NCBI GenBank assembly: GCA_039589315.1
Contig: JBDHHQ010000054.1
Coordinates: forward strand, 1 to 54,514
Direction of reading: 5' to 3'
DNA length: 54,514 nucleotides
Source of the DNA: Gemmatimonadota bacterium
GTDB lineage: Bacteria > Gemmatimonadota > Gemmatimonadetes > Longimicrobiales > Gaopeijiaceae
The notes below the pieces were generated by a model. The model saw only the letters and a program-made list of their open reading frames with translations. It was not told where the DNA came from and did no database searches. Position 1 is the stretch's first letter; each line of letters opens with the position of its first letter. The position numbers were made by a program, and so were the translations under genes. Positions 1-54,514 of the stretch are shown here, piece after piece.

Positions 1-2070
1 GGGTTCGTGGACGGGGTGAACGCCCGGGTGCGGGAGGCGCTCGACGACAGGTCGCTCCGCTCCGTGGAGTTCGAGATCCTGGGGATGGAGCCGGGACTGT
101 GGACGCCTGCCGTCGTGATCTCCCGACATCAAGGCCTCCTCGGCAACATCGGCGACGAGCTGCGCGTGGGCCGTGCCGTGGCCCGGTCGGGCCCCGACGC
201 CGTCGAGCGCGTGTCCTGGTTCCATCCGGGGGAGCCGGAGCTGGCGCTTCACGAGAGCATCGACGGGGATCTCCTGTTCGACGACATCCTGGGGCTGTAC
301 GACGCGTTTCGGGATGGCGTCCGGTTCAGCCCCGACGACATCGCGCCGGGGTTTCGGCGGGCCGCTCTCGACGCGGCGGATCCGGCGGTGCGCCTCTCCG
401 GCGACGCCCGGGCCCCCGACCCCCTCGGCGGCATGCCGGTGGTGAACGCCGAGGACCTGGGGAGCAACAACTGGGTGGTCAGTGGCCGGCTTACCGAGAG
501 CGGCTATCCCATCATGGCCAACGATCCCCACCGGGCTCAGGCAGCGCCGTCACTCCGTTACGTGGTGCACCTGAACGGGCCCGGATGGAACGTCGTGGGC
601 GGGGGTGAGCCCACGATCCCCGGGGTGTCCATCGGCCACAACGACTACGGTGCCTGGGGGCTCACGGTCTTCCGAACGGACGGCGAGGATCTGTATGTCT
701 ACGACACCCATCCCGATGACCCCACGCGCTACCGGTACGGCGACGGGTGGGAGCGCATGACCCTCATCACCGAGTCCATCGCCGTCGAAGGCGCGGACGA
801 CGTTGAGGTCGAGCTGCGCTACACCCGCCACGGCCCCATCGTGTACGAGGACACCGACCATCACAAGGCCTACGCGGTCCGGGCGGCGTGGATGGAGATC
901 GGCGGCGCCCCCTATCTGGCCAGCCTGCGCATGGACCAGGCCACCTCGTGGGAGGAGTTCCGGGATGCCTGCACCTACAGCAACATCCCGGGCGAGAACA
1001 TGATCTGGGCCGGCCGCGACGGAACCATCGGATGGCAGTCGGTGGGCATTGCCCCGATCCGACGCACCTGGAGCGGCCTCGTGCCCGTGCCGGGTGACGG
1101 CCGCTACGAATGGGACGGGTATCTGCCCATCGCCGAGAAGCCCCACGCCGTGGATCCCTCGGAGGAGTTCTTCGCCACGGCCAACAACAACCTCACGCCG
1201 CCGGACTACCCCCACATGGACGCCATCGGATTCAGCTGGTCCGACCCGTACCGGTGGGCCCGCGTCAGCGAGGTTCTGGCGTCAGGCCGACGGCTGTCCA
1301 TGGCCGACATGATGCGCCTGCAGACCGACGTCCTATCCATCCCGGCCCGGACACTGGTGCCTCTGCTCGAGCAGGTCGTGATCCACAACCCGGCGGTGGA
1401 ACGCGCCCGTCTTCGGCTCGTCGAGTGGGACTACCGGTTGGAGGCCACGTCGGTCGAGGCCGGCATCTACGCAGGCTGGGAGCGGCAGCTACGCCGGGCC
1501 GTGCACGAGGTCATGGTGCCTCCCGCCGTGCGGGAGTGGGTCCCCACCATCCCGATGAAGAAGGTGGTCGACTGGATGCTGGTGCCGCCGGGCGAGCTGG
1601 GCACGGACCCGCTGGCTGCCCGTGACGCCCTGCTCGTCGAGAGCCTGATCCGGGCGGTGGCAGAGCTCACGGACCGCTTCGGTGGCGAGCCCAGCGCCTG
1701 GGTGTACGGACAGGCTGAGTACAAGCACGCGACGATCCGTCACCCCCTGTCGCAGGCGGTGGACGACGCCACCCGGCAGCGCCTGGACGTGGGGCCCGCG
1801 CCACGCGGCGGGAACTCCTACACCGTGAACAACACCGGCGAGGGGGACAACCAGACGTCCGGCGCGTCGTTCAGGATCATCGTGGACACGTCGGACTGGG
1901 ATCTGACGGTGGCGGCCAACAACCCCGGCCAAGGGGGTGATCCCGACGGCCCCCACTACGACGATCTCTTCGACCTGTGGGCCAGCGACCGGTTCTTCCC
2001 GCTCCCCTATTCCCGCGGGGCCGTCGAAGCGGCCACCGGTAGCCGGCTGGTGCTGGCACCCGGGCGGTAG
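1..2070 (+). CDS. Penicillin acylase family Ntn-hydrolase (peptidase S45), 5'-truncated by the window edge
   Basis: GSNNW autoprocessing motif followed by ANDPH, IGHN, TRHGP and NPGQGG. The frame is open to the window start. Confidence 0.92.
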   Translation, partial: GFVDGVNARVREALDDRSLRSVEFEILGMEPGLWTPAVVISRHQGLLGNIGDELRVGRAVARSGPDAVERVSWFHPGEPELALHESIDGDLLFDDILGLYDAFRDGVRFSPDDIAPGFRRAALDAADPAVRLSGDARAPDPLGGMPVVNAEDLGSNNWVVSGRLTESGYPIMANDPHRAQAAPSLRYVVHLNGPGWNVVGGGEPTIPGVSIGHNDYGAWGLTVFRTDGEDLYVYDTHPDDPTRYRYGDGWERMTLITESIAVEGADDVEVELRYTRHGPIVYEDTDHHKAYAVRAAWMEIGGAPYLASLRMDQATSWEEFRDACTYSNIPGENMIWAGRDGTIGWQSVGIAPIRRTWSGLVPVPGDGRYEWDGYLPIAEKPHAVDPSEEFFATANNNLTPPDYPHMDAIGFSWSDPYRWARVSEVLASGRRLSMADMMRLQTDVLSIPARTLVPLLEQVVIHNPAVERARLRLVEWDYRLEATSVEAGIYAGWERQLRRAVHEVMVPPAVREWVPTIPMKKVVDWMLVPPGELGTDPLAARDALLVESLIRAVAELTDRFGGEPSAWVYGQAEYKHATIRHPLSQAVDDATRQRLDVGPAPRGGNSYTVNNTGEGDNQTSGASFRIIVDTSDWDLTVAANNPGQGGDPDGPHYDDLFDLWASDRFFPLPYSRGAVEAATGSRLVLAPGR

Positions 2071-3227
2071 CGCGTTCGACCCTCGACACGGGCCGACCGC
2101 CGCGCCGCGGGGGGCTGGGCGGGGGTCGGAGAGCGCGAGGGCTCGGCCACGTTCGGGCTGCCGCCCTCTCGCAACCAGCGCCGGGGCTTCACGGTCGCGT
2201 CGCGCTGCTCCGATCGCAGGCGGAACCAGCGGGCCACCAGCAGGATCTCGGCCGCTTCGTGGGCTTTGAGTCCGGCCGGACCCGGGTCGCCCTGGCGGAA
2301 CACCTGGCGGACCCTGGCCGCGGTAGCGGCTCGTTCGAGGTCGGTCGTGGGCGCCGGCAGCTCTTCACGGATCGTGCCCCTTCGGATCAGGTAGAGGCGG
2401 TCGTCGCCCTCGAACCCGGGCACGACGTAGACGAAGGAGAGGCTCTCCACCTGTCCCCGGAACGCCAGCAGCTCCTCCCGGAACCGGCGAAGCCGGTCGC
2501 CCCGCTCCCGGAGGATGGCCGCATACTCGAAGTCCAGGCGCCCGGCGGCTTCACGCATGGCCCGGTCCACCCTACGAACGGGCTCGACGCCGGATCCGTC
2601 GAGGAAGTCCCGGGCCTGGCGGACCCTCTCCCGGTACGCCTCCGCGTCGGCTCGGCCGCAGCACGGAGCCAGGCACGTGCCCAGGTCCGCCCGCAGGCAG
2701 CCCGGCGTGCGGTCTGGGCTCCAGAGGTCGAGCTGGTCCGCGAAATGGACCGGCGTGGTCGCTGGGCAATCCCTCAGCTCCAACGCCTGGCCCAGCTCCC
2801 TGACGGTCTGAGCGACACGCCCCACGGCCGGGAAGGGACCGTAATAGGTGGCACCGTCCTCGACGACGCGTGTGACCGGCAGCACCCGGGGCGCCCGCTC
2901 GCGGGTGATCTTGACGAAGGCGTACCGGCGCTTGCGCCTGTGCTGGACGTTGTACTCGGGCTGGGATCGCTGAATGAGCTTCATCTCCCGCACGAGCGCC
3001 GCGAACTCGTTGGGCACGTACTCCCACACGATCTGGCGCGTCTCGCGGATCAGCTCCGATGCCTTGTCGCTCCGGTCTGCCCGGAAGTAGGAAAGGAGCC
3101 GCCCTCGTACACGGATGGACTTGCCGACGTAGAGCACCTCGTGGTCCCTTCCGATCATCCGGTACACGCCGGGCCGGTTCTGGGCATGGGCCCGTACGTA
3201 GTCGCGGAGCGGGCTGTCTTCGGGCAC
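2007..3227 (-). CDS. GIY-YIG excinuclease with UvrB/UvrC-binding motif (Cho-like, UvrC N-terminal half)
   Basis: PGVYRM...LYVGKS..VRGRLLSYF, PEYNV, YYGPF, a Cys cluster, and MREAAGRLDFEYAAILR. No RNase H or HhH C-terminus. GTG start at 3227 is inferred. Confidence 0.85.
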   Translation of the reverse strand: MPEDSPLRDYVRAHAQNRPGVYRMIGRDHEVLYVGKSIRVRGRLLSYFRADRSDKASELIRETRQIVWEYVPNEFAALVREMKLIQRSQPEYNVQHRRKRRYAFVKITRERAPRVLPVTRVVEDGATYYGPFPAVGRVAQTVRELGQALELRDCPATTPVHFADQLDLWSPDRTPGCLRADLGTCLAPCCGRADAEAYRERVRQARDFLDGSGVEPVRRVDRAMREAAGRLDFEYAAILRERGDRLRRFREELLAFRGQVESLSFVYVVPGFEGDDRLYLIRRGTIREELPAPTTDLERAATAARVRQVFRQGDPGPAGLKAHEAAEILLVARWFRLRSEQRDATVKPRRWLREGGSPNVAEPSRSPTPAQPPAARRSARVEGRTRYRPGASTSRLPVAASTAPRE

Positions 3228-3274
3228 GGCGTGGGGTCCGAGGCGAGGGAGCGGAGAACGACCGTAGCGTGTGT

Positions 3275-3299
3275 TTTCGCTTTTTGTTCGGGTAATGTA
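3275..3299 (-). promoter_or_regulatory. Putative -10 (TACATT) with an adjacent LexA-like direct repeat GAAC-N7-GAAA
   Basis: The minus strand reads TACATT-accc-GAACaaaaagcGAAA in an AT-rich patch upstream of the GIY-YIG gene. Confidence 0.45.
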
Positions 3300-3457
3300 G
3301 GGCGCGCGCGGCGAGCGACGCCAGCCTTTTCTTCTCGGGCGCGATCGGCCAGGATGCCAGAGGACCGAGTATGGGATGGATGGGTGCCCAGTAGGTCGTG
3401 GGGCGCGCGCACGCGACGCCACAGGAGACTTCCGCTTCAGACGGGGGATGACCTGAC

Positions 3458-3793
3458 GTGAGCTCGGACGGGGCCTACGAGCGCTTCACGCCGGAGGCGG
3501 TCAGGGCGATGGCGGACGCGGAGCCGGGTACCTGGTCGCAGCTGCGCGCGGACGTCGAGGGGTGGCTTCTGCACCTGATCCAGGAGGGTGGGCTGGAGGA
3601 GCTGCGACGAGGGGTGAAACAGCTGAACGATTCGGGCTTCGGTTTCCGGGAGGAGTCGGCTACGGAAGCCCAGCTGACCTTCACGGCACCTCTGCCCGGC
3701 GCCGAGTCGACCATCCGGATCATGGGGTCATCGACGCCGGCACTGGTCTCCGCGGACGTCTCGATCGGCCCGCCAGGTCCGGGACGGTCGTGA
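3458..3793 (+). CDS. Hypothetical protein (111 aa)
   Basis: Protein-like composition and codon bias. GTGA overlap with the sirtuin start. Confidence 0.6.
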   Translation: MSSDGAYERFTPEAVRAMADAEPGTWSQLRADVEGWLLHLIQEGGLEELRRGVKQLNDSGFGFREESATEAQLTFTAPLPGAESTIRIMGSSTPALVSADVSIGPPGPGRS

Positions 3794-4530
3794 AGCCCGG
3801 AGCGCTCCTTCAGGAGGCCGAGCGTATCCTGGTGCTGACTGGGGCGGGGATCTCGGCCGAGTCGGGGCTCCCCACCTACCGGGGCGTAGGCGGACTCTAC
3901 ACCCAGGGGCCGAGCCCGGAGGGGTACGAGATCGAGGAGATTCTGTCAGGATCCATGTGGCGTCGCAGTCCGGCGCTGGTCTGGCGCTACATCCGCGAGC
4001 TCGCTCTGGCGAGCGAAGGCGCCGAGCCCAACGCCGCCCATCGGGTCATCGCCGAGCTGGAGGACACCTTCACCGTCCTCACCGTGACGCAGAACGTGGA
4101 CGGCCTGCACGCACGCGCAGGGAGCGAAGCGTTGGTGGAGCTCCATGGGAACGTCCTCCGCTTGCGCTGCGAGGCCTGTCCCCACCACGGTCAGATCTCC
4201 AGCTACCGAGCGCTGCCCCACCCTCCGCCGTGCCCGCTCTGCTCGAGGCCCCTGAGACCGGACGTCGTTCTGTTCGAGGAGCTGCTGGATCCCGGGGATC
4301 TCGACCGCATGGGCGCCTTCGTGGACGGAGGGGTGGACCTGGCCCTGGTCGTGGGCACGACGGCCCAGTTCCCCTACCTCCTGGAGCCCATCTGGCGCAT
4401 TGCCGCCAAGGGAGGCCGGATCGTGGAGATCAACCCGGACCCGGTGCTGCCGAAGGGAATCGTGACGACGACGGTAGCCCGTGGAGCGGCTCGGGCGCTG
4501 CCAGCCCTCTTGAGGGAGGTCGGTCGATGA
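3790..4530 (+). CDS. cobB: NAD-dependent protein deacylase (Sir2/CobB family)
   Basis: TGAGISAESGLPTYRG, TQNVDGLH, ELHG, CxxC...CxxC zinc motif, RPDVVLF, GTTA, EINP. Confidence 0.9.
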   Translation: MKPGALLQEAERILVLTGAGISAESGLPTYRGVGGLYTQGPSPEGYEIEEILSGSMWRRSPALVWRYIRELALASEGAEPNAAHRVIAELEDTFTVLTVTQNVDGLHARAGSEALVELHGNVLRLRCEACPHHGQISSYRALPHPPPCPLCSRPLRPDVVLFEELLDPGDLDRMGAFVDGGVDLALVVGTTAQFPYLLEPIWRIAAKGGRIVEINPDPVLPKGIVTTTVARGAARALPALLREVGR

Positions 4531-4751
4531 CCGGAGTCTCCGTGGCCCCGAAGACCCATCCCAGCACCCAGGAAGCCCTGTCGCGAGTCGAAGGGCACCG
4601 CTTCTTCCGGTCCCCTTACATCGGGCGGCACGGATGGGTGTCACTCTGGGCCGAGACCCGGCTCGACCCCGCAGAGTTGGGCGACCTGGTGACGGAGGCG
4701 TATGAGCAGGTGGCGCCGAAGCACCTGCTGCGCAGCTCGAGAGGGGACTGA
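4527..4751 (+). CDS. MmcQ/YjbR family protein, short and apparently N-terminally truncated
   Basis: RFFRSPYIGRHGWVSL...ELGDLVTEAYEQVAPK resembles the YjbR C-terminal half. ATGA overlap with the cobB stop. Confidence 0.65.
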   Translation: MTGVSVAPKTHPSTQEALSRVEGHRFFRSPYIGRHGWVSLWAETRLDPAELGDLVTEAYEQVAPKHLLRSSRGD

Positions 4752-4761
4752 GGAGCGACCC

Positions 4762-5565
4762 ATGTACGAACGCATCGTGTGCCTCACGGAGGAGACGACC
4801 GAGGCGCTGTACCTCATGAAGGAGGACTGGCGCATCGTCGGAATCTCCGGCTTCACGGTTCGACCTCCCCGGGCCCGGAAGGAAAAGCCGAAGGTCTCGG
4901 CTTTCACGAGTGCCAAGATCGATCGCATCGTACGGTTGAAGCCGGACCTCGTCCTGGGCTTCTCCGACCTCCAGGCCGACATCGCCCGCGACCTGATCCG
5001 CGCAGGCATCGAGGTTCACGTCTTCAACCACCGCAGCGTGGCGGAGATCCTCCGGACGGTGCGGGCGCTGGGCGGCATGATCGGAGAGGCGGAGAAGGGC
5101 GAGCGGCTGGCTGCGGAGCTGGAGGGCAACCTCGACCGCATCCGGGAGCGCGCGTCGGAGTTCAGGGTTCGCCCCCGGGTGTACTTCGAGGAGTGGATGG
5201 ACCCGCTCATCACCGGGATCCGCTGGGTCTCGGAGTTGGTCGAGTGTGCGGGCGGGGAGGATTGCTTTCCCGAGAAGGCCTGCGAGCCACTGGCGAAGGA
5301 CCGGATCATCGCGGACCCCCTGGACGTCGTGAGGCGCGCGCCCGACATCATCATCGGCTCCTGGTGCGGGAGGAAGTTCAGGCCGGAGCGTGTGCTCGCG
5401 AGAGAGGGTTGGAGGGAGTTGCCGGCGATCAGGGCCGGTGAGGTCCACGAGATCAAGTCACCCTTGATCCTCCAGCCGGGTCCCGCGGCCCTGACGGACG
5501 GCGTCGAGGCGATCCATGCTCTCGTGGCCGATTGGGTCTCCCGCCGGGAGGATCGACCCGTGTGA
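4762..5565 (+). CDS. Cobalamin-binding/BtuF-like helical-backbone binding protein without a signal peptide
   Basis: RIVCLTEETTE, PDLVLGFSDLQ, YFEEW.DP.I.GI.WVSEL, ILQPGPAAL. AGGAG RBS. Confidence 0.85.
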   Translation: MYERIVCLTEETTEALYLMKEDWRIVGISGFTVRPPRARKEKPKVSAFTSAKIDRIVRLKPDLVLGFSDLQADIARDLIRAGIEVHVFNHRSVAEILRTVRALGGMIGEAEKGERLAAELEGNLDRIRERASEFRVRPRVYFEEWMDPLITGIRWVSELVECAGGEDCFPEKACEPLAKDRIIADPLDVVRRAPDIIIGSWCGRKFRPERVLAREGWRELPAIRAGEVHEIKSPLILQPGPAALTDGVEAIHALVADWVSRREDRPV

Positions 5566-5710
5566 GAGCGAAGTGCGTAGAACCAGCGGGATCGATGCGG
5601 GACACGGGTCGACCCGGAAGGAGGAGCGAGGGTTGCAGGAAGAGCGAAGGTGGCGGGAGGCGGCGGGGACCACGGGTGGAGCGAGCGTTGGGCTACCAAA
5701 GGAGACGTGC

Positions 5711-6172
5711 ATGGATGAGCAGGCATACCTCACGGACCGGGTCGACGATCAGATCGACTGGATGTCTGCGAAGGCAGGGCGTAACCAGAAGTGGTTCCGG
5801 AGGCTTCGGCTGATCGAGTTGGCCGCCGCCGCGTCGATCCCCTTCGGGGCCGGGCTCATCCGGGAGCCCGGCGATGCCTTCGCGCTTTCGGTCGGGCTAC
5901 TGGGCGTAGCCGTTGCGGTTATCGCGGGCGTGATGAGCCTCTTCCAGTTCCAGGAGACGTGGGTGGAGTACCGCCAGACCGCCGAGCGCCTGAAGCGGGA
6001 GAAGTACGTCTTCCTGACGCGCACCGAGCCCTACGACGGCGAGGATCGCCTGCACGTCTTCGTGCAGAGGGTGGAAGCCGCGCTCTCGGACGAGCGGTCC
6101 TCGTGGAGCGAGCGCACGGCCGCGACGGGGGCCGAGCCCGTGTCTGGCGAAGAGGAAGGCGAGGGTCCGTAG
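5711..6172 (+). CDS. DUF4231 (SLATT-like) two-TM protein
   Basis: YLTDRVDDQIDW, two hydrophobic segments, then FQETWVEYRQTAERLKREKY.F. GGAG RBS. Confidence 0.82.
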   Translation: MDEQAYLTDRVDDQIDWMSAKAGRNQKWFRRLRLIELAAAASIPFGAGLIREPGDAFALSVGLLGVAVAVIAGVMSLFQFQETWVEYRQTAERLKREKYVFLTRTEPYDGEDRLHVFVQRVEAALSDERSSWSERTAATGAEPVSGEEEGEGP

Positions 6173-6274
6173 CCGGCGGCTCCCGGCCCGGAGCGGCCCG
6201 GCTTTCGCACACCGCGCCCCGGCCCCTACGTTGCCCCCGGTAACGCACGCAACGGAGGACCCGGGAGCGTCCCC

Positions 6275-8908
6275 ATGAAAGCCATGTCTCTAGCCCGACC
6301 GTTCACGGGGCTGGCCGCGATTCTCGTCGTCGCAGCCGCCTCCCTCGCCGCCCAAGCCCCCGACGTGCCCAGCCCGGAGGAGTTCTTCGGCTTCCGCATG
6401 GGGGCCGACCGGCAGCTGGCGCGCTGGGACAAGCTCGTGGAGTACTACGAGCTGCTGGGGCAGGCGAGCGACCGCCTGGAGGTCGTGAACATGGGTCCCA
6501 CCACCCTGGGGAACCCCTTCCTGGCCCTCTACTTCTCGTCGCCCGCCAACCTGACACGGCTCGACGATCTGAAGCGCATGAACGCCACCCTCAGCGACCC
6601 CCGCGGTGCGTCCATGGCCGAGGTCGACGACGCCATCGACAACGGGCGAGCGGTCATCGTACAGTCCATGTGCCTCCACTCCACCGAGGTCGCGGCCGGG
6701 CAGACGGCTGCGGAGCTGGCCTACGACATGGTCACCCGAACCGACGAGGAGATGGTCCGGATCATGGAGAACACCGTGGGGATCATGATCCCGTGCTTCA
6801 ATCCCGACGGGCAGATCATGGTGGCCGACTGGTACCACGAGTGGGTGGGGACCGAGTACGAAGGCGCGGGCCCACCGTCGCTCTACCACCACTACATCGG
6901 CCATGACAACAACCGCGATGCGTTCATGCAGAACACCGTGGAGTCGCAGTACGGCGCGGAGATCATCTTCCGGGAGTGGATTCCGCAAGCGTACGTCGAC
7001 CACCACCAGATGGGCTCCTACACGGCGCGCATCTATCTGCCCCCGTACGCAGAGCCGGTACGGCCCGAGGGCGATCCGCTGGTGTGGCGGGAGATGTCGT
7101 GGTATGGCGCCCACATGGCGTACAAGATGGAGGAGGAGGACCTGGAGGGGGCGGTGAACGCCGCCATCTACTCCGGCTGGGGCCACTTCGGCTTCCACTG
7201 GATCACGCCGTTCCACAACATCGCCGGGATGCTCACGGAATCGGCCAGCGCCCGTTTGGCTACGCCCCTCTACGTGCACCCCGAGCAGCTCGGCGGATCT
7301 CGGCAGCTCCCCGAGTACGAGGAGCAGACCACCTTCCCGAACCCCTGGGCCGGCGGCTGGTGGACCGTCAGAGATATCGTCGAGCGGCAGAAGGTGGCGT
7401 ACCTCGCCACGCTGGACATCGCCGCCCGCAACCGGGAGACCGTGCTCCGGAACGCGTACCTGAAGGCCAAGCGGCAGACCGAGCGAGGCCTCGAGGGGGA
7501 GGTCAAGGCCTTTGTGATTCCCGCCGAGCAGCATGATCCCCTGACGATGAAGCACATGGTGAACAAGCTGCTGGCTCAGGGCGTCGAGGTGCAGCGGGCG
7601 ACAGGGCAGTTCGTCCACGACGGTCGGATCTATGGCGCCGGCACCTACGTGGTGACCATGGCGCAGCCGAAGCGAGGCGTGATCCGCTGGCTGCTGGGCC
7701 AGACCTACTATCCGGACAACAGCTACACCCGGGACCGGGAAGGCAACCCCATACGGCCGTACGACATGTCCACCGACAACATGGCCGAGTTCATGGGCGT
7801 CCGGGTGGACCCGGTGAGCAGCGCCGTAGAGACACCGCTGGCGGTGGTGGACGGCTGGCTCGACCCGGTGGGCCAGGTGACTGCCGGTGCCCACGGGTAC
7901 GTCCTGGACGGTCGCCAGAACGCGGCCTTCAAGGCCGTCAACCTGTTGTGGGACGAGGGCGTAGGCGTGAGCCGCGTGGCGGAGCCCCTGGGCGACCTGC
8001 GACCCGGCGACTTCGTGGTCGGCGCTGGTGCCCCGCCTGCGGTCCTCTCCGAGACGGCCAGCGCCACCGGAGTGGACTTCGAGGCGCTCGAGACGGATCC
8101 GGCGAGCGTGAGCCGGCCGCTCAGCCGCCTGCGCGTCGGCATGTATCAGCGGTACCTGGGCGGCAACATGGACGAAGGCTGGACTCGCTGGCTGCTCGAG
8201 GACTTCGCCTTCCCCTGCACGTCGCTCAAGGACGCGGAGATCCAAGCGGGCGACCTGATCCGTGACTACGACGTGATCATCCTGCCGGCTGATCGGTGGA
8301 ATCGCATGACTGGCGAGCCGGGGCCAACCGGACGGGGCGGCGACCCCGAGCAGTATCCGCCCGAGTACCGAAGCGGATTCGGCCAGTCCGGCGTCGATGC
8401 TCTCGAGACGTTCGTCGAGGCCGGCGGCACGCTGGTCACATTCGCCGAGGCAGGGTCTCTTCCCATCGAGAAGTTCGACCTGCCCGTGCGAAACGCTCTC
8501 GAGGGGCTGTCGTCGACGGAGTTCTGGTCGCCGGGATCGACCCTCCACGTGAAGGTCCACAACGACCATCCCCTGGCGCATGGCATGCCCGAGGAGGCCC
8601 TGGCCGCCTTCCTGGCCAACAACCAGGTGTACGAGGTCGTGCCGGGCCGAAAGAACCACACCGTGACCCGGATCGTCGAGTTCGGCGAGCGGGACATCCT
8701 CCAGAGTGGCTGGCTGCTGGGCGAGGAACGGATCGCGGGGAAAGCCACCGTCGTATCCGTGGATCACGGAGAGGGCCAGGTGGTCTTGATCGGATTCAGG
8801 GCGCAGCATCGGGCGCAGACGCACGGGACCTTCAAGCTCGTCTTCAACGTGCTGGTCACCGGTCACGACACGGCGGGCGCCGTGGCGGTTGACGGCGGAG
8901 GGAGCTGA
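6275..8908 (+). CDS. Secreted M14 zinc carboxypeptidase family protein
   Basis: Signal peptide, LHSTE, NPDG, HDNNRD, DHHQMG. C-terminal glutamine-amidotransferase-like region (MDEGWTRW). Confidence 0.92.
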   Translation: MKAMSLARPFTGLAAILVVAAASLAAQAPDVPSPEEFFGFRMGADRQLARWDKLVEYYELLGQASDRLEVVNMGPTTLGNPFLALYFSSPANLTRLDDLKRMNATLSDPRGASMAEVDDAIDNGRAVIVQSMCLHSTEVAAGQTAAELAYDMVTRTDEEMVRIMENTVGIMIPCFNPDGQIMVADWYHEWVGTEYEGAGPPSLYHHYIGHDNNRDAFMQNTVESQYGAEIIFREWIPQAYVDHHQMGSYTARIYLPPYAEPVRPEGDPLVWREMSWYGAHMAYKMEEEDLEGAVNAAIYSGWGHFGFHWITPFHNIAGMLTESASARLATPLYVHPEQLGGSRQLPEYEEQTTFPNPWAGGWWTVRDIVERQKVAYLATLDIAARNRETVLRNAYLKAKRQTERGLEGEVKAFVIPAEQHDPLTMKHMVNKLLAQGVEVQRATGQFVHDGRIYGAGTYVVTMAQPKRGVIRWLLGQTYYPDNSYTRDREGNPIRPYDMSTDNMAEFMGVRVDPVSSAVETPLAVVDGWLDPVGQVTAGAHGYVLDGRQNAAFKAVNLLWDEGVGVSRVAEPLGDLRPGDFVVGAGAPPAVLSETASATGVDFEALETDPASVSRPLSRLRVGMYQRYLGGNMDEGWTRWLLEDFAFPCTSLKDAEIQAGDLIRDYDVIILPADRWNRMTGEPGPTGRGGDPEQYPPEYRSGFGQSGVDALETFVEAGGTLVTFAEAGSLPIEKFDLPVRNALEGLSSTEFWSPGSTLHVKVHNDHPLAHGMPEEALAAFLANNQVYEVVPGRKNHTVTRIVEFGERDILQSGWLLGEERIAGKATVVSVDHGEGQVVLIGFRAQHRAQTHGTFKLVFNVLVTGHDTAGAVAVDGGGS

Positions 8909-9070
8909 CGGCGGCAGCGTGGGACTGACCGGTCGCCCTGGACGCGCGGCGGGCCGTGGGCAGGCCGTAGGCGCTCCCCAACAATCCACGTCCTCGGCCC
9001 GTCCAAGGGAATGAGGCGCCTCCCGTCCCGGAGCGGCTCGTCACCCCGACGGAGGGCTGCCGCAAGATGA

Positions 9071-9563
9071 GCGTGGTCTTTCTCGCTGTGTCCCTGGCGG
9101 TGGGAGGAGGGGCTGGCCACCTATCTTCAGCTTCTCATGAGGGAGGAGCTTGATGGACGGAGGGTGCTCGCCGACCGGATCGCCGGGTACGAGACGCGGT
9201 ACCGTCCCGCAGTGGCGGCTGGCGACCCGGTAGCGCGCTTCCCGCTGGCGCGGTACGGTCAGGAAGGTATGACCGGCCATGCCTACCGGGTCGGCGCCCT
9301 CATGTTCTTCGCTCCACGAGATCGTCGGAGACGCAGCCTTCGGCCGGATCGTCGGCGGCTACTACCGTACCCATGCCGATGGCGAAGGTACGTCTCAGGC
9401 GTTCGTCAGCTTCGCCGACGGGCAGACCCCCGTCGACCTGGAGTCGTTCTTCCGCCACTGGCTCTTCACCACCGAGTGGGCCGATGCTCTGTCCCAGGGA
9501 GCGTCGGTGGCCGACTTCGTGGCGTCATATGGACGGGAGGGGGAGCCCGGCCCGGCTCGGTAA
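9071..9563 (+). pseudogene. C-terminal remnant of an M1/gluzincin aminopeptidase with a frameshift
   Basis: WEEGLATYL...AYRVGALMFF in one frame continues as LHEIVGDAAF...DLESFFRHWL in another (shift near 9311). In-frame TGA at 9068 and no HExxH upstream. Confidence 0.65.
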
Positions 9564-9715
9564 TCGGAGTGCGGGGGGCTGCGAGGCCTGCTCGGTAGCC
9601 GGATTGCGGTACGTCGCTGGCTCTCCTAGCGTCGGCATGAGCGAGCGGCGCTCCGGACTTCGTGGCCGCGGTCCGGACCGCCTCTCGGGAGTCGTTCCGG
9701 CACACGAGGTGTCCC

Positions 9716-10186
9716 GTGGAGGAAGCACTGCGCGAGGCCTGGCGGACCAACAACCGCATCAACCTCCTCCTGCTCGAGCACGTCAGTGACGAGGGCCTGC
9801 TCAGCTCGCTGTCGACCCGGGGGGGGCGAGACGTAGGCCGTCAATTCGCCCACATGCACAACGTCCGTGTGTGGGCGTTGGAGAACCGCCGCTCCAGGGA
9901 CCTCGCGGAAGGCCTGGTCAAGTTCCCGACCAAGGTGACGCCGTCGCGCGCCGAGCTGAAGCAGGCGCTCACGGCCTCCGCTGACGCCGTCGAGCAGTTC
10001 CTCGTGGACGTTCTGAGCGGCGCATCCAACCGGCGGGGGTTCAAGAAGGGCATCTTCGCCCACCTGTCTTACTTCATCGCGCACGAGAGCCACCACCGGG
10101 GCAGCATCCTGCTGACGTTGAAACAGTGCGGCCACGCGGTGGACAAGGCGACGGCATACGCGATCTGGGACTGGGACCGGCGATGA
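9716..10186 (+). CDS. DinB family protein
   Basis: W.TNNRINL.LL, FAHMHNVR, YFIAHESHHRG (His triad), IWDW. GAGG RBS before the GTG start. Confidence 0.85.
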   Translation: MEEALREAWRTNNRINLLLLEHVSDEGLLSSLSTRGGRDVGRQFAHMHNVRVWALENRRSRDLAEGLVKFPTKVTPSRAELKQALTASADAVEQFLVDVLSGASNRRGFKKGIFAHLSYFIAHESHHRGSILLTLKQCGHAVDKATAYAIWDWDRR

Positions 10187-10223
10187 CCCCGGCGTCATCG
10201 GCTCCGAGGGCGGCCCCGCGTCG

Positions 10224-10700
10224 ATGAGTCCGCTCGCCGCGACCGTGCTGGTTGCCGTCACGTTCCAGGTCGGGGTCGACTGCCCGCCGTGCGACAGGGC
10301 CATGGCCACGCTGGCGGGCGGTGACACCGCCCGAGCGGTCGAGGATCTGCACGGGGTGCGGCCCAGCTGGCCAGCCTCGAGGCCGAGGACCTCTACCGGG
10401 AGCGACGGCTCGCCCCGCAGACGCCGGCCGGGTTGCAGGCGGTCGACGGCTGGCGGCTCGCCATCTTGGTGAGCGACCGGTCCTTCGGCGTCTCGAGCCG
10501 CAGGCCCGCCGCCATCTACCGGCCCTGCAACGCGTACGAGCGGGACCGGGCGCTGGGCGACCTCAGCTGGAAGGACCCGGCCGGGCGTCCCGACACGCGC
10601 TGCCCGATCCAACATTGCTGCCATACCGACCGGGGGCGAATCCTGGTCGTCAACCGCTCACCGGCAGTCCAGAGAAGCAGGAGCCGTCGGTCTGCCTACG
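10224..10700 (+). pseudogene. Degraded secreted-protein gene, possibly GWxTD family
   Basis: Signal-like N-terminus plus GDTARAVE in one frame. Another frame has WKDP...PDT and HTDRGRILV, similar to GWxTDRGRIY. End boundary is approximate. Confidence 0.35.
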
Positions 10701-10721
10701 CCCCCGAGGCCCGGGCCACGG

Positions 10722-12083
10722 TCATGCGTCGTCTGACGCGGTGCGCGCCCCCACGGGTGCGGTGCCCGGGGTCGCCGCGAGCTCCGACAGCTCCGGCAGC
10801 GCCTCACCGCCGTTGCCCATCCGGTAGAGCCGGTCCGCACCGATGAGGTAGGCGAACTCCTCTCTGAACGTCTCCACTGAGACCCCGGCCGTCGCCGCGA
10901 ACTTGGCCAGCTCGTGGGGATCCTCGAAGTCGTCCTTCACCAGCCTCCGCATGTAGGCCCGGGCGATCTTGAACCACTCCGACGTGACGTCCACCATTCG
11001 GACCCTCGTGCGCTTCGTCTCCGGGTCGAAGATGTCCGCGAAATACAGGGGCACGAAGTGGCCGTTCTGGATCGAGACCATCGCGGCGTTGCCGCCCTTC
11101 AGCAGGAAGGTGGCTCCGCAGTAGCCGAGGTCCCTGGTGTACTCCAGGTCGAAGGGGATCGGGTCCGCGCAGCGGAGCTCGTAGCCGATGTTCTTGGCGA
11201 TGATGGTGGCCTTGAGGCCGAACTCGGCGAGACGCTCCTGTACGCGCAGCTTCACGATCTCCCCGAAGGAGACCTCGGCCAGGCGCAGGTTGCCGTGGGC
11301 GTCACGCTCCGCGCTTTCCAGGATCGCCAGGTCCTTGGGGTTCAGCCGCTCGAGGAGCCCTTCGGCCAGGATGGCCACACCGTCTCTTCGTCCCCGACTG
11401 AGGCGCTTGATGATGGCCCCGACGAGGATGTCGGCGATGTGGGACAGGTCAATGACGCCGTCTGGGAACTCCTCGGGGATGAGGCTCAGGGTAGCACCGG
11501 ACGCCTTGCCGATCCCCATGGCCAGGTGACCGGCCTTGCGGCCCATGGACACGACCAGGTACCAACGGGAGGTCGTCCTGGCGTCGACCATCAGGTTCTC
11601 GACCAGGGACACGCCCAGGTGCCGTGCGGTGTTGAACCCGAACGTGGGAATACCGTGGGGCAGCGCAAGATCGTTGTCGATCGTCTTTGGGACGTGGACG
11701 ACGTGAATGCGACCCGCCGCCTTCTCCTCCAGCTTCATCGCGCTGTAGGCGGTGTCGTCGCCACCGATGGTAATCAGCTTGTCGACGTTCAGCCGGAGCA
11801 GCGATGTCACGGCGTTCTCGAGGTGCTCGGGCCGCTTCGTCGGGTTGTCCCGGGCGATGCCGATGTAGGAGCCCCCGCGGAAGTGGATGCGGCTCACCGC
11901 CTTGGGGGTCAGCGTCTCCGCATGGGAGATGTCCCCCTGCATGATCCACGAGAATCCGTCGTGAATGCCCACGACGTCGACGCCCTGATCATGGGCCCGG
12001 AGAGTCGCAGCGCTGATCACACTGTTGATCCCGGGGGCGGGACCGCCGCCCACGAGAATGGCCATCTTCTTTGGCTTGTGCAC
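10722..12083 (-). CDS. pfp: Pyrophosphate--fructose-6-phosphate 1-phosphotransferase
   Basis: GGGPAPGIN, IGGDDT (Asp typical of PPi-dependent enzymes), PKTIDND, MGR, GYELRC. GTG start at 12083 is inferred. Confidence 0.92.
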   Translation of the reverse strand: MHKPKKMAILVGGGPAPGINSVISAATLRAHDQGVDVVGIHDGFSWIMQGDISHAETLTPKAVSRIHFRGGSYIGIARDNPTKRPEHLENAVTSLLRLNVDKLITIGGDDTAYSAMKLEEKAAGRIHVVHVPKTIDNDLALPHGIPTFGFNTARHLGVSLVENLMVDARTTSRWYLVVSMGRKAGHLAMGIGKASGATLSLIPEEFPDGVIDLSHIADILVGAIIKRLSRGRRDGVAILAEGLLERLNPKDLAILESAERDAHGNLRLAEVSFGEIVKLRVQERLAEFGLKATIIAKNIGYELRCADPIPFDLEYTRDLGYCGATFLLKGGNAAMVSIQNGHFVPLYFADIFDPETKRTRVRMVDVTSEWFKIARAYMRRLVKDDFEDPHELAKFAATAGVSVETFREEFAYLIGADRLYRMGNGGEALPELSELAATPGTAPVGARTASDDA

Positions 12084-12373
12084 GTGGTTCTCTGGCTCGA
12101 TGAACGTGATTCGGGCGGACCGCGCGGATGTGGACGCGCTGCCCGGTCCGGAGAATCTACAATGACCGAGGCTCATGAACCGAGTCAACCGCCCCACGGG
12201 ACCGGTTCCCGACCGCCCAAGCCTCACTACGGGAGTGCGAGCTCCGCGGGACTTCTGGGACGGCCCGTCGCCGCGCTGTCCGCCGACCGGCACGCCCATT
12301 GCTCGGCCCGCCGAGTCAGGGCTACTCTCGGGCATCGGCTGGCCCGCCGTGAACTCCTCCTTTCCGCTAGCGC

Positions 12374-13648
12374 ATGCCTCATCCCCGAATCGTGCGGGAC
12401 CCCATCTGGAACACGATCCGGGTCGATCCCACAGCGGTCCGCATCATGGACACGGCAGCGTTCCAACGGCTCCGCTACATCCGCCAACTCGGGCTGGCGC
12501 ACTTGGTGTACCCCGGCGCGACGCACACCCGATTCGACCACGCGCTGGGCGTCTACCACCTCGCCACCCGGGCCATCGACGTCCTCAGGGATCGTGGGCC
12601 CAGAGGGCCGGAGGCGTGGGAGGCTGCAGAGCTGGTGCCCTACGCAGCGCTGCTCCACGACATCGGGCACTACGCCTTCTCCCACGCGGTGGAGGAGTTG
12701 GAGTCGGACGTGATCCCGGGAGATCACGAGGCGGTGAGCAAGCGCTTCTTCGATTCACCCGAGCTCCGAGAGGCCCTGGCGTCATTGGGACCGGACGCCG
12801 CCGAGGCCATCTACGCCCTGATCCGGGGGGTGAGCCGTGTGCCGCTGCGGGGTCTCGTGAGCGGGAGCCTGGATCTGGACAAGATGGAATACCTCCGCCG
12901 CGACGCCCATTTCTGCGGTGTTCCCTACGGAGAGGTCGACGTGGACAGACTACTCCAGGGTCTCGTGCTGCTACGGGATCCCGTCTCAGGCACGTGGGAG
13001 GTGGGCCTGCACGAAAAAGCAGCGAGTACCCTCGAGTCCCTCCTGTTCGCCAAGTATCAGATGTTCAGAAACGTCTATTGGCACCATGCCGTCCGGTCCG
13101 CGACCGTGCTGTACAAGCGAATCGTGGAGGAGTCCGTGGGCTCGGGCCTGGTCAGCCCCGACGAGTTGGTAGGTCCGACGGACGAGGAGCTCCTCTACGA
13201 GATCGCCCGCAGGGCAGGGAGCGAGGACGGCGCGGTGGCGGAGCGACTCGCCACGCGGTGGATACCGGCGCTCCGGCACCGCCGTCTCCCGAAGCGTGCC
13301 CTGGAGCTCACTGCCGCGGACCTGTCCGGCGTCAGAACGGCACCATGGGTAGGAGCCGACTCCGCCGAGAAGCGCGTCGCGGAGGATCGGTTGGCCACGG
13401 AGCTCGGACTCGAGCCGGGCGAGGTGGTCATCGACTTCCCCGTGAAGCAGGCCATGTTCGCGTTGGATGCCCTGATCCTCCGCAGGAGCGGGGCGGTGGA
13501 GCGGTTGCGGGAGGGAGGGCTGCCCGGGGTCCTCGACTTGCCGAAGGTGGCGCGAGAGCTCTACCGAGCCGCGCGGGTGCTGCGCGTGTTCTCATTCGAG
13601 CGCCGAACGCTCGAGAGGGACCGGGCGCTGGAGGCGATCTCGGTCTAG
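12374..13648 (+). CDS. HD-domain phosphohydrolase (SAMHD1/dNTPase-like)
   Basis: RDPIW, FQRLRYIRQLG, YPGATHTRFDHALG, LLHDIGH, DLDKMEYL.RD, VYWH. Confidence 0.92.
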   Translation: MPHPRIVRDPIWNTIRVDPTAVRIMDTAAFQRLRYIRQLGLAHLVYPGATHTRFDHALGVYHLATRAIDVLRDRGPRGPEAWEAAELVPYAALLHDIGHYAFSHAVEELESDVIPGDHEAVSKRFFDSPELREALASLGPDAAEAIYALIRGVSRVPLRGLVSGSLDLDKMEYLRRDAHFCGVPYGEVDVDRLLQGLVLLRDPVSGTWEVGLHEKAASTLESLLFAKYQMFRNVYWHHAVRSATVLYKRIVEESVGSGLVSPDELVGPTDEELLYEIARRAGSEDGAVAERLATRWIPALRHRRLPKRALELTAADLSGVRTAPWVGADSAEKRVAEDRLATELGLEPGEVVIDFPVKQAMFALDALILRRSGAVERLREGGLPGVLDLPKVARELYRAARVLRVFSFERRTLERDRALEAISV

Positions 13649-13663
13649 TGTCTGGGCAGGACG

Positions 13664-14473
13664 CTAGTCCGGACCGTCGGGCAAGAGCTGCAACAGGGTC
13701 ACGGTGATGTTGTCGGCCCCTCCTCGCTGGTTGGCCAGGCTCACGAGGCTGCCGAGGATCCGGTCGAGGGACCTGTCCTCGTTGGCCAGGAGGTCCTCGA
13801 TCTCGCCGTCGGAGATCATGCCGACCAGCCCGTCGGTACAGAGAAGAAAGAGGTCTCCCGGCTGCCCCTGCCCGCTGATGATCTCGGGCTCCACCGGACG
13901 GCCGATTCCCAGGGCCCGCGACAGAATGTGCCGCAAGGGGTGACCGACGCCCATTTCCTCGCTCAGCTCGCCCTTGTCCACCATCTCCTGAACCCACGTG
14001 TGGTCGCGGGTCAGCTGCCGGAGGCGACAGTTGGAGAATACATAGGCGCGACTGTCGCCGACATGGGCCAGGGCGTAGCCGCCGGTCGAGGGTGAAACCT
14101 GCAGGGCCGTCAGCGTGGTCCCCATTCCGGCCCTCTGGGGATCAGCATCGGCCGCGGCCAGGATCCGCTCGTTGGCACGAACGACCGCCTCGGCCATTCG
14201 TTCGCCCGCGGCTTCCGCTAATCGTTCGGTGTCGTTGGGACGATCTTGAACAGTAGGAGGCTCCCTCAAAACCGAGGTGAGCTCCTCCACCGCCAGAGCG
14301 CTGGCGATATCACCAGCCGGATGACCACCCATTCCATCTGCCACCGCTACGAGGCCCAGCGAGGGCTCCACCGCGAAGGCGTCTTCGTTTCGGCTCCGAA
14401 TGCGGCCGACGTCACTGACTCCGGCCGCCTGCAAGAGTCGTGGCACAGAAATCCCAGATGGAGGAAGTGTCAT
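13664..14473 (-). CDS. PP2C-family Ser/Thr protein phosphatase (Stp1/PrpC)
   Basis: SDVGRIRSRNED, VADGMGG, GMGTT, HVGDSRAY, LLCTDGL, GGADNIT. Confidence 0.95.
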   Translation of the reverse strand: MTLPPSGISVPRLLQAAGVSDVGRIRSRNEDAFAVEPSLGLVAVADGMGGHPAGDIASALAVEELTSVLREPPTVQDRPNDTERLAEAAGERMAEAVVRANERILAAADADPQRAGMGTTLTALQVSPSTGGYALAHVGDSRAYVFSNCRLRQLTRDHTWVQEMVDKGELSEEMGVGHPLRHILSRALGIGRPVEPEIISGQGQPGDLFLLCTDGLVGMISDGEIEDLLANEDRSLDRILGSLVSLANQRGGADNITVTLLQLLPDGPD

Positions 14474-14770
14474 CTCGACTCAAACGTAGGGACTCGTCGT
14501 CCGGCGCCGCAAACCTCGCGTCTGCGAGCCGGCTGGCAAGCCGTGATCGGGACGGTAGAGCGCACCTCGTGGTGCTCGAAGCGGTCTCCTACAAGGATAA
14601 GCGGCAACCACTCCGGAAACTGGACATCGGGGGGGCTGCGCCCAGGAACTTGCCCAAGCCCGTGGGGTCAAAACAGGGGCTCGGGCCCCTGGGCCGAGCG
14701 CCTTCCTACCCACGGTTCTCCGAGTCGGGAACCCCGGCGGCCGTCGACGGTCTTAGGGCCGCGACCGATA

Positions 14771-14799
14771 TGGACAACAGGTCTCGACCCTGATACCTT
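14771..14799 (+). promoter_or_regulatory. Sigma70-type promoter for the RpoS-like sigma gene
   Basis: TGGACA-17 bp-TACCTT with an extended TGn motif. Confidence 0.6.
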
Positions 14800-14988
14800 A
14801 AACGGCTGTGGATCCTTCTCGGCACGTCAGGGTATCGAGTTTTCTGAACGGGCCGAGCGTAGAAAGTGCCCGCGATACGCCACCTTTGCAGGGTGGCGCC
14901 GAGTCCGGCCGACGCCAGAAGCGCGGATCGGGGGCGATTCGGATTCTAGGAGGGAGCCCCCGCGGGGCGCTCCTCAGGAGATAAGACG

Positions 14989-15894
14989 ATGGCTGCAATG
15001 ACGACAAAGGGACGCCGGGGGCGGAAGCGCCGCGAGAATCCGCTGCTGGGGTTCGACGCGGGCATCGAGGAGAAGACCGCACTGGACCAGTACCTCCGCG
15101 ACGTGAGCCGTCACGAGCTGATCACGCCGGAGCAGGAGAAGGAGCTGGGGGCTCTGGCGCAGAGAGGCGACGAGGAGGCTGTCCAGGCGCTGGCTCGGGC
15201 GAACCTCCGTTTCGTCATCAGCGTGGCGAAGAAGTACCAGAACCGGGGCCTTTCCCTGACGGATCTGATCCAGGAGGGCAACGTCGGTCTGGTCACGGCT
15301 GCGCGGAAGTTCGACCCGGAGCAGGGCGTCAAGTTCATCTCCTACGCGGTCTGGTGGATCCGGCAGGCGATCCTCGCCTCGTTGGCAAACCACGGCCGCG
15401 CCGTGCGGGTCCCGCTGAACCGGGCCTCCGACCTGGCGCGCATCTTCCGGGAGAAGGAGCGCCTCAAGCAGGAGCTCGGGCGAGAGCCCACGACCGAGGA
15501 GCTGGCGAGGGCCACGGACCTCACCCCGGAGCTGGTGGAGTCCCTGCAGACCCTGAATGCGGCGGAGATCCGGCTGGACGCGCCCATCGGGGACAGCGAA
15601 GACTCGCAGCTCGTCGAGCGGTTCGTGATGGAAGAAGCCGCCGAGCCCGAGGTCGAGGTCGAAGGTCGACTCCTCGCCGAGGCCGTGCGCAGCGCGCTCA
15701 CGACCCTGGAGGCTCGGGACGCGAAGGTCCTGCGGCTGTACTTCGGCCTCGAGGGCGAGCGGGAGCACACGCTGGAGGAGATCGGCAACATGCTGGGTGT
15801 GACGCGGGAGCGGATTCGCCAGCTGCGGGACCGAGCCCTCCGTCGACTCAGAGAGGGCGAGCGGGGATCCGCGCTGGAGTCGTTCGCCGCGTGA
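14989..15894 (+). CDS. RNA polymerase sigma factor, RpoD/RpoS family, lacking region 1.1
   Basis: ANLRFVISVAKKY, DLIQEGNVGL, KFISYAVWWIRQ, TLEEIG..LGVTRERIRQ. AGGAG RBS. Confidence 0.96.
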   Translation: MAAMTTKGRRGRKRRENPLLGFDAGIEEKTALDQYLRDVSRHELITPEQEKELGALAQRGDEEAVQALARANLRFVISVAKKYQNRGLSLTDLIQEGNVGLVTAARKFDPEQGVKFISYAVWWIRQAILASLANHGRAVRVPLNRASDLARIFREKERLKQELGREPTTEELARATDLTPELVESLQTLNAAEIRLDAPIGDSEDSQLVERFVMEEAAEPEVEVEGRLLAEAVRSALTTLEARDAKVLRLYFGLEGEREHTLEEIGNMLGVTRERIRQLRDRALRRLREGERGSALESFAA

Positions 15895-15907
15895 CCCAAG
15901 CCCGGCC

Positions 15908-16885
15908 ATGAGCCGCGCCGAGCCCCGTCCTTCGGACGCCCAGGATCCTGGGGGTCACGAGGGACGGGGCTCTTTCTTGCCCACCGAGGGCGTGGGCACG
16001 GTGTCCCGGGTCCGGGGCGGCCGCTACGAGGTGACGCTGAGCGACGAAGTCTCCATCGACGCCTCCATACGGGGACGCCTGAAGAGGCAGAAGCGCACCG
16101 GCGACCGAATCGTCATCGGGGACCGGGTTCGCGTCGACGTGTCTCCCGACGGAGGCAGCACGATCGAAGAGGTGCTGCCGCGGAGCACGGAGCTGGTACG
16201 TCGTGGCCCGGGCGGGCGCCGCCCGAAGATCCTCGCTGCCAACCTGGACCGCCTGGTCGGGGTCGTGGCAGCAAAGAGCCCCGACGTCACGCCCGAGCTC
16301 GTGGACCGGCTCCTGGTCGTGGGCGAGTCCGGCGGGCTCCCCTGCACCCTGGTCATCAACAAGATCGACCTGCCAGGCGCCCAGGAGGCCGCCGGACCCC
16401 TCGTGGACCTCTACAGGCGCATCGGCTACCCGGTGATCTGCACGTCGGTCAAGGCCGGGATCGGACTCGAGGAGCTGGCCGAGATCCTCTGCTTCGGCTC
16501 TTCCGCTCTCGTAGGCCCGTCCGGGGCGGGTAAGTCGAGCCTGCTGAATGCCCTGGAGCCCGGGCTGGAGCTGCGGGTGGGCGACGTGAGCTGGAAGACC
16601 CGGCGCGGCCGCCACACCACGGTCACGTCCAGGTTGATCGACCTGGCGTGCGGAGGCCGTGTCGCCGACACGCCGGGGATCGGGGAGGTGGGCGTCTGGG
16701 GTGTGGAGCCGACAGAGCTGGATCAGTTCTTCCCGGACCTCAGACCCCTGGCGGAGCGATGCCGCTTCCGGGGCTGCAGTCACCTGCGCGAGCCGGATTG
16801 TGCCGTTCGTGCCGCCGTGGAGAGTGGGGAGATCGACGAGGGAAGGTACCGGAGCTACCGTACCCTGCGGGACGAGGCCGCCTGA
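15908..16885 (+). CDS. rsgA: Ribosome small subunit-dependent GTPase A
   Basis: NKID, GPSGAGKSSLLN, GRHTT, DTPG, CRFRGCSH..EPDC zinc finger. Confidence 0.96.
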   Translation: MSRAEPRPSDAQDPGGHEGRGSFLPTEGVGTVSRVRGGRYEVTLSDEVSIDASIRGRLKRQKRTGDRIVIGDRVRVDVSPDGGSTIEEVLPRSTELVRRGPGGRRPKILAANLDRLVGVVAAKSPDVTPELVDRLLVVGESGGLPCTLVINKIDLPGAQEAAGPLVDLYRRIGYPVICTSVKAGIGLEELAEILCFGSSALVGPSGAGKSSLLNALEPGLELRVGDVSWKTRRGRHTTVTSRLIDLACGGRVADTPGIGEVGVWGVEPTELDQFFPDLRPLAERCRFRGCSHLREPDCAVRAAVESGEIDEGRYRSYRTLRDEAA

Positions 16886-16903
16886 ACCGGCTCCAACGGC
16901 GCT

Positions 16904-17686
16904 TCAGGCCCGGTCGAGAGGCGTGACCCTGGGGCTCCGCGACGTCGGATCCACTTCCACCGTCACGGGCCATCGGTACACGGCTTCCAGCACGTCGGCC
17001 CGAAGCACCTCCTCGGGCGGGCCTTCGGCCGCCACGCGCCCCTCGTCCAGCAGAAGCATCCGCCCCGCATAGCGGGCCGCCAGGTTCAGGTGGTGGGTGA
17101 TGATCAGCACCGTGGTCCCCCGCTCCGCCAACGCCCGCAGCAAGCCCAGGATCGTCATCTCGTGTCGCACGTCTAGGCTGGCCGTCGGCTCGTCGAGGAT
17201 CAGGGCGCTGGGTGCCTGTGCAAGCGCGCGGGCGATACGGACGCGCTGGAGCTCTCCTCCCGAGAGCGTGTGCACGGAGCGCTCCGCCAACTCGCTGACG
17301 TCGCACCGTTCCATGGCCGCCGCCACCGCATCGCGATCCTGACGCCCCTCGGCCCGGAGAGGTCCGAGGTGGGGGTAGCGACCCATGGCCACGAGCTCGC
17401 GGACCGTCAGGGGAAAGGCGAAGGTCTCGGTCTGTGGCACGGCGCCCACCTCCCGGGCGAGGGCACGGCGGTCCCAGCTCCGGCTGTCACGAGGCCCCAC
17501 TCGCGCACTCCCGCGCTCCGGGACCATGACGCCCAGCAGGGCTCGCATCAGGGTGGATTTGCCCGAGCCGTTGGGGCCCAACACCGCGTAGAGGTCACCC
17601 TCCGGCACCGTCATGCTCACGCCGTCCAGCGCCGGACGGATCGATGCGCCGTAGCGCACGACCAGGTCCTGGGTGGAGAACGTCAC
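16904..17686 (-). CDS. Cobalamin/heme/Fe-siderophore ABC transporter ATP-binding protein
   Basis: GPNGSGKST, MGRYPH, LSGGE, ILDEPT. GGAGG RBS before the GTG start. Confidence 0.93.
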   Translation of the reverse strand: MTFSTQDLVVRYGASIRPALDGVSMTVPEGDLYAVLGPNGSGKSTLMRALLGVMVPERGSARVGPRDSRSWDRRALAREVGAVPQTETFAFPLTVRELVAMGRYPHLGPLRAEGRQDRDAVAAAMERCDVSELAERSVHTLSGGELQRVRIARALAQAPSALILDEPTASLDVRHEMTILGLLRALAERGTTVLIITHHLNLAARYAGRMLLLDEGRVAAEGPPEEVLRADVLEAVYRWPVTVEVDPTSRSPRVTPLDRA

Positions 17687-17699
17687 TGTCCGGCCTCCC

Positions 17700-18689
17700 T
17701 CATCCGGATACGCTCCGTCGGAGAAGCACCAGGAACAGCGGCACGCCCACGAGGGCGGTGACCACGCCGATGGGGACCTCGGACGGCCGCAGCGCCGTCC
17801 GGGCAGCAACGTCGGCGAGGGTCAGGAAGGCGGCGCCAGCGAGGAACGAGAGCGGGAGCAAGACCCGGTGGTCCGAACCGACGACCAGGCGCATGGCATG
17901 GGGTACGATGAGGCCCACGAAGCCGATCACACCGGCGACGGCGACACCGGCGGCGGTGAGGAGGGAGGCTACGCCGTACGCCAGCCGCTTCACGGTCTCC
18001 ACGTCGGTTCCCAGGTAGCTGGCCGTCTCCTCCCCGATAGCCATGAGATTGAGCGAGCGCGCCAGCCCCATCAGCAGGAGCGCGGCGGGCAGGGTGTAGC
18101 CGGCCGCCACCGTGACGGAACGCCAGTCTGCGCCCGAAAGGCTGCCCATCATCCAGAGGATCGCGCTCCGCACCGTGCGAGCATCCGAGACGGAGAGCAC
18201 GAAGGCGATGCAAGCCGTGAAGAAGGCGCCCACCACCACGCCCGCCAGAAGTAGGACGCGCACGTCCAGGCTCCGGTCCGCGGCGGCAGCCACCCGGAAG
18301 ACCAGCACGATCGCCAGGAGGGCCCCGCCGAAGGCGGCCAGGGGAAGGGCCCAGGAACCGGCCGCCGCCAGGCCCGCAGCCAGCACGACGACCGCACCCA
18401 TGGCCGCTCCCCCCGAGATTCCGAGGATGTACGGCTCCGCCAGCGGGTTTCGCAGCAACGCCTGGAATACCGCTCCAGCCAAAGCCAGACCTCCACCCAC
18501 CAGCAAGCCGAGGAGGGCCCGCGGAAGGCGTAGCCCTCGGACGATCGTCTGATTCACCTCGGGTCCACGGCCCAGCAGGCCATCGAGCGCCTCGGCGGCC
18601 GTAAGGCTGACGGCGCCCCACCGCACGCTGGCGAGCACCGCGGCCAGGGCGGCCACGATGAGAAGAGCCAGCACCAGGGCCCGCCTCAT
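17700..18689 (-). CDS. FecCD/BtuC family ABC permease
   Basis: LRLPR, RNPLAEPYILGISGGA, GVIGFVGLIVPH, multiple TM helices. Confidence 0.95.
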   Translation of the reverse strand: MRRALVLALLIVAALAAVLASVRWGAVSLTAAEALDGLLGRGPEVNQTIVRGLRLPRALLGLLVGGGLALAGAVFQALLRNPLAEPYILGISGGAAMGAVVVLAAGLAAAGSWALPLAAFGGALLAIVLVFRVAAAADRSLDVRVLLLAGVVVGAFFTACIAFVLSVSDARTVRSAILWMMGSLSGADWRSVTVAAGYTLPAALLLMGLARSLNLMAIGEETASYLGTDVETVKRLAYGVASLLTAAGVAVAGVIGFVGLIVPHAMRLVVGSDHRVLLPLSFLAGAAFLTLADVAARTALRPSEVPIGVVTALVGVPLFLVLLRRSVSG

Positions 18690-19630
18690 GGCAGCGCGCC
18701 CGGGTGGAGGACCCTCACGATCTCCAGGGCGGCTTCGCCCAGCCGGGGGCCGGGGAGCTGGGTGGACGGCGGCACCTCGACCACCCTCGCGCCCGGAGGC
18801 AGTCCGCCCGGCCGGGCCCCCACAGGGGTGAGGACCACGTCCATGCGCCGTGCCACGAGCTCCTCGGGGCTCACCGGCGCGTAGGGCCGGGTGAGGTCGG
18901 CGAAGACGTTGCGGCCTCCGGCGGTGGTAATGAGCTCATCGATGAAGGTGCCCGGGCCCGCCGCCCAGGGGGGGGTACCATCCAGCAGGAAGGCCACCGC
19001 ACGGGGCGGTCGTCCCCGCACGGCCTCCCGGATGCGCTCCAGGGTCGCGTCGATGGAGGCGAGGATCGAGTCCGCCTGGGCCGTTCGACCGCTGATCCGA
19101 CCCAGGTCCGACAGCATCGTCCGGACATCCGCCATCCGCTCCGGCCGGACCGCGAGGTGGCTGATTCCCAGCTCGTCGAGCCGGGCCGGGGTCCGCACGT
19201 CGGTCTCCGCGGCGAAGCGGATCACCAGATCGGGCTCCAGCGACACGATGGCTTCCAGGCTGGGGTCGAGCCCGCCACCCACTGAGGGCAGCTGCCTCAA
19301 GACGACCGTGGTGTCGAAGTCGGTGCGGCCCACCAGTCGGCCCGACGCCCCCAGGGCCACCAGCGCCTCCGTCGCCGACGGAACCAGCGAAAGCACGCGC
19401 TCGGGAGGTGCGTGGAAGGCCAGCGTTCGGCCCACGGCGTCCGTGACGGAGACGGCGGCGGCCCCTCGGTCCTCGGGAAGGGGCAACGCCTCGGAGGCGT
19501 CCCCCCCGCACGCCGCCGCCGAGGCGACGCACACGAGGAGCCGGAGGGCGGGTGCGGCCGGGTCAGCCGGCCGGTGGGGCCTGGAGCTCCGGCGCGCCAC
19601 AGGGATCCTCGAAGAACCGCTGCCAGCCAC
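18686..19630 (-). CDS. BtuF-like substrate-binding lipoprotein
   Basis: AAAC lipobox, VTDAVGR, RVLSLVPSATE, EAIVSLEPDLV, PGPRL. The start is uncertain. Confidence 0.88.
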   Translation of the reverse strand: MAGSGSSRIPVARRSSRPHRPADPAAPALRLLVCVASAAACGGDASEALPLPEDRGAAAVSVTDAVGRTLAFHAPPERVLSLVPSATEALVALGASGRLVGRTDFDTTVVLRQLPSVGGGLDPSLEAIVSLEPDLVIRFAAETDVRTPARLDELGISHLAVRPERMADVRTMLSDLGRISGRTAQADSILASIDATLERIREAVRGRPPRAVAFLLDGTPPWAAGPGTFIDELITTAGGRNVFADLTRPYAPVSPEELVARRMDVVLTPVGARPGGLPPGARVVEVPPSTQLPGPRLGEAALEIVRVLHPGALP

Positions 19631-20570
19631 CGGCGGTCCGGCTCAACGCGCCATGCCATCGCTCGCGGGCCCCGAGGACTTCCACCAGCATCTCCGGCGC
19701 GCCGTCCCCGTTCCAGTCCATGTGCCCGAAATAGCGCGCGGCACCCTTCCCCTCCTCAGCGACGAGACGGTACCAGTAGTACGAGAAGCGGTAGCCCTGC
19801 CCGCCGTCCTCTGCCAGGAGGAAAAAGGCGTAGGAGGCCGGCGTGGCCTCGGCTATGGCCATCTGATCCTCGTAGAGGTAGGTGGCGGCGATCACGGGGG
19901 GCTCGTCGGGGCTCACCGGGAAGACCTGCACGTCACCCCGGGCCCTGCCCATGGAGGACGGCCAGCGGGCTCCCACGTCCATGATCACCGTTCCGGCCAC
20001 GTTGGCGGCCGTCACCCGCAGCGCCTGGTCCACCGTCCTCGCGGTGTAGTCGCCGTGGGAGAACAGCTCGCCGTGAGACGCGTCGAGGGCCAGGAACCGG
20101 GTGGCCGATCCCGCCGAGGGCAGGACCTCCACCACTCCCGAGGCAACGGGTGGCTTGGTGCAGGCGTCTTCGTCCACCCAGGTGGAATCGCCGAGAAGGA
20201 ACCGACCCACCCGTTCCCCGTGCGCGAAGAGCGTGAACTCCCGTCCCCTCTCCATGCGCTCCTGGACGAAGTAGTCCCAAAATCGTGCATCCTCGCGCTC
20301 CGAGGTCAGCGGCAGCAGCGAGTCAGCCGAGATCTCGCCCACGGGAGAGATTCTCGCTCGGCTGCCGGATCGGTCGACCCGAAACAGCACCGGGCCCGCC
20401 GGTAACTCCGGTGGAGGAGCCCCGGCAGCCGCGGTGTCACCAGTGGCAACCTCGGTCACCGGCGGGGGGTCGAGGCGTATGTCGATCCCGCCGAAGGATA
20501 CGTTGTCGCATCCTGTGGCGACGGCTAGAATCACGGACGTCGAGAGCCAGGGGCGGGCGGTTCCATTCAC
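19563..20570 (-). CDS. Hypothetical lipoprotein
   Basis: VILAVATGC lipobox and a DWNGDGAPE (FG-GAP/Ca-binding-like) motif near the C-terminus. GTG start is inferred. Confidence 0.7.
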   Translation of the reverse strand: MNGTARPWLSTSVILAVATGCDNVSFGGIDIRLDPPPVTEVATGDTAAAGAPPPELPAGPVLFRVDRSGSRARISPVGEISADSLLPLTSEREDARFWDYFVQERMERGREFTLFAHGERVGRFLLGDSTWVDEDACTKPPVASGVVEVLPSAGSATRFLALDASHGELFSHGDYTARTVDQALRVTAANVAGTVIMDVGARWPSSMGRARGDVQVFPVSPDEPPVIAATYLYEDQMAIAEATPASYAFFLLAEDGGQGYRFSYYWYRLVAEEGKGAARYFGHMDWNGDGAPEMLVEVLGARERWHGALSRTAGGWQRFFEDPCGAPELQAPPAG

Positions 20571-20698
20571 CGGAGGTTGCTTCGCTTCCAGGTCCTGCGG
20601 GTCGAGGCGTCGTGGGTGCGCGGAGAAGCGCTCAAAGCTACCTCCAGCGAGGGACGATGGCAAAGCTCGACAGGGGCCCCTACCCGCCCGGCGGTCGC

Positions 20699-21412
20699 AT
20701 GAGGCTCGTGTGGGTTCCGCCGTTCATCGCCGGCGCGGTGGCGGCGACGGCTGCCGAGTTGGCGGCTGGACTCCTGCTCTACTCGGCCCTCGGCTTTTTG
20801 CGAGCGTTGACAGTCGTCTTGGCGGTGGAGATGGGTGCCTTCGGGTTGGGCCTCTGGTCCGCGGCTGGCACCCGTGCCGGCAGCGAGGAGCAGGCTCGCC
20901 GCGCCTGGTTGTTCTGCCTGGTCGCCTACTCCGCGGCCGCGGCTCTGACAGCCGCCTGGCGGCTTCTCGGGGATCTCGGAGCCAACGCCCTTACCCAGGG
21001 CCTGGGGCTGGCCTTGCTGGGTGGCCTGCCCATGTTCGCGGTGGCGGCTCTCTTGGGATCGCTCGGCAGCGGCGCGAGCGGACGGAGCGTGGGCTCATCC
21101 GCGGCCATGGGAGCGTCGGCTGGCCTCCTCGTCACCGGGTTTTTGTTGGTCCCGGCCCTGGAGCCCTCCTCGATCCTCCTCGTATGCGTCATCGCCCTCT
21201 CGGGGGGCGCGCTGCTCCACGGGTGGATCCACGCTCCGGCCGCCGCTGGGCCACAGCCCACGAGCTCACTCGACGGCGCACCGCCCGGCGGCGCTCCGCC
21301 GCCTGCCGACGAATTCCTGGAGGCACCTCCGGACGAACATGCCTCTGCGCCGGTGGTCCGACGCCCAGGTCCGCCCGACGACCCGGTCGTGGAACCGAGC
21401 TCCGCTTCATGA
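20699..21412 (+). CDS. Multi-pass membrane protein resembling the TM module of fused spermidine synthases
   Basis: About six hydrophobic segments with AELAAG...Y and GLG.W patterns. ATGA-coupled to the next gene. Confidence 0.65.
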   Translation: MRLVWVPPFIAGAVAATAAELAAGLLLYSALGFLRALTVVLAVEMGAFGLGLWSAAGTRAGSEEQARRAWLFCLVAYSAAAALTAAWRLLGDLGANALTQGLGLALLGGLPMFAVAALLGSLGSGASGRSVGSSAAMGASAGLLVTGFLLVPALEPSSILLVCVIALSGGALLHGWIHAPAAAGPQPTSSLDGAPPGGAPPPADEFLEAPPDEHASAPVVRRPGPPDDPVVEPSSAS

Positions 21413-22521
21413 TCGTCGCGCACCTCTCCGACCTCCACCTGGGATACCGCGCCTACGACCGGCAGGAGCAGGGCCGCAACGTCCGCGAGCTCGACGTGGA
21501 ACGCGCCTTCGGGCGCGCGCTTGAGGCCGTGATCGCTTTGGAGCCTGGACTGGTGGTGATATCGGGTGACGTGTTCGACCGTCCGGATCCGTCTTCGACA
21601 GCCGTGGTGGCCCTGGCGCGCGGCCTCGAGGTGCTCCGGGAGTCCCTGCCCGACACGCAGGTGGTCATGGTGGCCGGCTCGAGCGACACGCCGCTCCGGG
21701 GAGGGGGGCCGGGAGCGCTGGCCGCCTTCGACACCATCCCCGGCGTGGAAGCCGCCTTCGGAGACGTGCGGGCGCTCAGGCTCCTGGACGGCGAGCTGCA
21801 CGTCCTGCTGGTGCCCCACCGAGCGCTGATGCGTCGACCTCCGCCCCCGTTGGCGCCGGACGCCTCGGCTCGATGGAACGTGCTGGTAGTGCGAGCCCGG
21901 GTGGGGACGAGCGCTGCCGCGGTGGCGCGAGGGAGTGGTCGCGGCCGAAGGCGGGCCATGGGCACGGGCGTGCCGCTGGGAAGGGCTGATTGGGACTACG
22001 TGGCCCTGGGGCACGAGCATGGGCACAGGGTCGTGGCGCCTGCCATGGCGTACGCGGGCTCGCTCGAGCGCATCGGACCGGATCCGTGGCGCGAGGCCGT
22101 CGAGGAAAAGGGATTCGTGAGCGTCGATCTGCCCACGGGAAGCGTCCGGTTCCACCCCATCGGGGGCCGACCGGTGGTCGAGTTGGCCGGTATCCGCGTG
22201 CGGCCGGGTGACCCGGAGCACGTCGGGCGCAGGGTGCGTGAGGTGGTGAGCGAGACGCCGGGCGGCATCGACGGGAAGATCGTGCGTATGCGGATCCAGG
22301 GCCTGCCGGGAGGCGCCCCGCCGAACCTGGACGACGAGCTGCTGGAATCACTCAGGTCCCGGGCGCTCCACCTCTCGGTGAGGGTGGACTGGCCTCCGTC
22401 GACGCAGGGCGTCCCTTCGTTGGAGTCCAGTCTGTCGACGATGGCCGACGATGGAGAGTCGAGCCCCCTCGCGGACATCCTCGATCTGCTGGCCGAGGGC
22501 GAGGAGGAGCCCGTCGCGTGA
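21409..22521 (+). CDS. SbcD/Mre11-like metallophosphoesterase with degenerate motifs III and IV
   Basis: HLSDLHLG, ISGDVFD, DYVALGHEH, YAGSLER and EEKGF are present. GNHD is replaced by GSSD. Confidence 0.85.
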   Translation: MIVAHLSDLHLGYRAYDRQEQGRNVRELDVERAFGRALEAVIALEPGLVVISGDVFDRPDPSSTAVVALARGLEVLRESLPDTQVVMVAGSSDTPLRGGGPGALAAFDTIPGVEAAFGDVRALRLLDGELHVLLVPHRALMRRPPPPLAPDASARWNVLVVRARVGTSAAAVARGSGRGRRRAMGTGVPLGRADWDYVALGHEHGHRVVAPAMAYAGSLERIGPDPWREAVEEKGFVSVDLPTGSVRFHPIGGRPVVELAGIRVRPGDPEHVGRRVREVVSETPGGIDGKIVRMRIQGLPGGAPPNLDDELLESLRSRALHLSVRVDWPPSTQGVPSLESSLSTMADDGESSPLADILDLLAEGEEEPVA

Positions 22522-24065
22522 GGATCGACCGCGTGTCCGGCAGACTCGGGCTCACCCGGACGCCCACCGAGCTGGAGCCGGGCGACGGGCTGGTGGCGCT
22601 GGTGGGCGACGGGCGCGCCCGCGAAGCCGCCCAGGCGCTGGTCATGAGCGCCGTGGTAGGTGCCAGCGGCCACCGGAGAGGGCTGGTGAGGGATGCGCGG
22701 GTTCGCGTCGAGATCCCGTCGGTCGGAGAGGCGGTGGAGTTGGATCCGGGGGGGAGCCCGGACTCGAGGGCTCGGCGCCGCCGTCTTCAGCAGCTCGTCG
22801 GCATGGACCTCGGCGCGTTGGCGCTTCTCTGGGCGGGCGGAGCGGACCGTGCAGTGGGTTTCACCGTGGCCGCCGGCGCCCGGCTCCTGGCCCGGCGGTC
22901 GGGGCTCGCGCGTCTGGAGCGGGGGCTGATGGCCCTTTTGGAGCTGCCGGCCGTGGAGAGGGCCCTGGCCGGCAGCGCGGCGGATCCGACGGCCTACGGC
23001 GGCGGAGAGTCGACCGGCGCTCAGGCGGTGCAGCTGGCGAGAGTGGAGCGCGAGATTCGCGTCCTGCGCGCCGACGCGGCCGAGTTCCAGGGCGACCTGG
23101 ACGAGGCCACCATGGAGTGGCTGCGGGAGCGCCAGGACGCCGAGACGACGTTGATGGCGTACCGCGACCGGGCCCGTGAGCTCCAGGCTCGCCTGAGGCA
23201 GATGGAGGCAGGCGGTCCCGACACCGCATGCCTCACCTGCGGCCGCCAGCTGGAGGAGCGCTTCGACGCGGTCTCGACGGAGCTGCGGGAGGAGTGGGAG
23301 TCGGTCGTGCAGGACGGGCAATGGTGGAAGCGTCGCCGGGAGCAGCTCGAATTGAAGCCCGAACGCGTGCGAGAGCTGGAAAGCCAGGCACATCGCTTCC
23401 ACGCAGCGACCGAGGAGGCCGCGGAACGTGCGGAGCATCTCCGCACGGCCCTCGGCGCTGCGGCGTCGAGCCGGACGGACCAGAGCGGAGGTATCAGCGA
23501 GGGACGGCCCGTGCCCCGGGAGCTGATCCAGGCAGCCAAGGAGATCGCCGACCCTGTCGCGGCCGCACTCGCCCTGACCGATCTGGCCAAGGAGCTCGTA
23601 GACGGCGCCCGAACACGCCTGCTCTCCGAAACCGGCAAGGTCCTGAACCGTCTGAGCGGGGGCCGCCTCGTCGGTCTGGAAGCACCGGAGGGCGCCGGTG
23701 GTGCGCTCGTGCCACGGCCGCTGGCCGGAGCCCCGGGACGCGAAGATGTCGCCGCGGCGCAGGTCTCCGCCCACCTCGCGCTGGCCCGCCTCCTCCGACC
23801 CGGCCCGCCCCCCATCGCTTCGCTCTTGGTGGGGGAGCCCTTCGCGGCCATGGAGGAGGAGGACCAGATCCGCGGTGTGGCGATTCTCCGCCGACTGGCG
23901 GACAGCTATCCTCAGATTCTGGTTCTGCCCGCCGCGGGCGTGGTCGATACGATGGCGGAGGCCTTCGACGCGGTATGGGAGTTCCGCCCGGCACCGGAGG
24001 CAGGATTCCCAGCGCTCCGTCCTCTGTCCGTGGGGGTGGGGAGGGTGGACGTGGGCCGGGACTGA
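22518..24065 (+). CDS. SbcC/Rad50-like coiled-coil protein with degenerate ATPase motifs
   Basis: GTGA-coupled to the SbcD-like gene. Coiled coil with central CLTC hook, and a C-terminus SLLVGEPFAAMEE...ILRRLADSYPQILV. Confidence 0.75.
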   Translation: MRIDRVSGRLGLTRTPTELEPGDGLVALVGDGRAREAAQALVMSAVVGASGHRRGLVRDARVRVEIPSVGEAVELDPGGSPDSRARRRRLQQLVGMDLGALALLWAGGADRAVGFTVAAGARLLARRSGLARLERGLMALLELPAVERALAGSAADPTAYGGGESTGAQAVQLARVEREIRVLRADAAEFQGDLDEATMEWLRERQDAETTLMAYRDRARELQARLRQMEAGGPDTACLTCGRQLEERFDAVSTELREEWESVVQDGQWWKRRREQLELKPERVRELESQAHRFHAATEEAAERAEHLRTALGAAASSRTDQSGGISEGRPVPRELIQAAKEIADPVAAALALTDLAKELVDGARTRLLSETGKVLNRLSGGRLVGLEAPEGAGGALVPRPLAGAPGREDVAAAQVSAHLALARLLRPGPPPIASLLVGEPFAAMEEEDQIRGVAILRRLADSYPQILVLPAAGVVDTMAEAFDAVWEFRPAPEAGFPALRPLSVGVGRVDVGRD

Positions 24066-24121
24066 GAGGCTCGGCCGGGCACGTGGAGCGGGCCGGACGC
24101 CGGCCTACGACGGCGGGGTCG

Positions 24122-26374
24122 TCAGTTGCCCAACTCGGCCCAGGCGTCGCCCCGAGCCCGGCTGGCCTCCATGCGGTCGTCCTGCCCCATTTGCAGCGCT
24201 CCCTGCGCCACCGAGTAGTACGACCAGGCGTAGTAGTTGGGGATGCCGAGCGTGGAGCGATCCGGCCAGACGTCCCACTCGTCGGGGATGCCGCCCCGGT
24301 GGACGTACACCTCGTCGAGCAGGCGCGCGGTCCGGTCCACGTCGATCCACGGACCGGTGACGTTGGCCAGCGGAGACGGTGTGGTGCGGACCACGCCGTC
24401 GGGCAGGTTCTCCGGGTCGAGGGGCCCGTCGTTCAGGCGAAACGCCAGACCGTGCCTGATGAGGTTGGCGGCCACACCCAGCGTCTCGGCCGCGTTGCCA
24501 CTGGTGGCGAAGTAGATCGGCCTCTCGGCGATCGAGGTGGCGATGGCGAGCAGCGCGAACTGGTGCCAGGGCAGTAGGACCTGGCCGGCCCGCAGCGTAG
24601 CCGTGAGATTCCCGAGCACCACCGTGCGGTCGCTGTCGAGTCGGCTCACCGTGCCCGCCACCTGGTCGATGGTGTTGTCGTCCAGATCGAAGACGGGCCT
24701 GGTGGGCCGGGCGATGGGTGACGACAGAACGAGGGGGACCTTCCCGGCCGCTTCCGCCTCTGCAGGGTCGGCGGTGTACATGGCGTCCGTGTTCTCGGCC
24801 GTGTACGGGCGCTGGCAGATGATGCGCGTGGGGTCGTCCGCCGGGTCCTCGCCCGGTGCGCAGGGGGTCGTCAGGTCCCGGACCTGCTTCACGTACCAGT
24901 CGGTGTTCAGATACGAGGTGACCAGAACGGTCACGTCCCCGCGGATGCCCTCCACCTCCTGCAGATACCACAGGGGGAACGTGTCGTTGTCGCCGTTCGT
25001 GAAGAGGACGGCGTACGGCTCCGCGCTCATGAGGAGGTTGTACGCCCAGTCCCGGGTGGCGTAGTCGCCAGCACGGCTGGCGTGGGGCCAGTTCAGGACC
25101 AGGGGGATGAAAGCCAAGGCCAACACGGGCGAGGCGCTGGCGAGTCCGCCCTTCAATCGCTGACCGAGCTCCAGCCATATGGCTGCGATCCCCACTCCGG
25201 CCCACAGACCCCAGACCGAGAAGCTGACGATGAAGAAGTAGCCGTACTTGAAGTTCAGGTACCAGATGAGCGCTACCGAGAGCGTGCCCAACAGGGCCAG
25301 AACGTAGAGCCAGCTCTTCCGGTCCCGCTTACGGTGCTCCAGGCAGCCGATGATTCCCAGGACCGCGAACAGGAAGGTGAACGGTAGCCGCAGGAACGAG
25401 AACGCGGTGCGGTCGGGTTCCAACGAGCGGGCCCACTGCCAATCGAAGTACTGAACGTAGTTGGCGACCTGCGAAGCTATGTCCGCCTGCCTGGGAACCA
25501 GCGGGGGCTTGTCGTACTGCTGGCGCGTGAGAGCGTCGTTGAGGCTTTCGCATCCGCTCTGCCCGTAGGTGACCACGCTGGTAACGGCGCCCACCAGGCT
25601 CTCGCAGGTGGGATCCGCTTCGCTGATCACGGGGTCGAGACCCGCCCGGAGTGGCAGGAAGAGGTGGATGGAGATGCCCAGGAGGACCACGACGACCGCT
25701 GCCGGATAGAGCTTCCAGTTCAGCAGCGTGCGCGGATGGACAAGGAGTATGAACAGGCCCAGCGCCGGCGCTGCGAGAAAGGCCATCAAGTGGTTCCCCA
25801 CCGACAGGGCGAGGATGAACACCATCAGAACCAGCAGGTTGTCGTCCTTGCCGCGACCGAGGTTGTCACGCCAATGGAAGACCAGCCAGGACAGCAACGC
25901 GATGGTGAACAGGGAAACCGTATAGACCTTCTCGTTGACGTTGGACTGGTTCCAGACGGTGAAGGCGGTGGCGCTGACCAGGACGGCGATCATCGCGCCA
26001 CCGACGCGGAATCCGGGCTCAGCGGAGAAGAAGCTCAGGATGCGGTGAACGACCAGGAACCAGAGCCCGTGGGCGCCAGCCGACACGGCTGCCGAGAACA
26101 GGTTGATGCGCACCGCGACCGGAATCCCGAGGGGAGCCAGGATCAGATCCCAGGCCCGCGCCAGCACCACGAAGAGGGGGTTGCCGGGTGGATGGGGGAT
26201 GCCGAGGATGTGTGCGGTCGCGATGTACTCGCTGGTATCCCAGAACGCGGTGGTGGGGGACAGCGTAACCACGTAGAGCAGGCCGACCAGCGCTCCGGCG
26301 AGCGTCGCCCAGCCGTACGGCGGGCGTGGGCTGGTTGCCGCGGCCGGACGGGGTCCAGGAGCATCCTTCGTCAT
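24122..26374 (-). CDS. DUF2723 (TMEM260-like GT-C glycosyltransferase) membrane protein
   Basis: FWDTSEYIA, IPHPPGNPLF, EKVY, GNHL, FTNGDNDTFPLWYLQEVEGIR. GGAG RBS before ATG 26374. Confidence 0.9.
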   Translation of the reverse strand: MTKDAPGPRPAAATSPRPPYGWATLAGALVGLLYVVTLSPTTAFWDTSEYIATAHILGIPHPPGNPLFVVLARAWDLILAPLGIPVAVRINLFSAAVSAGAHGLWFLVVHRILSFFSAEPGFRVGGAMIAVLVSATAFTVWNQSNVNEKVYTVSLFTIALLSWLVFHWRDNLGRGKDDNLLVLMVFILALSVGNHLMAFLAAPALGLFILLVHPRTLLNWKLYPAAVVVVLLGISIHLFLPLRAGLDPVISEADPTCESLVGAVTSVVTYGQSGCESLNDALTRQQYDKPPLVPRQADIASQVANYVQYFDWQWARSLEPDRTAFSFLRLPFTFLFAVLGIIGCLEHRKRDRKSWLYVLALLGTLSVALIWYLNFKYGYFFIVSFSVWGLWAGVGIAAIWLELGQRLKGGLASASPVLALAFIPLVLNWPHASRAGDYATRDWAYNLLMSAEPYAVLFTNGDNDTFPLWYLQEVEGIRGDVTVLVTSYLNTDWYVKQVRDLTTPCAPGEDPADDPTRIICQRPYTAENTDAMYTADPAEAEAAGKVPLVLSSPIARPTRPVFDLDDNTIDQVAGTVSRLDSDRTVVLGNLTATLRAGQVLLPWHQFALLAIATSIAERPIYFATSGNAAETLGVAANLIRHGLAFRLNDGPLDPENLPDGVVRTTPSPLANVTGPWIDVDRTARLLDEVYVHRGGIPDEWDVWPDRSTLGIPNYYAWSYYSVAQGALQMGQDDRMEASRARGDAWAELGN

Positions 26375-26500
26375 GTCACTCCGTTTCGACATCGCGATCG
26401 GCCGTTTCGGTTGGCTGTAGCACAGGGGCACCGGTCCCTTCCGCCGCAGTCCCGGGCACCCGGCCCGAGCCCCACCGCGGAAAAGTCAGCAGAAGTATAG

Positions 26501-28486
26501 TCAGGCGCTTCGTGACAGGTGAAGACTGCCCCAGCGATCGACCCGGAGGGTCCACCCCTCGGGCACCCACGTCGTAGAGCTGTACTCCAGGACCTGGAGC
26601 GGGCCCTCCAGCTCGTGGCCGGCCCTCAGGTCCTTCCGCCACACCCGTCGCGTGGCGATCCAGACGCCGTCCCAGTGGGCGCGACCGGCCGAGGTAGCCG
26701 GAGGCCCGCCTGCCTGCCCCAGCTCCGGGTGGGGGAGCGAGGGCCCCGGCGCCCGCGTGACCACCCTGAGCGTCACGGCCTCCACCGGCGCTTCGGGTCG
26801 CTGATAACCGTAGCGGACTGCGTGGGCTCGATGGAACGCCCGGCGCCACTCCCCCCCGGGTACGCGAAGCTCGAAGCTCTGCCCACGATACCGGGCGTCC
26901 ACCCACCGCTCCACTGCTACGGACTCCCGGGGCGTGCCCTCTGCAGCCATGACCGAGATAGCGCCCGCCTCGAGCTCGTCGAACGTGGCCTCGATCCGCT
27001 CGTCCGCGTCGGCGTCACCTCCAGGTATGAGGACGGTGCGCGCCGTCTGCCTCATCACGTCTGCCGCGAGCATGCCGTATGCCGAAAGCAGCCCTGGGTC
27101 TCGGGGAACCAGCGCCGCCCGCGTGCCCAACCGGACCGCCAGCTCGGCCACGTGAAGACCACCCGCGCCGCCGAAGGCCACCAGCACGAAGTCCGCCGGA
27201 TCGTGGCCGCGCTCGACGGAGATCACCCGAAGGGCCCGCTCCATCGCCGCGTTCGCGACGGCGAGCACGCCCTCGGCGGCCTGGTCGAGCGTCATGCCCA
27301 GGTTCCCGGCGAGTGCCGCGAGGGGGGCCTCGACGGCGTCCCGATCGAGGCTGCCCTCTCCCCCGAGGAACGCGTCGGCAGGGAGCCGACCGAGCCAGAC
27401 ATTGGCGTCCGTCACCGTGACGCGCGCGCCACCGATGCCGTAGCTGATGGGGCCGGGGTCGGCGCCCGCGCTGTCCGGGCCCACGCGCAGCGCGCCGCCC
27501 GCGTCCACGCGGGCCAGCGACCCGCCCCCGGCGCCCACGGTGTGGATGTCGATGACCGGAATGGCGATGGGCTGCCCCCCGATCTCGAACTCACGGGTGT
27601 GGAACGGCTGCCCCTCGCTGAGGGAGACGTCCGTCGAGGTGCCTCCCATGTCGAAGCTGATGATGCGCTCACAACCGGAGCGGCGTGCCCGGTCCACGGC
27701 CCCCACCACTCCCCCCGCCGGACCGGACAGGACTGTGTGGATCGGCTCCCGCACCGCCCGATCCACCGACAAGGCACCGCCGTTGGAGCCCATGATCCAG
27801 GTCCGGCCGGCTCCACTCTCCCGGCGCACGCGGTCCAAATACCTGGACATGAGCGGGGCGACGTAAGCGTTCACCACGGTCGTGGACGTGCGCTCGTACT
27901 CCCGGTACTCGGGCAGCAGCTCGGCCGACAGCGTCACGAAGGCCACGGGTCCCAGGGCATCCCCCACCGCCCTCTCGTGAGCGGCATTGGCGTAGGAGTG
28001 GAGCAGCACCACGGCGACGGCCTGGGCGCCCGCCACCCTCTCGGCGAGCGCCGCCAGCTCTCCGGGATCGATGGGTTCGATCTCCTGGCCCTCCGGCCCT
28101 ATGCGGCCCGAGATGCCGAAGCGGCGATCCCGGTCGACGAGGGGAGGTGGGCGGTGACCGACGAGGGCGTATAGCTGGGGGCGGTTCTGTCGCCCGATCT
28201 CTATGACGTCCTCGAAGCCTCGGTTGGTGATCAGGGCCACGCGCCCGCCCCGCCGTTCCAGGAGCGCGTTGGTCGCCACCGTGGAGCCGTGCAGGAGCAG
28301 GTCCGGTCCCTCGGCGCCCGTCACGGACCTCACGCCTTGAAGCACCGCCTCAGCCGGATCGTCGGGCGAAGAGGGGACCTTGAGGGCCGTGAGCCGGCCG
28401 CCTTCGAGCAGCAGCACGTCGGTGAACGTCCCGCCCGTGTCGACGGCCACCACTCGGGTTGACTTCAACTCAGGCACCTCGGACAT
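26501..28486 (-). CDS. Hydantoinase A / 5-oxoprolinase subunit
   Basis: DTGGTFTD, HGSTVATNALLER, LSGPAGG, DMGGTSTD, GAGGGS, FGGAGGLH. Confidence 0.94.
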   Translation of the reverse strand: MSEVPELKSTRVVAVDTGGTFTDVLLLEGGRLTALKVPSSPDDPAEAVLQGVRSVTGAEGPDLLLHGSTVATNALLERRGGRVALITNRGFEDVIEIGRQNRPQLYALVGHRPPPLVDRDRRFGISGRIGPEGQEIEPIDPGELAALAERVAGAQAVAVVLLHSYANAAHERAVGDALGPVAFVTLSAELLPEYREYERTSTTVVNAYVAPLMSRYLDRVRRESGAGRTWIMGSNGGALSVDRAVREPIHTVLSGPAGGVVGAVDRARRSGCERIISFDMGGTSTDVSLSEGQPFHTREFEIGGQPIAIPVIDIHTVGAGGGSLARVDAGGALRVGPDSAGADPGPISYGIGGARVTVTDANVWLGRLPADAFLGGEGSLDRDAVEAPLAALAGNLGMTLDQAAEGVLAVANAAMERALRVISVERGHDPADFVLVAFGGAGGLHVAELAVRLGTRAALVPRDPGLLSAYGMLAADVMRQTARTVLIPGGDADADERIEATFDELEAGAISVMAAEGTPRESVAVERWVDARYRGQSFELRVPGGEWRRAFHRAHAVRYGYQRPEAPVEAVTLRVVTRAPGPSLPHPELGQAGGPPATSAGRAHWDGVWIATRRVWRKDLRAGHELEGPLQVLEYSSTTWVPEGWTLRVDRWGSLHLSRSA

Positions 28487-28646
28487 TCGGTCTCCGCCAG
28501 GGGGCCGCCGGGGGTCGATGGACCGGGAAGCTCGCCGGTGTCAGGCCTTTCTCGTGACACGAGGGAACGGGTACAGCCGGCGCCCATCCTCGTTCCCCTC
28601 GGCACTCTGACTCGACCACCGACGCCCCCGGCCGACCCCAGTCTCC

Positions 28647-30151
<1,505 letters not shown>

Positions 30152-30170
<19 letters not shown>

Positions 30171-31516
30171 TAGAGTTGTGCCAGAGCACGGATCCCGGCA
30201 TCGAAGTTGTCGGCGGGGAACCACTCGTCGGGTGCGTGCATGTTGGCGCCAGGGAGCGCGAACCCGACCAGAAGGGCGGGGGCGTCGAGCAGCCGCTCGA
30301 AGTCCACCACGATGGGAATCGAGCCGCCCTCGCCCACCAGTACCGGCTCCGCGTCGAAGGCCTGCCGAAGAGCGCGGCTGGCCGCGGCGACGATCTCGCC
30401 TCCGAGCTGCGCCCTCCACGGCTTCCCGCCGTGCAGGCGCTCTACCCTGACGGAAACGCCCGGCGGGGCCACCTCCCGGACATGTTCTTCAAAGAGCTTC
30501 TCGATGTGACCGGGGTCTTGCTCCGGCACCAGGCGGAAGCTGACCTTGGCCATGGCATGGCTTGGCAGCACGGTCTTGGCGCCCTCGCCGGTGTACCCGG
30601 AGAGGATCCCGCAGATGTCGCAGGTCGGTCGGATCCAGAGACGCTCCAGCGCCGAGAACCCGATCTCACCGCCCAGCTCAGGTGCGCCCACTTCGCTCCG
30701 GAAGTCTTCCTCGTCGAACGGCAGCTCCCGAATCCGTGCCCGCGTCTCCTGGTCCCAGGCCACGACCTCGTCGTAGAACCCCGGGATGGCCACAACCCCG
30801 GCTTCGTCGTGAAGCGAGGCGAGGATCTGGGCCAGGGCGTTCGCCGGGTTCACGACCGCGCCTCCGTAGGCTCCCGAATGGAGGTCTCGGGACGGGCCCG
30901 CCACGTGCAGCTCCAGGTAGGCCAGCCCCCGCAGCGAAAAGAGCAGCGACGGCTGGCCGGGAGCGAACATCGTGGAGTCGGAGATGACGACGGCGTCGCA
31001 CGCCAGCCGCTCGCGGTGGGCCTCCAGGAAGGGCAGAAGATTCGGGGAGCCGATCTCCTCCTCTCCCTCGGCAAGGACGACCACGTTGACCGGAAGCCCT
31101 CCATTGCCCTTCAGATGGGCCTCGATGGCCTTCACGTGCATGAAGAGCTGGCCCTTGTCGTCGGCGGACCCCCGAGCATAGATGCGTCCATCCCTGATCT
31201 CGGGCTCGAAGGGCGGAGAGGTCCACAGGTCCAGCGGCTCTACGGGCTGAACGTCGTAATGCCCATACACGAGTAGTGTCACCGCGTCAGGGCCTGCGCC
31301 CCGCCACTCGCCGAGGACGATGGGGTGTCGATCCGTCTCACAGATCTCGGCCTCGAGACCCGCTGCCGTGAGATGACGGGCAAACCACTCGGCGGCGGCC
31401 TGGGTGTCGCCGTCGTGCTCGGAGCGAGCGCTCACCGAGGGGATTCTGAGAAACTCGAAGAGCTCGGCGTGAAACCTGGAAAGCTCGCTCTCGATGTACG
31501 ATTGGGGGTCAGGCAC
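30152..31516 (-). CDS. M20/M25/M40 family dipeptidase
   Basis: YGHYDVQP, ARGSADDKGQ, EGEEE, DLHSG, GGSIP, HAPDE. AAGGAGG RBS before the GTG start. Confidence 0.95.
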
Positions 31517-31670
31517 CTCTCCCTCCTTGCCAGAACGGTTGTCACGGGCCTGCGAGGCCGCGCTGAATCTATCCTCGTTTCCGGAGTTCGCGAGCCACGA
31601 GGGAAGGCCGGCGGGGGGACGGTGGCAGGACGCCGAACGCCCAGGCCCAGTGGCGACGTCGGCGGCGGCG

Positions 31671-31696
31671 GGAAACGATTCACGGAGACGAGCGTA
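31671..31696 (+). promoter_or_regulatory. ECF (SigW-like) promoter
   Basis: GGAAAC-N16-CGTA, close to the B. subtilis sigmaW consensus TGAAAC-N16-CGTA. Confidence 0.55.
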
Positions 31697-31704
31697 GGTA
31701 CCAA

Positions 31705-32030
31705 CGTGACTGCCCTCGTGGGAGTGAATGGGCAGGCAACCTGGCCCCAGAACTAAGGGGCGGCGAACCCGGCCTCCCTGGACCGAGGGGACTGGTAGGC
31801 CCGGCCTCCCGGCTGGAGGCGGCAGGGAACCCTGCAACCGTCCCGGGAGTTAAGTCGTCAAATCGCGTGAGGAGGGTCAGCCTGGCCCGCCTCGGGTGGG
31901 TAGCAGGACGCGACGTCCGGCGCGTAATCCGGACGGGAGAGGCTGGTCACCTCTCTTTCAGGAACCCACGGTGTGCCTCCGTGGGATGGGATAGGCGGCG
32001 GTCTTTCGGGGCCGTCGTCTTTCCGTTTTG
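31705..32030 (+). ncRNA. Candidate ~325-nt structured non-coding RNA of unrecognised family
   Basis: At least nine hairpins or long-range helices between an ECF-type promoter and a plus-strand intrinsic terminator. Both flanking genes are on the minus strand and no credible ORF is present. Confidence 0.65.
31994..32029 (+). terminator. Intrinsic terminator
   Basis: GGCGGCGGTC-t(ttcg)g-GGCCGTCGTC followed by TTTCCGTTTT. No U-tail in the opposite direction. Confidence 0.75.
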
Positions 32031-32050
32031 GGTGTACCCGCGAGTCGAGG

Positions 32051-32329
32051 TTAGGCGAAGCCCTTCACGCCCCAGCGATAGACCCAGGTGAGAATCAGCG
32101 CCAGGACCACGGCTCCACCCATGCCTCCCGCGCTGATGGCCAGCGGCTCCCAGAAGTGGAAGATCCCCACGCCCAGCATCCCGCCGATGACGGCCGAAAA
32201 CGCACCCAGCACCATCAGCAGCACACTGTGTCCCGGGGTCTCCTGGTCGAGCTTGACGATCACCCTCATGGAGAGGCCGATGACCGCGCCCAGCACGATC
32301 CAGATGCCCACACCGATCCAGTTTTCCAT
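32051..32329 (-). CDS. GlsB/YeaQ/YmgE-like small stress membrane protein
   Basis: 92 aa with three Gly-rich TM segments: WIVLGAVIG...LGAFSAVIGGMLG...GGAVVL. Confidence 0.75.
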   Translation of the reverse strand: MENWIGVGIWIVLGAVIGLSMRVIVKLDQETPGHSVLLMVLGAFSAVIGGMLGVGIFHFWEPLAISAGGMGGAVVLALILTWVYRWGVKGFA

Positions 32330-32460
32330 GACTGCAGCCCGCTGGCGTTCTCAGGTTCGGAGAAGGCGAGAATCTACCCGTTCAGGGGGGGGAATGCCAG
32401 TGGAAACGCGCCTCCGCGCCGGTTGCCGTACGCTCTCACCGGGGCTAGCGTTCGGCCACT

Positions 32461-32955
32461 GTGAGAGACCACGTGATCGACCTTCGGGAATACCTGAAGG
32501 CGAAGAAAGAGGATCGCCGCGGCACCTTCTCGATCTGGGGGGGCGAGGGCGAGCGATCCCGGTTCGCTCTCCCCATGTGGCGAGCCATCTACCTCGCCGG
32601 TGGAGACTGGGGAGCCCTGCTGTGGGGGAGGGATGAGCACGTACCCCACAAGCTCACGCCCTTCTTCGTCCTGGATCTCAAGTCGGAGCCGGCCCGCACC
32701 GCGGTGGATGCCGACCTCGCGGAAGGCCTGTGGAGAGGAGAAGCGCCTCAACTCATCGAGCACGCCAGCGGACCCGTGTTGGTGTTGCTGGGCCAGCGGG
32801 ATGGGCGGCGCTGGTTTCTGGCCATCGCAGGAGACGGTCGCGACCCGCACCTCGAGCCCCACATTCGTGATGATCTGCTGTTCCTGGCGGGGGAGTGTGC
32901 CGGCCTGCTGTTTCACCGCGACCTGGCGGGTAACGCCGACGCTCCCGAGAGCTGA
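32461..32955 (+). CDS. Hypothetical protein
   Basis: 164-aa ORF with good codon bias (VIDLREYL...FALPMWRAIYL...LFLAGECAGLL). Confidence 0.75.
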   Translation: MRDHVIDLREYLKAKKEDRRGTFSIWGGEGERSRFALPMWRAIYLAGGDWGALLWGRDEHVPHKLTPFFVLDLKSEPARTAVDADLAEGLWRGEAPQLIEHASGPVLVLLGQRDGRRWFLAIAGDGRDPHLEPHIRDDLLFLAGECAGLLFHRDLAGNADAPES

Positions 32956-32973
32956 GGGGGGCAGGGGGTCCGG

Positions 32974-33612
32974 TCAGTCGCGACCCATCTTCCGCTTCAG
33001 CTCGTCGAGGCGGGTGTCGATGTCCACTGCCTCTTCTGCGTCGTCCCGCTCCAGCTCTCGCCAGGTCTCCTCGCTGGCGCTGGCCGCGTCGTCGTCGCCC
33101 TGGATGCGCTCGGCCATCCGGTCCAGCTCGTCGAAGAGGTCGTTGGCACCCTGAATCGTGTTACGGGCACTGGCGCGCCCCGCCGTGGCGGAGAGGGCAT
33201 CCCGGTCCTTCTGGGCCTGCTTGATCTTCTCCACCATCTCGGCGACCTCGCCTTGCCGTAGGTCCAGCTCCTCCTTGAGGGCGTGGGCCTTGGCCTCGAG
33301 GACCTCCCGCTTGCGATCGTGCTTCTCGGCGAACTCGGCGGCCACGTCGGCCGTCTCCTCATCGCCGATCTTCCGGGCCATCTTCTCGCGGCGCCGACAC
33401 GTTGCGGCGTCCCGAGCCTCCCGCTTGCCAACCTCGAGCGTGAGCTCCACGTCTCTCTCGAGCTGCCGGACTCGTGCCTGGGCGTCGGCAGCCTCGTTCT
33501 TCATACCCACGAGGAGCCGATCCACGGCCAGAGGCACGTCGTCCCGGTTCAGCTCTTCCTTGAAGTTGTCGACGGCCTCCCGGAAGGCGTCACGGAGCTT
33601 CTCGAACATCAT
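32974..33612 (-). CDS. PspA/IM30-like coiled-coil protein
   Basis: MFEKLRDAF N-terminus, long charged helix, FDELDRMAERI, and C-terminal IDTRLDELKRKMG. Confidence 0.78.
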   Translation of the reverse strand: MMFEKLRDAFREAVDNFKEELNRDDVPLAVDRLLVGMKNEAADAQARVRQLERDVELTLEVGKREARDAATCRRREKMARKIGDEETADVAAEFAEKHDRKREVLEAKAHALKEELDLRQGEVAEMVEKIKQAQKDRDALSATAGRASARNTIQGANDLFDELDRMAERIQGDDDAASASEETWRELERDDAEEAVDIDTRLDELKRKMGRD

Positions 33613-33679
33613 GCAGGGTGGATGAGAGCTTGGGCAGATGGATCGGGGTGCTCTGCAAGGTAGCACCGGAGCGTGCGCC

Positions 33680-33716
33680 GAAACAGAAGCCCGGACCGGC
33701 TTCAGCCGGTCCGGGC
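33680..33716 (-). terminator. Intrinsic terminator of the ECF sigma gene
   Basis: Perfect 12-bp stem GCCCGGACCGGC/GCCGGTCCGGGC followed on the minus strand by TTCTGTTTC. Confidence 0.8.
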
Positions 33717-33739
33717 CGTGCCTCGCAGAGCTCGGCGGA

Positions 33740-34354
33740 TCAGTTCAAGAACGGCTCGATCCGCTGAGCGAAGGAGTTTCTCGCCCGGTGCAGACGGCTC
33801 TTCACCGTGCCGAGGTTCACGCCGGTGATCTCCGCGATCTCCTCGTAGCTCTTGCCCTCGAGCTCTCTGAGCCGAAACACGAGCTGGTGGTGCTCCGGCA
33901 GCTTGCTCACGGTGTCCTCGACGAGCCGTTGGAGATAGCGCTTCCGATACAGGTCGTCCGGCCGCATGGTGAAGTCCTCGAACTGGAGCGGGCGGTGATC
34001 GTCGTCCCAGTTGTTGGTGAGGCGCTGGAACAGGACCAACGGGCTGCGGGAGCGATTCCTCAACTCGTTCTTCGAGAGGTTGCTGGCGATCGTGTAGACC
34101 CACGTCGAGAACTTCTTCGTCGTGTCGAACCGGTGCAGGTGGCGCGTGACCCGGATGAAGGCCTCTTGCACGAGATCCTGCGCACGGTCGGAGTCTCCCG
34201 TCTTGCGGGTGATGAAGTACACCAGCCGATCGCGGTACCGGTTGTACAGCTCGTGGAAGGCCCCCGGGCGCTCCTCGAGGTGGGCGGTAACCAGCTCCTC
34301 GTCGGTGAGAGCCTCGACGGGAGGCTGCTCGATGCAGGTGGTCTCGTTCGTCAC
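33740..34354 (-). CDS. ECF RNA polymerase sigma factor (SigW/RpoE-like)
   Basis: DEELV, AQDLVQEAF, KFSTWVYTIA.N, SYEEIAEI.GV.LGTVKSRLHRAR. Confidence 0.95.
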   Translation of the reverse strand: MTNETTCIEQPPVEALTDEELVTAHLEERPGAFHELYNRYRDRLVYFITRKTGDSDRAQDLVQEAFIRVTRHLHRFDTTKKFSTWVYTIASNLSKNELRNRSRSPLVLFQRLTNNWDDDHRPLQFEDFTMRPDDLYRKRYLQRLVEDTVSKLPEHHQLVFRLRELEGKSYEEIAEITGVNLGTVKSRLHRARNSFAQRIEPFLN

Positions 34355-34503
34355 GTCTGCCTCGCGTGATGGTCGTGCACTAGCTGGCGAACCGGAGCGC
34401 CTGGGCTCGTCCCTGAGGCCCGAACACCGCCCCGCGAGCACAAACAAACACGACGACCGCCTCACGACGGCCTAATCGCGAATAATTCTCCGTTGTAACG
34501 ATG

Positions 34504-34532
34504 AATATGCAACGACCGGCGCCGCGTTTCAA
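34504..34532 (-). promoter_or_regulatory. Promoter of the ECF sigma gene
   Basis: Readable as sigma70-type TTGAAA-17-CATATT or as ECF-type TGAAAC-N16-CATA. Confidence 0.5.
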
Positions 34533-34540
34533 GGTGGTCG

Positions 34541-35659
34541 TCAAACTGGACGGTTCTCCAGCGCCAGCAACGTCCCTCCCTCCGAGATGCCCTCGTAGAG
34601 GGCATAGGGCGCGTCCGGGTCCAGGCCCTTGGATTCCAGGGCCCTCTCGGCAGCCGCGTCCACCTGCCTGACGACCTCGTCCTCCACGGCCTCCAGGGTG
34701 TCAGCGGGGACGCCGGACCGCTGCAGGTAGGCCTCGAACAGCCCGATGGGGTCCCTTCGACCCCAGGTCTCGAACAGCTCGGGGGGAAACGTCTCCCGGG
34801 CCTCCCGCTCGTCGTGGGTCGCGTGCCCGCCCATGCGGAAGGTCTCGGCGACGATCGCCACGGGTCCCTCGCCCCTCCGGCACTGATCCGCCGCCAGGCG
34901 CGTGGCCGCGTACACGTCGAGAACGTGGTTTCCGTCGCAGCGGAAGCTCGGGATGCCGTACATGTCCGGCCAACGTGCCAGCTCTCCCGCCCCGTGCTGG
35001 GAGAGGCGGGTGCCCAGGGCGACCTGGTTGTTCTGAATCACGAAGATGGCCGGCAGGCCGAGGACCGCGGCCAGGTTCATGCCTTCGTGGCACGCCGCGG
35101 TCTTCGTCGCACCGTCCCCCACCCAGGTGAGGGCAACGCGGTCCTCGCCCTTCAGCCGGAAGGAGAGTGCCACGCCCGTGACGATGCACACGCTGGTGCC
35201 CATGTGGCTGATCGGTTGGATCACGCCCTTGTCCAGGGCACCCACATGCAGATCTCTGCCACCGTTCGGAGCGTCCGCAGTGGCGAGATACCCTCGGAAC
35301 AGAGAGGCGAGGGACATGCCCATCATGTGGCAGGCGCCGGCATTGCGGATCATCGGGGACACGAGGTCCCGGGTCCGGTCCAACGCAGCGACGGCCCCGA
35401 CAGTCGTGGCTTCCTCGCCCGTTCCCAACCACGCCTTCGAGATCACGCCCTGGCGGACCCAGCGCTTGAGCCCGATGTCGTGGAGCCGGGTCCGGAGCAA
35501 ATCCCGGTAGAGGTCCAGCAGCTCGTCTGCCGATAGCGCGGAGATGACGCCAGCCCGCTCCGTATCGGCGTGGGCGCGCTCCGTGAAGGCGGCTACCAGA
35601 TCTGGATCGGCGATCCAGTCGAGGTACTCCGGTGGGTCGAAGGCCCGATATCGTCTCAT
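34541..35659 (-). CDS. TPP-dependent 2-oxoacid dehydrogenase E1 alpha subunit
   Basis: GDGAT...HEGMN...IQNN TPP-binding motif, DGN, RMGGHATHD, RDPI. Confidence 0.93.
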   Translation of the reverse strand: MRRYRAFDPPEYLDWIADPDLVAAFTERAHADTERAGVISALSADELLDLYRDLLRTRLHDIGLKRWVRQGVISKAWLGTGEEATTVGAVAALDRTRDLVSPMIRNAGACHMMGMSLASLFRGYLATADAPNGGRDLHVGALDKGVIQPISHMGTSVCIVTGVALSFRLKGEDRVALTWVGDGATKTAACHEGMNLAAVLGLPAIFVIQNNQVALGTRLSQHGAGELARWPDMYGIPSFRCDGNHVLDVYAATRLAADQCRRGEGPVAIVAETFRMGGHATHDEREARETFPPELFETWGRRDPIGLFEAYLQRSGVPADTLEAVEDEVVRQVDAAAERALESKGLDPDAPYALYEGISEGGTLLALENRPV

Positions 35660-35700
35660 GGTCCGTGGTCAGGGTCGTCGAGTCGGTTGTGGGGCGCCGA

Positions 35701-35729
35701 AGGATACGGGGGCCGGATCGAGCGATCAA
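35701..35729 (-). promoter_or_regulatory. Sigma70-type promoter of the E1 alpha gene
   Basis: TTGATC-17-TATCCT on the minus strand. Confidence 0.5.
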
Positions 35730-35844
35730 CCGGACGAAGGCATTTGAGGAGGGTGGGTCGCTGAGTCACCGCGCCCCGGACGACCTGTCGTCCTCGCGGG
35801 CCCACACCAGCCTGCGACCCGGGGCAAAGAAGAGGCAGCGGTAG

Positions 35845-35990
35845 GAAAGAAAAAAAGAGCGGGGGAGGGCAGAATGGTCTCGGGGCACGAACCAGCCCCC
35901 CCATGGCCTCACGAGCACCTTCGACCCTCGCCCCGCTCTCGACATCCCGGCAGCGACTCGCCGCCAGACCGGACAGAATCCGTATGTCAC
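35845..35990 (-). ncRNA. Candidate small RNA (two hairpins plus a U7 tail)
   Basis: A ~90-nt irregular hairpin closed by AGAGCGGGG/CCCCGCTCT and followed by a T7 run, an upstream GACAT...ATGTC hairpin, and an AT-rich promoter-like patch at 35995-36023. Confidence 0.45.
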
Positions 35991-36225
35991 ACGGTATATA
36001 ATGCCGGCTGGGAGGAATGTCATTCTCAATTTGGTACGGTCGAAGAATCCCGTGCGGCATCGCTCGTCCCCGTCGTTGGGTGGCCCTCCGCCGCTCTTCC
36101 TTCCGGACGTTGCTCCAACGGCCCGCGCCACCGACATTAGCCCCCCGGCTTCCCCCGGATGGCGGATCCGGGACGTGGGCCCTCCCGAGACGTGCGTGAT
36201 CAGGCGCATCAGACATCAGGCAGCC

Positions 36226-36912
36226 GTGAGCTCGACTTCTCAAACAGCCGGCCCCCGGCAGGGCCGTCCGGCCATCGCGGCCGTCGTGGCCCTCACGCTC
36301 CTGGAGGTGATCCGGAGCCAGGATCGGCCGGAGGAGATCCTCCAGGACGAGGATCCGACGATCACGATGCCTCGGAGACTGGGGCTCAGCGACGTAATCG
36401 ACACGCAGATCCGGAGGTACGGGGAAGCGGCCCGGCGACGGCAGCGCGTAACCGAGAGCGAGATCGGAGACCTGTTCGCGCTGGTCGTTCGACGCCCGGA
36501 CTCCCGCGAGGTCTTCTTCGAGGCGGGACGGTCGCTCACGGGTAAGCTGCCCCGCCGCCGGCGAGCCGGACGCCTCAAGGGGCGGCTGGCGCGGGCCTCG
36601 GCCAAACGGCGGGTACGCAAGCGCCTGAAGACGCTCTTCGGGCAGCCGGTGGGCTCCTTCGGGCAGGGTCCGTTCGTGCTCGAAGGCAAGGATCTGATGT
36701 TCGCCAGGACCACGCCCAGGGGTGAGGCGTGCGAGCTGATCTCCGGCCTCTGCCAGGGAATCGCCGACGGCTACGACTCGGGCCCGGTCCTGCTCGTCCA
36801 CAACGCCTGTCAAGCCCAGGGGGATCCGGGGTGCCGCTGGGCGCTTTCGTTCGGTCACGGTGACGAGACGCCGGAGCGGGAAGAGGGTGCCGGAGCGGCT
36901 TCGCCGGTTTGA
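36226..36912 (+). CDS. Hypothetical protein with a C-terminal V4R-like Cys motif
   Basis: AC.LISG...HNACQAQGDPGCRW resembles the V4R C...CxAxGxxxC motif. The start is uncertain. Confidence 0.6.
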   Translation: MSSTSQTAGPRQGRPAIAAVVALTLLEVIRSQDRPEEILQDEDPTITMPRRLGLSDVIDTQIRRYGEAARRRQRVTESEIGDLFALVVRRPDSREVFFEAGRSLTGKLPRRRRAGRLKGRLARASAKRRVRKRLKTLFGQPVGSFGQGPFVLEGKDLMFARTTPRGEACELISGLCQGIADGYDSGPVLLVHNACQAQGDPGCRWALSFGHGDETPEREEGAGAASPV

Positions 36913-36943
36913 CCGTCGGGTTTGGGGGCGTGGTGCTTGCGGC

Positions 36944-37426
36944 TCAGGCGGACCCGGCCAGGGCGTGGGGTCCAGCCAGCGCACGGTGGACCTTGTAGAT
37001 GCAGAGGTCCTGGACGACTGTGAGGCCTGCTGCCCGTGCTTCCTGGGCCGCCTCGTCGTTCCTGATCCCCTCCTGAAGCCAGATGACCGGACGCTCGGGC
37101 CGCCTCGCCGCCTGACGGATGACGTCCCCCGCCTCGTCGGACGGCCGGAATACCAGCACCAGATCCACGGACTCGGTCACGGCGTCGAGGCTTGCGCGGG
37201 CGGGCTTGCCCAGGATCCGCTCGGCGAACGGGTTCACGGGAATCACGTCGTAGCCCTTCGCAGCCATGTACGACGGCACACGGCGGGCTGCCTTCACCGG
37301 ATCGCGGGAGAGCCCCACCACGGCGATGGTCACAGTGTCCTCTATGATGCGCAGCATCTCGTCGGGGCCCGGGTTGTTCGGGTCGCCGCTCGCCTCGAGC
37401 GTGTGCGAGAGCCGGTAGGAGGTCAT
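36944..37426 (-). CDS. CoA-binding protein (YccU family)
   Basis: IAVVGLS.DP, GYDVIPVNP, VDLV.VFRPS, IWLQEGI, VVQDLC. Confidence 0.92.
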   Translation of the reverse strand: MTSYRLSHTLEASGDPNNPGPDEMLRIIEDTVTIAVVGLSRDPVKAARRVPSYMAAKGYDVIPVNPFAERILGKPARASLDAVTESVDLVLVFRPSDEAGDVIRQAARRPERPVIWLQEGIRNDEAAQEARAAGLTVVQDLCIYKVHRALAGPHALAGSA

Positions 37427-37555
37427 GGAATCCTCGAATCCGTCGAGTACGTGGACCCACAGTATTGCCTTGGGCATACGCCTCCGCCAACATCTTTATC
37501 GCATAGACCCGCAGGGAATGCGGTATCCTGACGACCTCCACGAGCAGAAGCAGCC

Positions 37556-38404
37556 GTGACTCCAACAGTGCAGATCCTTCTGGTTGTCGCCATCGTCGCG
37601 GTCGCGCTCGCGTGGGCCATCGGGTGGAAGTTGGGGGGCAACGCCCGGGAACGGGCCGTGGCGGACCGCCTGGCAGCTTTCGCTCGGGCCCTGAAGGGCC
37701 AGTCAGGGCAGGACGAGCTGGCTGGGCTTTCCGGATCTCCCGAGCTGGCGGACGTGCGAGCCGCCCTGGAAGAGGGATGGGTCCGGAAGGGCGAGGAGAA
37801 GGAAGAGGCGGTGAGGACGGCGCTGGAGCGCCTGTCGGCATTCCTGCAGGTGGCGGTGGAAGGTCCTCTCAACCGGGCGCTGTCGTCGGGAGGGTCGACG
37901 CTGCGGGACGGTGTGGAGGACGCCCTCGGCGCCATCGACGACCTGGAGTTCTTCCTCGAGGAGCCGCAGGAGGGGTCCGGACCGACCGACGTGCGCGACT
38001 CGGTTCGGAGGGTCGTACGGGACTTCGTGGGTTCGTGGGATGTGCCGGTTCGCGAGCGGCTGCCCGATCGACCGGTGCGGGCGCGCATGAACCCCGATGC
38101 GTTCATGGACGCGGTCTTCCTCATCCTTCACAACGCCGCTCGGTTCGGTGATGGCCGACCCATCGACGTGACCCTTGCCCAGGAGGGGCACGAGGTGCTG
38201 GTGCACGTACGCGACCAGGGACCCGGATTCTCGGCGGAGGCGTTGCTACGGGCGCTGGACCCCTTCTACAGCACCGCCCCCGGCGGCCTCGGCATGGGAC
38301 TGCCCCATGCCCGGAGGCTCATCGAGGGTCAGGGAGGTGTCCTCCGGTTTCGCAACCTGGAGGCAGGAGGCGCAGAGGTGACGGTGGCCTTCCCCAAGCT
38401 CTAG
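37556..38404 (+). CDS. Membrane-anchored histidine-kinase-like ATPase (HATPase_c) without a recognisable H-box His
   Basis: N-terminal TM segment, N box ILHNA, G1 DQGPG, F box PFYST, G2 GLGMGL. Confidence 0.85.
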   Translation: MTPTVQILLVVAIVAVALAWAIGWKLGGNARERAVADRLAAFARALKGQSGQDELAGLSGSPELADVRAALEEGWVRKGEEKEEAVRTALERLSAFLQVAVEGPLNRALSSGGSTLRDGVEDALGAIDDLEFFLEEPQEGSGPTDVRDSVRRVVRDFVGSWDVPVRERLPDRPVRARMNPDAFMDAVFLILHNAARFGDGRPIDVTLAQEGHEVLVHVRDQGPGFSAEALLRALDPFYSTAPGGLGMGLPHARRLIEGQGGVLRFRNLEAGGAEVTVAFPKL

Positions 38405-38567
38405 TTCCCACCCAGGGCATCTTCTCCGGTCCGGAATCGCGAAACGACCCCCGCGCAGCGCAATGTGCGGGCCGCTGCACGGAGAGGGTACCCGGCGCCC
38501 TGTCAGACCTCTGACTACCTAGGGTTCCGCCCCTGCAAACGGGGCGCGTGGGCTCACCCGGCGCCGG

Positions 38568-39005
38568 TCAGACGTATCCGTAGACGTGGTAGAGGAGCAC
38601 GTAGACCGCCAGCCCGGTGACCGAGACGTACAGCCACATGGGGTACGTCCACCTGGCCAGGCGGCGATGCTCGTCGAACCGGTCGCGGAGGGCCAGAAAA
38701 AGCAGACGGAGAATCAGCGGGACGATCACGACGGCGAGCACCATGTGGGAGAAGAGCAGCCCCAGGTAGACGGTGCGGGCGGTCCCGGTTCCGGCGAATC
38801 GATGGGTGCCTGTGAGGGAGAAGCGAAGCACGTAGAACACCAGGAAGAGCGCCGACGCCCCCACCGCCCCCAGCATGGCGGCACGATGTCGGCCGATCTG
38901 GCCTCGGCGGATGAAGAGAAAGCCGGCAACCAGCAGGCACGCGCTGGTGAAGTTCAGCGAGGCGTTGACCGGCGCCAGCAGGTTGCCCAGGGCCTCAGCG
39001 TCCAC
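38568..39005 (-). CDS. DUF420/YozB membrane protein
   Basis: VNASLN, HRAAM, FLVFY, LFSHMVLA, HRRLARWTYPMWLYVSVTG. Confidence 0.92.
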   Translation of the reverse strand: MDAEALGNLLAPVNASLNFTSACLLVAGFLFIRRGQIGRHRAAMLGAVGASALFLVFYVLRFSLTGTHRFAGTGTARTVYLGLLFSHMVLAVVIVPLILRLLFLALRDRFDEHRRLARWTYPMWLYVSVTGLAVYVLLYHVYGYV

Positions 39006-39951
39006 CCAGGCTCTCCGCTGCGAACGACTCACTCGGGGGGCGCACGGCCTCCGCCGGGTCCTGGCGGCGGCTCCAGGTCAGGGTCGCCAGCGCCACCAGC
39101 AGCGAGAGCACCGCCGCCGCCACGAGCGTGTGCAGGGAAACGGGTACGACCGCCAGCGTGGTGTAGACCGAGGCGAATCCCAAGCCCACCTGTGCCAGCA
39201 CGCCCACCGCGGCCCAGGCCGCCAGCCGACGAAGCCGCCGCGAATCGGTGAGCCGTCGCACCTGGACGGCCGTCAGGAGAACCGCCGCGGCCACCAGGTA
39301 GCCCAGCATCCGGTGGGAGAAGTGCACCACGATCAGGTGGTTGGCCATCGGCGGCACCACGCGACCCAGGCACAGCGGGATGTCCGGACACGCCATTCCG
39401 GCTTCCATGTGGCGGACCAGGGCGCCCACGAGCGACTGGGCGAACACCAGCGTTGCGGCCACGATGGACCACCGGCGGATCGTTCCGGCCCTGCTGGCCT
39501 CCGGTTCGAAGGTCACGGCCGCGCTCGGGCCCGTGCCGATGGTCAACACGACCGCCAGCGCCAGGAACAGGAAGGCGAGGCCCAGATGGGAGGTCGACAC
39601 CGCGTCGGGCAGGCGAAAGATGACGGTGAGGCCGCCCAGAACCGCCTGGATCAGCAAGGCCACGATCCCCAGGACGGCTGCCTTCCTGATCCACGGCCGA
39701 TCCGCCTCGGGCCGCCACGACAGAGCGGCGGCGAGCATGAACACCAGAATCAGGCCCCCCGCCACGAGCCGATGCAGGTGCTCCCAGAAGACGCCGCCGG
39801 TCATCTCGGGCATCATCGTACCGAAGCAGGTGGGCCAGTCGGGGCAGGCCAGCGAAGAGCCGGTGGCGTGGACGACGCTGCCGAGCCAGAGCAGCGCCAG
39901 CGTCCAGGCCACCGTCAGAGCGAAGACGCTCGAGTGGAGAGGTCTGTTCAT
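38995..39951 (-). CDS. ctaA: Heme A synthase (COX15/CtaA)
   Basis: ACPDWPTC, WEHLHR, QAVLGG, ACPDIPLC, HFSHR, SLH. Confidence 0.9.
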   Translation of the reverse strand: MNRPLHSSVFALTVAWTLALLWLGSVVHATGSSLACPDWPTCFGTMMPEMTGGVFWEHLHRLVAGGLILVFMLAAALSWRPEADRPWIRKAAVLGIVALLIQAVLGGLTVIFRLPDAVSTSHLGLAFLFLALAVVLTIGTGPSAAVTFEPEASRAGTIRRWSIVAATLVFAQSLVGALVRHMEAGMACPDIPLCLGRVVPPMANHLIVVHFSHRMLGYLVAAAVLLTAVQVRRLTDSRRLRRLAAWAAVGVLAQVGLGFASVYTTLAVVPVSLHTLVAAAVLSLLVALATLTWSRRQDPAEAVRPPSESFAAESLGGR

Positions 39952-40186
39952 CGTACCACGGCTGGGTCAAAAGGTCCGCCGTGCCTACCCGCCAATGGAC
40001 GGGTGGTGCCTCGACGCCACCGTCCCCGGCGGACTCGACCGACGAATGCGCGGCCGCGTCCGATTCGTGCCCCCAACCGGGGACCACATGGAATCGACGG
40101 CCTCCGGATTCTATCTTCCGGGCCGAATCCCTGTCTCGGGCCGGCTGGAACGCGACCCCCGGGACCCTCCCAGGTGACCTGCGCCC

Positions 40187-41968
40187 ATGTCCAAAGAGAA
40201 GCTCAGCCCCGCCCGAACCGTCGGCTTCCTGAGGCGGCTCGCCCCCCGGGTCCGGCCCTACCGCGGAGCCCTCGTGGTAGCGGGGGTGCTGATTCTGCTC
40301 AGCTCCGGGGTGGGCCTGATCTTTCCCCTGATCGTCCGGGAGCTCCTGGACGCCGCCTTCCTGGCCGGAGATGGAGGGCTGTTGAACCGCATCGCCCTGG
40401 GGCTGCTGTCGCTCTTCGTGCTCCAGTCGTTCCTCAACTTCTCCCAGAGCTACCTCACGGCAGCAACGGCCGAGCGGGTAGCTGCCGATCTCCGGAAGGA
40501 CCTCTTCGGGGCGCTCATCCGGCAGCCACCGGGCTTCTTCGCGGAGCGGCGGGTCGGGGAGCTGTCGTCACGCCTCGCCTCGGACACCGGTCTGATCCAG
40601 GGGGTGCTCCGCTTCGGCGTCCCCGAGCTCGTGCGGCAGGCGGTGTTCCTCGTGGGCGCCCTCGTCCTCGTCACCGTGACCCACCCTCGGCTGACCCTGG
40701 TCACGCTGACGGCCATTCCCATCGCGGCCCTCGTAGGGTGGCTCCTGGGCCGGCGGGTCCGTCGCCTCAGCACGGGGATCCAGGATCGGCTGGCGGCAGC
40801 GATCGCCCGGGCCGATCAGGTGTTTGCGCAGATCCGCACCGTCCAGAGCTTCACGCGCGAGCGGTGGGAGGTCCAGCTGTTCGACCATGAGGTGGACGCG
40901 ACCCGTGACGCGGGTCTGCAGCGGGCCGTTGCCCGGGCGAGCCTCACCGGAGCGGTCACCTTCGCGGCCTTTGCCGCCATCGTGCTCGTGTTGTGGGAGG
41001 GTGGGCGTCTGGTCCTGGCCGGGGCGCTCACGCCAGGGACGCTGGTGGCGTTCCTCCTGTACGCCGTCACCATCGCCGGCGCGATCACGTCGCTGGCCGG
41101 TTTCTGGGGGAATCTGCAGGAGGCCGCAGGAGCGGCGCGGCGGATCTTCGAGCTCCTGGATCACCCGGTGGAGCTGACCGATCCGGAACACTCGACGCCT
41201 CTGCCAACGCTCCTCACGGGCGAGGTGACCTTCGAGAACGTGACGTTCAGCTACGGTCCGGATCAGCCGACGGTGTTGGCGGGGATCGACCTGCAGCTCG
41301 CCCCCGGCGAGACAGTCGCCCTCGTAGGCAGCTCCGGCGCGGGCAAGACCACGCTCGCGGCGTTGCTACCCCGCTTCTACGACGTGGTGGGTGGACGAGT
41401 CGCGCTCGACGGCGTCGACGTGCGGGACGTCTCGCTGCGGGCGCTACGCTCCTGCATCGGGCTGGTGCCCCAGGAGCCGCTGCTCTTCGCCGGCACGGTC
41501 CGAGAGAACCTGGAGTACGGGAACCCGGGGGCCACGGACGCGGAGATCGAGGCCGCGGCGAAGGCGGCCCACGCGGACGAGTTCATCCAGCAATTCCCCG
41601 ACGCGTACGAGCAGCTCATCGGCGAGCGAGGGGTAACCGTGAGCGGTGGGCAGCGCCAACGCCTGGCCATCGCCCGGGTCATGCTGAAGCGACCCACGGT
41701 GTTGATTCTGGACGAAGCGTCGAGCAGCCTGGACGCCGAGAGCGAAGCGCTCGTGCAGGACGCTCTGGAGCGGCTGATGGCCGGGCGCACGACGCTCGTG
41801 ATCGCCCACCGCCTGTCGACGGTGCTTCGGGCCGACCGGATCCTGGTGCTGGAGGGTGGCGAGATCACCGACGAGGGGACGCACGGAGAGCTCCTGGAGC
41901 GGAGCGAGGTCTACCAGCGCCTCTATCGCCGCCAGTTCGAAGACGCGTTGGCGTCCCGGGGCGCGTGA
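40187..41968 (+). CDS. ABC exporter with fused permease and ATPase (MsbA-like)
   Basis: Six-TM domain plus GSSGAGKTT, VSGGQRQR, ILDEASS, IAHRLST. Confidence 0.95.
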   Translation: MSKEKLSPARTVGFLRRLAPRVRPYRGALVVAGVLILLSSGVGLIFPLIVRELLDAAFLAGDGGLLNRIALGLLSLFVLQSFLNFSQSYLTAATAERVAADLRKDLFGALIRQPPGFFAERRVGELSSRLASDTGLIQGVLRFGVPELVRQAVFLVGALVLVTVTHPRLTLVTLTAIPIAALVGWLLGRRVRRLSTGIQDRLAAAIARADQVFAQIRTVQSFTRERWEVQLFDHEVDATRDAGLQRAVARASLTGAVTFAAFAAIVLVLWEGGRLVLAGALTPGTLVAFLLYAVTIAGAITSLAGFWGNLQEAAGAARRIFELLDHPVELTDPEHSTPLPTLLTGEVTFENVTFSYGPDQPTVLAGIDLQLAPGETVALVGSSGAGKTTLAALLPRFYDVVGGRVALDGVDVRDVSLRALRSCIGLVPQEPLLFAGTVRENLEYGNPGATDAEIEAAAKAAHADEFIQQFPDAYEQLIGERGVTVSGGQRQRLAIARVMLKRPTVLILDEASSSLDAESEALVQDALERLMAGRTTLVIAHRLSTVLRADRILVLEGGEITDEGTHGELLERSEVYQRLYRRQFEDALASRGA

Positions 41969-41978
41969 GCGGCGTCGG

Positions 41979-43922
41979 CTAGGCCGGCCCCCCGGCCGTG
42001 GCGTGCTCCGCCGGCTCGGGCTGAGCGACCTCCGGAGTGGCGCTGCCCGTGCCCGGCGCAGCCCCGTCGGAGAAGTCCAGCACGCCCGCCTCCAGCCATC
42101 CATAGCGACCCTCGAGCACGCGCTTGGCGGTCCTGTACGTGGCCACGTCGTCGTTGGCAAAGATGGTGCGGAAGTTCTGCCGAATGCGCCTTCGGGCGTG
42201 GCGCGCGAACAGGTCGGCCAGCTCCACCGGCGTCAAGTCTGCCGGGTTCTCTCGCCTCAACATCTGCGCCCGCACGCACGCCGCGGTCAGGACGAACAGG
42301 TCGGCGCCGATGTCCACGATCCGCCCCAGAACCGCCTGACGCCGTTCCAGCCCGGCGCCGAAACGGATCATCGCGTAGAACAGGGCGCGGGCCAGCTTCC
42401 GGGACATCCGGTCGGCGAATCGAAGGTGTCCGGCCAGCGGGCCGAACTCCCCGTAGCGGGGCCACCGACCCCAGCCCAGCCACCGCGTCGGATACCACCA
42501 GGCGTAGTGCAGCCCGGCCTTCACCAGCCCAGAGAGCCGGGCATCCAAGGGAGCACGGGGGTCCACCAGGGCACCCGCAACGCTCAGGTGTGCATCCACC
42601 GCCTCCCTGGCGATGAACAACCGCATGATCTCGCTGGAACCCTCGAAGATCAGGTTGATCCGCATGTCGCGGAACGCCCGCTCGATGGGGTACGGGGTCT
42701 CGCCCCGGGCCCGGAGCGAGTCGGCCGTCTCGTACCCACGGCCGCCCCGCACCTGGAGCGCTTCGTCGATGGTGTCCCATCCGGTCTCGCTGTGCCACAG
42801 CTTGGCGATGGCGGCTTCCAGCCGGATATCGAACCTCTTCCGGTCCGCCATGATGGAGGTGAGCTCGACCACCGCCTCCATGGCGAACGTGTCGGCCGCC
42901 ATCTTGCCGATCTTCTGGGCGATGGCGTCGTGACGTCCGACCGGCGCGCCCCACTGAACACGCTGGGAGGCCCAGTCCCGGCACATGGCCAGCGCGCCCT
43001 TGGTGGCCGCGAGACAGAAGGCGGGCAGGGAGAGCCGCCCGGTGTTGAGAGTGATCAGCGCCAGCTTGAGGCCCTTCCCCTCACCCCAGAGGACGTTCTC
43101 CTTCGGCACGCGGACGTCCTTGAAGGTCACCACGCCGTTCGAGATGGCCTTCAGACCCATGAACTCGCACACGTGGTCGATCTCCACGCCCTCCCAGGCG
43201 GTCTCGACGATGAACGCCGTGATCGGCCGCTTGCCCTTCACGCCGTCGCGGGCGGGCGTGCGGGCCATGACCACCATGATCTCGGAGCGGGGGCCGTTGG
43301 TGCACCAGAGCTTCTCGCCGTTGAGGATCCAGGCGTCTCCGTCCTCCGTGAGCTCGGCGGTCGTCGACATGTTGGCCGGGTCCGACCCTACCTCCGGCTC
43401 GGTGAGGGCGAAGGCGGAGATGGCGCCCGCGGCCAAACGCGGCAAGTAGGCCCGCTTCTGCTCTTCGGTGCCGAAGTAGACGAGGGGCTGGGGCACACCG
43501 ATGGACTGATGGGCGGAGAGGAACGCGCCGGAGGCCGAGCAGCGGCTCGACACGATCATGAGCGCACGGTTGTAGCTGAGCTGGGAGAGACCCAGACCGC
43601 CGTACTCGCGGGGGATCTTGATGCCGAAGGCGCCCAACTCGGCGAGCCCGTCCAGGACCTCCTGAGGCACCCAACCGTTCCGGTCGTTGGCGTCTCCGTC
43701 CACGTTCTGCTCGACGAACGCCTCGAGCCGCGTCAGGAATCCCTGGGCGCGCTGCTGCTCCTCCGGGTCCGGCGCGGGGTGCGGATGGATCAGGTCGAGC
43801 GAGAGCCGGCCGTCCCAGATTCCGCGGGCGAAGCTCCGCTGAGACCACTCCGTCTCACGGGCCGCCTCAGCGACTTCACGGGACTCGAGCGCGGACGCGG
43901 GCTGGTTTCCGGGGTTCGCCAT
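41979..43922 (-). CDS. Acyl-CoA dehydrogenase (VLCAD/ACAD9-like)
   Basis: AFALTEPEVGSD, LNGEKLWCTNG, LNTGR, GGRGY, RINLIFEGSSEIM. Confidence 0.95.
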   Translation of the reverse strand: MANPGNQPASALESREVAEAARETEWSQRSFARGIWDGRLSLDLIHPHPAPDPEEQQRAQGFLTRLEAFVEQNVDGDANDRNGWVPQEVLDGLAELGAFGIKIPREYGGLGLSQLSYNRALMIVSSRCSASGAFLSAHQSIGVPQPLVYFGTEEQKRAYLPRLAAGAISAFALTEPEVGSDPANMSTTAELTEDGDAWILNGEKLWCTNGPRSEIMVVMARTPARDGVKGKRPITAFIVETAWEGVEIDHVCEFMGLKAISNGVVTFKDVRVPKENVLWGEGKGLKLALITLNTGRLSLPAFCLAATKGALAMCRDWASQRVQWGAPVGRHDAIAQKIGKMAADTFAMEAVVELTSIMADRKRFDIRLEAAIAKLWHSETGWDTIDEALQVRGGRGYETADSLRARGETPYPIERAFRDMRINLIFEGSSEIMRLFIAREAVDAHLSVAGALVDPRAPLDARLSGLVKAGLHYAWWYPTRWLGWGRWPRYGEFGPLAGHLRFADRMSRKLARALFYAMIRFGAGLERRQAVLGRIVDIGADLFVLTAACVRAQMLRRENPADLTPVELADLFARHARRRIRQNFRTIFANDDVATYRTAKRVLEGRYGWLEAGVLDFSDGAAPGTGSATPEVAQPEPAEHATAGGPA

Positions 43923-43957
43923 GATGTCTCTCCTTGTGCCAGAGCCCAGATTGGACT

Positions 43958-45244
43958 CTACCCGCCTCGTTCCGCAGGGTTGCGGCTCGGAGCGGCGGTC
44001 GCGGCGCCCTGGGAGACGGCCGACAGCTCAGGCTGGAAGAACCGTTCGATCTCGTCGGCCCGCGCTTCGGCGTCCGCCTCGCCGATCTCGATGAGGCGCG
44101 ACAGGTAATCCGGCTGGAAGAGGATGAGGCTGAGGGCGTCCGGGCTCCGTGTCTCCTTGGTGCCCAGTCCTCGCGTGAGGAACCGGAACGCCTTGGGCAG
44201 CTGGGGCTCGTACTCGTTGGCCAGGACCCCCAGATCCACCGAGGGACGGAGCACCAGCAGATCCACGTGCCGGAGGCCGTCTCGCTGATCGTTGGGCAGC
44301 CGGTCCAGCAATCGGTTCAGCCGTTCGAGGCGGTACGCGTCCTGATCCAGCAGGTCCAGGAAGACCGAGTTCATGAGGACTCCGGCGACCTGGGCGGGCG
44401 GCGGGTAGCCCGCCACGAGGGGCCGAGCCGCCTCGCTGTGGCTGCGGACGTACCGCGTCGAGATCGCCAGGATCCGTCGGGCGCCGAGGTGCAGGGCCGG
44501 CGAGAGCGGCGCGGCCAGTCGGATGCCGCCGTCTCCGTACCACTTGTCGCCGATCTTGACGGCAGGGAAGAACAGCGGCAGCGCGGCCGACGCCATGACA
44601 TGGTCGATGGTCAGCGTCGTCTTCACGGAGCGGCGCAGCGGCCGCTCCCACTCCCGGATGTCATCGCCCTGGACCCAGGTGATGGACTGACCCGTGCTGT
44701 AGCTCGAGGTGCTCAACGCCACGGCCTTGAGCCGGCCCCGGGCCAGGCGGTAGTTGACGCCGGTGAGCTCACCATCGACGGAGTGGAGCGTTTCTCGCAG
44801 GAAGCTGCGTAGCGGGCTCGTGTCCACGAAACCCTTGACCCGGGGCGGTCCTCCGTGGCCTCCGGACGCGAGCTGGCCGAGCCACCGGACGGCGTTCCAG
44901 CCCAGGGACCCGGCATCCACGCGGAACACGTCCCCTACGGTGAGGTTCGACCAGAGGCCGGCGAGCTCTTCCACCATCTGCTGGAAGGTCCCATGGTGGG
45001 ACGCCAGCAGAGCGGCGTTGATGGCGCCAGCGGAGACCCCCGTCACGATGGGGATCTCGAGGTCGGGGAGACGCCTGGCTATGCACCGCAGGAAACCGAT
45101 CTGATACGCGGCTCGGGCGCCGCCCCCAGTCATGACCAGCCCCAGGTCGGGCACGCCCTTCGGAAAGGCTTCCGCCGCGCTACCTGCTTCGTCTGTCGGC
45201 TCCGCGTGCATCTCGGCCGTGTTGATGAGGGGGGTCAACGCCAT
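43958..45244 (-). CDS. Patatin-like phospholipase
   Basis: GGGARAAY, GVSAG nucleophile elbow, ASAALP.FFP, DGG. Confidence 0.93.
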   Translation of the reverse strand: MALTPLINTAEMHAEPTDEAGSAAEAFPKGVPDLGLVMTGGGARAAYQIGFLRCIARRLPDLEIPIVTGVSAGAINAALLASHHGTFQQMVEELAGLWSNLTVGDVFRVDAGSLGWNAVRWLGQLASGGHGGPPRVKGFVDTSPLRSFLRETLHSVDGELTGVNYRLARGRLKAVALSTSSYSTGQSITWVQGDDIREWERPLRRSVKTTLTIDHVMASAALPLFFPAVKIGDKWYGDGGIRLAAPLSPALHLGARRILAISTRYVRSHSEAARPLVAGYPPPAQVAGVLMNSVFLDLLDQDAYRLERLNRLLDRLPNDQRDGLRHVDLLVLRPSVDLGVLANEYEPQLPKAFRFLTRGLGTKETRSPDALSLILFQPDYLSRLIEIGEADAEARADEIERFFQPELSAVSQGAATAAPSRNPAERGG

Positions 45245-45576
45245 CTCCTTCCGGCGGGTCGAATTGTCGAGCGCGGGTCCGCGGGCGTCAACCGACAGGC
45301 CCGTGCATGGGGTGCATCACCTCGCGCCGACCCGGCATCGCCCTGGACTCGCGCGACTGGATGATGGGCTCTTATCCTGCACGCGCACCCCCCACAGGGT
45401 GTGTCGTGCCGCTGCGATACAGAGGTCCTCGCGCTGCATCACGACCTCTGCATCACCACAGCCAGAGCTGGCTGGGAAAGGCGCCCGGGCGCGTAATGCG
45501 CCTCTCGAGATCAACACGCGATACGGTGACGCGGGTCCACGGCCCGCCCCCGGCGCGTGGCCGAGGAGTGGGTTCG

Positions 45577-48012
45577 ATGGAGTCGGACAGAGGTCCAGGA
45601 GGCGAACCGTCGCGGAGTGGCGCCGGTGGGGCGGACCCCCGCGACGGCAGGCTGGGCGGAGCCCTGCCGGGCGCGACCGTCCTGGCGGCGAGCCTCGCGC
45701 TGGGCGCCGTGTGGTTGAGCACCACCGGCTCGCCCCCACCGACTGTCTCGATGGCGGCATTCGCCCCACCGACCGCGGCGACCGCGGTGCAGCAACCGGG
45801 GCCCACGGTCGACGACTTCGTGGGGGCCGCGGTGTGCGGCGAGTGCCACGCCGACCAGCTCGCCGCGTGGCAGGGCTCCACCCATGGGCGGGCGGGGGGG
45901 CCTGCCGGCCCGGAGACGGTCATCGCGCCGTTCGACGGCACACCCATCGAGTTCGCGGACGCCACCGTGATCCCGGCTGTGTCCGAGGACGGCGTGTACA
46001 CCTTCACGGTGCGGCGGCCGGGCCGGGCCGAGGTCGGCTACACCGTGGATGGCGTGATCGGCCGCGGGCACATGGTGGGCGGTGGCACACAGGGGTTCGT
46101 GAGCCGCGTCCCCGACGGCACCGTGCGGTTCCTGCCCTTCGACTACAGCCGTCACGGCGACACCTGGTTCTGCAATACCGGGCGCGCCGCCGGGTGGTGG
46201 ACCTCGGGGGACGAGCGAGCGCGGCCCCGGACGGACGAGGGCTGGATCCCCGTGACCCCGGACCTGCGGCTCGCCGAGTGCGGGGATTGGCCTCCAGTCC
46301 GGGTCCTCGGGACCGACTTCCGCTTCGGCAACTGTCAGGACTGTCACGGCAGCCAGATCACGGTGGCCCTGGATCCGGTGGCCGGTCGCTACGAGACCCA
46401 TGTGGGCAGCCTGGCGATCAACTGCGAATCGTGTCACGGGCCGGGCCGGGCTCACGTAGAGCTCACCAGGACCGCCGACCTGGGTCTGGCCGACGACCTG
46501 GCGATCGCACAGCCCGCCCTCCTGGGGGAAGACGGGTCGCTGGAAGTCTGCTTCCAGTGCCACGCCCTCAAGCGAGCCCTGCAGGCCGAGTACCTTCCGG
46601 GCGACGACTTCGCGGCCCACTACTCCCTGCTCCTGCCTCAGCTCGGCAACCGGCCCTACTACCCGGACGGCCGGGTGCGGACCTTCGCCTATCAGCAGAA
46701 CCACCGGCAGAGCGCGTGCTACCTCGATGGCGCCATGACGTGCGTGGACTGCCACGACCCCCACGGCCTGGGTTACCGGGACGTGGCGGCGGAGCCACTG
46801 CCGGACCGCTTCGACGACGGGCAATGCGTGGACTGTCACGCCAGCAAGGCAAGCGAGCCGGCCGTCCACACCGGCCACCCGGCCGAGTCGGACGGCAGCC
46901 GGTGCGTGGCCTGCCACATGCCCTACCTGCAGCAGCCGGAGCTGGGTGAGCGGATCCGCTACGCCCGGTCCGATCACACCATTCCCCTGCCCAGGCCCGG
47001 CGCGGACGAGTCCATGGGCGTGCCGAGCGCGTGTGCCCTGTGCCACCAGGACCGGTCCGCCGACGAGCTGGCGGCCTGGACGCGGGACCAGTGGGGGGAG
47101 CTCAAGCCGCACGAGCCGGTCGAGGCGGCGTTGCTGGAGGCGGAGCGTTCGGGCGCCACGGCAATGGGCAAGCGAGAGGCGTTGGCACTTCTGCGACCGG
47201 AGGATCCAAACGCCATGCCGTTGGTGGCCGGTGTCAATCACCTCCTGGACGGCTACTTGCAGCCCGACATGTCCGAGCTGGATCCGGAGGTCGAGGTGGC
47301 GCTCCAGTCGCTGACGGACCATCCAGATCTGGACGTACGATCCGTGGCCCTGGTCGCCCTCCACGTCGCCCGGGGCGACGACCCGGACGTTCGCGAGTTC
47401 TTGAGCGACAAGGTCGAAACCCTGGGCGAGTCACAAGAGCCGGTCCTACGACGCTGGCTGACGGGGCTTCGCTTCATCGGCGACGGGTACCGACGGCGGG
47501 GCGATCCCGTAACCGCACTCCAGGTAGTCCGTAAGGGTCTGGAGATCGCGCCGACCGACGCCGGGGTGTTGCTGGACATGGGTGCGCTGTTCGACGCCGT
47601 AGGTGACGTGGCCGAGGCGGCGGCGTACTACCAACGCAGCCTGGAGGCCGATTGGACCCAATCGGTGGGGTGGGTGAACCTGGGGCAGGCGTTCGAAGCC
47701 GCGGGTGACCCCCTACAGGCCGAGCGGGCGTATGAGCAGGCGCTCGTGGTCTACTCCGGCGAGGCATTGGCGCACCTGAACCTCGGGAACCTCCGACTGG
47801 CAGCGGGGGAGTACAGCGCTGCAATCGAGCGGTACCGATACGCCCTGGAATCCGACGCAGGTCTGGCCGGGGGGTGGTTCAACCTGGCACTCGCCCATCT
47901 GGGTCTGGGGGAAGCCGGGCGGGCAGCCGCAGCGCTGAGGTCGGCCCTCGAGATCGACCCGCTGGATCAGGAGGCTCGAGACCTCCTGGCCCGTATCGAG
48001 GGTCAGCGCTGA
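45577..48012 (+). CDS. Multiheme c-type cytochrome (8 CxxCH) with C-terminal TPR repeats
   Basis: CGECH, CQDCH, CESCHGPG, CFQCH, CVDCHDPH, CVDCH, CVACHMP, CALCH, followed by TPR helices. GAGGAG RBS. Confidence 0.9.
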   Translation: MESDRGPGGEPSRSGAGGADPRDGRLGGALPGATVLAASLALGAVWLSTTGSPPPTVSMAAFAPPTAATAVQQPGPTVDDFVGAAVCGECHADQLAAWQGSTHGRAGGPAGPETVIAPFDGTPIEFADATVIPAVSEDGVYTFTVRRPGRAEVGYTVDGVIGRGHMVGGGTQGFVSRVPDGTVRFLPFDYSRHGDTWFCNTGRAAGWWTSGDERARPRTDEGWIPVTPDLRLAECGDWPPVRVLGTDFRFGNCQDCHGSQITVALDPVAGRYETHVGSLAINCESCHGPGRAHVELTRTADLGLADDLAIAQPALLGEDGSLEVCFQCHALKRALQAEYLPGDDFAAHYSLLLPQLGNRPYYPDGRVRTFAYQQNHRQSACYLDGAMTCVDCHDPHGLGYRDVAAEPLPDRFDDGQCVDCHASKASEPAVHTGHPAESDGSRCVACHMPYLQQPELGERIRYARSDHTIPLPRPGADESMGVPSACALCHQDRSADELAAWTRDQWGELKPHEPVEAALLEAERSGATAMGKREALALLRPEDPNAMPLVAGVNHLLDGYLQPDMSELDPEVEVALQSLTDHPDLDVRSVALVALHVARGDDPDVREFLSDKVETLGESQEPVLRRWLTGLRFIGDGYRRRGDPVTALQVVRKGLEIAPTDAGVLLDMGALFDAVGDVAEAAAYYQRSLEADWTQSVGWVNLGQAFEAAGDPLQAERAYEQALVVYSGEALAHLNLGNLRLAAGEYSAAIERYRYALESDAGLAGGWFNLALAHLGLGEAGRAAAALRSALEIDPLDQEARDLLARIEGQR

Positions 48013-48101
48013 GGCTCAACGGCTGCCACGCCCTGTGAGTCGCCGACCGGGCGGGCGAAGCAGGGACCCCGGGAACATCCTCTTGAACGAGATGTGATCG
48101 A

Positions 48102-48485
48102 GTGAAGAGAGAAATCGCCCTGGCGGCCGCTCTGGCCGCTGGTATGGTCGGCGTGCTCGCCGCGTGCAGCGACAGCCTCGTCGAGGGGGGGCGTCCCCTG
48201 ACCGTTTCCATCTCGGCCGACAAGACGCTGGCAGGGGTGGGGGACTCGGTGACGTACACGGCGGACGCCACCGGCAACAACCTCGTCGGCCTCGTCGTCG
48301 ACTTCGGCGACGGAACGGCGGACTCCACTGCGGCCTCCGGTGCCGTCACAGCCGGCGTCGTCCGCAGTCACGCCTACGGGGAGGCCGGTACCTACGTGGC
48401 CAAGGCCACCGCCGTCGACATCCAGGGAGTCGTGGTGGAGCAGTCGGACTCGGTGTCGGTGCAGATCGTCGAGGCGGGGGGCTAG
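48102..48485 (+). CDS. PKD-domain lipoprotein
   Basis: LAAC lipobox and VDFGDGT...HAY...GTY. Confidence 0.85.
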   Translation: MKREIALAAALAAGMVGVLAACSDSLVEGGRPLTVSISADKTLAGVGDSVTYTADATGNNLVGLVVDFGDGTADSTAASGAVTAGVVRSHAYGEAGTYVAKATAVDIQGVVVEQSDSVSVQIVEAGG

Positions 48486-48677
48486 GGCACGAAGCGCGTC
48501 CCGGTGCGACAACATCCGGGGTCGCGCTTCGATTGCCTGTCACGGGAGCGTCCGAGTAGACGTTTGTGCGGTGTGAGGGAAGGGGTGGATCCCGGTGCCT
48601 TCCGGGAGCTCCGGAAGGGCACCCCGGTCTTCTGAATTACGGGCAGTGCGTCGGCGGGGCACGCCTTCCCAAGGTTA

Positions 48678-48707
48678 TTGACACGATTGGTGTTGGCGTC
48701 GTACCGT
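48678..48707 (+). promoter_or_regulatory. Sigma70-type promoter upstream of the susC-like gene
   Basis: TTGACA-18-TACCGT, bracketed by the inverted repeat TTGAC...GTCAA. Confidence 0.55.
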
Positions 48708-49023
48708 CAACGCGACTCATAGACGATCGAAGCCTGTGCTCGGCGCTCCTCGTGGACGGAAGAGCGAGGGGTGGGTCTTTCTCCATTATGGACCCAGTCG
48801 AGCACACAAGGCCGGGCCCGGAGCTCAAGGGGGCCACGGCACTACTCGAGAACCGGGCGGTTGGGCAATGGAGGGAGGACTGAAATATCCGTACCCGATC
48901 GATCTCGTGCTGTCCCATCCTACCGGGGCCGGCGAATGGCCCACTTGCGGCTGTGGGCTTCGCTGCCCCGGCGCACCCGACCAACTCCTTTCGTTTCATC
49001 GTCCCACTAGAAGGAGCGGTTGT

Positions 49024-52017
49024 ATGAACTTCCCAACGTTCGAACCCTCCGGCCTCAGTGCCGGGCGTTGGCGCGCGGTCACCTCGGGCCTGATGGCCCT
49101 GGCGCTCGCGGCCTTCGCACTCCCTGCCTCCGCGCAGGACACGGGGACCATTACCGGGATGGTCTCCGACGCCGCCTCTGGCGGCGGTCTGAACTCGGTA
49201 CAGGTCTACATCGAAGGTACGGGCCTGGGTACGCTGACCAACCAGAACGGTCGGTTCATCATCATCAACGTGCCCGCCGGTCAGTACACTCTCACAGCCG
49301 AGCGCATCGGGTTCCAAACGAACTCACAGCAGGTGACCGTTTCGGCTGGCGGCACAGCCGAGCTGAACTTCTCCATGAACTCCGAGGCCCTGGGCCTCGA
49401 CGAGATCGTGGTGACCGGTACCGCCGGTGCGGCTCGGCGGCGGGAGGTGGGGAACACCATCTCGCAGGTGAACATGAGCGATGTGCCCGAGCCGCCGGTC
49501 AACGTGGACGGGCTGCTTCAGGCCCGCGTGCCCGGCATGTCGGTCATGGAGAGCTCCTCCAGCGCCGGTGGCGGCGCGCGCATCCGGCTTCGCGGCAACG
49601 TCTCCGTGGCCATGAGCAACCAGCCGCTCCTCTACGTCGACGGCATCCGGGTTCGAGGCGACGCGTTCCACAAGAACGTTCCGCCGACGGGGTACCCCGG
49701 GCGGAGCGGCAACGACGTCGCGAGCCCGCTGAACGACATCAACCCCAGCGACATCGAGCGGATCGAGGTCATCAAGGGCGCTGCGGCGACCACGCTGTAC
49801 GGCACAGAGGCGGCGGCCGGCGTGATCCAGATCTTCACGAAGCGGGGCCACCAGGGCCAGGCGCGTTGGACCGCCCAGGTGGACATGGGCGCGGCGTACA
49901 CGCCGGCGTTTGGGCCCGACCCGTCCACGCGGCCACCCTCGGAGCCGGCCGAGTCGGCGTCCGGCGGCACCTCGGACTTCCTGTTCATCAACCCGTGGCT
50001 CCGTACCGGCTTCCAGCAGAAGTACCAGCTGTCCGTGGGCGGCGGGAGTGAGGCGCTCCAGTACTTCGTGTCCGGGACGTGGGAGAAGCGCGAGATGCCG
50101 CTTCCCAACGACTTCCTCCAGAAGGGCGTCGTTCGCGGCAACTTCACGTTCTCGCCCATCGAGAGCCTGCAGCTCCAGTGGAACACGTCATTCACCGGCA
50201 CCGAGATCAACAACACGGCGGCCGGGAACAACGCCCACGGACTCACGCTGAACGCGTACCGCCGCGACGCGAACTACCTGGCTGACGAGTCCTTCGATGC
50301 CATCGACCCGTTCCGGAATCAGGGCATCACATCGGACATCGATCACCTGATCACGGGCCTCACGGCCACCCACACGCCGTCGTCGACCTTCACGCACCGG
50401 TTCACTGTGGGCTTCGACCAGGCACACCAGAACAACCGTAACCTGCGTCCGTTCGGATTCATCCGGGCGCCGTTCGGAATCCTGTCCGACGGCCGGAGCC
50501 GGTTCACGACGATGACCGCCGACTACGTCGGCTCGCTGAACTTCCCGCTGGGCGGCAACCTGCGGTCGACCTTCTCCTTCGGCGGCCAGACCGTGACCAG
50601 CGACATCCAGCAGACCGTGGCCTACGGTGAGGATTTCCCCGGACCCGGTGACCCGACCGTGACCTCCGCGGGCACCAAGCTCGGCTTCGAGCTCCGCGAG
50701 CGGGTCGTCAACGCCGGTCTCTTTGGTCAGTTCCTGCTGGACCTGAGCAACAAGTACTTCCTGACCCTCGGCCTGCGCGTGGACGGGAATAGCGCCTTCG
50801 GTGAGGACCTGGGACTCCAGGCCTACCCCAAGCTGAGCCTCTCGTGGGTCCTCTCCGACGAGAGCTTCTGGAGCCCCGATATTGGCACCGCCAAGATCCG
50901 GGCTGCCTGGGGGCAATCCGGTCGCGCGCCCGGCGCCTTCGACGCTGTGAAAACCTTCGACCCAGTGGGATGGGGCGGCAGTCCAGCCTTCTATCCCAGG
51001 AACCTGGGGAACGACGAGCTGGGTCCAGAGCGGACGTCCGAGGTCGAGGTGGGCTTCGAGAGCGCACACTTCGACAACCGGCTGACGCTGGACTTCACGT
51101 ACTACAACCAGAAGACCACGGACGCTCTCTTCAACGTCCGCCAGCCGCCGTCGGCCGGCTTCGTGGACCTGTTCGGCAGCACGTCGCAGCTCGAGAACGT
51201 GGGCGAGATCAAGAACCAGGGTATCGAGCTCGGCCTGAACGCGACGCTCATCCAGAGCGAGCGCTGGCAATGGGACCTGGGCGGATCGTTCTTCACGAAC
51301 GACAGTGAAGTCGGCCTGCCCGAAGAGGTGCCCGAGTTCTCTGTGGGCGACAACGCCTGGATCATCAACGGGCAGCCGGTTCCGGTCATGCGGGCCGACC
51401 GGTGCATTACGAACCCCGACGAGCTGGCCGAGCCCAACGTGGTGAGGCAGGGAACCCCCGAGGCGGCGGCCCTGAACGACTGCATCATCGGGCCCAACCA
51501 GCCCACCAAGATCTTCGGAATCAACACCTCTCTGGTGATGCCGGGCAACGTCCTGCTCACGGCACGGGGCGAGTTCCAGGGCGGGCACCACATCTACGAC
51601 GGCGCCGCGTGGAACGCGATCCGCCGCTCCGTGACGTGGCCCGGCTGCTACGACTTCTACAACACGGTCGAGACACAAGGCCGGGATGCGGCCACGGCCG
51701 CGGACCGGGCCCAGTGCGACGTGCAGCTGGCCGAGGACGACTACCTGGTCTACAAGGCCGACTTCTTCAAGATTCGCGAGGTCACGCTCAGCGTGCCGTT
51801 CGCGGACCGTTACACGTTCACCGTGTCAGGACACAATGTCCTTCGGATCCTGGACACGGACGAATTCCCTGTGTTCGAGCCGGAGATGGGCAATAACAAC
51901 GACAACAACGGCCTGAGCCGTGACGGCGCGTCGAGCGGCGACTTCCTGGTCACCTCGATGCTGGAGCACGTGCCACCCGCGACGACCTGGACGTTCTCGA
52001 TCCGGGCCACGTTCTGA
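49024..52017 (+). CDS. SusC/RagA family TonB-dependent receptor
   Basis: Signal peptide, carboxypeptidase-regulatory-like domain, LDEIVVTG, INPSDIERIEVIKGAAATTLYG, C-terminal Phe. AAGGAG RBS. Confidence 0.95.
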   Translation: MNFPTFEPSGLSAGRWRAVTSGLMALALAAFALPASAQDTGTITGMVSDAASGGGLNSVQVYIEGTGLGTLTNQNGRFIIINVPAGQYTLTAERIGFQTNSQQVTVSAGGTAELNFSMNSEALGLDEIVVTGTAGAARRREVGNTISQVNMSDVPEPPVNVDGLLQARVPGMSVMESSSSAGGGARIRLRGNVSVAMSNQPLLYVDGIRVRGDAFHKNVPPTGYPGRSGNDVASPLNDINPSDIERIEVIKGAAATTLYGTEAAAGVIQIFTKRGHQGQARWTAQVDMGAAYTPAFGPDPSTRPPSEPAESASGGTSDFLFINPWLRTGFQQKYQLSVGGGSEALQYFVSGTWEKREMPLPNDFLQKGVVRGNFTFSPIESLQLQWNTSFTGTEINNTAAGNNAHGLTLNAYRRDANYLADESFDAIDPFRNQGITSDIDHLITGLTATHTPSSTFTHRFTVGFDQAHQNNRNLRPFGFIRAPFGILSDGRSRFTTMTADYVGSLNFPLGGNLRSTFSFGGQTVTSDIQQTVAYGEDFPGPGDPTVTSAGTKLGFELRERVVNAGLFGQFLLDLSNKYFLTLGLRVDGNSAFGEDLGLQAYPKLSLSWVLSDESFWSPDIGTAKIRAAWGQSGRAPGAFDAVKTFDPVGWGGSPAFYPRNLGNDELGPERTSEVEVGFESAHFDNRLTLDFTYYNQKTTDALFNVRQPPSAGFVDLFGSTSQLENVGEIKNQGIELGLNATLIQSERWQWDLGGSFFTNDSEVGLPEEVPEFSVGDNAWIINGQPVPVMRADRCITNPDELAEPNVVRQGTPEAAALNDCIIGPNQPTKIFGINTSLVMPGNVLLTARGEFQGGHHIYDGAAWNAIRRSVTWPGCYDFYNTVETQGRDAATAADRAQCDVQLAEDDYLVYKADFFKIREVTLSVPFADRYTFTVSGHNVLRILDTDEFPVFEPEMGNNNDNNGLSRDGASSGDFLVTSMLEHVPPATTWTFSIRATF

Positions 52018-52061
52018 GGGGGGCGGCCATGAACGACACGACTCACAGCAGAGGAAAGACA

Positions 52062-53393
52062 ATGCGCGCTAAAGAGAGCAAAGGCGGGCGGTGGCTTTCC
52101 GGAGCGCTGGCGGCCTGTCTTGTGTTGGTCGCTTGCGACACCGACGTCACGAATCCGGGGCCCGTCCAGGACGACTTCCTGAACAACCCGGAGGCCCAGC
52201 CGGCCATGGTCCAGGGGGCGCTCCGGGCCCTCGGCGACGCCCTGAACTGGACCGCCTACACGAGCGGTGCGGTGGCCCGGGAGATCCATCCTTCGGGTTC
52301 CACGGGCTCGTTCGGGATCACCATCCGGCAGCAGCGGGGCGAGCTCCGCGACGACGAAATCAACACCCAGTGGGAGAACGCCCATCGGGCCCGGGCCAGC
52401 GGTGAGGGCACCGTGACTCGGGTGGAGGGAGAAGGAGGACCCGGCTGGATCGACAACTCCCTCCGCGACCAGGCCTACCTGTTCACCGCCTTCGCCTACC
52501 GGCTTCTGGCCGAGAACATGTGCGAATCCGTCTTCGACGGCGGCTCCGCGGGTTCCAACGACGAGTACACGAACAGGGCCATCCAGTGGTTCGACCGGGC
52601 AGTCAGCTCTTCCGACGCCGAGCTCAAGATGGCGGCCTTGAGCGGCCGCGCGTCGATGAAGGTGTGGATGGGGGACTGGGCAGGCGCCGTCTCCGACGCC
52701 TCCCAGGTGCCCACCGCGTTTTCGTACACCCTCGACTACCACGACATCGGCGACGAGGAGCAGGCCAACCGGATTCACCGTTCCACGTTGGGCCAGCCCT
52801 ACAAGGCCCACACGGCGTGGTCGACCTGGATCGGCGGCGACGACGACCAGATCGGCCCCATCGGTCAGGAGGTGGACGTGCTGGGTAACGTCGTGACACC
52901 GGGTGACCCGCGGGTCAGCTTCCGCAAGACCGACGAGAACGGAGACGCTGCCATCGACTGCTGCGGCAGCGTGCCCTGGTGGCCCCAGTGGAAGCACAAC
53001 AGAAACGATGCGCCCATCGAGCTGGCCAGCGGCGTAGAGATGCGCCTGGTCGAGGCCGAGGACATGATCCGGAACGGCGACGTTGCGGGGGCCATGGCCA
53101 AGATCAACGAGGTCCGGGCGCGGCCGGGCGTTGGATTGCCCGCGCTCACGGCTGCGAACGCCGACGAAGCCAGGGTGCACCTGAAGGCCGAGTACCGGAA
53201 CGAGCTGTGGCTCGAGGGTCGGCGTCTTCCCCAGCTCTGGCGCTGGGAGCGTACCAGCTTCGGCGGCGACGACGACCTACACCCACTGGAGAGGGTGTCC
53301 GGCAGCTCGGCCGAAGGGTCACATCTGGTACAGCGTGACGTCTGCTATCCCATCTCCGAGGGTGAGAAGCAAACCAACCAGAACGTCAGCTGA
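52062..53393 (+). CDS. SusD/RagB family lipoprotein
   Basis: LVAC lipobox, EMRLVEAE, INEVR, ELWLEGRR, CYPIS..E. Directly follows the susC-like gene. Confidence 0.92.
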   Translation: MRAKESKGGRWLSGALAACLVLVACDTDVTNPGPVQDDFLNNPEAQPAMVQGALRALGDALNWTAYTSGAVAREIHPSGSTGSFGITIRQQRGELRDDEINTQWENAHRARASGEGTVTRVEGEGGPGWIDNSLRDQAYLFTAFAYRLLAENMCESVFDGGSAGSNDEYTNRAIQWFDRAVSSSDAELKMAALSGRASMKVWMGDWAGAVSDASQVPTAFSYTLDYHDIGDEEQANRIHRSTLGQPYKAHTAWSTWIGGDDDQIGPIGQEVDVLGNVVTPGDPRVSFRKTDENGDAAIDCCGSVPWWPQWKHNRNDAPIELASGVEMRLVEAEDMIRNGDVAGAMAKINEVRARPGVGLPALTAANADEARVHLKAEYRNELWLEGRRLPQLWRWERTSFGGDDDLHPLERVSGSSAEGSHLVQRDVCYPISEGEKQTNQNVS

Positions 53394-53426
53394 ACGCTCG
53401 GCTCCTTTAGCGGAGCAAACAAGAAG

Positions 53427-53460
53427 AAGGGGGGTGCCGATAATCGGCACCCCCCCTTTT
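53427..53460. terminator. Bidirectional intrinsic terminator
   Basis: AAGGGGGGTGCCGA-taa-TCGGCACCCCCCCTTTT between convergent genes, with an A-rich left flank. Confidence 0.85.
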
Positions 53461-53608
53461 CACGTCTCGGACCGTGTTCCCGTCCGAGTCCCGTTTCTGC
53501 CAGGGGCGGAGCCCCGTCCTCCTATCGACTCTCGTCCCTGGGTCCGACGAAGAACTACCAATCGAAGGGGCGCCGATACGGCTACCCGGTTCAGCGCCCG
53601 CGAGAGTC

Positions 53609-54100
53609 CTAGCGGCCGAGGGGCAGCCGGAGCAGGGGGATCAAGATGTCCTGGGGGCCACCGGGTCCGGTCCCCGGCGTCGTGCTGCTGGACGAGGCCG
53701 TGATGGCGGCCACGACCGCGACCGCAGCCACCGCTACCCCTCCTGCGATCAGCAAGGTGGTCTTGGTCTGGTCGACGTTCTTCTGATCGACGGTCATGAC
53801 CTCCGTGGTGGGGATCCGCACCCGCTGGTTCAGCGTCTCGACGCGGCCGCGGCGCTCTGCGGTGGCCGCGGCCACCTCCAGGAGGATCTCGTCGGACCCG
53901 TTCTCGACGACCCTGCCCTCCACCGTGCGGTCGTCCGAGCCGAGCACGTCGGCCAGCGCGTCCGACTGGGCGCCGCTCACGCGTGCGCGGATGTCCATCT
54001 CGGGCCTGATGTCCGATACCTCGATGGGCTGGTAGGAGTAGCAGCCGGAAAGCGCCATGGCGCCAAGGGTCAGGGTCGCTTTCGAGAGGCTCTTGCGCAT
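53609..54100 (-). CDS. Hypothetical lipoprotein with a C-terminal hydrophobic segment
   Basis: MRK...ALSGCYSYQP lipobox and a TM-like LLIAGGVAVAAVAVVAA segment. Confidence 0.8.
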   Translation of the reverse strand: MRKSLSKATLTLGAMALSGCYSYQPIEVSDIRPEMDIRARVSGAQSDALADVLGSDDRTVEGRVVENGSDEILLEVAAATAERRGRVETLNQRVRIPTTEVMTVDQKNVDQTKTTLLIAGGVAVAAVAVVAAITASSSSTTPGTGPGGPQDILIPLLRLPLGR

Positions 54101-54514
54101 GTGACTTCTTGGGTTGCCTGGTGTCTTTGGACAGATCGGGCGCGCCAGGAGCGCGGCTTTCGGGCAAGTATACTAGCGGAACCTCCCGACGCATGCAGCC
54201 GCCGCCCGGTGCCGGCGACCGCGACGCCAGGGCGCTCACCCACGCTCCTTCATACGTACCGGACGGCCGTTTGATTCCGGGGGGCCCCGCCTGGACAATC
54301 GTCCGGAGCCGTCGAAAGGTGACACCCCGCGGTCCCGTATTCCCCTCTGCGAAGGAGCGTGACGGGGCGTCCGGGCCGGGAACCACCCCTCCACCCAAGC
54401 GTACAGGGGTAGTGGATGAGCACTTGCCTCTAATGCTGCATCAACTCGCTGGGCCGCTATGAATCCGAATGGAGTCCCCCACCTGCGTTGGCCATTGGGT
54501 GGGCTTCTTCTTCT

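Follow-up and report, generated by a model that had tools for sequence, protein, structure and literature searches.

A conserved structured non-coding RNA element behind two tandem ECF-type promoter motifs in Gemmatimonadota

Genomic context of the element

The window (the whole 54,514-nt stretch of Gemmatimonadota DNA analysed here) carries an M20 dipeptidase gene at 30152..31516 on the minus strand (PF01546/PF07687; NF006053 dipeptidase over cut-off) and, at 32051..32329 on the same strand, a gene for a 92-aa GlsB/YeaQ/YmgE-like membrane protein. The intergenic gap between them holds a plus-strand RNA unit, divergent from the M20 gene and convergent with the small gene. The small protein gave 0 matches over cut-off in a Pfam/NCBIfam search; its name is the automatic one of an Atlas cluster (score 0.97), and it is present in 50 of 50 sampled genomes of the family. 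In the first-pass annotation the gap had been read as one highly structured RNA of about 325 nt, opening with an ECF-type promoter and closing with its own terminator. The plus-strand placement between two minus-strand genes agrees with the coordinates, and the promoter letters agree with the sequence. Compared across relatives, the gap is best described as a conserved, structured, predicted non-coding RNA element of ~160 nt, not 325, which is uncatalogued and lies behind two tandem ECF-type promoter motifs.

On either side of the unit, GAATCTA at 31565-31571 and 32372-32378 reads on the minus strand as TAGATT, a -10-like element upstream of the M20 and small membrane-protein genes that is found in relatives too; in compact loci a -10-like element of the minus strand overlaps the predicted start site of the RNA. 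Further along, the 32974-34354 region (minus strand) encodes a coiled-coil protein, which we take to be PspA/IM30-like, beside an RpoE-like ECF sigma factor. The coiled-coil protein has no Pfam PspA match, no anti-sigma gene adjoins, and the sigma factor has a close paralogue on contig C56.

Two tandem ECF-type promoter motifs

The upstream motif, P1 (31671..31696, plus strand), consists of GGAAAC at 31671-31676, a 16-nt spacer and CGTA at 31693-31696; it is SigW-like and a predicted promoter. The internal motif, P2 (31834..31862, plus strand), reads GCAACC-N16-CGTCAAA, with GCAACC-N16-CGTC at 31834-31859. It is the better conserved of the two and had been overlooked in the 325-nt unit. Among 46 family copies, the strict P1 motif occurs in 29 and the strict P2 motif, G(C/A)AAC-N17-CGTC, in 30; either is present in 37 and both in 22, while the opposite strand has none (0/46). 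Across the 22 copies holding both, P1 and P2 lie 41-162 nt apart, the source genome having the longest distance.

Both motifs recur at a fixed spacing elsewhere. In the non-coding DNA of the source genome, as defined by our own gene calls (5225 genes), GAAAC-N17-CGTA is found at 31 sites (other spacings give 1-9) and GCAAC-N17-CGTC at 30 (other spacings, 4-22), the latter being the weaker local signal. Over 150 genomes of the family, GCAACC-N16-CGTCAWA gives 63 matches as opposed to 7 for reversed-pattern controls; the P2 of the element is its single match in the source genome. Behind 40 other P2-type promoters no paralogue of the RNA was found. Pfam assignments for 20 genes downstream of the motifs include an M48 protease, an M50B peptidase, a trypsin-PDZ (DegP-like) protease, ExbB/TolQ, a rhomboid, a zinc-finger anti-sigma factor, two TonB-receptor-like proteins and several others, with five genes lacking a family. 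PadR regulators and ABC permeases, labelled by reading the sequences, are also frequent behind P1/P2-type motifs. The zinc-finger anti-sigma gene lies downstream of a sigma factor whose best matches are SigW, below the equivalog cut-off. In Bacillus, a CGTA -10 element is reported for SigW promoters and CGTC for those of SigM/X/V (PMC5758882). Neither motif occurs within 400 nt upstream of any sigma gene, so the cognate factors of P1 and P2 are assigned by inference only. The two promoter classes stand before envelope-stress genes, and we infer that their sigma factors are envelope-stress factors.

The wider set of candidate regulons comprises ~30 loci for GAAAC-N17-CGTA and ~15 for GCAAC-N17-CGTC (for example C30:44552, C30:36144, C35:32390 and C3:20667), among which PadR regulators, ABC permeases and envelope proteases are common. 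Tandem arrangements of both motifs are seen at other genes too (C109:5120/5175 and C15:117366/117381). At C30:43910-45610 (L123), a SigW-like sigma gene (43910-44500) precedes a second gene, which encodes two zinc-finger anti-sigma motifs; a P1-type promoter belonging to this second gene lies between them.

Architecture and conservation of the RNA core

The predicted small RNA of ~160 nt spans 31867..32029 on the plus strand, as delimited by covariance models R1/R2, with a predicted start 6-8 nt past the -10 element. It opens with a variable 5' domain (31869..31900), formed in this clade by a specific hairpin and GGGUGGG and in many relatives by successive GG(A)YGG repeats. The conserved core, 31910-32029, follows in the order hairpin A, hairpin B, variable linker, hairpin C and terminator. 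Hairpin A (31910..31935 including its pseudoknot strand) pairs 31914-31920 with 31929-31935. Hairpin B (31936..31956) exposes a near-invariant 7-nt loop, CUGGUCA at 31943-31949, which contains a YUNR U-turn motif and the self-complementary UGGUCA; this most conserved part of the element was missing from the first-pass annotation. Hairpin C (31965..31985) carries the loop UGUGCCU at 31972-31978, whose variants tend towards 4-nt palindromes. The intrinsic terminator (31993..32029) has a UUCG loop on a hairpin at 31993-32020 and a U-rich, imperfect tail. It is the sole terminator-like site in 31300-32500; shuffled sequences contain 0.8 +/- 1.0 such sites, so that the terminator alone is not above chance.

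The stems are retained through compensatory change. In an alignment that fits 35 copies to the model, 25 of the 35 pairs show two-sided changes and 94.4% of cells are paired, against 42-58% when the alignment is slid. Seven copies outside the model, aligned by MAFFT, have 112 of 112 cells paired in hairpins A and B and the pseudoknot, with two-sided changes in 9 of 16 pairs. By stem, such changes affect 4/6 pairs of hairpin A in the fitted alignment and 3/6 in the seven new copies, 7/8 and 6/7 pairs of hairpin B, and 6/6 pairs of hairpin C (fitted alignment). The loop of hairpin B was identified through its GGUC core, a placement that matches the model alignment. It reads CTGGTCA in 32 copies, TTGGTCA in 12, and TTGGTCG and CCGGTCA in one each, so YUGGUCA is kept in 44 of 46. 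Directly 5' of hairpin A, GCG at 31910-31912 complements the CGC that opens its loop (31921-31923), the geometry of an H-type pseudoknot. These pairs are retained in 27-29 of 29-30 aligned rows and the motif in 35 of 46 copies; because a single sequence is compensatory, the pseudoknot is graded probable only. No reading frame for a small protein is conserved across the family copies.

The 5' domain is more loosely kept. Among 35 such segments, GGGTGG occurs in 21 and GGATGGG in 16, and four close GG tracts in 21, compared with 7.8 in shuffles. A G-quadruplex is no more than a lead, the four-tract pattern being missing from 14 of the 35 and from the source copy, which has two tracts only. The domain is missing altogether in copies L092, L159 and L084, and in L092 and L159 the promoter stands directly before hairpin B. 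Together with copies L090, L063 and L102, which sit away from the usual locus, these two abutting promoters define the minimal unit as hairpins B and C with the terminator. An A-run on the 5' side of the terminator in 14 of 46 copies suggests that in those copies it may work in both directions.

Two clades carry additions of their own. In L073, L074, L076, L078, L080 and L173, a putative extra hairpin with a GUAA-type loop, preceded by TGTAAT, stands before the pseudoknot. In L093 and L095-L098, a 5' GA(A/G)GUGG complements CCACUUC of the linker between hairpins B and C over 7-9 nt and may form a long-range helix peculiar to this clade.

The region between the two promoters

The first 160 nt of the RNA as originally proposed are the gap between the two tandem promoters. 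This spacer (31703..31833, plus strand) is not conserved and folds at chance level; it would form the 5' extension of a possible ~325-nt isoform. In G001, a genome of the same genus, it has diverged and is 36 nt shorter, the missing block adjoining an 11-nt direct repeat at 31768/31800. The stems first proposed are present in the sequence (31707-31715/31730-31738, 31914-31920/31929-31935 and 31965-31971/31979-31985), but those of the 5' part are lost in G001. The long-range pairings GGCGA/TCGTC and CCCGG/CCGGG are likewise absent even from this close relative, and neither GGTCAGCCT/AGGCTGGTC nor TCGCGT/ACGCGA is retained there. Conservation and covariation among relatives thus hold for the 3' ~120 nt (31910-32029) and fail for the first 160 nt.

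Folding energy leads to the same division. The 336-nt unit has a z-score of -1.50, with 10 of 100 shuffles folding as well, which does not bear out the description as highly structured; the 5' half (31703-31865) scores -0.26 and the 3' part -2.94. The latter value owes much to the terminator, the core without it reaching -0.36 in the source copy. Over 22 copies the core without terminator averages -1.05, no better than the P1-P2 spacers (mean -0.88); an upstream control gives -0.18. Since the 5' half is at chance and the 3' half is largely terminator, a 325-nt highly structured RNA is unsupported by energy. The mild average structure of the spacers counts towards the earlier model, with no common fold evident, and P1 in 29 of 46 copies makes a long transcript plausible, so that a ~325-nt transcript from P1 may exist as a long isoform. 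A single ornate ~325-nt RNA of a new large class is nevertheless highly improbable: the spacer ranges from 41 to 162 nt and is of unrelated sequence in 229 of 231 pairs (BLAST finds likeness in 2), the P2 motif lies inside the proposed RNA, and several copies lack P1 or any spacer. What stands of the earlier proposal is a stand-alone, plus-strand, non-coding unit with an ECF-type promoter outside Rfam; its size and class do not.

Distribution of the element

By BLAST, matches appear in 5 of 36 genomes of the same family and in none of 24 from two other families, mainly to the 3' part. A covariance model built from 10 copies matched 38 of 150 family genomes, 30 with true copies and 8 with terminators only; most genomes of the family are therefore without the element. 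The 46 distinct copies combine model matches, pattern matches, named contigs and metagenome data, in which 7 of 22 loci with the small gene yielded a copy. Nine low-scoring model matches (L104-L112) were excluded as terminators, and L161, L149 and L150 as duplicates of L074, L067 and L056. Outside the family, R2 was run over 149 genomes of the class (115 of them outside), with 22 candidates scored per genome, and returned 8 matches of 28-35 bits, all plain terminators that lack loop B; at this limited sensitivity the element was not found outside the family. A deeper search of five complete non-carrier genomes reached best scores of 21-23 bits. A phylum-wide pattern search (0/401) was discarded as too strict, since it missed known carriers. 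Searches of phage and plasmid collections gave no match to the element.

In a quick M20 tree of 58 rows, carriers lie on deep branches and the starred branches force at least 4 gains or losses, a distribution that fits, without proving, old presence with repeated loss. Of 44 copies checked, 41 adjoin the M20 gene, the small membrane-protein gene or both. The other three (L090, L063 and L102) lie away from this locus and retain loop B, two of them with a near-consensus promoter. The RNA is absent beside the small gene in 24 of 30 loci and in 15 of 22 metagenome loci. In the 24 loci without RNA the M20 and small genes are 3-177 nt apart, and where the locus is compact, P2 directly adjoins the start of M20.

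Expression was looked for in public RNA data. Three RNA runs of one study matched at shares of 0.05-0.07. On the region they gave contigs of relatives, at depth 2-6, which span the core and run on past it into the small gene, so that DNA carry-over is possible.

Comparison with known RNA families

As had been anticipated, Rfam 15 contains no family for the element: there are 0 matches at gathering score in the whole window, and the best E-values of the region, 0.049-9.8, are those of chance. The loci of 14 relatives gave a single match, to the terminator (E 0.35). The Pxr sRNA (RF01812), also a small multi-hairpin RNA, overlaps 31926-32027 at 16.4 bits against a gathering score of 80 (E 6.5), a chance match driven by the terminator. 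Hallmarks of tmRNA, RNase P and SRP are lacking in the element, in line with the first reading; no tRNA or tmRNA is called there, and the tmRNA, RNase P motifs and SRP match of the genome all lie elsewhere. Presence in 30 of 150 genomes rather than in all also speaks against a housekeeping RNA (tmRNA, RNase P, SRP, 6S). RF00013 finds no 6S RNA in the source genome. The SRP RNA of this genome falls just under the gathering cut-off (C1:22948-23046), its second tmRNA call, of permuted type, is probably spurious, and one contig carries a 16-gene tRNA array. Searches of the literature on Gemmatimonadota and Longimicrobiales found no described small RNA.

Three other assignments were set aside. A CsrB/RsmZ-type titrating RNA does not suit conserved loops without GGA, and CsrA (PF02599) was not found in the source genome, which is 95% complete. 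Hairpin B presumably bears a likeness to the anti-Shine-Dalgarno 3' end of 16S rRNA, but as mimicry this fails: the stem covaries and its letters are not kept, and no ribosome-binding-site target is conserved. The 16S rRNA of the source genome is unassembled. What we take to be a T-box-like motif for tRNA 3' ends has neither a specifier stem nor a downstream gene.

The closest likeness is to the sigma-E-dependent MicA, RybB and MicL of E. coli, which are stand-alone small RNAs with a near-consensus ECF promoter and an intrinsic terminator. MicA and RybB use a 5' single-stranded seed, and MicL exists in a long and a short form with a common 3' end. The element shares with ECF-dependent sRNAs an ECF-type promoter (at motif level), an intrinsic terminator and the lack of a coding frame. 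It differs from the E. coli examples in having two different ECF promoter types in tandem and a hairpin loop as its conserved part, in showing no sequence likeness by Rfam, and in a source genome in which Hfq was not found. The RNA would work like an ECF-dependent sRNA yet belongs to no named family. In E. coli, the sRNA arm of the sigma-E response is reported to lie in a regulon that comprises envelope proteases together with genes of the outer membrane (PMC12249550). A precedent for loop-borne pairing comes from mycobacteria, hosts not known to have Hfq. There MrsI, an sRNA of ~100 nt, is reported to carry its 6-nt seed in an apical loop of 7 nt (PMC12101431); it differs in being under IdeR/iron control, not ECF control, and has no homology to the element.

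Proposed mode of action

We tentatively predict, with a confidence just short of even, that the element is an Hfq-independent, ECF-induced, trans-acting base-pairing sRNA of the envelope-stress response with a U-turn recognition loop. The two tandem ECF-sigma promoters would fire under envelope stress, P2 producing the ~160-nt form and P1, read by a SigW-like factor, an extended form that ends at the same 3' position. First contact with partner RNAs would fall to the U-turn loop that hairpin B exposes; this loop would nucleate pairing with UGACC-containing targets, leading to their repression, while the pseudoknot and the G-rich 5' domain would be accessory, providing stability or a second pairing site. 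YUNR loops are reported to adopt a U-turn that presents the following bases and speeds RNA-RNA pairing (PMC6562991). A near-invariant loop on a covarying stem is in favour of such a role; against it, YUNR is only four letters long and many loops match by chance. Hfq (PF17209) was not found on searching the source genome (95% complete). When duplexes were ranked over 5112 predicted starts, no coherent group of mRNA targets emerged, and the complement of loop B shows no enrichment in 5' regions, with 14 occurrences against an expected 13.1. In an extended-seed search of 35 carrier genomes, none of the 70 loci read, from a list longer by about a dozen sites, showed a ribosome-binding site common to orthologues; a 6-7-nt seed lies below the resolution of these searches.

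An invariant loop on a covarying stem suits protein recognition equally well as pairing, and the searches found no mRNA target; the element could then be a protein decoy. The bound part would be hairpin B, for example as a mimic of an anticodon arm or as the target of an RNA-binding protein, and the GG(A)YGG motifs repeated in the 5' domain would add further sites. We regard this as unlikely. CsrA, Hfq and Ro60/TROVE were not found in the source genome, each RNA offers one site, unlike titrating RNAs, and no RNA-binding gene adjoins. Loop B, Y-U-GGU-C-A, presumably resembles the anticodon loop of tRNA-Thr, but position 37 of anticodon loops is as a rule a purine and the would-be position 37 is here C. 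A role in cis is more doubtful still: the RNA would act as an opposite-strand insertion uncoupling the GlsB-like and M20 genes by antisense, promoter clash or two-way termination, or as a type I antitoxin to the small membrane protein. It would suit the location of 41 of 44 copies, the close spacing of the genes in RNA-free loci, the abutment of P2 on the M20 start in compact loci and the A-runs at 14 of the 46 terminators. An invariant loop would not be maintained by a partner in cis, and the three copies elsewhere retain it. The Bacillus type I antitoxins SR4, SR5 and RatA are likewise convergent to a small hydrophobic protein gene and carry a YUNR loop (PMC6562991). They differ in that the small gene here occurs throughout the family even where the RNA is missing, its coding region does not hold the complement of the conserved loop, and copies occur elsewhere. 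As the small gene is present in 50 of 50 genomes, mostly with no RNA beside it, a toxin dependent on this antitoxin is excluded.

Self-assembly stands between these two readings in probability and is improbable in our estimate. Loops B and C, perhaps also A, are self-complementary and would form symmetric kissing contacts after ECF induction, yielding dimers or larger RNA-only assemblies. UGGUCA pairs with itself through two central G-U pairs, the free C/U position of the loop is the unpaired one, and the variant TTGGTCG still self-pairs; a hairpin B dimer is calculated at -28.6 kcal/mol, against 2 x -10.1 for the monomers. Loop C switches among GUGC, GCGC, GUAC, AGCU, UCGA and CCGG. A Watson-Crick 4-nt palindrome is present in 11 of 15 distinct loops C without the common UGCC, against 5.3 in shuffles (p 0.0014), and the terminator control has 11 of 40 against 14.0 expected. 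This 15-loop subset was picked post hoc, however, and all 22 distinct loops give p 0.05 (Watson-Crick) or 0.11 (with G-U), other loop definitions 0.09-0.14 and the loop A test 0.15-0.19. The commonest loop C needs wobble pairs, palindromes are missing from 5 of the 22 loops, a 6-nt self-complementary run is found in ~11% of random 7-mers, and the loop-only duplexes are weak (UGGUCA -0.8, GUGC -0.6 kcal/mol). OLE, ROOL and GOLLD are several hundred nt long and conserved throughout, unlike the element, whose conserved core is only ~120 nt with three hairpins. The likeness to them lies in its candidate symmetric kissing loops, which switch between palindromes; such switching is reported to mark these contacts in OLE and GOLLD (PMC12286853). 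A stress-sigma-induced multi-arm RNA whose palindromic kissing loops lead to dimers, rings or condensates is given the same low probability. It would, if true, bring self-assembly of the OLE/ROOL/GOLLD type into an RNA of 100-160 nt.

Implications

The element is a well-bounded small RNA candidate of the Gemmatimonadota for which a covariance model is available. Its invariant loop allows sharp and cheap tests of pairing, protein binding and self-assembly, the last of these in vitro without culturing. Two ECF promoter classes are now defined for this Gemmatimonadota family. In conclusion, the ECF envelope-stress response of a phylum member in which no Hfq was detected likely includes an RNA arm.
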